Source: Mobula hypostoma (lineage: Eukaryota). Taken from it: 64,000 bases of DNA. The stretch spans positions 55,554,001-55,618,000 of the forward strand of contig NC_086108.1 of assembly GCF_963921235.1 (NCBI RefSeq). The letters are read 5' to 3'. The number at the start of each line of letters is the position of its first letter. The first letter of the stretch is position 1. Shown piece after piece: positions 1 through 64,000 of this stretch. The notes beneath the pieces were generated by a model. The model had not been told where the DNA came from and did no database searches. It saw only the letters and a program-made list of their open reading frames with translations. Made by a program: the position numbers and the translations under genes.

Positions 1-165
1 TGTTGTTCGGTCATTCTTTATATTTTTTGTTACTATCCTTTGCTGCTGTTGTTCCTTTCATAACATTATTGGTCTTTCAGTATCTTCGTTGAGTGATGAA
101 TTTTGATATGTGTTTTTCTCCCTGGTATTTCAAAACTCTCTTAAATAATCAATCATACTTCTGGT

Positions 166-945
166 AAGATGACAGTGTGCTCAGTTGTAGTGGCCGCTCT
201 GGGTCCAAAGATGTCATTGTTCATCTTTTGCAGCTTTTTTGTGATCACAAGACACTGCCTGATATTGAGAACATCAAGTACTGCAGGTCTGTCCCTCTGG
301 TGAGCTGCTCAATGGCATTGGAGCTTCTATAGCCACCCAAGGAGGAAGGTGTTAAAGGTGATGTGTGGCCCAACAGATGGTGCAAGTGGTTGTCTTGGAT
401 GTTGTTCTTGTAATCACAAGGCCCTGATGGACATTGGCAATGCAGAATTCTGCAAGTCTGGTTTATTGGTTCATTGGCAAGACTGATGGCAGGGGAGCTG
501 CGTACCCTCGGTTGTTGCATGGACCCTGGGCCCTCAGGCGGTGGGGTCATGATTTGCAGCCACCCAGGGCTGGAGACACTGGGGGCGGTGTTGGAGAGAG
601 CTGAGGCCTGTGCTGGATTGGGGGGCTGGCCCTTCCTATTGGTCTCATTCTCCAGTGTTCACTCATTGGAAGACAAACTGGATTATGCCTGTCCGTAGCC
701 ACACTAGTATGTGGTGTTGATGGCTGCGTACTTGTTCTTGCAGAAACGTGGCTCCAGGACAACATCCCATGCACCATCAATCTGCAGGCCATGTGACTTG
801 GGCAAGATTACTTCAGTGTTTTTGCTATCGTAACTCATTCTGACTGTTGGTACTGAGCTTTGCTTGGCCCTAGAGGACCACTGTTTCATTTGGCTGTGTT
901 CATATACATTATCAAATGACAATTGAACTTGAACTTGAAGCTTGT
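166..945 (+). mobile_element. Degenerate, internally deleted Rex1/Babar-type LINE (5' region + start of AP endonuclease + 3' tail)
   Basis: Frameshifted peptides VHSLEDKLDY and GCVLVLAETWLQDNIP (about 655-790) resemble the APE N-terminus (NVRSLxNKLD...LTETWL). The element ends in a AATGACAATTGAACTTGAACTTGAA repeat tail like other Rex-type tails in the window. Confidence 0.6.
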
Positions 946-1599
946 CTTTCTCTATAAGACATTTTTTTTATTTTGAGTATGGAATCAGGGGTGAACAGTA
1001 ACCTATTTCGCTCTTCAGAGTAAAACCACCTGGCCCAAAAACCACCCTAATCGTATCTAAAGAATGGCTTGAACCAGAGTTTTTGGTGCTTCAAACATTT
1101 ATGGAAGGTCAAAGAGCTCATGAGATATTGTCAAAACATGGCAAAACAAAAGGTTTCTGTTGCTGTTGGCGGGTGACTTTCCTGTCATAGTAGCACAAGA
1201 TGGGGGTAAGATTGTGCAACCTGATTGAAGCAAAGACCCATTAAGCTATTTCGTGATTCGTGAGGGAAATTAGAGAGAGAGAGGGAGTTGAGAGGGAGAA
1301 ACAGAGAGCTAAAAGACTTCTAAAGGCAGTGAAAGGCAGTTCAGAGATATACTTTACATAGGAAAAACTGAAGATACATTGGATGATGATTTTACTGTGC
1401 ACCTCTTTTCATTCTGCAGGAGCAACCCTAAGCTTCCAGTTGTCTGCCACTTTTTAGTTTGCATTTCATTCGGACTCAATGCCTAATTCACAGTTTCAGA
1501 TAACCTGCCTTTTCTGTGTGCTGGACTGAACTGGCTTGAGCTAAAGAGAGGTTATCTATTGATAGCCTACCAAACCAAAATTAACTCATTCTTTCCCAG

Positions 1600-1910
1600 C
1601 ATTACCCTTCAGATTTCAGGTCTGCGCAATAGCCCTGCATAGTTCACAACCTCCTACACTCCCCTGATTCCATTTCTAACTGCCTCCAGTAATCTATTAA
1701 CCTGATTAAACCCACCCTCACCCTATCAGAGATGTACCCCTTGCCCCTAACCATCAATTTCTGCTCTCCCTTCCCCTTAAACTAACATCCCATTTCCAAA
1801 GAAAGGCCTCTGACCTGTTATATTAACTATGTTACTCACTCCCCAGTTATTGCCTGACCTGCTCAGTCTGTCTAGCATTTTATGCTTTAACGTGAGAATC
1901 GCAGTATTTG
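1600..1910 (+). mobile_element. Highly decayed Penelope-like terminal repeat remnant
   Basis: C/T-rich tract followed by TTGCCTGACCTGCTCAGTCTGTCTAGCATTTT, similar to the terminus at 32800-32835. Confidence 0.4.
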
Positions 1911-2596
1911 CAGTTATCTGATACATAATTGTTCATTTCAAACATTTGAATGCTACTGAACCAGAAGATATGAGTGGCACAAGCAGTGAATATCTAAAAC
2001 TCTCAAGACAGTGACAGTGAAACTACTTCATAGAAAAAACAGCGCCCAGAGAATGCTTGCATGTTGAAATTGTGCTTGGAAATTCCTGCTGAGTGCAGGT
2101 AAATTTTGGCCGTGGTGTTTTAAGTATTTTCCCCTGGTGCAGCTGTGTGATAAATTGTTGATATAAAAGTACAGACAACTATACGTCAGTGGAGGTTTGG
2201 TTGAGTTTCTGTTTATTGGAAAAAGGTGGGTGTTGAAGTTTTCCATAACACAAAGCCTCACCATCTGTTCCTGTATCAAGAAATGTGAGTTTAAACTAAA
2301 ATTGTGTTGATATGTTTTCTTTAAAATATATTCCTAGGCAGCAATTTTTATTAAACATCTCAAATTTTTGGATTGTGATTTGTGAATTTTGTAAGGGTGA
2401 ATTTCCATAACTCTAGGATCTTTTCTGATACAGGTCATTAGCAATACATTTTTTATTATTATCACTTTGTAGGGTACAAATGAAATGTTGGAACTTATCT
2501 TTAATTGTTAACTCTGAATAGATCAGAGTTTGCCATTGGAATAGGCTGATAAAAATGAACACAGATTGAAATAGTGCATGTTCTATGATGGATGTA

Positions 2597-2620
2597 GTCT
2601 CCATGGCAACAATGACATCA
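2597..2620. promoter_or_regulatory. Candidate RFX X-box plus CRE/AP-1-like site
   Basis: GTCTCCATGGCAAC (2597-2610) matches the RFX X-box consensus. TGACATCA follows at 2613-2620. Both lie in repeat-poor sequence. Confidence 0.4.
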
Positions 2621-3834
2621 ATGCTGTAACCAAGTAAGGTAGAATTTTTTTTAGTAATTATGAATGATGCTGGTGATTCAAGAAAATTTCAACAATAAGA
2701 TAGGGAAGTTGATATCCTGAATTGCTAAGTGAAATTCAAAAGTATTTATGCATTGATTAACAGTTAAGAAAATGAATTAGTAATTTTCAAGTATAGTTTT
2801 ATTTTTGATTTGCTGCTAACATGCAAAATCATTTAAACAGAATTTGTGAAAAATTATACGTTTTCTTAGCTGTGTTTATGTTATTTTTTCCCATCTGCAA
2901 AAAAAAATGTTTAAGATGGATTGTACTGTGGCTGTGCAATTTTCACACAAAATAAAATTTAATATTACATGTTTTTGTGTAACACAGTTTAATGGTTTTA
3001 AGCAGAAAGAATAGAGCCATATACCACTGTCATTTTGCTGAAATGATGAATTGGTATTTGGAATATTTATTTCATTCATTTTATCCCTTCTATTTGAGGG
3101 TTCCACAAGGAAAAGCATTTCTTTCATGTGTGAAATGATGCCACATTGATGTTATAGATTACTGAATTTAAAAAATGTCGCTGAAGATTTTGGAGAATAG
3201 TAAATTTTACACCTTAGACTAGATTTTAGAACACAGTTCTTTCTGCAGTGAATTACTGTTATTTGAATAACATTGGTTGAAGGGCTGTGGGGCAGAGGGG
3301 ACTTCTCCAGCAGGAAAGCGGGTGAAGAGAAAGATAATTCCTCTTTAAAATTATCTGAATAATTTAAAATATAACATTGTCAGAAAATGAGTCACTTATC
3401 TATAAAACAGGTGAATGGAAGAGGAGGAAACTCCTTTACAGAAAATAACTTTGTTTTAGATTTTCAGTCGGCCTTTGTAGTTGAGCATGCAGTAGCTTGA
3501 GGAAATACTTTGATCATAGAGCAACAATTCTGGCAGTTCAACAACAATTTGCAATTCCAAAAATTACGAGAAATTGGATAGTGTGGCCCTCACTTTCATT
3601 GATAGCACAATTCAACCTATTCATGGATTTGTTTGCAAAGGGAATTACAGAATTCACAGTAAATTTGGAAAAGCCCAGGATCCTCTCAGATGTGCTAATG
3701 CACAAGGAACCTAGATATAAGCAATGGCATCTAATGGCATGCAACCTAGGCCCTAAGGGTCCAGCCAGTGGTCAAAGCAGACCACGCAAGCAACAGCAAA
3801 TCGTCAGGGTGCTTGGAAGACTTCCAACCCCATT

Positions 3835-4042
3835 AGAGGTACAACACGGTAACAGGCCCTTACGGCCCAATAAGCCTACACCACCCATGTGACCAATTAA
3901 TCTACTAACACCTATGCCTTTGGAATGTGGGATGAAGCTCACAGAAAGAATGTACAAACTTCTTACAGACAGTGTAAGATTGAACCCGGGTCACTGGCGC
4001 TACAGTAGTGTGATGCTAGCCGCTTCACTATCATACTGCCTG
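3835..4042 (-). mobile_element. HE1-like tRNA-derived V-SINE
   Basis: Reverse complement shows a tRNA-like head (GACCCGGGTTCAATC B-box), V-domain CTGTCTGTAAGAAGTTTGTACATTCT and a CR1-like tail. Confidence 0.75.
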
Positions 4043-4530
4043 TTCTGCAACCCTTTATACATTTAGTCAAAAACCTTTCAACCTCCACTTTAAGTATACT
4101 TAATGACTTGGGCTCCACAGCCATCTGTGGCAATAAATTTCACAGATTCACACTCACTGGCTAAAGAACTTCCTCCTCATCTCTCTTCTGAAGGATATCC
4201 TGATATTCAGAGGATTTGCCCTCTGGTCCAAGACTCTTCTGATATATCAAACATCCACTTTATGTCCACTCTATCCAGGCCTTTCAAGATTCACAGGTTT
4301 CAATGAGATCTCCCCTTCATTCTTCTGAACTCCAGCGAGTATAGGCCCAGAATCATCAAATGCTCCTCACGCATTAACCCTTTAATTCCTGGGATAATTC
4401 TCACAAACCTCCTCTGGACCTTCTGAAATGCCGGCACATCTTCTCTTAGCTTTGGGGCCAGAACTGTTCACAGGACTCCAAGTGTAGTCTGACCAATGCC
4501 TTATAAAGTTTCAGCATTACATTCTTGCTT

Positions 4531-4680
4531 TCAAGGCATGAAAAGATACTGGGAGAAGGTGGGTGATTGAGGCCGATGGGGGAAATGGATCAGCCATGAT
4601 GAAATGGTGGAGCAGACTCAATGGGCCAAATGGCCTAATTCTACTCCTATATCTTATGCTCTTATGGACTTATGGTCTTT
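4531..4680 (+). mobile_element. CR1 3' end fragment nested in opposite orientation
   Basis: GATCAGCCATGATGAAATGGTGGAGCAGACTCAATGGGCCAAATGGCCTAATTCTACTCCTATATCTTATG, shared with the tails at 18240-18312 and 49660-49737. Confidence 0.75.
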
Positions 4681-6214
4681 CATACTCTAGTCCACTGGAA
4701 AAGAATTAGTACTGACCGAACCTGCAAGTTGACCTTTAGGGAATCCTGCAATAGGAATCCCAAGTCCATTTGTACTTAGGACTTTTGAATTTGCTCTCTA
4801 TTTCAGGAACAGTCTGTTCCTTTATTCCTTCTACCAAAGTGCATGACCATACACTGTATTCCATCTGCCACTTCTTTGCCCATTCCCCCAATCTATCCAA
4901 GTCTTCTGCAGACTCCCTGTTTCTGTATCCCTACCTGTCCCTCCACCTATCTTTATATCATCTGCAAACTTGGCTACAAAGCCATCAATTCCATCATCCA
5001 GATCATTAACATATATCATGAAAAGTAGTAACCCAGCATGAATCCCTGCAGAACACCATTAGTCACCGGCAGCCAGCCAGAAAAGGCCCCCTTTATTCAC
5101 CCTCTTTGTCTTCAGTTAGTCCATGCTGGTATCTTCCCTATAAGACCATGGGTTCCAATCTTGTTTTGCAGCCTCACGTGTGGCACCTTCTCAAAGCCCT
5201 TCTGAAAGTCCAATTAAACAACATATACTGATTCTCCTTAGTCTGTCGTGCCTGCTATTTCCTCTAAGAATTCCAGCAGATTTGATAAGTGAGAAACCAT
5301 GTAGGAACCTTAAGGAAACCATGTAGATCTTGCCACCTCTGCATGCCAACTTGGCTGAACAGAGACACACTTTTAGTAATAGACTAAGACAACTGCACTA
5401 CTCCAAAGAGCATTATATGAGGTCATTCTTACCTTTGGCGCTTTGGTAGAAGGAACAAATGAACAGACTATTTCCTAAATGGAGAACAAATTCAGAAGTC
5501 GTAGGTACAAATGGACATGGGATTCGCAGTGCAGGAAGTGATGACCTGTATAATGAGTCAACATATACAGTATCTGGGAAGTGATTACCACATCCTGTTA
5601 GACTGTTTGAAGTAACATTTTTTATTCTTTCTTACTTCTCTCCTAATATTTGTGTATTTATGCACTTGTAATGCTACTGTGACACTGTAATTTCCTTTGG
5701 GATCAATAAAGTATCTATTTATTTAATCATGTGCCTCTTAAGTACTCCAAGACCTCATTCTTAATAATGGACTCCATCATCTTCCCAACCACTAAAGTCA
5801 GGCTAACTGGCCTGTAATTTCTTGTCTTTTGCCTCCCACTCTTCTTAAAGAGTATAGTGGCATTTGCAATTTTTTCGGTGCTCTGAAACCATTCCAGGAT
5901 TTAGTGATTCTTGAAAAAACAGTAATAATGACTCTACAATCGCTTCAGCTATCTCTTTCAGAGCCATGGAATGTAGCCAATCTGGTCCATGTGACATATC
6001 TACATAGTTTCAAGCCTCTCCACTAACTAAGAACCTTCTCCTCAGTAATAGCAGCTATGCTTATTTCTGTCCCAATGCTCAAATTGCTGGCATATTTCTC
6101 TCATCTTCCACAGTGAAATCTGACACAAAATATTTATTTGGTATGTTCATGATTTCCTTGTTCCCCATTGCTATCTCTCCAGCATCCGATGTCAACCCTT
6201 ACCTTTATTTTACC

Positions 6215-6429
6215 GCAAACAACAGGAATTCTGCAGATGCTGGAAATTCAAGCAACATACATCAAAGTTGCTGGTGAACACAGCAGGCCAAGCAGCATCT
6301 ATAGGAAGAGGCGCAGTCGACGTTTCAGGCCGAGACCCTTCGGCAGGTCTCGGCCTGAAACGTCGACTGCGCCTCTTCCTATAGATGCTGCTTGGCCTGC
6401 TGTGTTCACCAGCAGCTTTGATGTATGTT
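6215..6429. mobile_element. Penelope-derived non-coding fold-back element with 13-bp TSD
   Basis: 84-bp inverted arms 6254-6337 and 6346-6429 (1 mismatch, 8-nt spacer). TSD CCTTTATTTTACC at 6202-6214 and 6430-6442. Arm sequence matches the Penelope terminus at 61262-61345. Confidence 0.9.
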
Positions 6430-7229
6430 CCTTTATTTTACCCTTGGGATTGAGTACCAACCTGATTTTCCTAATCTACCTGCCTTTGAAAGTCCCACGT
6501 GATGAATGTAACATAATGTTGCCCTTTTTACATGCCTTTTCTCTCTCCTGTGTTCCCCTCCATGGATTCTTTCTGATCTGCTGATATCCTCCAGGGCTCT
6601 GTGTGTGTTTAAATAAATAGGTGCTTCAGGCTCTTCAGGCTCTTCAGAACTGGAATTTAGAAAACCTACACTGGGATTTCAACTTTTTTAAAAGAAGACT
6701 TCACATTTTAAATAAATAATATTCATACCAAGATTTAAGTGGTAGTGAACTGGGAAAAAAACTATTCTTTGAGCCATTTTGTAAGAAATAGTGGTTTTGG
6801 ATCTTTATTAATATTTAAGTCCATCTGATTGATGCTGGATTTTGGAGTGGTTCATTGGATTCTACTTTGCATTATTCTTTGTAACTATGACAGCAGATAT
6901 GTGATGAGTACAGATCAGAAGTCTTCATTAATTGGTAATACTGCTGTTTAATTTGAAAGATGAATTTAAACAAAATTCATCTGAAGTTGGGCAGTACTAA
7001 TCAGTACATTTGGACATGCTGGGACATAGTGTGTATCCCACCCAGTGTTGGTTTAGGTGAAGCAATTAGTTATGAAATAAAATTAAAGTGGGAGAATGTT
7101 ATCTGGAGAACTGACAGTACATCTCATACAGTGGAAATATATAGGTCAGTAGCTTGAGGTGCCAATTTTTGATGTCTGCTTTCAATCAGTAAAGTAAAAA
7201 TAGGATTGCAGAAAATTCCACACTTAATA

Positions 7230-7756
7230 TCTTGTTCCTCTCACTCGCCTATCAGCCATTCCTTCCCCTCATTCTTTCCCTTCTCCCCTTCTGAGTATTT
7301 GGCTTTACTCCTTCCTTATTGATTCTCCCCTTTTAACCCCTCTGCTCCTTTACTATGTCAGCCCCTTGTTCTTTTCATCATTCTTTCAACCAATCTTTGT
7401 TTCCCTTTTGGGCCTTGTATCCGCCTCTCATTGTTTTTATCTCTCTCTATCGTCCACATCCATGTTCTTGTCCATTCATTTTCCCCCTTTTCTCTCCACC
7501 CACTTCTCATCCCTCTGCCTCATTCACCCCTTTCCGTCTCAGCCCTTTCCTATGCCATCATCACCTAATCTCTGCCTTTCTCATTTCTCCTCGTCCTCTG
7601 CACTCCTGCTAGCCCCCATTATTCTTCTTATCTCTTTTCCCACTCTCCTATTCATTTTATCTCCTTTTTACTCTGCATAACTGTTCATTGATCCTCATCA
7701 CTTTTACTCATTCCTTACTATCACTGATCCCTTTATTACTTCTACTCCTCTCCTAG
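7230..7756. repeat. Low-complexity C/T-rich tract
   Basis: About 500 bp of strongly pyrimidine-biased sequence with no clear period. Confidence 0.7.
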
Positions 7757-7817
7757 GATGGCAGGACAAACGCATGGAAAGTAATGGAGTTCAAATTCCT
7801 TAGTCTAGAAGAATGGG

Positions 7818-8000
7818 TTCAAAGTTGAAAGTACATTTATTATTGAAGTATGTATTCTGTATACAACCTTCAGATTCATCTTCTTGCAGACAGCTACAAA
7901 GCAAAGAAACACCACAGAACTGGGTTAAAGAAAAACCTCACACAGCGTGACCATTAAAATGTACAAAAGAAAGAACAAATCACGCAAACAACAAAAAGCC
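7818..8000 (-). mobile_element. Rex1-type LINE 3' tail fragment
   Basis: GTTCAAAGTTGAAAGTACATTTATTATT...ATACAACC..AGATTCAT is the reverse complement of tails such as 29420-29490. Confidence 0.55.
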
Positions 8001-8002
8001 AA

Positions 8003-8918
8003 TGTGTATTAATATTTCAGTAATATTTGAGTACTGTGTGTATGTGTGATATATATATATATGTTGATTAAGCATTCTTATTTGTTTAAATAATTTATTA
8101 TGAGTTTAGGTACTGTATAGGTATGTGTATTGTGTGTGTCATCATGCTACCACGTGATATGGGCATGCCTTGCTTAAAGTAAAGCATGAAGTCTGGATCG
8201 CATTTCAGACTCCCGTGTCTTCCTTTGAATTAACTTTATGCTTGAAGTTACAAAACAGAACCATGGTGATGGGGTGTTTCTAAAATGAAGCCAAGACAGT
8301 TACTGACCTGGTGAAGTGCAATAAGATGGGCAGGTTAAAAATAAGCATAGCAAGAAAAGGGTGAGTTTAAAAAAGAGTAGCAGAACATGTGCGGGGTCAG
8401 TCGAGTTTTAAAGAAAGTCAGAATGCTGAAGAATTTGTGGGTACATAAAGTGTGAGTACCAAGTGATAATAAAAAAAAGCAGGAATAGCTGGCTGCATTG
8501 GAAAGACTGTTGTAGTTGATTACACAGCAGATTACTGGATTTTGTATATTGAATGGATTGAACAGTATTTTGCGGCAAATGAAATAGTGAATAGGCGACG
8601 AGTACCAATTTTGCTGAGTGCCTTGGGTTTAAAGGCATACAGTCTGCTTCAGAGTTTGACTGCTCCAACCAAACCGGCAGAAATGAACTTTGCTGATATT
8701 GTGAAAGTAATGCAGAACTTTTAGAACCAAAACCATTAGTGATTGCAGAATGCTTTAGATTTCAGTGTACATGGCTGAATTGAAGAGATTGAGCATTATC
8801 ATTTCAGTGATGGGCTTAATGATGCACTGAGAAATTAGTTTTTGGAACCTTACAAGAAAACATTCAAAAATAGCTCCTAACTGAAGCACAAATTGCATTT
8901 AAAAGAGCAGTTGAACTC
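8003..8918 (+). mobile_element. Truncated Gypsy LTR retrotransposon: 5' LTR, PBS-like site, decayed gag
   Basis: ~260-bp LTR (TG...CA, about 8003-8263) similar to 24235-24470 and 40374-40601, followed by TGGTGA. Gag-like peptides YIEWIEQYFAANEI...LLSALGLKAYSLLQSLTAPTKP and EPKPLVIAECFRF. Confidence 0.8.
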
Positions 8919-9355
8919 ACTGCTGCCATCAAGAAGAAGGTGCAGGAGCCTGAGGACTCTCACCATCAAATTCAGGAACAGTTTTTGCCTCTCAACCATC
9001 AAGCTCTTCAACCAAAGGGGATAACTTCACTTGTCCCATCATTGAATTATTCCCACAACCTACTTTCAAGGGCTCTTCATCTCATGTTCTTGATATTCAT
9101 TGTTTATTTATTTATTATTGTTATTTCTTTCTTTGTGAATTTTGCGGCAGCTTGTTGTCTTTTGCCCAAGTTGTGTGATCTTTCATTGATCCTGCTATGG
9201 TTATTATTCTATGGATTTATTAAGTATGCCCATGTAAGAGATAAAGTCAATCGATTCAATTCACAAGAAAATGAATCTCGGTGTTGTATATGGTGATATA
9301 TTTGTACTTTAATAATAAATTTGCACTTCATTAATACATTTGCTTTGAACTTTGA
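8918..9355 (+). mobile_element. Rex1/Babar LINE 3' fragment
   Basis: CACTGCTGCCATCAAGAAGAAGGTGCAGGAGCCTGAGGACTC... parallels 29107-29490. Ends in a TTTGAACTTTGAA tail. Confidence 0.75.
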
Positions 9356-10139
9356 AATCCAAGGAGATCTCTGAAAGTGAACAGTTGATAAATTTCAGCT
9401 ATACATAGCATAAATTCTTTCAGAATCTCCTGAGCCCCTTTTGTCAATATGTGCTTCTATCCATTAACAGCTTTCACTTGTTCTAGGATGGGATAAAAGT
9501 ACAATTTAGTGAAAAGAAATGGAAATGTTTTAGTAGATTGGAAAATGACTGTTGAATGTTGTTCTTAACCTTTTCCAGCTGTTCTTTGCTGTTGGCATGT
9601 ATCACTGGTAATATATTGTCTGAATATTTTATCATGTATTTTTAGCTGCTTTTTATGATTAACTGTTGGAATGGATGGTCTGTCTTCAGAAATTTAGCCA
9701 CCAGAAGTGGTTTGGGATGGAGGGAAGGGGGTGTGGTGCTGGAGTCCATTTTGTGTTTCCTTTATCTACCCCCCTGTTGTTTGGTCTTCCTGCACTAGGT
9801 GGTGGTTTGCAGTCAGGAAGATATAAATTACCTTGTCCATTATTCATCATGGGAAGGGTAAAACCCTGACCAAAGGGCAGTGGTCCCTCATACTACAAAT
9901 TCTGAAGCAATGCATCTTCCAATAATTAGAACATCAAAGTTAGATGCATGGTCATGCAAGATGCATAATTTATATCTTACTGCTTTTGACTTATGACATG
10001 ATATGGTGCAACATGTGAACAACCCTGATCTTCTGCCATTTGCATTGTTTTGCTCATTGTATCTAGTTAGCTAAGTTTTAGGATCAAACTTTATTGCATT
10101 GCCTGCGGCCCATGAGTTATATTTTAGTCAGTAGTGACA

Positions 10140-10372
10140 GTGCTGCACTGTACAGGGAACATTTGTTGTATCACTTTGACCACTCTGTACTGAAAGTGAT
10201 TTTTTTTTTGTTCTAATCATGTTTTCTTGTAAAATTGTGCATAATTTATGTTTTTGTGAATGCTGCTTATACGATACTATGCACTATGATGCTGCTGCAA
10301 GTAATATTTTAATTGCACCTTTACATGCATGTATTTGGGCTCGTAACAATAAACTGGACTTTCAGTTTCAGG
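10140..10372 (+). mobile_element. Rex1-type LINE 3' UTR fragment
   Basis: GATGCTGCTGCAAGTAA...ACAATAAACTGGACTTT tail typical of the Rex-type tails here. Confidence 0.5.
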
Positions 10373-10454
10373 CATAGAGTAACACACAGGCATGGTATAA
10401 ACAGTCTGGAAACAGGCCATTCAGCCTAAATTTGGCTTTCAACTTTAAAAGCAA

Positions 10455-10680
10455 GTCTCAACTGCCCTCTTAAACAGACATAAAATATGGTATGATTCTA
10501 CTCCAGAGATAGTGTATTCTGGCTAATAGTTATACTTCAGCCAACATCACAGAGCATCAGACTACCCAATTGTGGAAATAGCTGTGTGTAAATTGCCCAA
10601 GTATTTTCCAAACATAACAGATAACTGCGCTTTAGAAGTACTTTATTATTTGAAAGTGTTTCATAAATGCAGCTTTCCTT
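10455..10680 (+). mobile_element. Ancient Deu-domain SINE (SacSINE1/AmnSINE1-like) remnant
   Basis: CTGGCTAATAGTTATACTTCAGCCAACATCAC...GCTGTGTGTAAATTG...AGAAGTACTT...ATAAATGCAGCTTT resembles the Deu domain and L2-like tail (recalled consensus). Confidence 0.55.
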
Positions 10681-10756
10681 CCTAATCTCTTACTCATTAA
10701 GCTATTTAACTTGCAAAATATATAATACGTTGCAACATGTTTTGAGATCAACTGAC

Positions 10757-10832
10757 TACTAATCTTATTTTTTTCCACAGGTAAGTAATTCCATTGTATC
10801 TGAGAATTCAGACATCAGCTAATTTGGTAAGA
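10757..10832 (+). other. Candidate recursive splice site (AG|GT) with 46-nt RS-exon (10781-10826)
   Basis: Branch-point-like TACTAAT 10757-10763, acceptor CTTATTTTTTTCCACAG ending at 10780, consensus donor GTAAGT at 10781-10786, second donor TTG|GTAAGA at 10826/10827. Confidence 0.65.
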
Positions 10833-11169
10833 TATTCCTGAATTTGAGACCAATGTGCACTCCAACTATATAATGACTATATATTGATGTTAATTTGAAG
10901 TATTGAAATAGTATTTTTATTTATTCAGCTGTGTTGTTATTTCTTTATTAAAAGTAATTTTTTTTTGTATAAATGGAATTGACTTCACAATTACAACCAC
11001 ACCAAATTCTATTCATGGTCTTTTTCCTGTGTAACTACTAATAATTGCATTTTTACTTGGATGTACAGTGAAATTTTCCTCATGAAATGAATTCCAAAGT
11101 AGTTGTAGATCAAATTAATTATTACACTAATTTTCATGCTGATGAAACTGGAAAATTGGTTGAGCCTTT

Positions 11170-11990
11170 CTACAGTATAGAACAGTAGAGCAATGGACAG
11201 GCCATATGGTCCACAATCTTGTGCCAATATTGATGCAAATTCATATTAAATGTCCTCCTCTAGTGTATCATTCATATCGCTCCATTACCATAATATTTAG
11301 CTTTCTATCTAAACTCCACCAAACTGCCTCCACCCTCTACTAGCCAGGGTAACCCATTCTAGACACCTACCATTCTCTGCATTAAAAAAAAATTGCCTCT
11401 CATATCAACGATATACCACCCCCACCTTCCCCAGTACCACCGAACCATTGATGTTTAACATTTTTTGTTCTGCAGAAAAGATTCTGACTGTCTTATGACT
11501 AGCTTGCCTCTCATAATTTGAAAAATCTCTAGCTTGTCTCCCATCAGTCTCTGACACTCTGAGAACAACCCAAGTTTGTCCAACCTTTCCTTATCACTGA
11601 TGCGCTCTAATCCAGGCAGCATCCTGGTAAACCTCTTCTGAAACCTTTCCAGAGCCTCCACGTCCTTCCTATAATGTGGTGACCAGAAAGGCACACAGTA
11701 CTCCTAGCATGATCTGACTAAAGCTTTATAAAACTGCACGATGACTTTCGCAGTCTTACGCTGAACGGCCCTACCAATGATGGCCACCATTCCATGTGTC
11801 TTCTTTACCATCTTATCCAATTGTGTAGCAAGTTCCAGTGAACTATGGACCTGAACACAAAGAACCTATTACTTCAGCGCGATCAAGGAGCCTACCATTA
11901 AATGTGTGCTTTCTCCTTTCATTTAACATCCCAGACAGCACCATCTCAATCTGCCCAAGTCAAACTCCATCTGCTACTTTTTGCCCTTTC
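11170..11990 (-). mobile_element. CR1 LINE 3' fragment
   Basis: Peptide FWSPHYRKDVEALERFQKRFTRMLPGL (11455-11694) plus 3' tail. Confidence 0.85.
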
Positions 11991-12141
11991 TGAGTTATTT
12001 AGTTTCTCAAATATTCTGTTGTTTTACAATGTGTATCAAGTTATCTTACCAGCTCAAAATTATCAGAGTGTATAATGGTTCAACAACATAACGTCCCACT
12101 ACATCATTATGCTTCCTTTTCTGTTAAATTCATCATTTACA

Positions 12142-13599
12142 TTTTTCATTTTTCATTTTTAAATCTTTTTATTAATTATTATTGAAAATCAACAACAAAG
12201 AAAAATACATCAAAATAATCAAGACAACATATCCATATGTAGAATAAGAGTTAAACTATCAACCAAACTAAACAGTATATCAATAATAATAAAAAAATGT
12301 TAAAGCTATTTTTTTGGAAAAAGGAAAGAAGGAAAAAGAACCCCTACTAACTAAAACAAAAAAAACCCTAATAACAAGAAAAAACAGGAAAAAATGCCAT
12401 TTGGAGCACAAACCCGGAGCCATACAAGCTTCCATAAGAAAAAAAGATATCAATCCGCCAACCAAATCCATTTACCCAAGAATCAGAAGAGGACCATCTT
12501 AATTAACTCAAATCAAATGATAATAACGGGTAAAAGAGCCCCACCTTTTCTTGAAGTCAAATCTCAAAAGTTTGACTTCTAATTTTTTCCAGACTAAGAC
12601 ATAACATCACCTGAGAGAACCATTGTATCAAAGTGGGAGCAGAAGCATCTTTCCATTTTAATAAAATAGCCCTCCTGGCCAATAATGTAACAAATGCAAT
12701 TACGTGTTGGTCTAATACAGAAATACCGTGAATATATTGAGGAATTATACCAAACAAAAATTGTCAATTTATTAGGGTGTAAATTGATTTTTAAAGCTTT
12801 AGAAATTGTAGAAAAAATATATTTCCTAAACTGTTTTAATAAAGAACACGACCAAAACATGTGTGTCAATATAGCTATCTCAGTTTTACATCTATCATAC
12901 TGACTATTAACATTAGGAAATATTTTAGACGATCTCTCCTTTGTTAAATAATAATGATGTACAATTTTAAATTGAATTAGAGAATGACTGGCACAAATCG
13001 AAGAGGAGTTAACCAACTTCAAATTTCGCAACCAATCCTCTGTTATCAAGGTCATGTTAAAGTCTCTTTCCCAATCTCACTTAATCTTAAGTACAGGATA
13101 GTTATCCTGTTGTAATAGTGAATTATAAATTTTCCCAATGAAACCTTTCACTAAAGGGTTCATTTTTAAAATAATGTCTAACAGGTCAGAATCTTGTATA
13201 TATGGAAAATCACTTAAATATTCTTGAAAGAAATGTCAGACCTGAAGATATTGCAAAAAATGTGAATATTTAGTTACTAATTTCTCAAAGGACATCAATC
13301 GGCCTTCTTGAAACAAATCCATAAAGGAAAATATTCCTTTATTCCTCCAAAGAGAAAAGGTAGGATCACTAAGTCAAGGTTTAAATAAATAGTTTCGATA
13401 AATTGAACTAAAAAGGTTAAATCTTTTAAGATTAAAAATCTTACGAAACTGATACCGGATTCGTAATGACTGCTTAATCATTGTATTTATATTTAGAATA
13501 GAAATTTTGGCTAATTGTACAGGTAAAGGAGCTCCTAATAACGAAGTTAAATAAAATTGTTTCACAATTTTCAATTCCAGATCAACCCATGGTGGTAAC
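12142..13599 (-). mobile_element. 5'-truncated L1 (ORF2 C-terminus, 3' UTR, polyA) with 13-bp TSD
   Basis: Peptides LIQFKIVHHYYLT...RCKTEIAILTHMFWSC and LLARRAILLKWKDASAPT (L1 Cys-rich region). T-rich tail at 12142-12172. TSD TTCATCATTTACA at 12129-12141 and 13600-13612. Confidence 0.9.
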
Positions 13600-14637
13600 T
13601 TCATCATTTACAAGCATCAAAAATATTTTTGCTTTATTCTTAGGTGAGAGATCATGTTTGAGTTAAGAGGGTTTGGAAAGAGGATCTTAAATGCAATGAA
13701 CTCTTTGTAAATAACTTTATAAAAAAAAGTTACATTTCCGGCTAAATCTGATTAGAATATTCAAATATGCCAGCCTACAAAAGCAGCAACATAAATAAGC
13801 AGCCAGTGAGGAACTGCGTATCCACCTTCCACAGTCACAGGTGCTATAGTTGATTTTTTTTTCCTCTGGCTTGTAGTGTAAAAGCAACTAGCACAGGCAT
13901 TTTCCACATCTGGGTGGCACATCTCCAGTTAGTATTATTTTTTGGTTAGTTCAGGGTTCATTACTTCCTATGTGCTACAATTTTCTTCTGATAGATTTTG
14001 ACCACTCATACTTTTTTACCCGACTTACTGCCAAAACTTATTGCTAAATTGAATGAGGTAATTATAGAGAAAGTGTGCAAATGTATTCTGAGTTCACACC
14101 TTGGTTTTTTATACATTTTGAAGTCTAATATTTGCGTTCCTATAAGGGAGTTTTGGTTGTCAAGAACACATGCTAGAAATGAGTGGACTACTCAAGGGCG
14201 TCAGGCATTGCATGCATTGTATGTACATTCTCCATTTCAAATCTGCAAATACAGAAAGCCATTCTCTTTCCCTACATCCAGTTATTTCGCATTAGTGGCA
14301 CAAGATTGTCAACTGAATAAATGAGTTGATGTTGAAGGTGAGAGGATGAATGTAGAATAGCAAATAAAAGGAATGCTATGTGTGCATATCTTTAATTGAA
14401 AAATAAGAACCAGAGAGTGCTGTTTCTCCTCTAATCTATTTAGTCATAAGGGTCCAGCTTCAATTTTAATGATTTAATGTGGCATCATGCAATTTATTTA
14501 CAGCTATACAAGTGATTCATATTATGTCTGTGAGAACTGTTTTTTTGTTCATTTTCCTCTGGTAAAAATAATTACTTGTTTCCAACAGATTGTTTTTAAA
14601 AGATGTTTAGATATAATTTAGTAATACATTTCATATA

Positions 14638-15168
14638 CAGTACTGTGCAAATATTTTAGGTACAAAATGTCTTAGGGTGCTGAAGACATTTGCACAGTAC
14701 TGCATTTTTTAACATGGAGTGGAGGATGAGTTTGTAAATCTGGCAGGAGCAAAGGATGTTGGGAATGTAAGGAGGTTTGAGCACCATACAAGGTGTGTGG
14801 GACAGATGGCAAAGAAAGAGTGCTGGGGTGGGTGGGGGGGGTGGTTAGCATGGGTGCAGACACACCCAGCCTTGAGACACTAGACAAGGTCGTTTGATTC
14901 TATACAATTGGTTTACTGATCAGTACTGAATGTCTCTCTGGTGCTTCCCATGCCCTCCCCTCTCCCTTCCCCCTTTCCCACCCATGATTCCCCTCTCCCT
15001 GCCCTCTTCCCACTCTCAGATCACAATAGACCCATATTAGAATCAGATTTATCACAACTCACATATGTCGTGATTTTTTGCAGCAATACATAAAATTACT
15101 ACAGTACTCTGCAAATGTCTTAGGCACCCTAACTATATATATGAGCCTAAGACACTTGCACAGTACTG
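14638..15168. mobile_element. Tc1/mariner-type MITE with self-palindromic ~65-bp TIRs
   Basis: TA|CAGTACTGTGCAA ... TTGCACAGTACTG|TA. TIR units 14638-14702 and 15102-15168 are inverted copies of each other and each is itself an inverted repeat. Confidence 0.85.
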
Positions 15169-16346
15169 TATCATCTTGGAAATGAGTAAAGTTATAATTG
15201 TGAGAGGCCTTTGAGCATTTGTTTCTTGATTATAGGTACAATGCATAGATGTCTTAGGTTGAAAAGATTATGTTTATGTTGCATCTAGTTGTGATTGTGA
15301 AAGTCCAAATCACAAAATAGAACAATGAATTTAAAGAACTGGCTAGTCAAATCATTATTTTGTGTTTCAATGCCTACAAATAGCTATGCTTGTAGTCCTG
15401 AATGTTTGTCTTTTTGGCCTCAGTGAATGAGTTGGAGAAAAGCAACAGAAGCATAAGTTGCTTTCCATAGATTTTGAAATTATTTTTGTGCAAATTCAAA
15501 CATAGCAAACTTCAACAAATATTGTGTATTTTCAATAAACTGTTCTATTTCTATTGTTATATCTTTCTTATAATTATATTACTCCAACGACTTAAAGTCA
15601 GGGGAATGCTGGGCTATCTATAATATGGATTCATTTTACTGTACATCTTAAAAAATGGATGTCCTGCTACCCTATAATTTTTAGGATTTCAAAACTAAAC
15701 CTTGGCACCATTAACCATGATCCCTATTACAGTATTCACCACATTGAACCTCATTCCTCTCCATGATTTTGCTATTAAATACAATGAAATGTGACTTTTT
15801 ATTTAAAACATTTTTGTTAAAATGTTTCATGCTTGTTAAATTGAAAATGTTTATTTCCTTGAATTATTTCCCTAATTGTTATGAAAATTCTAATACTTCT
15901 GCGGAACAATGAAACAAATTTTATTTGCAGCAACTCCTGTTACAGTAAAGTAGAAGTTTACATTTCTGAGAATGTAAATGGCATCTAAAACTTCAGGTAG
16001 CGGCATTAGCTAATAATTATATCATTCTTTAAAAATCAGAGAATGTCGTCAATCTATTGAAAACTAGGTCTTCAAGTAACTTCAAATTACCAACAAATAA
16101 TACAATTTGATTTTGTTTTAGAAGTCTTTGCCACCTCCTAGAAGCATTTATGATTCAGGGCATCAATTGGTGAGCCAATATCCTCAATTTAAAGGTCAGA
16201 AGCCTTAACATCAACTCAAGTGTGTGTTTTATTCTTGGTTTTATTTTTCATTGCAAAAGATTTGACTGAATGCTGCTGACAATGAGAAAGCACAAATCAA
16301 AATTTATTCTTAGTTGCATGTTGGCCAAGTGAGTGCTGGTCAAACT

Positions 16347-17308
16347 ACTGAACTGACTTTATTACTCACATCCTTCATGTACATGAGCAGTAAAAATCTT
16401 CACATTATGTGTCTGTCTAAATATGTAATGTGTAATTTATAATAAATAGTATGTATAACAGTACAGTCAATCTAACATAGAAATACAATTGTATCAGCAT
16501 GAATTAATCAGTCTGGTGGGCTGGAGGAAGAAGCTGTCCGGATGTCTGTTGGTCCTGGCTCTTATGCTGTGGTACCTTTTCCCGGATGGCAGCAGCTGGA
16601 ACAGTTTGTGGTTGGGATGACTCGGGTCCCCAGTGATCTTTCGGGCCCTTTTTACACACCTGTCTTTGTAAGTATCCCGAATAGTGGGAGGTTCAAATCT
16701 ACGGATGCGCTGGGCTCTCTGCAGAGTCCTGCGATTGAGGGAGGTACAGTTCCTATACCAGGCGGTGATGCAGCCAGTCAGGATGCTCTCAGTTGTGCCC
16801 CTGTAGAACGTTCTAAGAATTTGGGGCCCATACCAAACTTCCTCAACCGTTTGAGGTGAAAGAGGCGCTGTTATGCCTTTTTCACCACACAAGTGGTATG
16901 TACAGACCACGTGAGATCCTCTGTGATGTGTATGTCAAAGAACTTAAAGCTGTTCACCCTCTCAACCCCAGATCCATTGATGTCAATAGAGGCTAGCCTG
17001 TCTCCATTCCTCCTGTAGTCCACAACCAGCTCCTTTGTTTTTGTGACATTGAAGAAGAGGTGGTTTTCTTGACACTACTGTGTCAGGGTGATGACTTCTT
17101 CTCTGTAGGCTGTCTCATTATTATTTGAGATTATGCCAATCAATATAGTGTCATCAGCAAATTTAATTAGCAGTTTGGTGCTGTGGGTGGCGACACAGTC
17201 ATGGGTATACAGAGAGTAAAGGAGGGGGCTTAGGACACAGTCCTGAGGGGCACCTGAGTTGAGAGTCAGAGGGGCAGAGGTGAGGGAGCCCACTCTTACC
17301 ATCTGCCT
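16347..17308 (-). mobile_element. 5'-truncated Rex1/Babar LINE (RT C-terminal half + tail)
   Basis: Peptides GAPQDCVLSPLLYSLYTHDC...KFADDT and LRTFYRGTTESILTGCITAWY...DPSHPNHKLFQLLPSGKRY. Confidence 0.9.
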
Positions 17309-18049
17309 ATATTTTCACCAAAAGGTATTTTTAAAATCCATAAAAGTTATGAATAATATTTTGAGTTTGTTTTCTTGATTTCTTTTTCTCTTACATTTCC
17401 TCAATACTGGACTAAAGCCATGGTGCCTTATGTTATTAGATAATTGGTTGAAGGAAAGGATAGATAGGAGTTCACTATCTAAATTAACAATCAATTTTTT
17501 TCATATTTCCTGTAAGAAACTGTTGAATAGCATTAAAAATTCAATTCAAAGAATTCAATTTCTTTGGGTCTTTTTGCTAAAAACACTAATTGAATTTCTT
17601 CAAAAATTGTAATACGGTTTGCTTTATGTTTAGTTTCACAATGCAGGGTAGAGAAGGGGAGAGTTAAATTCTCTCCATCTGTCATTAGAAGTAACAGACC
17701 TACAATTCCTCTTTGTTGTCATGCTTTCTCCATGAGCTTCTGTTGACCTGCCAATTCTTCCAAATGATTCAGACAGAACTTTCATGAATAATCTGAGATT
17801 TCAGGGCTTGCACTGAACTTCATTGAATAATAACTGCATAGTGGAACGTGTGTTATGGCAGCATCCTTCAGAAACTTCTAGCTGCACAACAGAAAATGCT
17901 ATAACTGTTTTGGTGTTGTATTTATTAAGATGGGATCTAGATGAAAAGATGTTTTCTACTGGATTCCAGCTCCTGGCACAAAAGGATCCATTTCCTAGCC
18001 TATCCTTCACTATTCCATCATGATGTACGGGTACTCAGAATACAGGTAC

Positions 18050-18312
18050 ATCACTTTAGAACAGAGATGATTGGAACTTCTTCAGCCAGAGGTGGTGAAT
18101 GTGTGGAATTCATTGCCATAGACGGTTGTGGAAGTCAAGTCATTGGGTATATTTAAAGCAGAGGTTGATAGGTTCTTGTTTAGTAAGGGTGTCAAAGGTT
18201 ACTGGGAGAAGGCAGGAGAATGGAGTTGAGAGCGATAATAAATCGGCCATGATAGCAGAGCCGATTTGATTGGCTGAATGGTCTAATTCGGCTCCTATGA
18301 CTTATGGTCTTG
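18050..18312 (+). mobile_element. CR1 3' end fragment
   Basis: TTTAGAACAGAGATGA...CAGAGGTGGTGAATGTGTGGAATTCATTGCCA... followed by the CR1 tail. Confidence 0.8.
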
Positions 18313-18327
18313 CAATCATGCCAACTG

Positions 18328-19423
18328 ATCTATCCTAAGTACTAAATGGTTAAGTTTTATTTTACTTCACTCGGCTATAACCGACACACCAATCGTGAGT
18401 TGGAGAGCTACAACAGAGGAGGCTGCATACAAGTGCGGGAGCCAAGTTTAAAAGGGGAAAGCTTCACGGCACTCAGCTATAACCAGCACACTAATCGTGT
18501 GTTGGAGAGCAGGGGAGGTTCAGGCCTGAATAGAGATCTTGACGGGATGAAAGCCTCGGCAGACGACTGGAATGTCACCTTTGAGCCTACTAAGTGCAAG
18601 GCGATGGTGACGTCTCGGAAGAGGAATCCATCTAACCCCGACCTGTACTTTGGGAACTGCAAGCTGGATTTAAAGAAGGAGCTAGTAATCCTTGGTGTTA
18701 ATATTGACAGCAAGTTGGTGTGGGATAAACACCTTTCCACTATTTCAAACAAGGCTGGACAAGGGCTTGGAGCTCAGTGGAAAGTAGCATCCGAACTAGA
18801 CAAAGAGGGCAGAGACATGGTTTACAAAGCCCAGGTACGAAGCATCATGGAGTATGCCTGCTTATCATGGATGAATGCCTCACAGAGTGTCCTCAGCCAG
18901 CTTGATTTCATTCAAAGAAAGACTCTCAGGATTATAGGTGTAGATGAAGCCACAGCTCGTGAGAAACTAGCCATCAGTAGCTTACACCACAGATGACAGG
19001 TTGCTGCAGCTACTGTGCTATACAAAATGCACACCAGCCACAGCCCTGCAGACCTTCACGCCATGCTGCCTTCATCTTATGAGAGACAGTGCACCACACG
19101 ATCAAGTTTATCTATGTCTGCTCATGCTGTTTCTATGCCTGATGCGAGAACCTACACACTGGATAGAAGCTTCCTTCACTGTGCTATCAGAATTTGGAAC
19201 AGCCTTCCAGATGCTGTGGTTGGAAATATCTGTGATGATGGGGTTCAAGCCTTCAAGAGTTGAGTGCACAAATACCTATCATCTCTGGGAGGGAAGTCAC
19301 ATGCTTCTTCATAAGCTATCATGAAGGGGACCAGGTTGGCAATGCTTGGTTGTTGGTAGGTAGAGTTAATACCTGACTTTCAAGAGCACTTGTGAGTGAT
19401 GTTCTGGCTGGACTTAGTCCATA
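18328..19423 (+). mobile_element. Fairly young CR1/Jockey-group LINE derivative: short repeated leader fused to post-RT ORF2 region
   Basis: Peptide WNVTFEPTKCKAM...ILGVNIDSKLVW...YKAQVRSIMEYACLSW continuing through one stop to SFLHCAIRIWNSLP. Leader has two ~45-bp direct repeats (18364-18408, 18462-18510). Confidence 0.8.
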
Positions 19424-19729
19424 AACTGCTGGAGAACAGTGCGGAAAGAACAGGTGCTCCTGCCACGTTTTGTCACCCTGCAACCTTATCCTTCAATCTC
19501 TTTGAATTATGGAGGACAGCATGTGTATAAATGTCTCTCTCCAGCAGACTTTATCATGGTCATCATGACTCCAGTATTTCTACTATTTTTTAATTGTACT
19601 TACGATTTTTTTTTGTGTTCTGTCGCTGAGCAGCAGTGAACCATCTGATTGGCCTATCAGAGTTCTCTTTGGGAACTAGTTGACTTGATCAGCATTTCTG
19701 ATCTGACTATTGTTCACGATTGCATTTAA

Positions 19730-22700
19730 TCAAAAAAAAGGGAGACACTGCCTAGCGGAGTGGTCACCGTCGGAGTAGTCTGAGTCAGTGTGGTAGGGCT
19801 TTGGTGAGGTAAGTGGACCATTTTTCCCTTGCAATTTTTGAGGAATAGAGAGCATGTCTGCAGGTTAGTACTTAGCTCTGGGTGCCAGATGTGGGAATCC
19901 TGGGAATTTTCCAGTCTCCCAGACAGCCACATCTGTGCCAGGTGCACTGAGATGCGGCTCCTGAGAGACCGTGTTGGGGACCTGGAGCTGTGACTTGATG
20001 ACCTACAGCTTATTAGGAAACATGAGCAGGAGATAGAGGAGTTAGTCACCCTGAGGCTGCAGGAGTTAGATAAGTGGGTGACTGTCAGGGAAGGGAAGGG
20101 AAGAGCTCAGATGGTAGAGAGCATCCCTGTGGCCATCCTCCTCAGAATCGTTATCTCATTTTGGATTTTGTTGGGGGGCAGGGGGGGTGACCTGACAGAG
20201 GATGACCACGCGATCGGGTCTCTGGCACTGAGCCTGGTTCTGTGGTGCAGGAGGGAGGGAAGAAGATGAGGAACGCAGTAGTCATAGGGGATTTCATAGT
20301 GAGGGGAACAGACAGGAGGATCTGTCAGCTTGACAGAGATACCTGCATGCTGTTTTGCCTCCCAGGTGCCAGGGTACGGGATGTCTCGGGTAGTGTGCAG
20401 AGTAGTCTGAAGGGAGAGGGTGAACAGCTAGAAGTCTTGGTACATGTTGGTATCAATAACATTGGTAGAACAAGGGAGGAGGTCCTGAAGAGAGAATTCA
20501 GTGAGTTAGGTAGGAAGCTAAAAAAGCAGGAAACCAGGGTAGTAATCTCAGGATTGCTGCCTGTGCTACGTACTAACGAGCGCAAGAATAGCACGATCAG
20601 GCATATTAATGCATGGCTGAGAGACTGGTATAGGGGGGAGGGCTTCAGATTCCTGGATCACTGGGGCCTTTTCTGGGGGAGGTACAACCTGTCTAAAAAG
20701 GATGGGTTACACCTAAACCCAAAGGGGTCCAATATCCTAGCAGGCTGGTTTAATAGAACTGTTAGGGAGGGTTTAAATTAATTTGGCAGGGGGATGGAAA
20801 CTGGAGTGATAGGGCTGAGGAAGGGGAAAACAGAAGTAAATCAAAGATAGCGTGCAACAGAGATGATAGAAAAACGGGCAGGAGATGAAGCATAATCACA
20901 GCCATTGGGATGAGTTATAAATACTGGACTGAAAATATTATATTTGAATGCACGCAGCATAAGAAATAAACTGGGCAATCTTGAAATTCAGCTACAGATT
21001 TGCAAGTATGATGTTGTGGCCATCTTTGAAACTTGGCTAAAGGATGGCTGGCATTAGGAGCTCAGCGTCCAATGGTGATTCGGAAAGATAGGTTAGTAGG
21101 CAGAGGGGGTGGTGTGGCCCTGTGTGTAAGAAATAATATTAAATCATTAGAAAGAGGTGACATAGGATCGGAAGGTGTAGCATCTCTATGGGTTGAGTTA
21201 AGAAATGGCAAGGGTAAAAGGACCCGAATGGCAGTTGTATACAGGCCTCCAAACAGCAGCCAGGATGTGGATTACAAAATACAGCAGGACATAGAAAAGG
21301 TGTGTCAGAAGGGCAATGTCATGATAATCGTTGGGGATTTTAGCATGAAAGTTGATTGGGAAAACCAGGCTAGTACTGGACCTCAAGAGAGGGGATTGGT
21401 AGCATGTCTAAGGGATGGCTTTATAGAACAGCTTGTTGTTGAGCCCACTAGGGGATCAGCTGTGCTCAATTGGGTGTTGTGCAATGATCCGGAGGTGATA
21501 AGAGAGCATAAGGTTTAGGAACACTTAGGGAACAATAATCACAATATGATTGAGTTCACTTTGAAATTTGAGAAGGAGAAACTAAATTCCAATGTGTTGG
21601 TATTTCAGTAGAATAAAGAAAATTGCAATGGCATGAGAGGGGAAATAGCCAAAGTTGACTGGAAAGGGACACGAGCAGAAAGGACAGCAGAGCAGCAATG
21701 GCTAGTGTTTCTGAGAGAAATGAGGAAAGTGCAAGACAGATATATTCCAAATAAAAAGAAATTTTCAAATGGAAGAAGGACACTGCGATGCTGACAAGTG
21801 AAGTCAGAGCCAAAGTAAAAGCAGAAGAGAGGGCATACAAGAAAGCCAAAGCTCGTGGGAAGATAGTGGATTGGGAAGCTTTTAAAAACTTGCAGAAGGA
21901 AACTAAGAAGGTCATTAGGAAGGAAAAGCTGAAGGGGACTTTGCGGTTCTTACGTTTATCTGCCGTTCATTCTTTGGGGCATTTCTCTGTTTTCATGGAC
22001 ATTTGCAAAGAAAAAGCATTTCAGGATGAATATTGTATACATTTCTCTGACATTAAATTGGACCTTTGAACCTTTGAATTATGAAAGGAAGCTGGTGATT
22101 AATATCAAAGAAGATACTACAAGCTTTTTTAAGTATATAAAAGGTAAAACAGAGTTGAAGGTAGATATAGGACCAATAGAAAATTACACTGGAAATATTG
22201 TAATGAGAGACGCAGCGATGGCAGAGGAACTGAATGCAACTATTCATGAACAGATTAATGAACTATTAATGAACAGATGCAACTATTTTGCATCAGTTTT
22301 CACAATGGAACTTATCTGCAGTATACAGGACATTCAACAGTGTCAGGGAAGTGAAGTATGCGCAGTGAAAATTACAACTGAGAAGGTGCTCAGGAAGCTT
22401 AATGGTCTGAGGGTGGGTATATCTCCTGGACCTGATGGAAGACACCCTCGGGTTCAGAAGGAAGTAGCTGGAGAGATTGTGGAGGCATGAACAAAGATCT
22501 TTCAAGAATCGATAGATTCTGGCATTGTACCAGATGACTGGAAAATTGCAAATGTTACTCCGCTAATTAAGAAGGGTGGCAATCTGCAGGAAGGAAACTA
22601 TAGACTTGTTAGCCTGACATCAGTGGTTGGGAAGTTGTTGGAATTGATTGCTAGGGATGAGATTAGGGAGTAGCTGGAGGCACATGACAAGATAGGCCAA

Positions 22701-22985
22701 AGCTTGCATGGTTTCCTGAAAGGAAAATCCTGCCTGACTAACCTCCTGCAATTTTTTGAGAAAATTACAAGCAGAGTAGACAAGGGAGATATAGTGGATG
22801 TGGTGTACTTGGATTTTCAGAAAGCCTTTGACAAGGTGCCGCACATGAGGCTGCTTAGCAAGTTAAGAGCCCATGGAATTACAGGGAAGTTACTAGCATG
22901 GGTGGAGCATTGGCTGATCAGCAGAAAACAGAGAGTGTGAATAAAGGGATCCTATTCTGGCTGGTTGCTGGTTACCAGTGGAGTA
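19730..22985 (+). mobile_element. CR1 LINE retaining 5' part: ORF1 (zinc finger/coiled coil + SGNH esterase) and ORF2 (APE, RT N-half); 3'-truncated pseudogene
   Basis: ORF1 peptides AVVIGDFIVRGTDR...LPGARVRD...VHVGINN...DGLHLN. ORF2 peptides LNARSIRNK, YRPPNS, VGDF, HGFLKGKSCLTNLL...YLDFQKAFDKVPH. Many stops and frameshifts. Confidence 0.92.
21933..22078 (+). mobile_element. 3' fragment of a non-autonomous retroposon nested in the CR1
   Basis: Matches 62165-62310 (CATTTCAGGATG..TATTGTATACA..TCTCTGAC.TTAAATTGGACCTTTGAACC). Confidence 0.75.
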
Positions 22986-23399
22986 TCAAGAAGAATTTTC
23001 AAATTAGTGTTGCACACAGAATAACTCATAATAGCACATGCATGAAAAGATCTTGAACACCATAGTTTAATAAATAATTATTCACATCAGTTATCGGCAT
23101 CGCTTAATTTGTAAATTACTTTGAAATCAATTCCAATGTACAGCTAAGATAGACGAAGACTTAGCTTTATAGCATATTGGACATTTTTAGTCTTAACTAA
23201 ATGGCTTAATGATGGACAATTACAGAAATGATTTTTGTTTTGATGTCCTTTGTTTTGAATACAAATAATTTCAATTTTACTTGACTGCATGTTACCAAAA
23301 TAAGACTAAGTATTTTGTGGAAGAGAATATACTGATATTCCTCTGTTAGAATTTAGAAATCACTTAACCTTAACTTGTACCTTAAGCAATGAAATATAT

Positions 23400-23520
23400 C
23401 ACTGATGTAACGTGGGAAACAACCACCATTTTGAATACTGAGGTCACACACTGCGGGGAGATCAGTTTATAGAAAGTCTTTTAAATGTTGCTCGTGTTGA
23501 GGTAAATGTTGACCAGGGCT
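23400..23520 (-). mobile_element. Deu-domain SINE remnant
   Basis: Weak reverse-complement similarity to the 10455-10680 and 38425-38630 remnants. Confidence 0.35.
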
Positions 23521-23529
23521 TCAAATTCA

Positions 23530-23680
23530 GTGGGAAGCACCACAGAGACATTCTGTAATGATCAATAAACCAATTATTTGGAATTAAATGACCTTGCCTT
23601 GTGTCTCAAGGCTAGGTGTGTCTGTACCCATGCCACTCCCCACCCCGGCACTCCTTCTCTGCAACCTGATCCACATCTGA
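23530..23680 (-). mobile_element. Internal fragment of the same MITE family as 14638-15168
   Basis: Reverse complement of about 14800-14950 (TGGGAAGCACCA.AGAGACATTC, GTGTCTCAAGGCT.GGTGTGTCTG.ACCCATGC). Confidence 0.75.
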
Positions 23681-24012
23681 AAGACAAAAAAATACTATAA
23701 GTTACAATAATCAATGGTGCAAAATTGGAGAATGAGGTAGTGTTTGTGGATTCATGGACTGTTGAGAAATCTGATGGCGGAGGGCAAGATGCTGTTCTTG
23801 CAAAGCTGAGTGTAGTTCTTCAGGCTCCTGATGGTAGTAAGGTGAAAAAGATAGGGTCTTTAATGACGGACACCACCTTCTTCAGGAACTGCCTCTTGAA
23901 GATATCCTCTGTGATGGGGAGGTTTGTATTTGAATGGAACTGGTTGAGTGTACAATCTCTGCAGCTTATGATCCTGTGCATTGGTGATTTCTGACCCTAT
24001 CAGGCTCTGATG
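23680..24012 (-). mobile_element. Rex1-type LINE 3' fragment
   Basis: AATCTGATGGCGGAGGGCAAGATGCTGTTC...CTCCTGATGGTAG, parallel to 63714-63800. Confidence 0.65.
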
Positions 24013-24234
24013 TTACACTGTGATGCCTTGGGTTCCTGCTCTTCACTTTTCCCTAGGAGTCCTCTCTGGCAGCCACATTTATTGATACGGTGGAGATGTC
24101 CCCTGAGCTTCCAGCTGCTGTACTCACTCCCTGGGCACTTTAGAGTCTTGTCTACATATTCTGAGGATCACTAGTTCTTTTAAATGTCTTTAAACAGTGT
24201 TGAATACTGCCATGTGTGGACTGCAGATTTCTGA

Positions 24235-24470
24235 GTGTAATTAATATTTCAGTAATATTTGAGTAATATTTTAAATATATTTGATTAAGCATTCTTTGTT
24301 ATTATGTAATTCATTATAGGTCATATGTAAAAGTACGTGAATGACATACGTCATTATGCCACCATGTTAGAACTGTGCATTTCACTAAAGTAAAAACAAA
24401 ATGTGCACTTTCTCTCAGGATCCTGTGTTTTTGTTTCAATTAGCTTTATATTTTGGGGTTACAAAATATA
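24235..24470 (+). mobile_element. Solo LTR (family of the 8003 Gypsy element)
   Basis: Shares ATTAATATTTCAGTAATATTTGAGTA, TTGATTAAGCATTCTT, TAAAGTAAA and GTTACAAAA blocks with 8008-8260. Confidence 0.75.
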
Positions 24471-24869
24471 ATTTTTTTCAGCTGCAGTAGTTATAAACAG
24501 AGGTATTTTATAATTCTCTTGGGAGCTTAACACGCAAAATACCAAGGGATTCTTTCTGTTGACCTAAAAAGACATTATCTGATTGAAATCATGTAAGATC
24601 AATTACAGAATAGGACTGGAACCTCGGAATACATAGTAAACAATGAAACTGTGGACGGTCTGCTTCCAGTAGCTTGCCTAAGCAGGAAAGGCACTAGAGA
24701 ATCAGCAGTGTTGTTGATTGCCATGTGTGCCACATTTGATGATGCTGCATGGATCACTGATGTGTAGGGAACAAACAGGGTGCGATACAAATTGAAAAGG
24801 AGAGCCATATAAAATAAAGAAATTGAGGGACCGTTTCTTTGAGCACTTTGTTCTAGCCGCTGCAAAAGG

Positions 24870-25290
24870 CAGCATCCCCGGTGACCACCTATTTCAATTC
24901 AACTTCCCATTCCTTTCCGAACATGTCTGTCCATGGCCACCTCTACTGTCGTGATGAGGCCATACACAGGTTGGTGATGCAATACCTGGTATTCCATCAC
25001 AGATACTAACCATTCCTCCATGGGCTCTGGACTCTGTCTGCACTTCTTTCTGCCTCAGTAAAGCAGCCAACATAATCAAAAACTCCACTTACCTCCTCCC
25101 CAACATCCTCTCTTCTATCCCCCCATTGGGTAGGAGATACAAAAACCTGAAAACATCTATTACCAGGTTCAAGGATAGCTTCTATCCCATTGTTATAAGA
25201 CTACTGAATGTTTCTCATGTGATAAGATGGACACTTGACCTCAGTCTACCTTGTGACTTTGCACATTTCCTCTATTCTGTAACAGTTTAT
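24870..25290 (+). mobile_element. Short Penelope fragment followed by a Rex1 3' fragment
   Basis: 24870-24995 parallels 60778-60900. 25020-25290 parallels Rex 3' regions (AAAGCAGCCAACATAATCAA...AGGATAGCTTCTATCCC). Confidence 0.6.
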
Positions 25291-26860
25291 TCTAACCTAT
25301 GACCCTAACCCCAATCTCCACTTTACAGCTATATTAACAAAGTTATATGTTTACACCACTGAATTTAGACATAATAAAAGAGATGAACAAATTTCAAATA
25401 TTGTAATGTTATGTCTAACAATAGTTAAAACGTAGTTGGCGACAGCCATCTTAAATTCATCTAAAGTACATTAATCATGTACTCAGAAAAGGATAAATCC
25501 AAGCAAATAATATATTACAACTGAAATTTTTTAAAAAACATTTTTTTCTATGATTTGTAAATATATATCAAACCCAGAGCTATATTAATATTAAGGCAAG
25601 CAAAAAAAAAATTAAATCAACCAGGTCCTGTGCAGACATCCATAAAATGTGGAACAGATTTTCTTCAAAGCAACTATAGAAATGTACTAACTAATAACAA
25701 ATTAAAAAAAAAATAAATCAACCAAGTCCTGTACGGACATCAATAAAACGTAGAACAGACTTTCCTCAAGGCATCTATAAACATCTCCCAGCTTGGGGTT
25801 GCCTATTCAAGCTGCATTCAACATGGATTTAAACCCCTTATTAAATTCCCAACCTTCATCTGGAGAGTTAATCTTCTGTGGCAGAGAGTCAGGTGGAAAA
25901 ATTATCAAACGTGCCGGATAACAGAGTGACAGGCGACATTTTATTTTATATAACTCAACCATCACTTCCCGGTATTTCCTTCTTTCGGCAAAAATCTCTG
26001 GAGCGAAATCTTCCACTATATGAATTTCTGCTGCATTGTAGATTAGCCTACCCCTTTTTCTTGCCCCTCAGAGTATAACTTCTTTGGTCGTAAAATAGTG
26101 CAGCCTATTTATCAGTGGTCATGGACGTAGTTCGGGTGAGAGCTTAGATCGTGAGATTCGATTAGCTTTATCGAGTACAGGGTATGCTTCAAGAAACTCG
26201 CTAAAAAGTGAATATAGCATATCTGAAAAGAACTTTAACAGGTCACCGGTTTCAGTATTTTCAGGCAAGCCCAATATACGTAAATTCCTCCTGCACATTC
26301 TGCTATCTAATCAATTGTTTTTTCCTTCGTACGTGATAATTCCAAAGTAACTTCATTAATTTTCTTTTCCATAGATGACATGTTCAATTCTTGCTCTTTA
26401 ATAGTTTGCCTGAATAACTCCTGTTCCCTCTCAATTCGATGAGTTGTCTGTTTGAGTGTCTGAAATTGAAAATCCAAATTCTTCAAAGATTCTTGAACAG
26501 TAGAGATGGATTTTTCAAGCTTTCCGTTAGCATCCATCAGTTTATCAATCTTTGTCAATCTTAGTGTTAAGCGAACCGAATTGGAGTTTTATATTTTGTA
26601 TTGAAGGGAGTATTCTTTCTAAAGTAGAAAGTTCCTACGATTTCTTTGTTTGTTCCGTTTGTTCTGTTTCGGAAAAGGTCTTGCCACCTCTCAATTCAAT
26701 ACCAGATCAACTTCCTGCCATCGTAGTTAAGTCATAAATCCTTCAATAAAAATAGTGAATCTTCAAACTTAAAATGGATCTATCAGTGGAATGTAAGATA
26801 TAAAAAATTAGAGCCGTGGTGAAAAACGCATCTCACTCGATTCGCTGCAAAATGGAGTAT
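25290..26860 (-). mobile_element. L1 5' portion: 5' UTR, decayed ORF1 and inter-ORF spacer
   Basis: Coiled-coil peptide (26307-26558), RRNLRILGLPE motif near 26260-26292, and EDFAPEIFAERRKYREV...SLCYPARLII (L1 ORF1 C-terminal domain). Confidence 0.85.
25607..25780. repeat. Two diverged ~75-bp direct repeats (period ~100 bp) in the L1 spacer
   Basis: TAAATCAACCAGGTCCTGTGCAGACATCCATAAAATGTGGAACAGATTTTC versus TAAATCAACCAAGTCCTGTACGGACATCAATAAAACGTAGAACAGACTTTC. Confidence 0.8.
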
Positions 26861-26959
26861 TCGAAAGGTTACTTTGCAGCCTGTCTTACCCTGACTGCCA
26901 TGAAGGAGACTGCAAATAACACAATTTGTCAAGGAGTCTCTCATCTTGAAGAGAGATCA

Positions 26960-27525
26960 TGACTGATGCCTGTTATGCAAGCAACACTTTTATACCCATA
27001 TATGAAGGAAAGCTGTCTAATCCTGCACAGCACTAAATAGATCAATTAGAGCATAAACATTTTAGATGACATGCCAAATCTGTACAAACCTCTAAGAAAA
27101 TAGAAGTGCTGAAATGCCGCCTTTGTGATGGCATTTAGTTGTTGGTCCCAGGACAAATCTTCTAATATGGTAACGCTAAGGAATTTCAACCACAGGTCAC
27201 ATAATGAGGCCTGGCTTATGGACCACTGGCTGCTTCTTCCTGTCATCAATAATCAGCTCCGTAGTTTTGCTGAAGTTGAGTGAAGGGTTTTTGTTCTGGC
27301 ACCATTCTACCAGATTTTCTGTCTCCCTCATATATGCCAATTTGTCACCATCTTATATACAGTATTGGAATTGTACTTAGTCACACAATCATAGGTATGA
27401 AGAGAGTAGAGTAGGGGACGAAGCAACACAGCCTTGTTGTGCACCTGTGCTGATGGTGAATGTTGTTGTCAATCTGTACTAACTGAGGCCTGCATGTGAC
27501 AAAATTGAGGATCCAGTTGCATCAC
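26960..27525 (-). mobile_element. Degenerate Rex1/Babar LINE fragment
   Basis: Peptide KFLSVTILEDLSWDQQLNAITKAAFQHFYFLRGLYRFGMS. Confidence 0.8.
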
Positions 27526-27839
27526 CTAACTTAAAGGTGACTAAACCAAGGCTAGCTTCTATTAGTGTTTATCTTTGACTTTTTGAATTGCATAGTTTCA
27601 ACTCATTAATTTTCTTCATCTTTAAAAGAGATTTCCTGTAAGTTTAAAACGGGCATCTAAGATTTTAAAAACTTGGAACTTTAGCATAATGGATGAGTAT
27701 TGTCTGGTGTCACATTAGTTAAGTAATTAGCAGATCTTCTATGGCATTACTGATGATTTCCCAGATAGTATGGAGTTGCAAAGGGAAGGTATGGGTATTT
27801 ATTACATTGAAAGCAACTGGACACTTACAGTTGGAGAAA

Positions 27840-28215
27840 TTCAATTCTGTAGCACAGAATCAGGCCTCTTTGTCCTAGCTTGTCTTTACCACACTATTAG
27901 TCTGCCTAGTCCCATCAACCAGCACCTAGACCATAGCCCTCCATATCTCCCCCATCCATGTACCTATCCACATTTCGCTAAAATGTTGAAATCACACCAG
28001 CATCCACCACTTCCGTTGGCAGCTCACTTCATGCTCTCACCACCCTCTGAGGGAAGAGGTTCCCTCTTATGTTCCCTTCTTAAACATTTCACCTTTAACC
28101 CATAACCTACGACCTCCAGTTCTAGTCTCGCCCAACCTCAGTGGAAAAAGCCTGTTTACATTTTACCCTATCTATACCCCTCATAGTTTTGTGTATCTCT
28201 ATCAAATCTCCCCTC
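27840..28215 (-). mobile_element. CR1 3' fragment
   Basis: GTAGCACAGAATCAGGCCTCTT...CACCACCCTCTGAG...ACCCTATCTATACCCCTCAT...TATCAAATCTCCCCTCA is the reverse-complement CR1 3' region. Confidence 0.75.
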
Positions 28216-28486
28216 AAATGAAGCTTTTAAGTAACAGATACAAATTTATTAAAATTCTCAGCACATAAGGCAGAATACATTCTTTGTCTTTCTTTCTAGT
28301 CTTTTACCTCACTTCATAAAATTTGAAGGCCTGTATTTCTGAGTGGTGATGACAATGAAACTATTAGAATATACCAACATAACTCCATAAAACTGATGGA
28401 ATTCTGGGAGGACTCTCTGGCCCTAAAAAGTGAATTTCATATACTTAAAGAAAACCCTGTGATTTTCCATCTCCCAGGGAGAATGA

Positions 28487-29490
28487 AAATCTAGCTGAGT
28501 GGTGTCATAACAACAACCTCTTACTGAAGGCAACATACACAAAAATGCTGGAGGAACTCAGCAGGCCAGGCAGCATCTATGGAAAGGAGTAAACAAGCAA
28601 CGTTTCTGGGTGAGACCCTTCATCAGAATCTCTTACTCAATGTCAGCAAGACTAAAAAGCTGAATATTGACCTCAGGAGGAGGAAACCAGAAGTCCATGA
28701 GCCAGTACTCAACAGAGGATCAGAGTTGGAGAGGGTTAGCAAATTTAAATTCCTTAATGTTATTATTTCGGAGGTCCTATCCTGGACCCAGCAAGTGAGA
28801 GCAATTACAAAGAAAGCGTGCCAGGGCGTCTACTTCCTAAGGAGTTTGTGTAGAGTTGGAAGGACATCTAAAACTTTGGCTAACTTCGAGAGATGTGCAG
28901 TGGAGACTATATTGACTGGCTGCATCATGGCCTGGTATGGATACACTAATGCTGTTGAACAGAAAATCCTACAAAAAGTAGCGGATTGAGCCCTGTCCAT
29001 CATGGGTAAAGCCCTCCCCATTATTGAACTCATCTACACGAAACGCTGACACAGGAAAGCAACATCCATCATCAGGGATCCCCACCACTTAGGGCTTCTC
29101 CCTTTTCACTGCTGCCATCAGAAAGAAGGTACAGGAGCCTCAGGACTCACATCACTATCCTCAAATATCAGGCTCTTGAAGCAAAGGGGATAACTTCACT
29201 TAACTTCACTTAACCCATCATTGAAATGTTCCCACAACCTATGGACTCACTTTCAAGGGCTCTTCATCTCATGTTCTCGATATTTGTTGTGTATTTATTT
29301 ATTTATTATTTTCTCTTTTGTATCTGTACAGTTTTGCACACTGGTCGTCTGCCCTGTTGGTGTAGTCTTTCATTGATTCTATTACGGTTATTGGATTTAT
29401 TGAGTATGCCCACAAGAAAATGAATTTCAGGGTCGTATAAAGTGCCATATATGTACTTTGATAAAAATTTACATTGAACTTTGAAGTTTG
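28487..29490 (+). mobile_element. Rex1/Babar 3' fragment with nested Penelope terminal piece (about 28528-28626, minus)
   Basis: Peptide LNVSKTKKLNIDLRR...FKFLNVIISEVLSW...VETILTGCIMAWYG. The insert is flanked by AACCTCTTACT/AATCTCTTACT. Confidence 0.85.
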
Positions 29491-30911
29491 AATTTTTTAA
29501 TTTATACAAGATGTGAAAAGATTTACCCTTAGCTTTTGGCATTTCTGTCTCTCCCTGATCATCTGTATATGTTACAATCTTTGCATTTATAAATATAATT
29601 AAAACTTGCACATTTGGTTTGTTGCTGTGGCCTGCAAGTTACTAAGAAAGATCAAGTGCTCAGTGAGCTTGATGATAGTAGTTAGGTAATGAGGAGTTTG
29701 AAGTAATAGTCATTGGCAGTAACTGTCAAAAAAGATGTCCTTAATTGCTGGATTAAGGAATTGCTGGATTACTCTTTGAGGTCAGAAGTGAGCACCGTTG
29801 CTCCATCCCTCACATAAATTGTGGGTCATGAATTAAAATCACTTTCATTTACATTTATACATGAAAAGATTTCTCAATTCATAATCCAGATCATTTTAAT
29901 TTGATAGGTAAAGTTTTCTTCTTTAGCTTTGGGAAGAGTGGCGACCACAAAAATTCATGTCCCGAGTGTCAGTTTTGGATATCCCATCTTGATAGCCTGT
30001 CAAAGATGGACGTGATTGGGCAGCACAGGCTCGTTCTGCTGGAAAGACCTGTTGCTGTGCTGTACCTCTAAATAAAAATTTAAAAATATGTGGTGTCCAG
30101 TCCCTTTCACCACTGCCACAAGAACAGAAAGCTGCCCCAAGCCAGTCCATTCTACTTGAAGAGGTTGTTTCTACATGTATAATCTTTGGACAAGTCCACA
30201 GCGGACTTGGAATTCAAGGTTCAGTGCACATCATTTGTGAAAGAAGACCACTACCCAGTAGCTTCAGCCAAATTATCTGTGGAGCAATATTTCAGCTTTT
30301 ATTTTTAAATGCAGAAGAATTTGTAGACTGGATATGCTAGAATGAGATGAGAGTACATGTAGGTTTTATAATGGCAGGCCTTTTATGCATGAAATGCACA
30401 GTAAAATGGCTGAGAGATCTCTGATCTCCAGTAGGTAGCCATAAATTTTCCTTGGCAACATGAAAGACTGCAGATACTGGAATCTGTGGCATTGAACAAT
30501 CTGATCAAAGATGGCACAGGCGATACACTGCCATGCTGTGCAGGCAGCTAACAAGACTACTAATAATTCTACTAAATGCAATCCTTTTTGGGACTACAAT
30601 CACTGCTATTCGCAGCTTATAATTTCCCACAGGGGCATGTGCTTTTGAACTATCTGTATGACCTGGCATTTTTAGTGGTATCCTGAAGGATTTGGCGAAC
30701 TGGACTCTTGAGAAAGCTGGTACGGCTATGGCAGCCATTGCTGGAGCGGACCCGGGGCCAGACTGAAGCAGTGGGGCCTGGGCCTGAGAGCTGATAGCAA
30801 ACCAATGTTCGGCTGATTTAAGCGTCAAGCCAGATTAAAAAGATTAAGGTGAAGAGAATGAGGGCAAAGAATGAACTGATGTTCAGCTCACTTCTCTGTG
30901 AGACTTTACTT

Positions 30912-31110
30912 GCCTCAGCACTGAACTGACTCTGCATCTGTGGCCTGCAGCCATCAGCACTCACCTCAGCACTGAGCCTGGCTCCACAGCTGTGGGCTGT
31001 GGCCTGCAGCCATCGGCACTCACCTCAGCACTGAATCTGGCTCCATGGCTGTGGGCTGTGAGCTGTGTCCTGCAGCCATCAGCATTCACCTCAGAGCTGA
31101 CCCTGGCATT
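30912..31110. repeat. GC-rich minisatellite, ~60-bp unit x3
   Basis: Repeated CTGTGGCCTGCAGCCATC(A/G)GCACTCACCTCAGCACTGA..CTGGCTCCA..GCTGTGGG. Confidence 0.85.
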
Positions 31111-31944
31111 ATATTCTTGTTGCAACTGTGAACTCGTTATGATGCAGCAATGCCATCATCATGCCATTGAAATATTAATGTTTAGTGATAACTGGTTCCA
31201 ATTGCCTATGTCCATAGCTACTGATAGCTTAGGAGAAGGATACAGCATGAAAAGTGGGTGGTTAATTAAGGAAATAAATGGACTAAGAGCAGAAATGTAA
31301 AGTTGAAAATAGATCAGTGAGGTTCTTTCCATTTACAACACAAATCTAACAGTTTTTCAGCTTTGACAGGGCTGCTTATGGCAATTGGCTAGCAATTTTG
31401 CAGCAATTGCTAATATGGCTCAGCTCTTCCTTGACACAAATTGCTAGTGTTTTAAAACAATAATGATAGTCTGCACTGTAAACTGTTATTTTCCCAGCAA
31501 TCTTTGAGTATTTCCCTGTAAGAGTGGGGCTGTGTTCTTCCATGTTTTGGAGTAAGCATGAACTTCAATCTCTCCAAGTTTAATTATTGCTTGAACTAGC
31601 TTTGCTAGATTTTGCAGAATTCACTTTGAAAATCGGCAAGTACATTGTTGAAAAAAGGAAAATAGCACGGACAGTGAAAGCAGTAGTCTAGCAATTAGAT
31701 CACATAGTGTAGGGCTTTTCCTCACCATAATTTAATTTTTATATTTCAGATTTAAATTATGAAAGGATGGTGCCGTTGGTGAAATACATTGTGAACACCA
31801 TGTAATGTACACTAATTTAATGTACAGTATGAACATGGAGTGTTGCCATATGTAGAACAATATTTGAAACATTGGCAGCTGCAATTGGTCAGGATTTATT
31901 CCTTGAGAAGTATGAGTGACCATTTGTGGAAGCCCATTTACATT

Positions 31945-32835
31945 GCCTCCATTTCCCATGCATCAACGCTCACCCCATCTTCCTGCCACTTTTATAGTGA
32001 TAGAGTCCCTCTTGCCCTCACCTACCACCCCAACAGCCTCCGCAACCAACACATTATCCTCTGCAAATTCCACCATTTCCGAAGGGATCTTAGCACCGAA
32101 AATCTCTTTATCTTCCCCCTCTCTCTCCACTTTCTGCAGGGGTTGTTCCCTCCACAATTCCCTTGTCCAGTTGTCCCTCCATTCAGGGCCCCAAACTGTC
32201 CTTCCCAGTGAGGCAACATTTCTCCTGTAAACCTGCTGAAGTTGTCTATTGTGTCTGGTGGTCCTGATGCGGCCTCCTCTACTTTTGTGAGACACATTGT
32301 ATATTGGGGGACAGCCTTGTTGAGCACCTCTGCACCATCCACCACAAGTGGAACTTCCCAGTGGCCAAACATTTTAATTTTGATTCCGATTCTGTTCTGA
32401 CTGGCCAGTCCATGGTCTCCTCTTGTGCCTAAATGAGGTACGTTCAGGTTGCAGGAGCAGCACCTCTGGGTACCCTCTAACCTGATGGCATGAATATCGG
32501 TTTCTCCTTTTAGTAAAACAAATTCCCTCCTCCCGCTTTCTCTATTCCCTACTTTGACCTACCCATTACTTTTCACTGGGTCCCCTCCTCCTTCCCTTTC
32601 TCCTACTGTCCACTCTCCTCTCCTATCAGATAGTTCCTTCTCCAGCCCTTGACCTTTCCCATCCAGCTGGCTTCACCTATCACCTTCCAGCTAGCATCTT
32701 TCCCCTCTCCCCTCCTTTTTATTCTGGCATCATCTCTCTTCCTTCTCAGTCCTGAAGAAGGGTCTTGGCCCAAAACATTGACTGTTTATTCTTTTCCATA
32801 GATATTGCCTGACCTGCTGAGTTCCTCCAGAGTTC
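31945..32835 (+). mobile_element. Degenerate Penelope-like element (RT end, GIY-YIG region, terminal repeat)
   Basis: Peptide DRVPLALTYHPNSL...IILCKFHHF, homology to 60610-60930, and terminus CAGTCCTGAAGAAGGGTCTTGGCCCAAAACATTGACTG. Confidence 0.85.
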
Positions 32836-33797
32836 TAGAATTCCGTTCCCTGCTGTTCCTTAAGAGCTATCAGTTATTTGCCTTGATCGCTGCATTCTAC
32901 TGAAATGATCTTTGGAGGCTGTATGACTGCTCAAGAGAACACTATGAGCTGATAAAATGACTGAGTTTGGTGCAATGTTATTGCTCTGTTTATTCCCTAG
33001 AAATTTAATTGCATAATGCTTTTTTTAGCATTGTGCAATTAAAATTAATTTCTCTCTCCCCATTCTCCAAACCAAAAACTTGGTTTGCATCACTTGAGAA
33101 ATTGGATAGGGCACTTCTGAACATAGAAACAGGAAAAAATAATCCTGGAGGAACTCTGTGAGTCAAGCAACATTTTTGGGGGATGATAGGGAATTGTTGG
33201 TATACCAAGATTGAGTGGAACATCTAAACACACAGCACTCTCTTCATTTTGGACTAATCCCAACCAAGCTGTCAAGGTTGGTGCCTTTCTAATCAGACAG
33301 ACTAACCTCTACCTTGCAGACATCACGATCTTTCTCTTTCACAGTGTCAAACTTCATGGTGCCCTAACCCCACATTTCCTGCTTTATTTCTTAAACCAAA
33401 ATCCACAAGGAGTACTGTCTTGGTAGGACCATTACCTCTGCTTCTCTGGCCTCACTGAATTTATCTGTTCATACTTTGGTCCACTTAAAGGGCATCTCTG
33501 TACCCCCACTCCTCCTCCACCCCCCAACAACTACTTTGTCTTCTAACTCTTGCCAGAATTCTCTGCTTTAAGCAGAGAACGGTTCCATAAGATCCATTAC
33601 TTGCTTTAGCCAGAATCATATCATCTACAAAGGTATTTATATGATTACCCTAAAAACCTTCATAGAGAGCGCCCTGATTAAAGTATCTATACTTGAAACT
33701 GGAGATCACTATAACTTAATGGCTTACCTCAGTTCTAGTCAAGCAGAAATGCTTTAAGTGTGCAGTACCCTTAGAATCATAACAGTTTGAATACTTC

Positions 33798-34024
33798 GTA
33801 AACAACAGGAATTCTGCAGATGCTGGAAATTCAAGCAACATACATCAAAGTTGCTGGTGAACGCAGCAGGCCAAGCAGCATCTATAGGAAGAGGCGCAGT
33901 CTACGTTTCAGGCCGAGACCCTTCGTCAGGACCTGACGAAGGGTCTCGGCCTGAAACGTAGACTGCGCCTCTTCCTATAGATGCTGCTTGGCCTGCTGCG
34001 TTCACCAGCAACTTTGATGTATGT
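33798..34024. mobile_element. Penelope-derived perfect fold-back element with 14-bp TSD
   Basis: Perfect 93-bp inverted arms 33838-33930 and 33932-34024 with a 1-nt spacer. TSD AGTTTGAATACTTC at 33784-33797 and 34025-34038. Confidence 0.93.
33898..33933 (-). ncRNA. Minimal type I hammerhead ribozyme motif (minus-strand arm)
   Basis: Minus strand reads GGUC-CUGACGA-AGGGUCUCGGCCU-GAAA-CG-UA-GACU: complete core, 4-bp stem I, NUH triplet GUA. Confidence 0.65.
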
Positions 34025-36974
34025 AGTTTGAATACTTCATCGCTTTTTGCCAAGCAATGTATTTTTATCAGAGGGACCAATTAAGATAAAAAAAAACACT
34101 TCTGATTTTCCAAGTTTAGACTTGGCAACATATTGCTACAGTGAATGTTGAGACACAAAGGCAGTGTGGACGCTGCAGTGGTATTCCAGAGTGGTCAGGT
34201 GACAGGATGGGGGCGGGACTAGTCCATGCAGAGGTTTTCTCCTTAGATCTTACAGCAATCAAAACAAAGAGTGCATTATGTTCTTGGATGTAGTGCCCGG
34301 CAAGCATACAGCTGTGCGTAGATAATTATTTGCAATGACATAACAATCCTCATCACAGATTACCAGGATAGCAGACTACATTTTATCCCTATCACACTTC
34401 CAGTATCATCACATGGTCCCATGGTCTTTGCACTTTATTTGTCTACTTGCACTATACTTCCTCTGTAATTGTAACGCTCTTTTTTGCTTTTTGTCTTTCT
34501 TTACCATTTCGATGCAATTATGTATGGCATGTTCTGATTGGATGTCCCACTAAACAAAAGTTTTTCACTGTGTCTTGGTACATGTGACAATAATATACCA
34601 ATAACAATACCACTCTCAGGTCTGGAGGACGTTGTAAACTTTATTGCCCTATTTTCATAAGGAAGGAGACCATTTTGCATACCATTTGAACCTTTGCGGC
34701 AACTTCTGCTTGTTGCAGATTACCTTATCTGCAAGACGCAGGCGAAAGTAAAATCAAAGAGCTGTTACGATAATTGTGATCCATTTCTGTATTGGAATGA
34801 TCTGCAGTAGACTCAAGTATTTCCAGAACTGAAAATTAGATAAGAGTGTTTCACTGCTCAGCTGGAGGTGTTTATTTAAAAAATATAATTTAACTTTGTG
34901 AAATTGATTGCGTGATATTGATTGATGCTAGGTATTAATTAATGTGCATAGATCAACTGTACAATCCTAATGAGGTGGTGTGGAGAATGCTCTGTATCAA
35001 GATTCTGGTGATTCAACTGATGTCCTTTCATACTTTTCAAGTTCAATAACATTTTCTCATAATGGATTTGAACCTTAGTTTCAGCCTCACCTTCTCTCGC
35101 TGTTTCTTCTGGCTTTCTGACTTTTTCAATAATTTTCCTCCCTCCCTGCTGTGATTTTCTATTAATGACAACTGGAAAAGGCAGTTGATTAAAATCAAGC
35201 AAACAAACTCTTTGATTATATTTGTGTTTCTTCAGAAATCCTTAACCCATTGCTTTCTAATAGGGTTTAGTCCAGTGTTGATTTCATTTAATTACAAATC
35301 CCAGGGGCACTGGTAACAGCACCAATAGTGGAGATTTGTGCAGAAAGGAACCCCGCAATGCTAATAGCTAGTATCAAATAACTGCAGTAAAGTGAAGAAG
35401 TAACAAAAGAAACCCCAGATTTATAAGTTTAGAATGCACAGTAAGCAACTTTATGAAAAACAATTGGTGCCAGCCTCTAAAGCAGATGTTTAGCAATCAG
35501 TGTGGAAGTGGCGTGTATTTTAAATATAAAGGGAATACTTTGCTGAACCTATTTAAAATCCTTGCATTAATTTGCTGTTAGCAACTCCTACACAAGTTTA
35601 ATGTGGCCTTTGTGAAGATCACTTTACCTGGCACTAGGTCCTTGGAAAAGTTGAGTAATTGGACTGATCTGAGAGGAGTTAAGGATCTTTCATGACACTT
35701 CCACTTTAGATAAATTATCAATGAGCCCAAGACTTTGTAAGTTGCGTATGTTGGAAGAGAATTTTGTTTTTGGGCATTTCCATATTTCACTCAATGTTGG
35801 GTGTTTTGGTAAAGATCTTTCTTTTGATATTTTGTTTCTTCTTCTTGTCAAGATTGTTTTTAGTTTGCATAGCATTGTGAAAATTGATGCACTTGGGTGT
35901 TGCTTCAGTGTGTTGTAAAATAACTTGTCACTTCATATAAGGAGAAGAAACTCATAACTCACTAATTGCAGCTGCAATGACACCTGAAGCTTTCAATTTC
36001 TCCCCAATGAGATCCATAAGAATCAATGCCAACTGAAATATGTTTACCTTTACCACTTAATGAGGCAAGCTGCCTTGAATTGGTAACATCCAATGTGCAA
36101 TTTCTAGGTAGTATTTGAAATAATGACAATGCTTCTTGTAGAAGTAATGGTTTTTTTTACATTTACTTGTGTTATATGTAGAAAGCTTCACAGAGACGTA
36201 CAATGCAGAAGACCCATTGTTTTATGTTTTTCTTGAGAAAATTATGTTTTCAGTCCTGCTCCCTTAGACTTCTTCCCATGTTTGTCTAAATATTTTAGTC
36301 AAAGTTTTTATTTAAATCCCTTTTAAAAGTTATGTCTCATATCTGATAGTACCAGTTTGATATTTCCTGTCAGCTTCTATTTAGGTGAGGGGCAGCAATG
36401 GTCTCAAGTTTCCTGTGAAAATGAGGCATCCACTGAACATGACATGAAGCCTTTAACTGAAGGTCTTTGACTAAGTGCAAGATACCACCAATGAAAACCA
36501 TGAGAGAATAAGATTTATTCAAATATAAACCATATGACTTCTACCCTAAGAATAAGTTTGCACTTAATATGCAAAGTCTGGCCTTTGAAATCATCAGGAC
36601 ACATGAAAAGTCAATGTATAGGAGTAGCCACGTTGTGAATGTATTTTTAGAAGTAGAGAAAATCTTGATTAGGTTTGCCACATTAGATAGTCTACCTATA
36701 ATCACCATCCTCTTGGTTCAAGAAAATTATTCATATCTGATAAAAGTGGGAAAGAGGCTTTCTGTTATCAGTCAGTATTGAAGAAGCTTTAGGTATAAAG
36801 GTAATCAATTAAAAAGTTAGATCAGGTCATTCCATAGTGATGCAGGTCTAATTAGATCTGAAGAATTGCTTTTTAGATACTTCAGTCTACTTTGTTTTGG
36901 ACCTGACATTCCTCCTCTCGGGTATTCTGTTGATCTCCATGCTCTTCCTTCTCCTTGTGGCTTTAATTATTTGA

Positions 36975-37735
36975 GTGATGGTGGGAGGTAGGTGTTTTGG
37001 AGTCCAGGAGTCCATCTTATTGTACTCGGGAGCAGTGGAGTAGAAGTTGTCCTTAAGCTTGGTTGTATGTCCACCATAGAATGTATCGTATTTGGATGCA
37101 TCATGGCTTGGTATGGCAACATTCCCTCTTCTCCCGTGATGGGAAGGGAGTGAAGAGGGAATGTCCAGGATGGGTTGGGTCTTTGATTTCGCTGGCTGCT
37201 TTACCGAGGCAGCAAGAAATATAGACAGAATCCGTAGAGGATGCTGGTTTCTGTGATGCACTGTGCTGTGTCAATGATTCCCTGCAGTTACTTGCAGTCA
37301 CAGGCAGAGCAATTGCCATACCAAATCATGTTGCATCTGGATAGGATGCTTTCTATGGTGCATTGTTAAAAATTAATAAGAGTCGACAAGGACATGCCAA
37401 ATATCTCTGTCCTTCTGAGGAAGTAAAGGCATCGGTGAGCTTTCTTGCCAAGGCATTGACGTGTTTGGACCAGGACAGACTATCGGTGATGTTCAATCCC
37501 AGGAGTTTGAAGCTCTTAACCCTCTCAACCTCTATGCCATTGATGTAGAGAGGAGCATGCACTGCCACCTCCCCACCTCCCCCCCCCACCAAAATTCAAT
37601 GACCAGCTCTTTTGTTTTGTTGACATTAAGGGAAAGAATGTTGTTATGACACTATGCTAATGAACTTTCTATCTCCTCCCTGTACTCCAGCTCATCATTA
37701 TTTGAGAAATGATTCATTACAGTGGTATTATTAGA
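36975..37735 (-). mobile_element. Rex1/Babar LINE fragment
   Basis: Peptides PLYINGIEVERVKSFKLLGLNITDSLSWSKH and KAASEIKDPTHPGHSLF. Confidence 0.85.
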
Positions 37736-38365
37736 TTATTAGATTATGAGGACACACAGTCCTCTTTTATTGTCATTTAGTAATGCATGCATTCAGAAAT
37801 GATAAAATATTCCTCCGGTGTGATATCATAAGGTGTACATAGGACAGACCAAGACTGAAAAACTAACAAAAACCACATAATTATAACATATAGTTACAAC
37901 AGTGCAACAATACCATAACTTGACGAAGAACAGGCCATGACACAGTAAAAAAGTTCAAAGTCTCTTGAAAGTCCCACATCTCACGTAGACGGGAGAAGGA
38001 AGAAAACTCTCCCTGCCATGTCCGACCACAGTCCGACTCTGAGTTGTCCGAAAACTTGGAGCTCCAATCAGCCCTCCGACACCAAGTACCGAGCACCATC
38101 TCTATCTGAACGATTCGACCTCAGCCTCGGTCGCCAGCAGCAGGCAAAGCTGGGGATTTTTGGGCCTTCCCTCCGGAAGATTCTCGATCGCCCAGTAACA
38201 GTGGCAGTGAACCAGAGTTTCAGGAATTTCTCCAGCTGTTCCTCTGTGCTTTCACGTCTGTCTCCATCAAATCAGAATTGTCCACAGCTCCTATTTAACA
38301 GACAATATCATTTTCACCGGAGAGCTGCGCGTGCTGCGTCGTGCCGCCATCTTCTCCTCCCGCCA
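37735..38365 (-). mobile_element. Non-coding non-autonomous retroposon (Rex1-like head and tail)
   Basis: Minus strand starts GGCGGGAGGAGAAGATGGCGGCACGACGCAGC and ends ATGACAATAAAAG...ATAATCTAATAATCTAA. It is CpG-rich and interrupts the adjacent Rex1 copy. Confidence 0.7.
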
Positions 38366-38424
38366 CCTACCTTTATTATCTGCAAACTAGTAGATGTCCT
38401 GCAACAATTTGTTGGACATTCCTC

Positions 38425-38630
38425 ACAAGGCTTGTGTTATTATATTTAATGACCTGCAATGTCCCAAAGCACTTTACAATTTTAAAATTTGATCACAGTT
38501 GTAAAACAAGAAATGTGACAGGTAACTTCAGATTTCAAAATAGTTCCACAAATATCCATGTGATAATAGCCAGTAAAACGGTTTCATTAATTTGGTTGTA
38601 GGAGAAATATTGGCATAAGTGTCAGGGAAA
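38425..38630 (-). mobile_element. Deu-domain SINE remnant
   Basis: ATGTCCCAAAGCACTTTACA...GTGATAATAGCCAG...AAATATTGGC is the reverse complement of the Deu/L2-tail motifs. Confidence 0.55.
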
Positions 38631-39904
38631 GATCTTTTGTAAACTCTTTCCTAATTATATAACCAAATTTGAGAAAAATCTAATATTTTATTATCAGCTA
38701 AATTTCTTTTTTTAAAATTTAAATTTAATGATCATTATCCCAGATTCAGGTCATTAACATATTCTTGTTTCTTTTTTGGCAATATATAAGGACTATGTAG
38801 GTAAATAATGTGCAAAAGCATGCAGAGAATATATTAAAATATATCTATTAACATTTAGTGAAATACATATAGTTGTATGCATTGTGCCTTCAGTGTTTCT
38901 TCAGAAGAATAGGTGTTTTTTCTACAAGCAGCTGGTTCTTAACTAGTAATTTACTTTGCATTCAGGTGAAAAAGTGGTAAGACAATTTAAATTTCTTGCT
39001 TCTTTGGCTAATTTGTTTCTTGTGATTTAACTTAATCTTGTAATGAGTTATTAGGGTGGCTTCCAATACCATTCTCCTGTATTTTGTAAATAGCAACACT
39101 AAATACTGCATTGATGTCTGCACACACGAACCTGTATTACCAGTCTGACCCTTAAAATAAAGAGAATTCATAAAGAATGGGGACTTAGGCCAAGTTTTGC
39201 TCCATTTGGTATGTCTATCTTTGGAATAGAAATGTCTTGTTTTATCTTTGTTGTTATTTGTAACAGTTGGTAATCTAATATCCTTGAATCCTTCAGAGAA
39301 TGACCAGATAGCACAATAGATCTGCATTATGAAATTCAAACAAGTTGCCGCCAATGCAGAGTGGATGATGTTACTTATATCTGTCTCTGACCTTTTAATG
39401 CTCCAGTCACTTTTATAATTGCTTGTTGCCTCCATAATCTAGCTCACCATACTGTGCTTACTCCAAAAATGCTGAGATCAAGTATCATTTTGAAGTATTC
39501 CGGGAAATTTGTCGAGGAGTTTGAAAGCTCAAAATCAAGGAACCAGGTTAGTTGGGAAGGAGCAAAAAAAAGCAAACTGCTGGAGGATCTGAGTGGGTCA
39601 GACATCTGAGGAGGGAAATGGGGTCATCTGGTCTAGGGTGGAGACTGAGTGCAGGGAGAAATTCATAGAAGTGAGAGGAACTTGTATTCAGATGATAACC
39701 TAAAGTGTAATGCTAGCAGTTATCTAACTCCAGTGTACTTAATTTAAAAAGACTTTGTATGCGTCAGTTTGCAGTAATCGTACAATACCTCAATGTTCTT
39801 GTATGTGAAGGTATTCATAAACTCAACTTTATCATTCCAATTAATGCTAATGTTTCATTTTGTTCCTTGTCCAAATTGACTTTTGATGTCCATTATGACA
39901 AACC

Positions 39905-41165
39905 CATAAAGTCATGAAAACAGACCATTTTACCATCTACCCCCGCCCCCCCATGTTCATGCTGACCAGTACTTACCAGGACCGTAGCCCTTTGTTTAAT
40001 GTTGATGATTCAAGGGTTCATCCAGACAGTACATTCCAGATTTTAATCACCTAGGTGAAAAAAAATTCCTCCCTAATCTAAATTTCCCACCGTTATGCTA
40101 AACTTAAACCCTCTGCTTTTTAACTACCCCACTAGGCAGAAATGTTTTTTTTTAAAAAACTCTGCTCTATCTATGCCCCTCATTATTTACATATTTTATT
40201 CTGGTCCTCCATTGAGCTTCTCCGCTCCAAGGAAAATAAACTCAACATATCTAGTCATAGAATAATACAGCATGGAAACAGGCCCTTTGCCCCAATGTGC
40301 CCATGTTGTCCATCTCGGGATCTCTGGTTATGACTGAAATAGTCCATCCCAACCAAATACTGGTAAACCTTTTTGTTGTATATTTGAGCAAAATTGTGTG
40401 TCTGAATATATATAAAATAAACATTCATGTTCATTTAAATAATTAATTACAGGTTATATGTAAACTATATTAATTGCATACATCATCATGCTACCACATG
40501 ATAGATACACACCTCACTTAAAGATGAAAGCAGACCTGCATTCCTGGACCCCTGTGTTTTGCTTGGAATTAGTTCATGTTTTATAGATTACAAAACATAA
40601 CGCTCCTCTGCCCCCTGCCAAGGTGCAGTGGCCTCTTTCCTATAGTGCAGTGACCAAAACTGCTCACAGTGCTCTACCTGTTGCCTGACTGGTGTTTAAC
40701 AATGCCGTACCCCAGTAAAAGTGCTCTTCCAATTTTGTATTCTATGTTGCAGTTTAAGGCGGCAAATATCTCCTTCACTACTTGCGTTGTCACCTTCAGG
40801 GATTTTTGGGTGTATATACATCAAGGTTCCTCTGTTCCTCAATACTCAGTAGGATACTTATCTTTGTACAAGTACTACTTTTATTAATCATATAAAAATG
40901 CATCAGCATATCAGCATTAAATTCCATCTGAATCAACTGTACCCATCTTATTAGGTTTTCAGTATAGTCCTGTAACTTAAGACAACCTTCCTCATCATCA
41001 GCAATGCCACTGTGAATTTCATAATTATACCTCCTGCATTCACACTTCAAATTATTAATGTAAATAACTAACAGTTACAGTCCCAGGACCAATCCCTGAG
41101 CACTAATAGTTGCAGACTTTCAATTATGAAAAGAGCCCTCCACATCATCTGCTGCTTCTTATTAT
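39905..41165 (-). mobile_element. Degenerate CR1 3' region with nested solo LTR
   Basis: Peptide GIADDEEGCLKLQDYTENLIRWVQLIQMEFNAD...EEQRNLDV plus 3' region. Confidence 0.75.
40374..40601 (+). mobile_element. Solo LTR (family of the 8003 Gypsy element)
   Basis: Starts TGTTG. Shares TCATCATGCTACCAC.TGATA, CTTAAAG and TTACAAAACA.AAC with 8140-8262. Confidence 0.7.
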
Positions 41166-41179
41166 GAAGCCAGCTTGGT

Positions 41180-41645
41180 GATGGTATTGTTTATCATTGT
41201 CACAAGATACAGTGAAAAGCTTGTTTTGCATACTGTTTATATAGATCAAATCATGTCACAGTGCATTGAGCTACATACAGTAAGGTAAAACAAAAACAAT
41301 GCAAAATAAGGTCTAAAGTTCAGTGTAGGTAAGTGATAAAGTTCACCACGAGGTAGATTGTGAGACTAAGAGTTCATCTTATCAAACTAGAGGTCTGTTC
41401 AGGACTCTGATGGAAGCTGTCCTTGAACCTGATGGTATGTGCTTTCAGGTTTTTGTATATTCTGCCTGAAGGAAGTGGGAATGTTTACAGCTAGGAACTT
41501 GAAGCTCTGAAGTCTCTCAAGCTCAACACCATTAATGTAGACATGTCTTTCTGAAGTCAATGGTCAGCTGTTTTGTTTGACTGACACTGAAGAAAAGGCT
41601 GTTTCACTGACACCATGTAGTTAAGCTTTCGATCTCCTTCCCATA
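41180..41645 (-). mobile_element. Rex1-type LINE 3' fragment
   Basis: CAAGATACAGTGAAAAGCTTG...GAAGCTGTCCTTGAACCTG...CTGAAGTCAATGGTCAGCTGTTTTGTTTGACTGACA, parallel to 37590-37680. Confidence 0.65.
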
Positions 41646-42671
41646 CCATAGTTCTGCCATAACCCCAAGCTGTTATTAACCACTCAGTAATACACAATTT
41701 AAACTGGATTCCAACAATATCAACCAGATGGCAAGGCTATTAGCTACATTTGGAAGCTGTTACTGACCTGCCTATGTAAGGTGAAGGCAGTGAGCATTGA
41801 CCGCTGCTCAACTCTCAAGGTTTTGTATGTGTCGGATAAGTCATGTAGCTTCTACAGTCATGAGTTCATCAGTGCAACGCATCTGTCCATTCTGAGCATT
41901 TATGGAGGGGTTCTGTGGACAATGCGCTCAAACCACCAACGAGAGAGCAACATCCCTTTGACACAGTTAACCTATCTAATTATGAATAGTTATTTTGCCC
42001 TTTGCAAATGTCAATACATCTGGTTCTTTGTGAAGTGCAAATATCAGCCAGCCAGATGGTTCACTCAGACATTTTGACTATTGTAATCAATTTAAAATAA
42101 TTTGCATTAATGTACTCAGAAAATCAGACTCGTTATATATAAAAAAGGATTTTGCAGAACATGGCTGCCAAGATGGAAAATAATAGGAGCAAATATGCTA
42201 TTGTTGCTTTGTCTCTTTTAAAAATTTAGCTTATCAAACACAGATAGCAATTATTTTTGTGTAATAATTTGAAGTACCTTGTCAATAAGGAATGAGAAAA
42301 TCTGCTTTGGCATCTGTAGTTTTACTATCAATAATTTATTAACATCAATATCTTCATTACCAGCAACTGTATATGTGTTAAAAGCCAAGGTTTTTGCAGC
42401 AAATAAACAATGGTTTTGAAAACATGTTGCTGTAAATTATCTACAGTCGTGGGAGTAGTGTATGCCATTTCAACTACAAGATTATTCCCTCCAAATTTTC
42501 CACGCCACACTTTGTATTAATTTTGATCCTGCTTGAATATGTGTGGGCATGAGATCTGGTGCTATTGCAGTATTTAAGTAATTGCAGAACTATTTTAAAT
42601 CCATGCAAGGTGCTTGTTAACTGGGCTGGGAATTCCTCCAGAGCCTCAGTGACAGATGATTTACTATTTGG

Positions 42672-42779
42672 AATTAACGTGAAAATATACATCTATGGGA
42701 CAAAGAGAAGGAAGTCAATGAAGAAAATTAACATGAAAACATGCGTCTATAGTACGAAGAGAAGGAAGTCAATGAAGAA
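42672..42779. repeat. Tandem duplication, 54-bp unit x2
   Basis: AATTAAC.TGAAAA.AT.C.TCTAT.G.AC.AAGAGAAGGAAGTCAATGAAGAA starts at 42672 and again at 42726. Confidence 0.9.
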
Positions 42780-43104
42780 TACAATGCAGGCCCATCTAAA
42801 AAGCTGTTTGAATTGATAAACCTCCAGATTAGCGAAAGAAAGAGGATTTACAATAGCTTTCCCTAAAAACTGGTTTACTACTAAAGACACTTAACTTACA
42901 GTTATGAATTTTATGGCTACCTGTAAAGATTTCAAGGAAATTCTTAATATACACATGCTCTGTGGCTGGTCTTTCACTCACTCTAGAATGTTGGGGGGAG
43001 GGGGGTGGGGGGTGAAGAAAAGCCTCATTGGCACATTAGCTTCACCCTCACTCGCTTCAAGAAATATCCACTTGTACTCTTCTGGTGTGTGTTCACGTAC
43101 TTCA

Positions 43105-43545
43105 TACAGCACAGAAAAGGGTCCTTTGGGCGATCGAGTTGACTGCCTGAGCTAATCCTATTTGCTACCATATGGCCCATATCCCTCTGAGTCTTTGCTA
43201 GCCATTAATTTGTCCCAATGTCTTTTAAATGTTGTAATTTTGTGTTCCTCTACCACTTCCTCTGGCAGCACGTTCCGTATACCCACCATTTTCTGAATGG
43301 GAAAACGCTTCCCCCTGAATCTTTCTCCTTTCATCTTAAACCTATGTGCCTTATATTTAGACTCCACTGCCCTGGAAAACAAAGACTGTGACAATTCACC
43401 TCATCTTGCCTTTCATGATTTTAAATATGATACGGTCACCGCGCAACCTCCTGCACTCCAGATATAATAGCACCAGCCTATCCATTCTTTCCCTACAACT
43501 CAAGCCCTACTGTTTTGCCCAAATTCTTGTGAGTTGCCTCTACTT
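43105..43545 (-). mobile_element. CR1 3' fragment
   Basis: Peptide LFSRAVESKYKAHRFKMKGERF...NVLPEEVVEE..ITTFKRHWDK. Confidence 0.8.
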
Positions 43546-43559
43546 TTTTAGAAGTCTGT

Positions 43560-43828
43560 CCCGCACACCACTGTTATAGAGAAGGCTTACTTGAGTTACT
43601 GTCGCCTTCCTGTCAGCTTGAGCCAGTCTGGCTATTCTCCTCTGTTCTTCCTTATTAACAAAATATTTTCACCCACAGATCTGCCGCTCACTCGATGTTT
43701 TTGATTTTTAGCACCATTCTCTGTAAACTCTAGAGACTGCTATGTGTGAAAATCTCAGGAGATCAGCAGTTTCTGAAATACCCCGTCTGGCACTGACAAT
43801 CATTTCACAGTCAAAGTCACTTAGATCA
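43560..43828 (-). mobile_element. Tc1-like transposase N-terminal (HTH) fragment
   Basis: Minus-strand translation DLSDFDCEMIVSARRG-ISETADLLRFSHIAVSRVYREW...RIARLAQADRKATVTQ. Confidence 0.75.
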
Positions 43829-44409
43829 GCATTTGTGCCAACCTTCCCTGAAATGTCAAGTGGACGATGCACCGTGTCTTTGTCCTAGGCTTCCTGGTTT
43901 CATAATTTATCATCTCTGCCCAAACAAATTTACTTTTGATGTACCTGGAAATGGTTGAATGCATATGATAATCTGTAGAGCTGGAAAATAGTGTGGATTT
44001 TGGTCCTATAGTTTCGCATTCATTTTGATTCATGCCACAGGTTAAGCTGCTGCAGTACTGCTGAAACATTGGTGTTCACTATGTCTGAAGTTGCCTAGGT
44101 AGATCATGTCAATGCAAAGTAGAATACTCTAATCTACTTGGGCGGTGTCTTTCAAATCAGTGTATCCTCAAGCAACAGCAAAGAAAAAGTCATTGACGTC
44201 CCTCTCAAGGGCACTTACTTGCTAGTTCAACATTTAAGAGAAGGTTGGGTAGGTGCAAGGATGCTAGGGGTATAAAGTGCTATGGTCCTGGTGCAGGTTG
44301 ACGGGAATAGGCAGTTTAAATGGCTTGGCATTGACTAGGTGGACTCAAGGGCCTGTTTCTGTGCTGTACTTTTCTATGACTCTGTGACTCTTATACCCTG
44401 CTCACCAAT

Positions 44410-44813
44410 TCCTAGTTGGGTTTCAGCAGGACAATTTCATAGCAGGCTTCATTGTAACTTTGGTCCAAAATCTAAGAGCTGAAATTAAGAAGCAAAGGTG
44501 ATGTGGTTTGTCCTAAAGTAAAGACATCATTTGACCAAATGCAACACTCAGGAACTCATATAAAAGTACAATCAATAGAAATCAGAGGAAAAATCTGGCC
44601 CAATTGAAGCCATCCTTGGCAAAAATAATTAATTTCTAACAACCAAAACCATTTAATAACCCATAATTATTTAGGCAGAATCAACTCAGCCCTCTTCATC
44701 ATCAATGACCCTTCCTCTCCAATAGGTTGAAAATGGAGATGCTTGCTGATCTTCCATTTACAATTCCTCAAATAATGTATCGGTCCATTCCCTCATGAAC
44801 CAAGAGCTGAATA
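44410..44813 (+). mobile_element. Ancient CR1/Jockey-group LINE, RT part 1
   Basis: Decayed similarity to FGFRQ...LDIKAAFDRVWH...INDLP...FADD...QQDLDNI (recalled elasmobranch consensus). Confidence 0.5.
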
Positions 44814-45219
44814 TATATAGTTTTATCCTATTGTTATTACACCTTTCGTTAATCTACCTGCATATGTGCTCTTCAGTGTCCCAGTGGCTATGGGGAGGGG
44901 ATGGGGTCTATAGTAGAGTCCTGTAAGAGTGATTGTACCCTTTCTATTTTTGAGTTCTACCCATATAGACTAGGTAGACATATCCTCCATTAAGTCCCCT
45001 CTGAATGCAGCTCTAATATTGTCCCTGATTTGTAGTGCATCTCCCTCTTCCCCCAACTCTTAAATAGGCATGTGAGTGCAAAAAATGGAGGGCTATGTGA
45101 GAGGGTAGGATGAGTTTAATCATGGAGTAGACTAAGGAGTTGGCACAATATTATGGTCACAATATCTAAGGCAACTTATCACCTATTGGAAGTACAGTAT
45201 TCTCGAATCCTATAAATAA

Positions 45220-45510
45220 GGGGCGGCACAGTAGCATAGTGGTTAGCACAACGCTTTACAGTACAGGTGACCTGGGTTCAGTTCCCACTGCTGCCTTAAG
45301 GAGTTTGTACATTCTCCTCATGACCACGGGGGTTTCCTCTGGGTCCTTCTGTTTCCTCCCATGGTCTGGGGATGTGCTGGTTTGTACGTTGATTGATCAT
45401 TGTAGATTGTCTTGTGACTGGTCTAGGGTTAAATTGGGGTTCCTAGGTGGTGTGACTTGGTGGACTGGAGGGTCCTGTGCCACACTGTATCTCAATAAAT
45501 ACCGAAGTAA
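45220..45510 (+). mobile_element. HE1-like V-SINE
   Basis: GGGCGGCACAGTAGCATAGTGGTTAGCAC (A box), GGGTTCAGTTCCC (B box), V-domain GGAGTTTGTACATTCTCC...GGGTTTCCTCTGGG. Confidence 0.85.
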
Positions 45511-46244
45511 TTAAATTGGGCAAAGATTGGTGGTGGTGGATGGGGGGAGGGGTGGTGAATTCACATATTATTGAAATCAGTATTACAAAGTATGAAGTCA
45601 ATTAACCTCCTTTATTTGCTTGAATACTTGCCTAGAAGCTGTTTTGTCACAGTACTGTAATCAGAGAAAGGCATAATGCTCATAATAAAATGATTAGTGT
45701 TTAAAGGGCAACATGTGAACTGACAGAAACCATTATGAACATTTTATTCCCGATACAAGAGAACAAATCTCTGGTGTCTCTGATGGTGTCAGATTGGAAG
45801 CAAAGTCTGGATATTGTTGGTAATAACTTTGGATATAAACACTTGTAATAGATTACTCTCTGCCATCTGACAGAAGATGTATCTTATTTACTGATTATTG
45901 CATAGATAGGTGTAATGAATCACTACTGTGGAAAATGTACACTGGAATAAAACTCAGAGACAGTGAGATATATGTAGTGGACCCTGTTGATACAGAGTAT
46001 TTTAAGTAACAGGTTTAGAGCATTTTGTTGGTTGTATGTACAGATATTATTTCCAGCATTATTTTGTAAAACTCAGGCAACCCCACATTCCTGTACCATG
46101 TCCTGAGATGACAATGAAATTGGCAGCAATCATAGGTTGATCCAAATATTTACAGCAGATCAAACAAATTATCCAAACCAAACACCATGTAGGGGCAATT
46201 CAGTTGTGATCAAGTTGACATAAGTGGGCTTGGAAGCTGCTGAT

Positions 46245-46550
46245 TCACACTAGCGGTGAATCAGGTTCAGTCCTGACCTGTACTGCCAGCAGCATGGAGG
46301 TTGCACACTCTCGCTGTCGCCTCAGAATTTCCTCCAGGTGCATTAGCTTTTTTGTATCTCAAGGATGTCCAGTAGGTGGGCTAATTGACTACTTTATATT
46401 GTCCTGAATGTGTAGGTGGGTTCTTAAGGGATTGATATGAATTTAAGGAGAATAAAGAAAAATTAGTGCAGGATTAGTATAAGTGAACAGTTGACTGACG
46501 GTTGGCACAGACTTGCTGGTCACATGGCCTATTTCTATGCTATAATATAT
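46245..46550 (+). mobile_element. Degenerate HE1-like V-SINE
   Basis: CAGGTTCAGTCCTGACC...GGAGGTTGCACACTCTC...TTTCCTCCAGGTGC and CR1-like tail. Confidence 0.65.
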
Positions 46551-47849
46551 TTCTATTTAGAGATGAATTGAATGAGGGAGTATGCTGTACACTTAAACTA
46601 TACTAACAATTAGGCAATTCTATGGAATGTGTGGATAGAATTAGGAAGTTGTAAAGTAAGCTGGCAAACAATATTGGTCAATGGAGAAGAGGAAACTCAA
46701 GCCTTGGACATTGTTCAAATGAAATTCAGCAAGCACATTAAAGTACAGCCTTCCAATGTCAATATTGAGTTCATTTATTGCAAGTCATAATGAGTACCCC
46801 ATATTTTATGGTACAGCAATTACTGTTAATACCTTTATCATTTTTAGCTTCTCTATATCACTCTTTTGGTTTGTTTCGTTGCCCAATTACAGCTCCCAGT
46901 TTGCCCTGTGCTGTCAGTCCTTTTGACTCCATTTCTCCTACCTACACTCTGCTTGCACCTTATGTTTCTTCTGATGGAAACTCATCAGGAGAAATTATTT
47001 ATTTCATTGCTTTGGAAGGGAGAAGTAGCCAGAGTGTGGTTCTGTTCTGCAAAGAGAGAGCTGTGATCTTCAAATTCACTCCGATGCTGCTTCAAACAAA
47101 ATATGGTAAAATCTTGAACTATTTCCTGCTAAACATAGTTTAGGCTTGTCCAGAGACCTATCATGCTTTTGTTATAGATCAACTGGATTGCTGAAAATGT
47201 CCTGTGTTTTCCGTTTTCTGTTTTATACCGAAATGATAATACTGAGTCTTTACCGGAACAGCCTACTCATGATTCCTTTACAGAATTCTATTCGAATTGG
47301 CCTATCATTAAGTCTCTTGATACATGGAGTGATAACAGAGTAACAGTCCTGATTAGATTTCAATTGTCATAATCATTATGAATCAGTCTACTATCGTGAT
47401 TATAGTGTTTCCTCAATCTCTTCCAAGTGTTTAATTACTATAACAACGCATGTGTTTTAAATCAGTTGACAAAATAGATAGTGCTGTGATAAATGTGAGC
47501 TAGTAAAGGGTTAATTCAATAGCAGCTGGTCTTGTAGGCTGTCCCAGACATCAACTTTCTCCAACAGCATGTATTATTGTGCCCGCAACATCAACGGAGA
47601 ACCTTAAAACTAGAGTTAATGGCTTTTGTTAGCTGTGATGAAGAAGGGCAGAACTGGTCTAATTAAATGTTGTTATACCTCAGGGGCCAGGTTCAGTTTA
47701 TAGCTTCTTGCTGTTTAAAAATTACTCTATCCACCTCACTAACAAAATGGATGATTTTGCAATTCCTCCTTATTGAGTTTCACTTAAGAATCTCCTGTAA
47801 CAACTTTATGTTGCCTTCACCTAAATTTATGGTGCTAATTAAAATAGAA

Positions 47850-48357
47850 TTGCCATCCCATTATAGGAAGGATGTGAAGACTATGGAGAGGGTGCTGAAT
47901 AGGTTTACCAGGATGGAGCCTACCTTAGAGGGCAGGAGATATAAGGAAAGGTTGGACCAACTTGGGTTGTTTGCTAGAGTGCTGGAGACCAAGAAGGAAC
48001 CAGATAGAAGTTTTCTAAAATATGAGAGGCGTAGAGTAGACAGTCAGAATTTGTTCCCCAGCATAGAAATATCAAACACCAGAGGATGTGATGTCAAGGT
48101 TTGAGGGAGAAAGTTTAAAGGCGATGTGAGAGGTGATTTTATGCAGAGAATCATAAAATCTCTGATTGGGGGTAATAGTAGAAACTAGCAGTCTGGTGGG
48201 TTTTTTAGAGCCTTTTAGATAGACACGTGAATCTGAAAGGAATGGGGGTTATGGATGATACGCAGGAAGAGGGTGTTTATTATAAATTGACATCAAGATC
48301 AGCACAACATTATGGACTGAATAGCTTTTCCAATGCTGTACTGTTCAATGTTCTAAC
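47850..48357 (+). mobile_element. CR1 3' fragment
   Basis: Peptide HYRKDVKTMERVLNRFTRMEPTLEG..YKERLDQLGLF plus tail. Confidence 0.8.
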
Positions 48358-48521
48358 TCCTGAAGTCAAGAACCAGCTCCTTCTGACCATGAGGCAAGCG
48401 TGCCATTTCCTGAGACTGGACTGGCATCTTAAATTTCCTACATTGAAGGATAAGACGTGGATATCATTGGCAAGACTAGTATTTATTAATCTGGCCCCAA
48501 AATTGTGTGGCCTGCTTTGAT

Positions 48522-49630
48522 TGTCAAGTCAAGTTTATTGTCATTTGCCTATATGCATGTATACCATCAAATGAGATAACATTTCTCTTGACCAGAGTGT
48601 AAAGCACAGTAGTATACATACATATAACACACAATAACTTAGGAAAGAAAGAATAAAATCTGCAAATGAATTCTGCAGATAAATGAAGTAAATTGTATAA
48701 ATTAAATACTGTGGGGTACAATACAAGTTAAGCTGTGACGCTTCGAAAGTGCTGTGGCTGGGAGTTCAGAAGCCTAATGGCCTGACGGAAGAATCTGTTT
48801 CCCATCCTGACCATTCTTGTCTTTATGTATCTGAGTCTCCTGCCTGATGGTAGGAAGAGGATGTTGGATGTACAGGTGGGATCCTTCATAATACTAAGGG
48901 CCCTGCGTTTGCAGCGCTCCTGATAAATGTCCTAGATGAATGGTAGAGAGATCCCTATAATCCTCAACTGTTCTCACAGTCTTTATAGGGACTTCTGGTC
49001 CAATGCACTGCTGCTCCCATACCAGATGGAGATGCAACTTGTCAGGATGCTGTCAATGGTGTTCCTATAAAATTCAGTTAAGATGTGTGGGAAGGGGGGG
49101 GAGCCTCGCTTGCCTTAATCTCCTTAGGATGTGAGGTCATCCATGATGTGAGCTCCCAGGAACTTAGTACACTCAACTCTCTCTATGGAGAAGCCAGACA
49201 GGGGTGGTTCATCTGCTCCTTCCTAAAGTCCACAGTAATTTCCTCGGTCTTCTCCATGTTCAGACTTGGATTGTGGCTCTCACACCAGTTCATCAGCCAT
49301 TCAACTTCCTCTCTGCACTCCGTCTTATCATCATTGTTGATGAGGCCAGCCACTGTTGTCTCATCCACGAACTTGATGGCATGGTTGGATCTGAATCCTG
49401 TGACACAGTCGTGTGTCAGCAGTGTAAACAGCTGTGGGCTGAGCACACGGCCCTGAGAGCGCCAGTGCTCAGAAGAATGGGACAAGAGACATTACTGCCC
49501 ACACAGACTGACTGTGGCTTTTCTGTTAAGAAGTGCAGGATCCAGTCACAGAGGGAGGTGTTCAGACTTGGTGAGGACAGTTTCCCCACTGGTTTCTGGG
49601 GTATGATGGTGTTAAATGCTGGACTGAAGT
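48522..49630 (-). mobile_element. Rex1/Babar LINE (RT C-terminal half + tail)
   Basis: Peptides [11 protein letters not shown]...[11 protein letters not shown] and [17 protein letters not shown]...KFVDETTVAGLI. Tail TCAAGTCAAGTTTATTGTCAT on the plus strand. Confidence 0.88.
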
Positions 49631-49737
49631 CTCTAGTGGGGCTGAGGAGGGGAAAGAAAAGGATCAGCCATGATTGAGTGGTGGAGCAGACTCGATGGGC
49701 CAAACAGCCTAATTCTGCTCTTACGTCCTATGTCTTA

Positions 49738-50370
49738 TGAATAATATTTGAGCTTGGTCTAATAGCTGCCCATTAATATTTGAATGAGACAAGACCATCT
49801 CCAAAAGGGTTTTGATATTTGCTGTTTGGCAGTCAGCAAAATAATAAATGTCAATTTCTCTATCATCAATATTCTGACTGTCACCATTACCAAATAGTTA
49901 TACAAACCACATAGAACTTTACATTTAGCTGTGAGTTGGATCTTGGGGATTCCACAGCAGTTGCAAGAGGTTCACTTTTTGATTCTCCAAAATCATTTCA
50001 CCCCCTACAAGGCAGAGATTAGGAATATAATGTCACAACTCAATTGGCCTCAATGTGTGCAGCTCAAAATATGAAAACATGATCAGCATTTCATCCACTG
50101 CTTTAAACTTCAACATCTGCACCCCTCCCCACCCACCTCTGGCATATTGTGCCTACAAAATGTACCATCAATGTGGTGAATGGCAACAATTTAGAAGATA
50201 TTTCAATAGCACTTCTATATCTAAAGGACAAATGCAGCAGATACATGGAATATCATAAGTTCCACTTCATATGCCATAGATTTGGAATTATGCCTTCAGT
50301 ATTCCTTCAAATCAAAACTAAATCCTGAAATCTTTCCAATAGCATCCAAAATGCACCTTTGCTAAGTTGA
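49738..50370 (+). mobile_element. Ancient CR1/Jockey-group LINE, part 2 (apparent continuation of 44410-44813)
   Basis: Decayed similarity to DNIQAW..., TIYKAQ (CCCCTACAAGGCAGAGATTAGG) and AGGACAAATGCAGCAGATACATGG. Confidence 0.5.
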
Positions 50371-51128
50371 ATGCAACTCAAAAGCAACAAACTGTTAGCA
50401 AAAATCCCACTACTTTTGTCAGTGATCCTCTCATCTCACAAAGGGTAATAGTTAAGCAGTAATTTGAACAAATGATTATTACTTTCAACTAGACTGTTCC
50501 AATTAGAAATTAAATATTTACATTCCCTTTTAGATGGAAACATCTGAGAGGTAATGAGATATGGAGGCATTATTGCAGTAAAATCATCATCGTATTAGTG
50601 ATGTCTATCTTACCGTAGCTGGTTGCAATTGGATTCCCTCCTGGGTTTTCATTACATGTGTGAACAGAAAGCAAAGCCATAAACTTTTTAAGAGGTGATC
50701 CTTTGCAATATCATTCTTAACTGATTTTTCAGACAAGTTAACGAAAATTTGGAAGTCATCGGTGGGTTAGATTGAGCCTCTCCCCCTCAGGCAGCAAAGC
50801 AACTTACAATAATTATCATTCTTTCCAGTACCTTCCATTGGATAGCTGAGTTAACTGACAATGCATATCTGGTACTGTATGAATCCTGTTTAGATCTTCA
50901 TCAGTCAACTCTGTAATAGTTGAGCACTACTCCAGGGAGATAGAGGAAACACAGCAAATGGAGCAATCTGTTGATTTTGAGTACTTAACCAAGAATTTGA
51001 GAAATGGTGGAGAAAATAATTTTAGATCAATAAGGACAGAAGGAAGTCCATACGAATGTCGCAGAATAAACCAAATGCCAGAGTTTATATAAATTGGAAC
51101 ATAGTTCATCTGATTCTGAAACAATGAA

Positions 51129-52558
51129 CAGTGCCTATAAAAAGTATCACCCCCCCCCCCCGGAAGTTTTCATGTTTTATTGTTTTACAACATTGAATCA
51201 CAGTGGATTTTATTTGGCTTTTTTGACACTGATCAACAGAAAAAGACTTGTGTCAAAGTGAAAACAGATCTCCATAAAGTTAGCTAAATTAATTACAAGT
51301 GTAAAACACAAAATAATTGATTGCGTAAGTATTCACCCCCTTCAAGTCAGTATTTAGTAGATGTACCTTTGGCAACAATTACAGCCTAGAGTCTGTGAAG
51401 ATAGATCTCTATCAGCTTTGCACATCTGGATGCTACAATTTTTACCCATTCTTCTTTACGGAACAGCTCAAGCTCTATCAGATTGTATAGAGATCATGAG
51501 TGAATAGTCCTTTTCAAGTCCAGCCACAAATTCTCAATTGGATTGAGGTCTGGACTCTGACTTGGCCACTCTAGGACATTAACTTCATTGCTCTTAAGCC
51601 ATTCCTGTGTAACTTTGGCTTTATGCTTGGGGTCATTGTCTTGCTGGAAGACAAATCTTCCCTCAAGGCGCAGTTCTCTTGCAGACTGTGTCAGGTTTTC
51701 CTCCGGGATTTCCCTGTATTTTGCTGCATTCATTTTACCCTCTACCTTCACAAGCCTTTCAGAGCCTGCTGCAGTAAAGCACCCCCTCAGGATAATGCAT
51801 CCACCACCATGCTTCATAATCGGGATAAAGCTCCCATAAAGCTGTGACTGGTGAAGCACCCAGGCAACAGTTGTTGCTTGTGCAGTCTCTCCCACCTCGG
51901 TCACCAAAGCTTGTAACTCCTCCGGAGTTGTCACAGGTCTCTTGGTGGCCTCACTCACTAGTCCCCTTCTTGCACGGTTACTCACTTTTTGAGGATGGCC
52001 TGCTCTACGCAGATTTACAGCTGTGCCATATTCTTTCCATTTCTTGATGATTGACTTAACTGTACTCCAAAGGATATTCAGTGACTTGGAAATTTTCTTG
52101 TATCCATCTCTTCACTTGTGCTTTTCAAGTACCTTGTTGCGAAATTGCTTGGAGTGTTCTCTTCTCTTCATGGTGTAGATTTTAACAGGATACAGACTCG
52201 CCAGCAGTTGGTTCTTCCAGATACCTGTGTATATTTACTGTAATCAATTGAAACACCTTGCCTGCACACAGATCTCCATTTAACTAATTATGTGACTTAT
52301 AAAACCAATTGCCTGTATCAGTGATGATTTGTGTGTCATATTAAAGGGGGTGACTACTTATCCAATCAATTATTGTATGTTTTATATTTGTAATTAATTT
52401 AGATCACTTTGTAGAGATCTGTTTTCAATTTGAGATGAAAGAGTCTTTTTCTGTTGATCAGTATCAAAAGAAGTCAAATTAAATCCACTGCGATTCAGTG
52501 TTGTTTAACGATAAAACAAGAAAACTTCCAAGAGGGTGAATATTTTTTATAGGCACTG
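51129..52558 (-). mobile_element. Tc1 (DD34E) transposon, IR/DR-type long TIRs, internally deleted
   Basis: Ends CAGTGCCTATAAAAA ... TTTTTATAGGCACTG|TA with ~215-bp inverted repeats and inner direct repeats. Transposase starts near 52171 (MKRREHSKQ). QQDNDPKH...SPDLNPIENLW has 34 residues between D and E. Confidence 0.95.
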
Positions 52559-53134
52559 TAGTTAAATTCTATGTATAATGAAAGGAATCCAAATATTAAA
52601 AATTTGTTCATGGGTAGGATCAATCTATCATAAAATGCACTGAAAACCACGTAGATGAATGCCCTAGATTATTTACTGTTATGATACCATCCATATTTAT
52701 GTAGAAACCCCAACAAATGCATCATGACTCTTGTTATAAATTTCTGATTGTTCGCAGATCTTTTCTGTTGCTTCAGCTGAAGGACTGAGTATAACAATAG
52801 CTAACCTGCATATTCAGCTCCTGACATGACAATTTCCACCAACCCAGAAATATTACTACTACTTAACCTGTCATGTCACATTTATAAACTCTTTCACCTC
52901 CTCCGCCCCGCGCCCCCCCCAAGATAAGGTGCTTTCCACTAGCAACACCCCAAAGTATAGCACATCGTTTACTCCCTCCCTTCTCCAAGTGCTTTACTTA
53001 AACTCTCATCATCAAGACAATTTCCCATTCTCTGCTCTCCATTCACTTCCTCATTTTCTTGTATCTCTCTTGTCCATCTCTCTTCCACTTTCTTCTCTGT
53101 TCCCCAATTATTGTGTCAGGATGCTTGACAATGG

Positions 53135-54955
53135 CATGCAACACATACAAAGTGCTGGAGGAACTCAGCAGCCCAGGCAGCAATGATGGAAATTAATAAA
53201 CAGTCAACATTTTGGGCTGAGAACCTTCCTCAGGACTGGAAAGGGGGGGAGAAGACACAAGAATAAAATGGTAGGGTGGGGAAGGAGGACAGTTACAAGG
53301 TGAGGGGTAAAGAAAGCCAGGTAGGAGGGAAAGATGAAGGGCTGGAGAGGAGGGAATCTGATAAGAGTGGACATGGGAGAAAGGGAAGAAGGAGGAGCAC
53401 TAGGGGTGTGATAGGCAGGTGAGAAGTGTTAAAAGGCCAGAGTGGAGAATAGCAGAAGAGGTAAGGGTGAGGTAAGAAAGTTTTTACTGGGAGGAGAAAT
53501 CGATGTTGATGCTATCATGTAAGAGGCTACCCAGACAGAATATGAGTTGATGCTCATCCATCCTGAGAGTGGCCTCATTGTGGCACAAGAGGAGGTCATA
53601 CACAAACATCTTAGAACAGGAATGGGAACAGGATTTAAAATGGTTGGCCACCAGGAAATTCCATTTTTGGTAGATGGAGCAGATGTGCTTGACAAAGCGG
53701 TCCCCCTGTCTATGACAGGTGTCACCAATGTAGAGGAGGCCACTTCGGGAGCACTGGATATAATAGACAACCCCAACAGAATCACAGGTGAAGTGTTCCC
53801 TCACCTGGAAGTACTGTTTGGGGGCTAAATAGAGCTGAGGGAGGGTGTGAATGTGCAGGTGTAGCACTTTGGCCACTTGCAGGGTTAAGTGCCAGGAGGG
53901 AGATTAGCAGGGAGGGATGAATAGAAAAGGGAATCATGGAGGGAGCAATTCCTGCAGGGAACAGAGAATGGAAGGGAGATAAAGATGTATTTGGTGGTAG
54001 GATCCCTTTGGAGATGGTGGAAGATGAGGGGAATGATGTATTGGATGCAGGCTCATGGAATAGTAGATTAGGACAAGAGGAACTCTATCCCTGCTAACGT
54101 GGTGGGAAATAGAGGAGATGTGGGTAAGGGCAGCATCAATGGTTGACAAAAGGAATCCCCATTCTTTGATGAAGTAAGATACCTCTGATGTCCTGGAAAG
54201 GAAAGCCTCATCCTGGGAGATGAATGAGCTGAGAAAAGGAATAGCATTTTTACAGGACACAGCATGGGAAGAGGTATAGGCAAGATAGCCGTGGGAATGG
54301 TGCCTTTATAAAGGATGTTGTTAAAAAGTTTGTCTCCAGAGATGGAGACAGAGAGATTGAGAAAAGGGAGAGAAGTATCAGAAATGGACCAAGTGAATTA
54401 AAGGGCAGGGTGGAAGTTGGAGGCAAAGTTGATGAAATTGACAAGCTCAGCATGGGTGCATGAAGCAGCACCAATGTTGTTGTTAATGTAGTAAGGAAGA
54501 GTTGGAGAGTATTACCAAGGAAGGCTTGGAAAATAGACTATTCTACATAGCTACCGAAGAGGCAGGCATAGCTGACTCCATGCGAGTGCTCATGGTTACC
54601 CCTTGAGTCTGAGAGGAGCCAAAGCAGAAATTATTTTGAGTGAGGACCAGTTCTGCCAGATGGAGGAGGTTGGTGGTGGAGGAGAACTGGGTGGTGCTCA
54701 TGTTAAGAAAGAAATGAAGGGCTTAAAGGCCTTCTTGATGGGGGTTGTAGAAGTGTGTAGGGACTGGACTTCCATGATGAAAATGAGAGTGTCACGGCCA
54801 GGAGGTGAGGAGATTGAAATCATGTGAAGTATTGCAGATGTAGGAAGAAAGGGGCTGAAGCTAGGGGAATAGAATGGAGTTGAGGTATGAGGACACAAGC
54901 TCAGTGGGACAGGAGCACATAGAGACAATGGGCCTACCCAGACAGTCAGGCTGAC
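53135..54955 (-). mobile_element. Degenerate Penelope-like element (RT C-half, GIY-YIG, terminal repeat)
   Basis: Peptides VGVVYYIQCSRSGLLYIGDT, SCKNAIPF, RDRVPLVLIY and LIFIMEVQSLHTS. Confidence 0.88.
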
Positions 54956-55019
54956 AATTACATGCCTTTTTCCCGTTCTCTTAATTGTTTACCCTCAATG
55001 AGGTAATAGTTGGGTTTTA

Positions 55020-55376
55020 GAATCAGTCATTGAAAGATACGACATGAAAAAGACCCATTGGCCTATTGAGTTCAGAGTCTATACTAATCATCAAATACTA
55101 TTTACCCTGATCCTACCCAAACCTATTTTTTTCTTCCCATGTTCCCACCATCTACTCTTCCCCACGTTCTACTAGTCACTTTCATGAGGTGGAATTAACA
55201 GTGACCAATTAACCTACCAAACTGCACATCTTAAGGATGTGGGACAAAACTGGAAAACCCAGGGGAAATACACCCAGAAACATGAAGATTGTGCAGACTC
55301 CATATTCCAAATTTCAGGATCACATCTCTGAATCAGTGGTGCTGTGAGGCAGTGCCTCTACCAGCCGTGCCACTGT
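55020..55376 (-). mobile_element. Degenerate HE1-like V-SINE
   Basis: CCAATTAACCTACCAA...GGATGTGGGACAAAACTGG...GCAGACTCCA...GCTGTGAGGCAGTGCCTCTACCAGCCGTGCCAC. Confidence 0.75.
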
Positions 55377-55399
55377 GAAGTAATATTAGTAATTTAGTT

Positions 55400-57290
55400 G
55401 TTAGTGATAGAAAAACAAATAAAATGAGCATTCATCTACCTCAGCTCCATGCTCCTGCATTATCCCCATTTGTCTTGATTTCATTAATGTACAGAAGTTT
55501 ATAAATATCTGTTTTTAATACACTCAGTGACATAGCCCTCATAGCTAATGGGGGCAGTGTTTTCAAAAGATTGTCTTCAGTAATTTCTCAGTATTTCTGT
55601 TCTAAATGGCCTACTGCTTAATCTGTGGATATGAATCATGGATCCAAACCCTTCATGCAGGAAAGTGGTTTACCTTCATCCATCCTATCGACTTAAGGGT
55701 TCACTTATTGTCAAAGCAGGTATCCATATACAACCCTGAAGGTTGTCTTCTCCAAATAGCCATGAAACAAAGAAAGAACACGAAAGTTGTTCAGAGAGTA
55801 ACAGCAAACCCACAACACCTCCCCACACAAAAAATAACAGCATCCCGATCATCAACCCCCCCAAACCCCCTCCCCCAACACAAAACAGAACAGGAACATC
55901 GACCCCCCCCAAAAATAACCCCTCCCCCGCATAAAAGAACTAACAGAACATCAACTCCCAAAATACTGCCCTCACACAACAACATGGAAAAGGAACAAGC
56001 AATAAAAATACAGAATATAAAAACCATAAGTCTGAAAAAGTCCACAGTCCATAAATGCAATAGTCCAATCCATAAACGCAGAACCATGATACAATTCTAT
56101 AATATCGCCGTCACTCATCGAAAGAGAGGGACACCACACGAGGCAAAGAGGCCTTCCCCGCCTGCCACAGTGAGCCGCCACTCACAGATTCCTTCTCTGT
56201 CAGCGATCAAAAGGAAGCTGGATGGTGCTGAACTGGCGATCGCCTTCTGCCTTCACCTCAATGTCCGAATCTTCCTCGATGCTTTAACTGGCAAAATGGA
56301 GTCGAACATCGGCTCGCGTCCCATATCGAAGTTTCTTCTCATCGAGTCTGTCCGAGTAGGCCCTTGCTTGCTGGAATGTTCTCAGGGACAGCAGAGCACT
56401 AGATTACTCAAACGATCTCCAAACTGTAAATTGCCGACTCTAACAGTCCCAGAAACTAATTTAAGGTGGAAAAACTGACATAACAGAAGTAAAAAAAAGA
56501 TATTTTTGTGAGCAATCTGGAAGATGTCCTGTAAGGAATTTGTGAACTTCAATAATATTGCCTCTCAGTTTTATAAACCCCGTAGAATGCAGGTATAGCT
56601 TTGGCAAACCTGCCATATAGAGAAACCAGTCAGGTGAATCTTCATTGAATTTCATTTTTGGCAAAAATACTTGCTTTGTATATAGACCAAACCTGACTAC
56701 AATACCCCAGGTGCAATTGAATTAAAATTTTATATAATTGCAGCTAGGCATCTTTACTCACCACCTCCAGTCCTCATGTAATAAAATCCAACAGATCATC
56801 AGCCTTCAGATCACATTAGTTTTCGGTGTTGTGTATAAGGACACTTGGGTCCCTCTTGAACATTAACATTTCCTAATCTGTTAACATAAAAAAAACTTTG
56901 CATTTCTGTTTGGTGTACCGAAGTCAATGACCTCACATTTTGCTACATTACATTTTATCTGCCATGCTATTATCCACTCACTTGGTCTGTCTGTATCTCC
57001 TTGAAGACTTAATGTCTTCATTGTAAGAGCATCTTGCTTCATTGGTATTTTTGGCAATTTTTATGTTTGATTCTGTTAAAAAGAGACACCAAGTTCTTAT
57101 TTAAGGGGCTGTTTCCTTATTGCCCCTTGCAAGTTCTTTTTGTAAAGGACACTTATTTTCCATCACACTTCTTGGTTGAGTATTCTGGCAAGCTCACTTC
57201 ATATTCTGTTTTCCTTCACTTTATCAATTTCTTGGTTCTCTTTTACTGCTTTTATTTTTACCAACATTATGAGATTCTATGAATTTATTA
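55400..57290 (-). mobile_element. Old CR1 fragment interrupted by the 55690-56545 element
   Basis: Reverse-complement CR1 3'/RT similarity at 55420-55690 and 56545-57000 (peptide KLRGNIIEVHKFLTG). Confidence 0.6.
55690..56545 (-). mobile_element. Non-coding non-autonomous retroposon with Rex-type tail
   Basis: Tail CTTATTGTCAAAGCAGGTATCCATATACAACCCTGAAGGTTGTCTTCTCC, internal C/A-rich degenerate repeats and a CpG-rich body. Confidence 0.6.
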
Positions 57291-57329
57291 CTATTGTAGA
57301 TTTCTCCAGACAATCATAAGCAGACATTT

Positions 57330-57735
57330 CCTGGTGGATCTTTTCCTGGAATGCATTCTTAGCTAGCCTCCCACTTTTCACCCTCCACAAACCTGTCTTT
57401 ATATTCAGACCTCTTTGTAACCTTGCTGTTCCCGGTCTCTCTTATCTCTACATCACTCGAAGAGCTCAGCATTCCACCAACTTTGGCCTTGTGCAACTCC
57501 CAATGCCTTCTGTATGGGAATGGTGACTGCTTCTCAGTTTTCTAGGCCATAAACTCCGTCCCTGTGTGTTTTTAGCTTCTCCCTTGAGGCAGCATAAAAT
57601 TTATTTCTGGGGCCCATTGTGGTATCTCCTTTTGGCTTGAAGGCAGTTTTTATCTGACTGTGCTTCTGTGAAATGCTTTGGGCAAGTAGAATACGTCACG
57701 CGTGCTCTGTAATGCTATGTATGCAATTTATTGTC
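57330..57735 (+). mobile_element. Ancient L2-type 3' end
   Basis: Ends CTTCTGTGAAATGCTTTGGG...TGCTATGTATGCAA, the L2/Deu-SINE tail motif. Confidence 0.45.
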
Positions 57736-58559
57736 AATATTTTACTAGTGGCAATATGAATTAGTCAGTATTTGCAGCAAGCAGTAGAGCAACAAGCAAT
57801 GAAAACTCAGGTGAAGTGTTATAAAATGCACCATAAATCTTCTTTTAATGCAGACACCTTGTCAGATAACCTCTCTTCCAATATGCAATATTTCTTTTAT
57901 AAGACTGATATAGGAAAAGTGAGTGATCAGAATACCATCTGACTTAAATTTTAATCAGACTGCTCCCTCTTTCCAAAGAAAGCATTGTATAGAATGTAAT
58001 AGAATGCAGATTATTTGAACAGTGCGAAAGCTAATTAGTATTTCAAGTTGGACAGCAGAACCTAATTATGTGGGTGTGTCCTAAATGCTGATCAGTGTAA
58101 TACAGGGATAGCAGAAAAGTTTTTGATGTATTTTACCATGATTGGATTTTATTTTATTTCAACCTCATTCTAAAGCTCCTCTTGGAAAATTAGACATTAT
58201 GAATACTCTCAAAGAAAATAAATGTTTTCAAAAGTAGTATCAGCTATTTCTAAAAATCTTTTGAATGAACATGCAGTTTTTTTTTACCAAATTAGAAATC
58301 TCATTTTTACTTAATGGTAAGAATTTGGAATCTAATTCCATCAGTCCCTGTTGAACAGGAACCTTTTTTAAAGCAATGGTGAACCAACAGATTGCAAAAT
58401 TCAATATCCAAGCAGATATGTACCAGATGCAAAAAAAAAATTCTTTATGTGTCCTTGCAAAGCTGGAAGAGGTAATTTGCCCATTAAGCCTATACTTGTT
58501 CTCAATACACAGTAATCAGACTAATTTTCCCTCATATTTTCTTGTAATTTCTATTTTTG

Positions 58560-58765
58560 AGTAAGCCCTTCACCTCTCACTAGTTCTCCTGCCACATTTG
58601 GTGGAAACTAGCCAATTTATGTTCCAGTACGACTTTAGAATGTCGGAGGAAATCAGAGCCTTTTGTGGACAGCTACATGTTCACACAGAGAAGATGTGTA
58701 AACTCCAAGGTCAGGATCAAGCAAGAGTTGTGAGACCTCGGAACTAACCGCTGTGCCACTGCTCT
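58560..58765 (-). mobile_element. Degenerate HE1-like V-SINE
   Basis: TTAGAATGTCGGAGGAAATCAGAGC...GTGTAAACTCCA..GTCAGGATCAA...CTAACCGCTGTGCCAC. Confidence 0.6.
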
Positions 58766-58923
58766 GTATGGTGCTTAATGATATCTAGCTGCACATTAAA
58801 AACTTCTTTAAAAAATAAACTGACAGCTTCCAATCACTACTTATAACATTTTGCAGAGGAAGATTTACATAAAGCAGAAAAGAATCAAACATGCAGCATC
58901 TCCCTCATCAGTGTGACAGAAAT

Positions 58924-60232
58924 CATTCATTCATTCAGGTGCCTTGCCGTTCGGCGTGGGCGATCATGTCTCTCCATCTATCACAGTCCCTGACCCTCCG
59001 AATTGTAGTTGTTGCCTCCCCGTTTCTAACCATCTACACTTGGTCTTTTAAGCTTTCTGAGTCTCAGGTACATCACGCTGATTATTGGTACGTGATCACT
59101 GTAGCAGTCTGCACCCCGATATGTTTTGCATGATTTCAGAGCATTTCTACACCTTCTCCTTATAAGCACATAATCAATCTGGTTTCTGGTGTTATCCCCG
59201 TGCTCTTCCATGTCCATAGTTTTCTCAGGTGTTGCTTAAAGATGGTATTACCAATTATATAATCTTTTTCTGTGACCCATGTAGCTAGTCGTTCACCTCT
59301 CTCATTTCTCTCACCTGTGCCGTAATACCCAATAGTGTCCTCGTCCCTGGTCTTGTCTACTTTTGTATTGAAGTCACCTTGAATAATGGTATTTTCTGAG
59401 CTTTTACATTGTCTTAATGCTGTTTCTAGTTTGTCATAAAATTGATTGATGCTTTCTTCACTGTTGTCTGCTGCTGGGGCATAAACTTGAACGATGTTCA
59501 TGTCCAAAGGTTTTGCATGTAGTTTCACAAGTAACATTCAATCTGATATTGTCCAATAGCCTTTTATTGATTTTGCATGTTCTTCATCTAACATAATTCC
59601 AACACCTTTTTCACGTATCTCTCCTCCTGAGTAAATGATGGTATATCCCTCTGAGCTTGTTTTACCAGCTCCTTTCCACCTCATCTCGCATGTTCCCAAG
59701 ATGCTGATTTTTATTCTTTCCATTTCCTGTTTGATGTTGTCTAGTTTACCTGGTTGGTTAAGGATTCTTACATTCCAGGTTGCTAGTCTGATCTTCTTTG
59801 CTTTTAATCTGGTGACAGTCGCTGGATAACGGTCAAGATTCACCTGTGGCGCATGAGATCCTCTACCAGATGAGGCTCCTTCGGTGAAGGCTCCATTCAC
59901 ATCTTTGAGCTGAGACCGTAGTTGATTTGAGTTCATGATTGTACAAGAGAGGAATACTGAAGTGGTTTCCCGTTGCCTTCTTCAGTTGCAGTGTCCATAC
60001 AGGATGGGTAACCCTGGCCATTGATCAGCAGATTCATCTGCCCAGCGTTTTTAGTTTTACAGTCATAAATTCCAATTGTAGAATCTGCTTGTAAAACCAT
60101 TCACCACCTGCAAACCATGGCTCACGTGACCCTGATTGGGAGGCTAAACAGGTACTACACCTTGCCCCAGGGTGACCTGTAGGCTATCGGATGAAAGGAG
60201 CACCTTACACCATTGCACAGCACCGACACCAA
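58924..60232 (-). mobile_element. RTE-clade LINE, internally deleted (5' leader + AP endonuclease + extreme C-terminus), with TSD
   Basis: Peptides LATWNVR...EMRW...GVGIML, VQVYAP...GDFN...NQIDY...SDH, then a jump to DRWRDMIAHAERQGT* and a (TGAA)n tail. TSD GTGACAGAAAT (58913-58923) / GTGGCAGAAAT (60233-60243). Confidence 0.9.
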
Positions 60233-60515
60233 GTGGCAGAAATAAGATGCTCTATTCTACAAAGGAAAAATATTGCTTTTTGTATCCCCTATGCCACTCT
60301 AACTCTATTATGCATCAGTGGTTGTCAGAAAATATAAGTAATGGTATAATGTTTGCCAAGACACGACTCATGATAATAAAATATGTAAATTTCGTAGTTC
60401 AGCACAAGTGTGCATTAAGTTTAAAAAAGAGAAATAATTATAGTTCATGAACATATTTTGATCATCTTAAAGAAATATATTCTTAAGGGTTTTTGTCAAG
60501 CTCCTTTATTATTTT

Positions 60516-61350
60516 CCCTCCCCACTGATCTCCCTCCTGGCACTTATCCGTGTAAGCGGAACAAGTGCTACACGTGCCCTTACACTTCCTCCCTTACCAA
60601 CATTCAGGGCCCCAAACAGTCCTTCCAGGTGAGGCAACACTTCACCTGTGAGTCGACTGGGGTGATATACTGCGTCCGGTGCTCCCGATGTGGCCTTTTA
60701 TATATTGGTGAGACCCGACGCAGACTGGGAGACCGCTTTGCTGAACATCTACGCTCTGTCCGCCAGAGAAAGCAGGATCTCCCAGTGGCCACACATTTTA
60801 ATTCCACATCCCATTTCCATTCTGACATGTCTATCCACGGCCTCCTCTACTGTAAAGATGAAGCCACACTCAGGTTGGAGGAACAACACCTTATATTCCG
60901 TCTGGGTAGCCTCCAACCTGATGGCATGAACATCGACTTCTCTAACTTCCGCTAGGCCCCACCTCCCCCTCGTACCCCATCTGTTACTCATTTTTATGAA
61001 CACATTCTTTCTCTCACTCTCCTTTTTCTCCCTCTGTCCCTCTGAATATACCTCTTGCCCATCCTCTGGGTCCCCCCCCCCCTTGTCTTTCTTCCCGGAC
61101 CTCCTGTCCCATGATCCTCTCGTATCCCTTTTGCCAATCACCTGTCCAGCTCTCGGCTCCATCTCTCCCTCTCCTGTCTTCTCCTATCATTTTGCATCTC
61201 CCCCTCCCCCTCCAGCTTTCAAATCCCTTACTCACTCTTCCTTCAGTTAGTCCTGACGAAGGGTCTCGGCCTGAAACGTCGACTGCACCTCTTCCTACAG
61301 ATGCTGCTTGGCCTGCTGCGTTCACCAGCAACTTTGATGTGTGTTGCTTG
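60516..61350 (+). mobile_element. Young 5'-truncated Penelope-like element: open GIY-YIG endonuclease frame + terminal repeat, 10-bp TSD
   Basis: Frame open to the stop at 60955: PCKRNKCYTC...GVIYCVRCSRCGLLYIGETRRRLGDRFAEH...VATHF...EEQHLIFRLGSLQPDGMN. TSD TTATTATTTT at 60506-60515 and 61351-61360. Confidence 0.93.
61249..61284 (+). ncRNA. Minimal type I hammerhead ribozyme motif
   Basis: AGUC-CUGACGA-AGGGUCUCGGCCU-GAAA-CG-UC-GACU. Stem I AGUC/GACU, core CUGACGA 61253-61259, GAAA 61273-61276, predicted cleavage after C61280. Confidence 0.75.
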
Positions 61351-61936
61351 TTATTATTTTATTCATAGGATAATCAAAAAATAGTTTTGATACTTAAAAG
61401 TAGTCTCAATAGACAATCACATTAATGCCGAATGTTGCAGCTTTTGCAAATCTCTACCCTGGCAATTGATGTGAATTGATGCTTTCCACTGTAGAACAAA
61501 CACTTGCTCCCCATGACATTTCTCCAACAAATGGCAATGTTCCAATCTTCCACATGACTGCGTATTATTTTACAATTTCTCCATTCTTATTCTTTCATGC
61601 TTTATTAGTATCGTGGTCGTTATCTATGTTTGTTAGACAGTCCACTAATATGACTGGCAAAGAATCAGTTTGTTGGTAAGTCTGCACTATAGTGGGCTGC
61701 TTCACTTTTTACAGAAGGTTGCTCACCTCATTCTGTCAACTCAGGATGAAACCTTATACATATATGAATGCAACAGTGATGTGTTGAGGTTGAAGTGTTC
61801 ACTATTAGTCAGAGGAAGGAGCTAAAGAGGTCATTATAATAAGTGGAACATCTGAAAATTCTCCTAGGACACATCCAAGTAGAATGTTCAGACTTTTTTT
61901 TTCATAATATCCTTCCAGTCAGTACACCAGATGGGG

Positions 61937-62310
61937 TTGTGTGAAAATGGGGGACACCTCCCTTTCCCTAATCAGGGAGAGAGAGGACCTGTGGTTTGTC
62001 GAATGCTGGATGAAATGTGATAGTTTTTGGGGTAACTGCAAGGTCTGTGTCTTTGCTATTGCCTAGTCCATGCTTGTGCTCAGTAGCGGGTGCGCTTTTT
62101 TTTGCCAGAGGGAGGAGGGTTCGTTGCCTTGCTGCCGCTTACACGCGGGAGGGGGTAGCTGGGGGGGGTACTTTGGGGTTCTCACGTTCAACTGTTATTC
62201 ATTCTTTGGGGCACTTCGCTGTTTTTGTGGATATTTTGTGAAGAGAAAATTTCATTTCAGGATGTATATTGTATACAGTTCTCTGACCTTAAATTGGACC
62301 TTTGAACCTC
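61937..62310 (+). mobile_element. Non-autonomous retroposon (same family as the 21933-22078 insert)
   Basis: Shared 3' ~145 bp with 21933-22078. Tail GGACCTTTGAACC. Confidence 0.7.
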
Positions 62311-63254
62311 TGTTTTGGCTGTACTGAAGCATTCTGTATCATTGTGTAGCACAGGTCCCCAAAGAACTACCACATGATGATTGCATCGTATCTTGTGACA
62401 AGTTCTCATGATAGAGGTTTAGGAGGCCACTTTGCACTGATGACTGTGAGGTTGATAGCTGTCCAAGTTCATGGAAGTATCTTGTTGACAGAGTTATAGA
62501 AAGACTGGAATGGAAAAAAAGCCTGTATAAACAAAGGAAAATAAAATAAGTGAGCTTGGATTTGTGGATCACTGACTCAATATTTATAGCATGTGAGCAT
62601 GCTGTATATTCTTACTAGCTTCCAAATATTTATCGTGTCTGTCTGTTCAAGCCATATCCCGGTATACTGTTTGATTACATTGTGGTTATACTAGATGAAA
62701 GCAATTACTGGATGAAATAATGGAACATCATTCTGAATGCAGCCTTTCCTGCTTTCCCAAAGCTTTAAGTACAAGAACTTCCAGTCAGTACAGCAGATGG
62801 GGTTGTGTGATAATCTCTACTTGGCTGTCGCCTGCCAAAGTGTAAGGGTATGCCTCAGCAGATTCTACAGTTACTGCAGCTGTCTGCATGAATCCTGGTT
62901 GCATTGCAATGCTGACGTCAAAATGAGTATTCAAATGAATCTGGTGAATCCAATAAACCCCACAGGAATTGAATGAATAGCAAGAGCATAAAAGCATTTA
63001 GATGAATAATAAATGCTGACAATTTTCTACAGTTTCCAGCATAGTAAAAGATCAGCAAATATCTGATTCAGAATCTAGCTTGGTTAATGACATTGTACTA
63101 AGTTAGGTAGTGTTAATAATGTCTTTATATATTAAAAAAACACTTTAATGTAGTGTCTGAGGACATTGTTCTGCCAATATATATTTTTCAAATTACAGCA
63201 ATAGCGACAATTTGAAGGAATGAGACCTTATGCTTGTAAAAGTAATGCTTGTAG

Positions 63255-63470
63255 AGGTGCTGCTTCACAGAGCCGGAGACACAGGTTCAATCCGGGCCTC
63301 TTTTGCTGTCTGTTGTGGAGTCTGCACATTTTCCCTTTGAGCAGGAGGGTTTACTCCGATTGACTGTGTGCTTTGGTCTTCTCCCGAAGATGTGCAGGTT
63401 GGTAAGCTAAATGGCCTCTGGCAATTTTCCTTGTTTATGGATGAATAGTAGGATCTGAGAGAGTTGATGA
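63255..63470 (+). mobile_element. HE1-like V-SINE
   Basis: GCTGCTTCACAGAGCCGGAGACACAGGTTCAATCC...GTGGAGTCTGCACATTTTCCC...GATGTGCAGGTTGGTAAG. Confidence 0.75.
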
Positions 63471-63812
63471 ATCTGAATCAGAATCGGTTTATTATTACTG
63501 GCATGTGATGTGAAATTTGTTAACTTAGCAGCAGCAGTTCAATGCAATACATAATCTAGCAGAGAGAGAAAAAATAAATAAAATAAAACATAATAATAAA
63601 TAAACAAGTATATCAATCACATATATTGAATAGATTATTAAAAATGTGCAAAAGCAGATTCATATTTTTTAAAAAAGTGAGGTAGTGTTCAAAGCTTCAA
63701 AATCCACTTAGGAATCAGATGGCAGAGGGAAACAAGCTGTTCCTGAATCCGAGTGTGTGCCTTCAGGCTTCTGTACCTCCTACCTGATGGTAACAGTGAG
63801 AAAAGGGCATAA
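63470..63812 (-). mobile_element. Rex1-type LINE 3' end
   Basis: (AATCAG)n tail, GGTTTATTATTACTGGCATGTG and AATCAGATGGCAGAGGG..AAGCTGTTCCTGAA. Confidence 0.8.
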
Positions 63813-64000
63813 TCATACAATTTAAAGGTTACTTACTCTTGAATAGGCAAGTCTTAACATTTTTGGGACATTCAATGGGTACATGTTGGAACTATGTCCT
63901 TTATTTGCTTGAATGCTAAATTTCAATGAGATATTAATGTTATCAAGGGTCGGCAGGAAAGGGCAAACGAGTTTAGGTGCGGCAAACGAGTTTTGGTGCA

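Follow-up and report, generated by a model that had tools for sequence, protein, structure and literature searches.

A likely recursive splice site and its 46-nt poison RS-exon in the giant 5' intron of ray PDE4B, with a similarly built unit in PDE4D

We found a junction, at positions 10780/10781 of the DNA analysed here, that we judge likely to be a recursive splice site of the vertebrate type, with a poison RS-exon of 46 nt. It lies in the long 5' intron that the long PDE4B isoforms (B1- and B3-type) have in the ray Mobula hypostoma. Stepwise removal of this intron is probable; the support is indirect and comes from an excess of such sites in the introns of PDE4B and PDE4D and from a near-identical unit in PDE4D.

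The window is the whole stretch of 64,000 nucleotides that was analysed, C50:55554001-55618000, in a Mobula genome of 3.48 Gb in 200 contigs. The first-pass annotation had named a branch-point-like motif, an acceptor directly abutting a donor, and a second donor further on. When we re-read the sequence, the coordinates of all of these elements were borne out base for base (Table 1). The candidate reads ...ccacag|GTAAGTAA, a 46-nt exon, and then TTTG|GTAAGATA. By sequence, the GT directly follows an AG that has the marks of a strong 3' splice site, namely a branch-point-like motif and a pyrimidine tract; by hand count, 16 of 20 bases just 5' of this AG are pyrimidines. The second donor, TTG|GTAAGA, is present at 10826/10827, 46 nt past the first junction, and the stops that had been noted in all three frames of the 46-nt segment are there as well, at 10820 (frame 0), 10782 (frame 1), and 10786 and 10801 (frame 2). 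All of the sequence features listed for vertebrate recursive sites in three published accounts (PMC8797253, PMC6110456, PMC6224609) are present in this unit.

The site had also been described as the only strong acceptor-abutting-donor on either strand, and as lying outside repeats, and both descriptions hold. There are 24 AG|GTRAG sites in the window (13 on the + strand and 11 on the - strand), and four of them are AG|GTAAGT. A pyrimidine tract is found only at the flagged site, which has a pyrimidine fraction (Y) of 0.79 and a 9-nt Y run, while the other three AG|GTAAGT sites have 0.42, 0.42 and 0.16. Over the 191,451 nt of the PDE4B intron that we read, there are 31 sense-strand AG|GTRAG sites, three of them with Y of at least 0.65, among which only the flagged site has GTAAGT. 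The site has one match in the genome, has no self-match within 264 kb, and shows single-copy depth in the DNA of a relative across 10342-11009. The relative (~6x DNA reads) also gave a 1330-nt contig over 9593-10927 with 54 differences, which is ~4% divergence throughout. Sequencing runs X1, X5 and X7, tried as RNA, were rejected; they showed repeat-dominated depth and near-zero single-copy cover, which is how low-coverage DNA behaves.

Table 1. Coordinates of the candidate unit, its host gene, the PDE4D sites and other features. Positions without a contig name are those of the window; C50 is the contig of the window.
Feature	Position	Strand	Details
Branch-point-like TACTAAT	10757-10763	+	Branch A = 10762, 18 nt 5' of the junction
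Pyrimidine tract and CAG acceptor, CTTATTTTTTTCCACAG	10764-10780	+	CAG = 10778-10780
GTAAGT donor abutting the acceptor	10781-10786	+	Junction 10780/10781 reads CAG|GTAAGT
Predicted RS-exon, 46 nt	10781-10826	+	First six bases are GTAAGT
Downstream 5' splice site TTG|GTAAGATA	10827-10834	+	Would define the RS-exon
Block alike between PDE4B and PDE4D downstream regions	10887-10934	+	48 nt, 34/48 alike, sharing ATTTATTCAGCT
B1-type exon end	C50:55426549	+	Donor ccaagattg|GTAAGG
B3-type exon (first coding, alternative)	C50:55471275-55471567	+	Donor acatacatg|GTAAGA
Short B4-type exon	C50:55671820-55671927	+	3' of the flagged site
First common exon start	C50:55688096	+	Acceptor ...ctaatag
PDE4B1-type intron	C50:55426550-55688095	+	261,546 nt
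PDE4B3-type intron	C50:55471568-55688095	+	216,528 nt
Protein P0006, residues 10-94	C50:55426296-55426550	+	
Protein P0006, residues 93-160	C50:55688091-55688294	+	
Protein P0006, remaining residues	Up to C50:55862975	+	
PDE4D strict site 1	C5:46035369|8 (region C5:46035201-46035500)	-	...ttttttttgcag|GTAAGTAA, 37-nt exon, CTTG|GTAAGATA
PDE4D strict site 2	C5:45769218, junction C5:45769206|5 (region C5:45769051-45769350)	-	tttag|GTAAGTAC, GTACAA donor 62 nt on
CR1-like LINE, GDSL-esterase ORF and endonuclease	20206-21515	+	
Reverse transcriptase fragment	49186-49491	-	
Tc1/Sleeping-Beauty-type transposase	51497-52111	-	
Penelope-type GIY-YIG piece	53487-53903	-	
LINE endonuclease	59163-59537	-	
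Penelope-type GIY-YIG piece	60425-60952	+	

The window had been predicted to lie within a giant intron on the + strand. We found that the entire window is inside one PDE4B intron, with the site on the sense strand. A family search located PDEase_I exons on the + strand of C50 at 55857773-55861819, 240 kb past the end of the window, and one such exon is 100% identical to proteins named PDE4B from Mobula birostris, Pristis pectinata, Cetorhinus and others. A 744-aa Mobula PDE4B protein (P0006) gave 14 matches on C50, 14/14 of them on the + strand, and the B3-type exon matches residues 1-97 of a Pristis protein (P0007) at 97% identity over 55471275-55471565. With the window mapped and the host gene found to be PDE4B on the + strand, the site is neither intergenic nor within a minus-strand gene. 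PDE4B spans at least 436.7 kb (55426296-55862975), with every exon on the + strand. The donors and the acceptor were read from the sequence, which gives the intron lengths in Table 1. From the site it is 138,231 nt to the B1-type donor, 93,213 nt to the B3-type donor and 123.3 kb to the acceptor, which places it 53% of the way along the 261.5-kb intron and 43% along the 216.5-kb one. This is a very long (>50 kb) early intron of a long, brain-type gene, read in the sense direction. The layout mirrors that of human PDE4B, in which introns of 328.6, 334.1 and 254.3 kb share one acceptor (Zhang 2018, PMC6110456 suppl. file 10). In the unique DNA of the 264 kb, T exceeds A on the + strand (skew +3.9%, positive in 11 of 12 bins), and the GC skew is about 0. 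The T>A skew fits transcription of the + strand, though it is not specific to it.

The PDE families were tested as host because of an Ig exon resembling ROR1 and the synteny in human. This complete I-set Ig exon is at C50:53857075-53857329 (+), 1.7 Mb upstream of the window and on the same strand; the I-set family search itself was dominated by a titin-like array. The exon looks like ROR1, and in human ROR1 and PDE4B share a strand, with ROR1 ~2 Mb ahead. If the exon is ROR1, then the ray ROR1-PDE4B synteny and orientation would presumably match human chr1p31.

Protein-domain scans of the region returned transposon domains only, both for the 47 window ORFs of at least 90 aa and for the 150 longest of the 548 unique ORFs between -200 kb and +64 kb (Pfam). 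The B3-type exon of PDE4B is among those 150 scanned ORFs, yet has no Pfam family. Rfam families had no match anywhere in the window. There is a 59-nt tandem repeat at 30938-31107 (2.8 copies, 83% matches), each copy of which has AG|GTGAGTGC on the minus strand. The sole CpG-island-like 500-nt stretch in the 264 kb is at C50:55418001-55421088, 5-8 kb before the B1-type exon, with a GC of 0.57 and a CpG o/e of 0.66 vs 0.27 overall. Beside it, a minus-strand run of ORFs (55419267-55421088) had no Pfam match; these look hAT-transposase-like to us. The stretch could be the promoter region of PDE4B, or a domesticated or young transposon.

The motifs, host gene, strand, intron sizes and reading frame are all shown by sequence, and we infer that the spliceosome uses the site as follows. 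A10762, the pyrimidine tract and the CAG would act as a 3' splice site, and U1 at the donor 10827, 46 nt on, would define a small exon. The upstream exon (ending ...TTG for the B1-type and ...ATG for the B3-type) would then be joined to 10781, removing the first 138.2 or 93.2 kb. Ligation of either upstream exon to 10781 yields a strong 5' splice site on paper. This rebuilt donor, TTG|GTAAGT or ATG|GTAAGT, would be used with the acceptor of the common exon at C50:55688096 to remove the last 123.3 kb, and a recursive route via the rebuilt donor would leave the mRNA unmarked. Each of the two upstream exons ends in TG, the first two bases of a codon, so the junction frame is TG|G TAA with an immediate stop on inclusion. 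If the GTAAGA donor wins, the 46 nt would be included, and because the insert reads TGG TAA, a premature stop far 5' of later junctions is predicted to send the transcript to NMD.

An ordinary regulated cassette exon is an alternative reading. It would be either an NMD-coupled poison exon or a non-coding 5' exon from an upstream promoter, and the GTAAGT at its start would be incidental, with the regenerated donor rarely used. The 46-nt unit is strong at its acceptor and at its donor, GTAAGA being nearly as good as the regenerated GTAAGT, and the immediate stop predicted on inclusion would suit a poison cassette. Exon-to-downstream junctions are seen for those mouse RS-exons whose downstream donors are strong, and 'RS-like cryptic exons' are reported to exist (PMC8797253). 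However, what defines a recursive site is a perfect GTAAGT set exactly against the AG, and this is also found in the PDE4D unit and at 15 of 20 mouse RS sites (PMC8797253). The regenerated donor is also slightly nearer to the consensus than the RS-exon donor GTAAGA, the same relation as at the 67% of human sites where the regenerated donor is the stronger one (Zhang 2018, PMC6110456). We consider a cassette unlikely, and the cassette and recursive readings are not exclusive, because the vertebrate RS-exon is part of the recursive mechanism (PMC6224609).

It is also conceivable that the motifs came together by drift in an AT-rich intron and are either unused or used only as stochastic noise. 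We searched for a strict motif, defined as nine pyrimidines, N, and YAG|GTAAGT (Y9-N-YAG|GTAAGT), with the reversed pattern as the control. Both strands of the 3.48 Gb contain 82+89=171 strict sites, below the 145+148=293 of the reversed control (99 vs 144 for the CAG-type and 72 vs 149 for the TAG-type). Because the strict motif is rarer than its control, the motif as such is not enriched genome-wide, and most copies need not be functional. By our own reading of the match lists, ~40 of the 171 are copies from repeat families, such as TTCTTTCCTGTAGGTAAGT. Among the 72 TAG-type matches we counted ~30 copies of one repeat family, which end ...TTTCCTGTAGGTAAGT. The strict motif by itself decides nothing. 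The second donor and the stops are also individually unremarkable in AT-rich DNA and add little: by arithmetic from base composition, stops in all three frames are expected in ~1 in 4 of any AT-rich 46-nt stretches, and a nearby GTAAG in ~1 in 5 cases within 200 nt. No PDE4B site was found in the mammalian catalogues that we searched (listed below), which would also suit chance.

What stands against chance is where the strict sites are. A 64-kb window has a ~0.003 chance of containing the strict motif. In the sense orientation, the giant 5' introns contain one strict site in PDE4B and two in PDE4D, where 0.027 are expected by density (0.0064 for the PDE4B intron and 0.020 for the ~818-kb PDE4D 5' intron). 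On the negative side, strict sites are lacking in the two remaining PDE4 paralogues (C73 and C81). The strict pattern has no match in the remaining 70 kb of the PDE4B intron (55618001-55688000). The PDE4B site is single-copy, and one of the PDE4D sites has both of the 11-mers of the PDE4B unit, with no further match in 3.48 Gb. A priori, perhaps ~5-10% of strict sites would be functional, and sense placement in an intron of >200 kb would perhaps raise the odds ~25-fold; as a rough judgement, the PDE4 family context and the twin PDE4D unit would raise the odds of use further. Chance juxtaposition therefore seems improbable to us. As a separate observation, the shortfall of the strict motif, ~40% below the reversed control, may stem from an asymmetry in composition or from strong cryptic splice units being selected against.

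PDE4B is the closest paralogue of PDE4D. We identified the paralogue on C5 as PDE4D from one exon that is 100% identical to a Mobula hypostoma protein named PDE4D, and its 5' intron is ~818 kb long (C5 46410789 to 45592650, minus strand). The unit at C5:46035369|8 is built like the PDE4B site, with CAG|GTAAGTAA, a short exon (37 vs 46 nt) that is laden with stops in both genes, and TTG|GTAAGATA. The TTG|GTAAGATA 11-mer is identical in the two units, and its bases outside the core G|GTAAG are, we assume, not what U1 snRNA pairing would select. The identity of these non-core donor bases suggests common descent or a shared special constraint. The two sites are also at similar distances past the homologous B3/D3-type exon, 93.2 kb for PDE4B and ~90.3 kb for PDE4D. 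A composite pattern, CAGGTAAGTAA-N(15-60)-TTGGTAAGATA, which was designed after both sites were seen, has exactly two matches in 3.48 Gb, these two units, and its reversed control has 0.

We also compared the sequence around the two units. Their acceptor flanks are identical at 22/45 positions in an ungapped comparison, a value reached by 4 of 476 controls, and the T-richness common to both could account for this. At the downstream-donor flanks, 9/45 positions are identical (ungapped), which 89 of 96 controls reach. The 48-nt block downstream of both units scores 20.5 vs 12.8+-2.2 for shuffles. This score was reached by one of 500 shuffles and by 10 of 5276 genomic 200-nt windows, the true one included, and the block is weak evidence for kinship. 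When the 300-nt PDE4D unit was aligned along 264 kb, the true PDE4B locus ranked 6th of 1758 windows and was thus not singled out. The relaxed composite YAG|GTAAGTA ... TKG|GTAAGA is not enriched, with 12 matches vs 25 for its control. No second PDE4B unit paralogous to the PDE4D site at C5:45769218 was found in the 264 kb searched. A conserved non-splicing element (an enhancer or a protein-binding site), or an old low-copy insertion remnant in both PDE4 introns, would suit the weak 48-nt likeness 3' of both units but is very improbable, as the conserved letters are precisely the two splice junction consensus regions and there are no further copies in the genome and no Rfam family match.

Under the recursive reading of the PDE4B site, the two units may be true paralogues, descended from one unit that the long 5' intron of a PDE4B/D ancestor carried before the genomes of early vertebrates were duplicated, and both kept in the ray. 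We hold this to be a serious possibility that falls somewhat short of an even chance. If it is true, a recursive unit was kept in both ray daughter genes for some 450-500 million years, and the mammalian PDE4B copy was lost or is undetected, PDE4D being the sole reported host of the pair. Recursive sites would then rank with the oldest conserved non-coding elements found in vertebrate introns. The site in a cartilaginous fish, if it is used, would bring PDE4B, a drug-target gene in psychiatry and inflammation, into the list of hosts; recursive handling of giant introns would already have been present at the base of the jawed vertebrates, and there would be a concrete, testable case of recursive sites inherited through whole-genome duplication. 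An ancient paralogous unit would also explain why the known mouse hosts form paralogue sets: Cadm1/Cadm2, Lsamp/Ntm/Opcml and Hs6st2/Hs6st3 (PMC8797253, suppl. file 4). Taken with PDE4B/PDE4D, these sets hint that recursive sites may in many cases be older than the genome duplications of vertebrates.

To our knowledge, only a few dozen well-supported vertebrate recursive splice sites are known, and all were found in mammals or in a small number of bony vertebrates. For human, a preprint (10.64898/2026.09.10.750672) cites nine introns with high-confidence recursive splice sites. In Zhang 2018 (PMC6110456), PDE4B is not in the tables of junction-supported or saw-tooth sites (files 11 and 12), and the human PDE4B candidates there are at the level of the motif, with 3' splice-site scores of 5.2-9.9 among 30 of 33 rows. 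Two human PDE4B positions deserve a second look, hg19 chr1:66593794 and 66606653, with PhastCons of 1 and 0.996 (suppl. file 10); they are 119 kb and 106 kb 5' of the corresponding common exon. Pde4b is not among the 20 mouse brain sites of PMC8797253, and PDE4B is not in the four text supplements of Hoppe 2023. Our literature search found no report of recursive splicing in PDE4B, and it found no match for recursive splicing together with ohnologs. The first-pass annotation had offered either an ortholog of a known site or a new site. The second option fits, since no PDE4B recursive site was found in the literature; in place of an ortholog, the host is a paralogue of PDE4D, one of the genes that it had listed.

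The intronic ratchet points of Drosophila are the most distant comparison. They also have a juxtaposed acceptor and donor, in long introns that are removed stepwise (PMC8605326, PMC6110457). However, ratchet points are far more numerous in flies, whereas the vertebrate type is rare and RS-exon-dependent, with 20 sites in mouse brain (PMC8797253). The features associated with the mouse sites are an intron >51 kb, a gene >294 kb, the 5'-most intron, AGGTAAGT and a pyrimidine tract (PMC8797253), and all of these are found at the PDE4B site, where the gene is at least 437 kb. The 16/20 pyrimidines at the PDE4B site are within the range of 0.6-1.0 for the 20 mouse RS sites (PMC8797253, suppl. file 3). 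In human, 68% of RS-exons carry a premature stop, and a branch-point motif is enriched 20-50 nt 5' of RS sites (Zhang 2018, PMC6110456).

For the arrangement of the two donors, the closest likeness is to mouse Cadm2 (RS-exons of 42 and 73 nt) and Lsamp (48 and 57 nt), which have an AG|GTAAG start and a good second donor, as in ray PDE4B (PMC8797253). Those mouse RS-exons for which downstream junctions were detected range from 42 to 202 nt in length (PMC8797253, suppl. file 4), and at the Cadm2 and Lsamp sites exon definition leaves detectable downstream intermediates. These sites are in genes of other families and are backed by junction reads, whereas the ray PDE4B unit is a candidate read from sequence.

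For the host gene, the closest likeness is to PDE4D. Human PDE4D has three RS sites (hg19 chr5:58981769, 58764261 and 58678237) with 3' splice-site scores of 12.8-13.7 and PhastCons of ~1, backed by junction reads and saw-tooth patterns, and two of them are also in Sibley (Zhang 2018, PMC6110456). In mouse brain, three of the 20 RS sites are in Pde4d, and all three are AGGTAAGT (PMC8797253, suppl. files 3, 4). The two strict sites in ray PDE4D are candidate orthologues of these published mammalian PDE4D sites. For the three mouse Pde4d RS-exons, the downstream donors are listed as weak (MaxEnt from -1.1 to -3.2) and junction reads to downstream sequence are absent (PMC8797253); ray PDE4B is unlike them in having a strong GTAAGA donor 46 nt on. 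Otherwise, the human and mouse PDE4D sites and the ray PDE4B site are in paralogous hosts, within a giant 5' intron between the isoform-specific exon and the first common (UCR1) exon, and have in common AGGTAAGT and a strong tract of pyrimidines. In ray PDE4B, as in the PDE4D hosts, the upstream exons end in G, so that in each case a GTAAGT donor would be rebuilt.

What the first reader, a model, noticed from the sequence alone, without database searches (positions are those of the whole stretch)
33784..34038. Perfect 93-bp palindromic mini-element made of two back-to-back hammerhead-bearing Penelope termini
Seen: a 227-bp insert with a clean 14-bp TSD consists of 40 unique bp plus two perfectly inverted 93-bp arms separated by one base. 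The symmetry axis sits right at the 5' edge of a hammerhead core (CUGACGA...GAAA CG UA), so both strands carry the core. Only the minus-strand copy keeps stem I. Established: Penelope-like elements carry minimal hammerheads in their terminal repeats and often insert with an inverted partial repeat. Inference: this is a minimal non-coding ribozyme-bearing retroposition product mobilised in trans by the GIY-YIG/RT element. Once transcribed it would fold into 93 bp of perfect dsRNA (ADAR/Dicer substrate) that masks the ribozymes. In DNA it could extrude a cruciform.
Basis: partly seen in the sequence, partly recalled or inferred. Interest (0 to 1): 0.7.

Follow-up and report, generated by a model that had tools for sequence, protein, structure and literature searches.

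The report
Ultra-short two-armed Penelope retroelement insertion
This 227-base hairpin is a real, recent insertion, but it is the shortest form of the known 'inverted copy plus tail' pattern left by Penelope-like jumping genes, not a separate ribozyme-carrying mini-element.

Summary
It is a real, young insertion: contigs of two related organisms show the empty site with one TSD copy. The '40 unique bp' are not unique. They are the Penelope-like element (PLE) 'tail', also present on a second fold-back at 6215-6429. The parent is an abundant Neptune/Nematis-type PLE of a ray-like fish. Two 5'-truncated copies joined head to head, one with a 30-40-bp tail, inside one TSD, is the published PLE insertion pattern. 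Other family copies are joined at many different points: the 15 joints shown (of 365) are all different. This argues for a by-product of insertion over an amplified mini-element. The axis lies 29 nt upstream of the predicted cut, so the template was uncleaved. The hammerhead fold has essentially zero predicted occupancy in the hairpin. What stays open is a weak excess of junctions near the core's 5' edge (8 of 15; not significant once edge rows are dropped), and target overhangs resembling the tail start in 2 of 2 fold-backs. Both would fit priming from two nicks.

The parts
33784..33797 (.). Left copy of 14-bp target-site duplication
   Evidence: a single copy at the empty site in organism B (X5 record 16)
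33798..33837 (-). 40-bp PLE 'tail' (3' extension of the terminal repeat, on one arm only)
   Evidence: same sequence at 6215-6254; 506 contigs of X2, 460 of X5 and 64 of X9 have loose ends at 33800, the family end (table 7)
33838..33932 (-). Long (tail-bearing) arm: 5'-truncated copy of the PLE terminal repeat, truncated in the 5' strand of hammerhead stem I
   Evidence: matches the native copy 61250-61344 at about 96%
33931..33932 (.). Head-to-head junction: 1-nt centre (33931) and 1 nt (33932) that fits either arm
   Evidence: sequence; comparison with the native upstream sequence at 61.25 kb
33932..34024 (+). Short (tail-less) arm, identical to the long arm over 93 bp
   Evidence: (0 differences)
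33898..33933 (-). Minimal type I hammerhead motif with 4-bp stem I; predicted cut between 33902 and 33901 (GUA)
   Evidence: predicted stem I pair probability 0.0002 in the arm alone and 0.0000 in the whole insert
33933..33960 (+). Hammerhead core without stem I (1 bp)
34025..34038 (.). Right copy of 14-bp target-site duplication
6202..6442 (.). Second, independently formed two-armed insertion of the same family: 13-bp TSD, 215-bp insert, same tail end, short arm ending 1 nt further, 8-nt spacer, 2-nt junction homology
60506..61360 (+). 5'-truncated single copy of the parent PLE: C-terminal GIY-YIG ORF, 3' UTR, native hammerhead, no tail, probable 10-bp TSD

Best explanation
An ordinary, extremely 5'-truncated insertion of an abundant Neptune/Nematis-type Penelope-like element. 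Most likely mechanism: the element's GIY-YIG endonuclease nicks both target strands 14 nt apart. Each 3' end primes reverse transcription at one of two internal start sites 40 nt apart on the element's RNA: the tail end and the tail boundary. Both cDNAs run through the uncleaved hammerhead and stop at its 5' edge, where the native RNA has a competing hairpin. The two cDNA ends are joined over 1 nt of homology and filled in. This gives TSD - tail - arm - inverted arm - TSD. SHOWN: anatomy, empty sites, family identity, varied junctions, family end at the tail tip. FROM LITERATURE: the inverted-plus-tail pattern, both-strand nicking, two RT start sites bounding the tail, uncleaved RNA as template (shown for a Poseidon-clade element). 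INFERRED: two priming events at this locus, stalling at the hairpin, end joining. The palindrome and the doubled ribozyme motif are by-products with no function needed.
For: (1) Empty site: X5 (organism B) record 16 runs 33100-33783 straight into 34025-34587 (record positions 579|580); X10 (organism C) record 1 covers 33100-33774 and 34025-34201 with 12 letters between. That is 2 of 2 other-organism runs laid. (2) The tail recurs on the second fold-back; both fold-backs end at the same two points (p=134 and p=93/94), and other window copies end at p=97-100. (3) The family is very abundant: 60,174 contigs of X2 laid on the 1.8-kb stretch, with depth peaking over the arms and a smaller peak at a second repeat near 34.5-34.6 kb; the 15 joints shown of 365 are 15 different pairs. 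(4) Three of the 15 have a tail-bearing arm that stops at p=96-109, at or before the second start site, as twin priming predicts. (5) 8 of 15 joints have 2 or more shared letters, against 16% expected (p=0.0008; selected rows). (6) Within each window fold-back the arms share variants the other lacks (A-A 0 differences, B-B 1, A-B 2 over the shared part), so the two formed separately. (7) Parent ORF has CX4CxxC and GIY-YIG with CCHH; a 95%-identical homolog carries the RT YIDD motif. (8) Pattern described in PMC3846280, PMC8557442, PMC11167929 and PMC4209133.
Against: Some joints recur in both organisms A and B at depths well above the flanks (for example 33835>33932: 108.8 against about 14 in X2, 48.2 against about 4 in X5). 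This may mean that some short junction forms were re-amplified; the tool warns that depth is no copy number. Only 15 of 365 joints were visible, chosen as best supported, and the far ends of those copies were not seen. Classical twin priming gives non-overlapping arms, whereas these arms overlap fully, so two RNAs, strand displacement or fold-back copying must be invoked. No full-length copy of the family was seen. The biochemical support comes from a different PLE clade.
Confidence: 0.8

Rival explanations
1. Same kind of insertion by-product, but made by fold-back (self-priming): one tail-primed cDNA ends at the hammerhead's 5' edge, folds on itself and is copied back; the endonuclease then resolves the hairpin at the tail boundary.
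For: Arms are identical and share the minority GUA letter (G in about 88% of summed X2 depth at 33902). In both window cases the tail-bearing arm reaches further 5' than the other. The native template has a hairpin centred a few bases from the axis. Self-priming was proposed for PLE palindromic junctions in PMC3846280, and EN-mediated resolution for the tail in PMC8557442.
Against: A 1-nt loop cannot self-prime without an extra untemplated base (inference from the sequence). Folding back at the native hairpin of the 61-kb copy would leave a 6-nt loop, not the observed centre. Joints with a tail-only arm (3 of 15) are harder to explain this way.
Confidence: 0.3
2. One reading: a distinct non-autonomous palindromic mini-element whose own transcript is retroposed in trans, with the axis set by the ribozyme.
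For: The insert keeps the 3' sequences the PLE protein should recognise. Both window long arms stop within 2 nt of each other. 8 of 15 displayed joints have one end within 10 nt of the core's 5' edge (p=0.007). Organism B has another copy with a nearby junction (X5 record 21, 33867-33955 with 4 gap letters). Three joints are shared between X2 and X5.
Against: Junctions differ between all copies seen. After dropping the 4 rows at p<=2, which may pile up at the edge of the reference, 4 of 11 remain near the edge (p=0.12). The axis is 29 nt from the predicted cut. A 93-bp duplex (-201 kcal/mol) would bury the short-arm start site. Each strand has only one sense motif, and single minimal hammerheads were inactive in PMC4209133.
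Confidence: 0.1
3. Assembly or library fold-back artefact.
For: No displayed piece of the possible source run spans the centre (table 8); perfect palindromes are a known artefact type (own knowledge).
Against: Exact 14-bp TSD matching the empty site in two other organisms; one-sided tail; second example with another junction; many head-to-head joints in contigs of short-word assemblies from several runs; X2 record 13 runs from 21 nt inside the short arm into 561 nt of TSD and flank with 0 differences (under the tool's 31-letter bridging rule, and possibly the source sample).
Confidence: 0.02

Closest known systems
Inverted-repeat insertions of EN+ Penelope-like elements with one-sided tail and TSD (Pen2a_Av and relatives, PMC3846280; general scheme, PMC8557442 Fig. 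2; passages read)
   Same: Head-to-head 5'-truncated terminal repeats, 30-40-bp tail on one end only, one TSD around the unit, palindromes at the inverted junction.
   Different: Here both arms are truncated inside the terminal repeat, so no ORF remains and the whole insert is one perfect hairpin with a 1-nt centre.
Poseidon of Anolis carolinensis, PAc (PMC11167929; parts 1-2 of 4 read)
   Same: Two fixed 3' end points bounding the tail; hammerhead about 65-105 nt upstream of them; copies read through an uncleaved hammerhead.
   Different: Different clade (this family has the CX2-5CxxC linker). PAc primes without homology to the target, whereas both window fold-backs show 7 of 9 target-to-tail matches at the short-arm end (post hoc, n=2).
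Minimal type I hammerheads of metazoan PLEs (PMC4209133; parts 1-2 of 4 read)
   Same: Conserved core, extra nucleotide before stem II, short stem I, palindromic ACGU in place of stem III; pairs on opposite strands 100-700 bp apart were reported in Schistosoma.
   Different: The two motifs here abut. Position 11.1 is U rather than the conserved C. The predicted cut triplet is GUA where most family copies have GUC.
LINE-1 twin priming and proposed dual priming (PMC2837659; passages read)
   Same: Two inverted cDNA pieces inside one TSD of similar length, joined over little or no homology.
   Different: L1 twin-priming arms come from different parts of one RNA, with a deletion; here the arms duplicate the same 93 nt and there is no poly(A).
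Non-LTR retrozymes (bioRxiv 10.64898/2026.07.22.740005; part 1 of 5 and passages read)
   Same: Non-coding, PLE-terminal-repeat-derived, hammerhead-bearing.
   Different: Retrozymes are head-to-tail tandem units with two or more same-strand ribozymes; this is head to head with one sense motif per strand.

Membership tests
EN+ Penelope-like element insertion (inverted copy plus tail) | [quoted passage not shown] | tested here: met
   Arms about 96% identical to 61252-61344, downstream of an ORF with a GIY-YIG Pfam hit (E 1.7e-4, 22.2 bits, just under the 22.6 cut-off) and invariant C/C/H/H
EN+ Penelope-like element insertion (inverted copy plus tail) | PLE-type reverse transcriptase upstream of the endonuclease | tested here: inconclusive
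   The window copy is truncated before RT; homologs P0001 (95% identical) and P0011 (PF00078) carry the YIDD motif N-terminal to the same domain. No RT tree was built.
EN+ Penelope-like element insertion (inverted copy plus tail) | Inverted 5'-truncated copy joined at the 5' end | tested here: met
EN+ Penelope-like element insertion (inverted copy plus tail) | 30-40-bp tail at one end only | tested here: met
   40 bp here and on the second copy; hundreds of contigs end at the tail tip
EN+ Penelope-like element insertion (inverted copy plus tail) | Variable-length TSD confirmed by an empty site | tested here: met
   14 bp; empty site in X5 and X10
Neptune/Nematis clades of PLEs | CX2-5CxxC motif in the RT-EN linker | tested here: met
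   CX4CxxC in 60509-60952; criterion from PMC8557442. Neptune versus Nematis was not resolved.
Minimal type I hammerhead | Core nucleotides, stems I and II, palindromic loop-3 region | tested here: met
   Minus strand only: core intact, stem I 4 bp, stem II 3-4 bp. The plus strand lacks stem I.
Minimal type I hammerhead | Hammerhead fold is populated in its context | tested here: not met
   Predicted stem I probability 0.0000 in the full insert, 0.0002 in the arm alone, about 0.04 in the native copy (secondary-structure model only)
Minimal type I hammerhead | Self-cleavage (as a dimer) | not testable with these tools
   needs an in vitro assay
Non-LTR retrozyme | Head-to-tail tandem units, each with a same-strand type I hammerhead | tested here: not met
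   Head-to-head arrangement, one sense motif per strand
Non-autonomous mini-element family (SINE- or MITE-like) | Many dispersed copies sharing one structure and junction | tested here: inconclusive

The most novel reading that the evidence does not exclude
The thousands of young, very short two-armed copies in this ray-like genome record the in vivo PLE integration reaction. Both target nicks prime cDNA. The second primes by partial annealing of the target overhang to the RNA at the tail boundary (7 of 9 matches in both window cases). The reverse transcriptase stops preferentially at the hairpin on the hammerhead's 5' edge. This would explain how PLEs make inverted repeats with a one-sided tail, described as unresolved in PMC8557442, and would give the hammerhead region a structural role (a stop point) and not a cutting one.
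Probability: 0.25. Interest if true: 0.5.

Novelty: new member of a known kind. Interest (0 to 1): 0.2.

Why it matters
As a single locus it matters little: it is a clean, recent example of a published insertion pattern and a usable lineage marker (absent at the same site in two relatives). As a population, such copies are a natural data set for how Penelope-like elements build inverted repeats and tails, and a possible genome-wide source of long perfect dsRNA when they land in transcribed DNA. Neither point was established here.

Tried and rejected
No whole genome is held for this window, so the genome-wide junction table could not be made. Pattern scans for the motif found 0 matches in viral contigs, metagenome contigs (29, 31) and prokaryote genomes (32). 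Rfam gave no hammerhead model hit at E<=1; the mir-3926 match (52 bits, gathering 82) is a generic hairpin score and was rejected. Host gene context: 133 of the window's 355 stop-to-stop frames of 55 aa or more (those in 22.5-47 kb) were scanned against Pfam; 2 hit (RVT_1, and a below-cut-off ALKBH8_N), neither taken as a host exon, so intronic or intergenic position is unknown. Expression: no RNA holder listed. Run X9 is only guessed to be RNA; it has one 208-nt flank piece at 33327-33534 and no displayed piece joining flank to insert. A>G and T>C places in X9 (4 and 9) are no higher than in the DNA runs (10 and 10; 18 and 14), and contigs cannot show editing, so this counts neither way. Polymorphism among individuals of organism A was not tested: only one DNA sample is listed. 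'Axis at the cleavage site' was rejected (29 nt away). The arm-B comparison was out of register by one and was redone. Searches for print on the mechanism: 'Penelope-like' + 'twin priming' + 'inverted' gave 2 papers, neither on PLE mechanism by title and abstract start, not read; searches listed no paper on this family in rays. The library lacks most subscription papers, so this is not proof of absence. Supplements were not opened; Fig. S2 of PMC11167929 may bear on copy ends.

Full report
Observation. Identical 14-bp repeats lie at 33784-33797 and 34025-34038 and enclose 227 bp. Arms 33838-33930 and 33932-34024 are exact reverse complements around one base. The RNA would fold at -205.8 kcal/mol, z = -28, with 0 of 200 shuffles as stable. 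A hammerhead core starts at 33933 on the plus strand and at 33929 on the minus strand. Stem I has 4 bp on the minus strand, 1 bp on the plus strand and 5 bp in the native context at 61.25 kb. Below, p is the distance from the axis along the element's sense strand; the core spans p=2-29 and the predicted cut follows p=29.

It is a real and young insertion. I laid four of the 24 listed runs on 33100-34900. In organism B (run X5), record 16 passes from 33783 directly to 34025 at adjacent record positions. In organism C (run X10), record 1 covers 33100-33774 and 34025-34201 with 12 letters between. Both are empty sites with one TSD copy, 2 of 2 other-organism runs laid. In X2, which may be the source sample and so is not independent, record 13 joins 21 nt of the short arm to the TSD and right flank with no difference. 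No displayed X2 piece spans the centre (30 pieces shown in all), so the centre rests on the assembly.

Parent family. The arms are about 96% identical to 61252-61344. That stretch follows a 3' UTR and an ORF end with a GIY-YIG hit just under the Pfam cut-off. The ORF's best homologs are ray proteins (95% to a Mobula hypostoma protein, 88% to Hypanus sabinus; 23 hits among 280 candidates). The alignment shows CX4CxxC, GIY-YIG with CCHH, and an upstream RT YIDD motif in the homologs. By the criteria in PMC8557442 (passages) this is a Neptune/Nematis-type PLE; I built no tree. The family is very abundant: 60,174 contigs of X2 were laid on the stretch, with depth peaking over the arms.

The '40 unique bp' are the PLE tail. 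They continue the terminal repeat and recur, with one difference, on a second two-armed insertion at 6215-6429, which has a 13-bp TSD. Both insertions end at p=134 on one side and p=93 or 94 on the other. Hundreds of contigs have loose ends at the tail tip (506 in X2, 460 in X5). The literature describes this layout. PMC3846280 (passages) reports inverted terminal repeats, an optional 31-bp tail, a 9-10-bp TSD and abundant palindromes at the inverted junction. PMC8557442 (passages) describes an adjacent inverted 5'-truncated copy and a 30-40-bp tail on one end. PMC11167929 (parts 1-2 of 4) shows that a purified PLE protein nicks and extends both strands, starts at two internal sites that bound the tail, and uses uncleaved RNA. 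PMC4209133 (parts 1-2 of 4) noted pairs of minimal hammerheads on opposite strands 100-700 bp apart, and found a single motif inactive.

By-product or mini-family? The two window copies have different junctions (1-nt centre against 8-nt spacer). Each has arms that match each other better than the other copy's: 0 differences in A, 1 in B, 2 between A and B over the shared part. They formed separately, or their arms were homogenised later. One search listed 365 joints and showed the 15 best supported. These are 15 different pairs, with ends from p=1 to p=109. That favours repeated de novo formation. Against this, three joints occur in both X2 and X5, and joint depths (31-277 in X2) exceed flank depth (about 14); the tool warns that this is no copy number, but re-amplification of some short forms is not excluded.

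Relation to the ribozyme. The axis is 29 nt upstream of the predicted cut, so the copied RNA was uncleaved. Eight of the 15 joints have an end at p<=10, against 21% expected (p=0.007). Four rows with an end at p<=2 may pile up at the edge of my reference; without them 4 of 11 remain (p=0.12). The excess is a hint only. A simpler cause is at hand: the native RNA forms a hairpin centred a few bases upstream of the core, and 8 of 15 joints share 2 or more letters (16% expected, p=0.0008, selected rows). The hammerhead fold is worth about -5 to -6.5 kcal/mol against -201 for the hairpin, with stem I probability 0.0000. On either strand the antisense arm is transcribed first, and each strand has only one sense motif, so neither early folding nor a cis dimer is available (inference).

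Mechanism. I favour priming from both nicks at the two start sites, followed by end joining. Three of the 15 joints have a tail-bearing arm that stops at p=96-109, as twin priming predicts (definition from PMC2837659, passages); their far ends were not visible. In both window fold-backs the TSD beside the short-arm end matches the start of the tail at 7 of 9 positions (0.2-0.3% of window positions do so; the single-arm copy has 2 of 9). This was noticed after the fact, with n=2. Fold-back copying of one cDNA remains a serious rival, because the arms are identical and overlap fully; it needs an extra untemplated base to give a 1-nt centre. The two probabilities overlap, since both routes fall under 'by-product of insertion'.

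Not shown. Transcription through the insert, editing, siRNAs, cruciforms and polymorphism among individuals were not established. No host exon was found in the 133 frames scanned. Earlier notes of this scan on the same genome reach the same reading for other loci; they are unchecked leads and are not counted as support.

Verdict. Real, recent and tidy, but a new member of a known kind. Interest 0.2. The part worth keeping is the genome-wide junction and target analysis that this family makes possible.

Noticed in passing
window 34025-34034 and 6430-6439: In both fold-backs the TSD copy next to the tail-less arm resembles the first bases of the tail (7 of 9 each; background 0.2-0.3%); the single-arm copy at 61351 does not (2 of 9). 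Post hoc, n=2.
   Followed up: partly
window 61234-61265: The native RNA is predicted to form a hairpin just upstream of and across the hammerhead core that competes with the ribozyme fold; the axis of the finding lies inside it.
   Followed up: partly
window 33952, 6357-6360 region, 61272: The young subfamily has U at hammerhead position 11.1 in all three window loci, where the older copies at 28.6, 32.8 and 53.2 kb have C; the long arm at 6347 also has a changed core (CUGCCGA).
   Followed up: no
table 5c: Joints that go back to the tail tip (33851>33800, 33852>33800, 33901>33800) or to near the tail boundary (33929>33843) suggest short head-to-tail restarts at the same two start sites.
   Followed up: no
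window 32180-32824 (+), 53135-53930 (-), 28530-28626 (-), 24824-24998 (+), 33145-33179: Older, diverged copies (63-79% identity) of related PLE subfamilies, some with GIY-YIG remnants.
   Followed up: partly
window 34460-34602: Another high-copy short repeat with fixed ends (hundreds of loose ends at 34557-34558, 34595 and 34602 in several runs) lies 450 bp right of the finding.
   Followed up: no
window 51494-52111 (-): Tc1/mariner-type transposase remnant (DDE_3, HTH_SB).
   Followed up: no
window 14635-14705 and 15100-15170: Two related short imperfect inverted repeats (23-26-bp arms), MITE-like.
   Followed up: no
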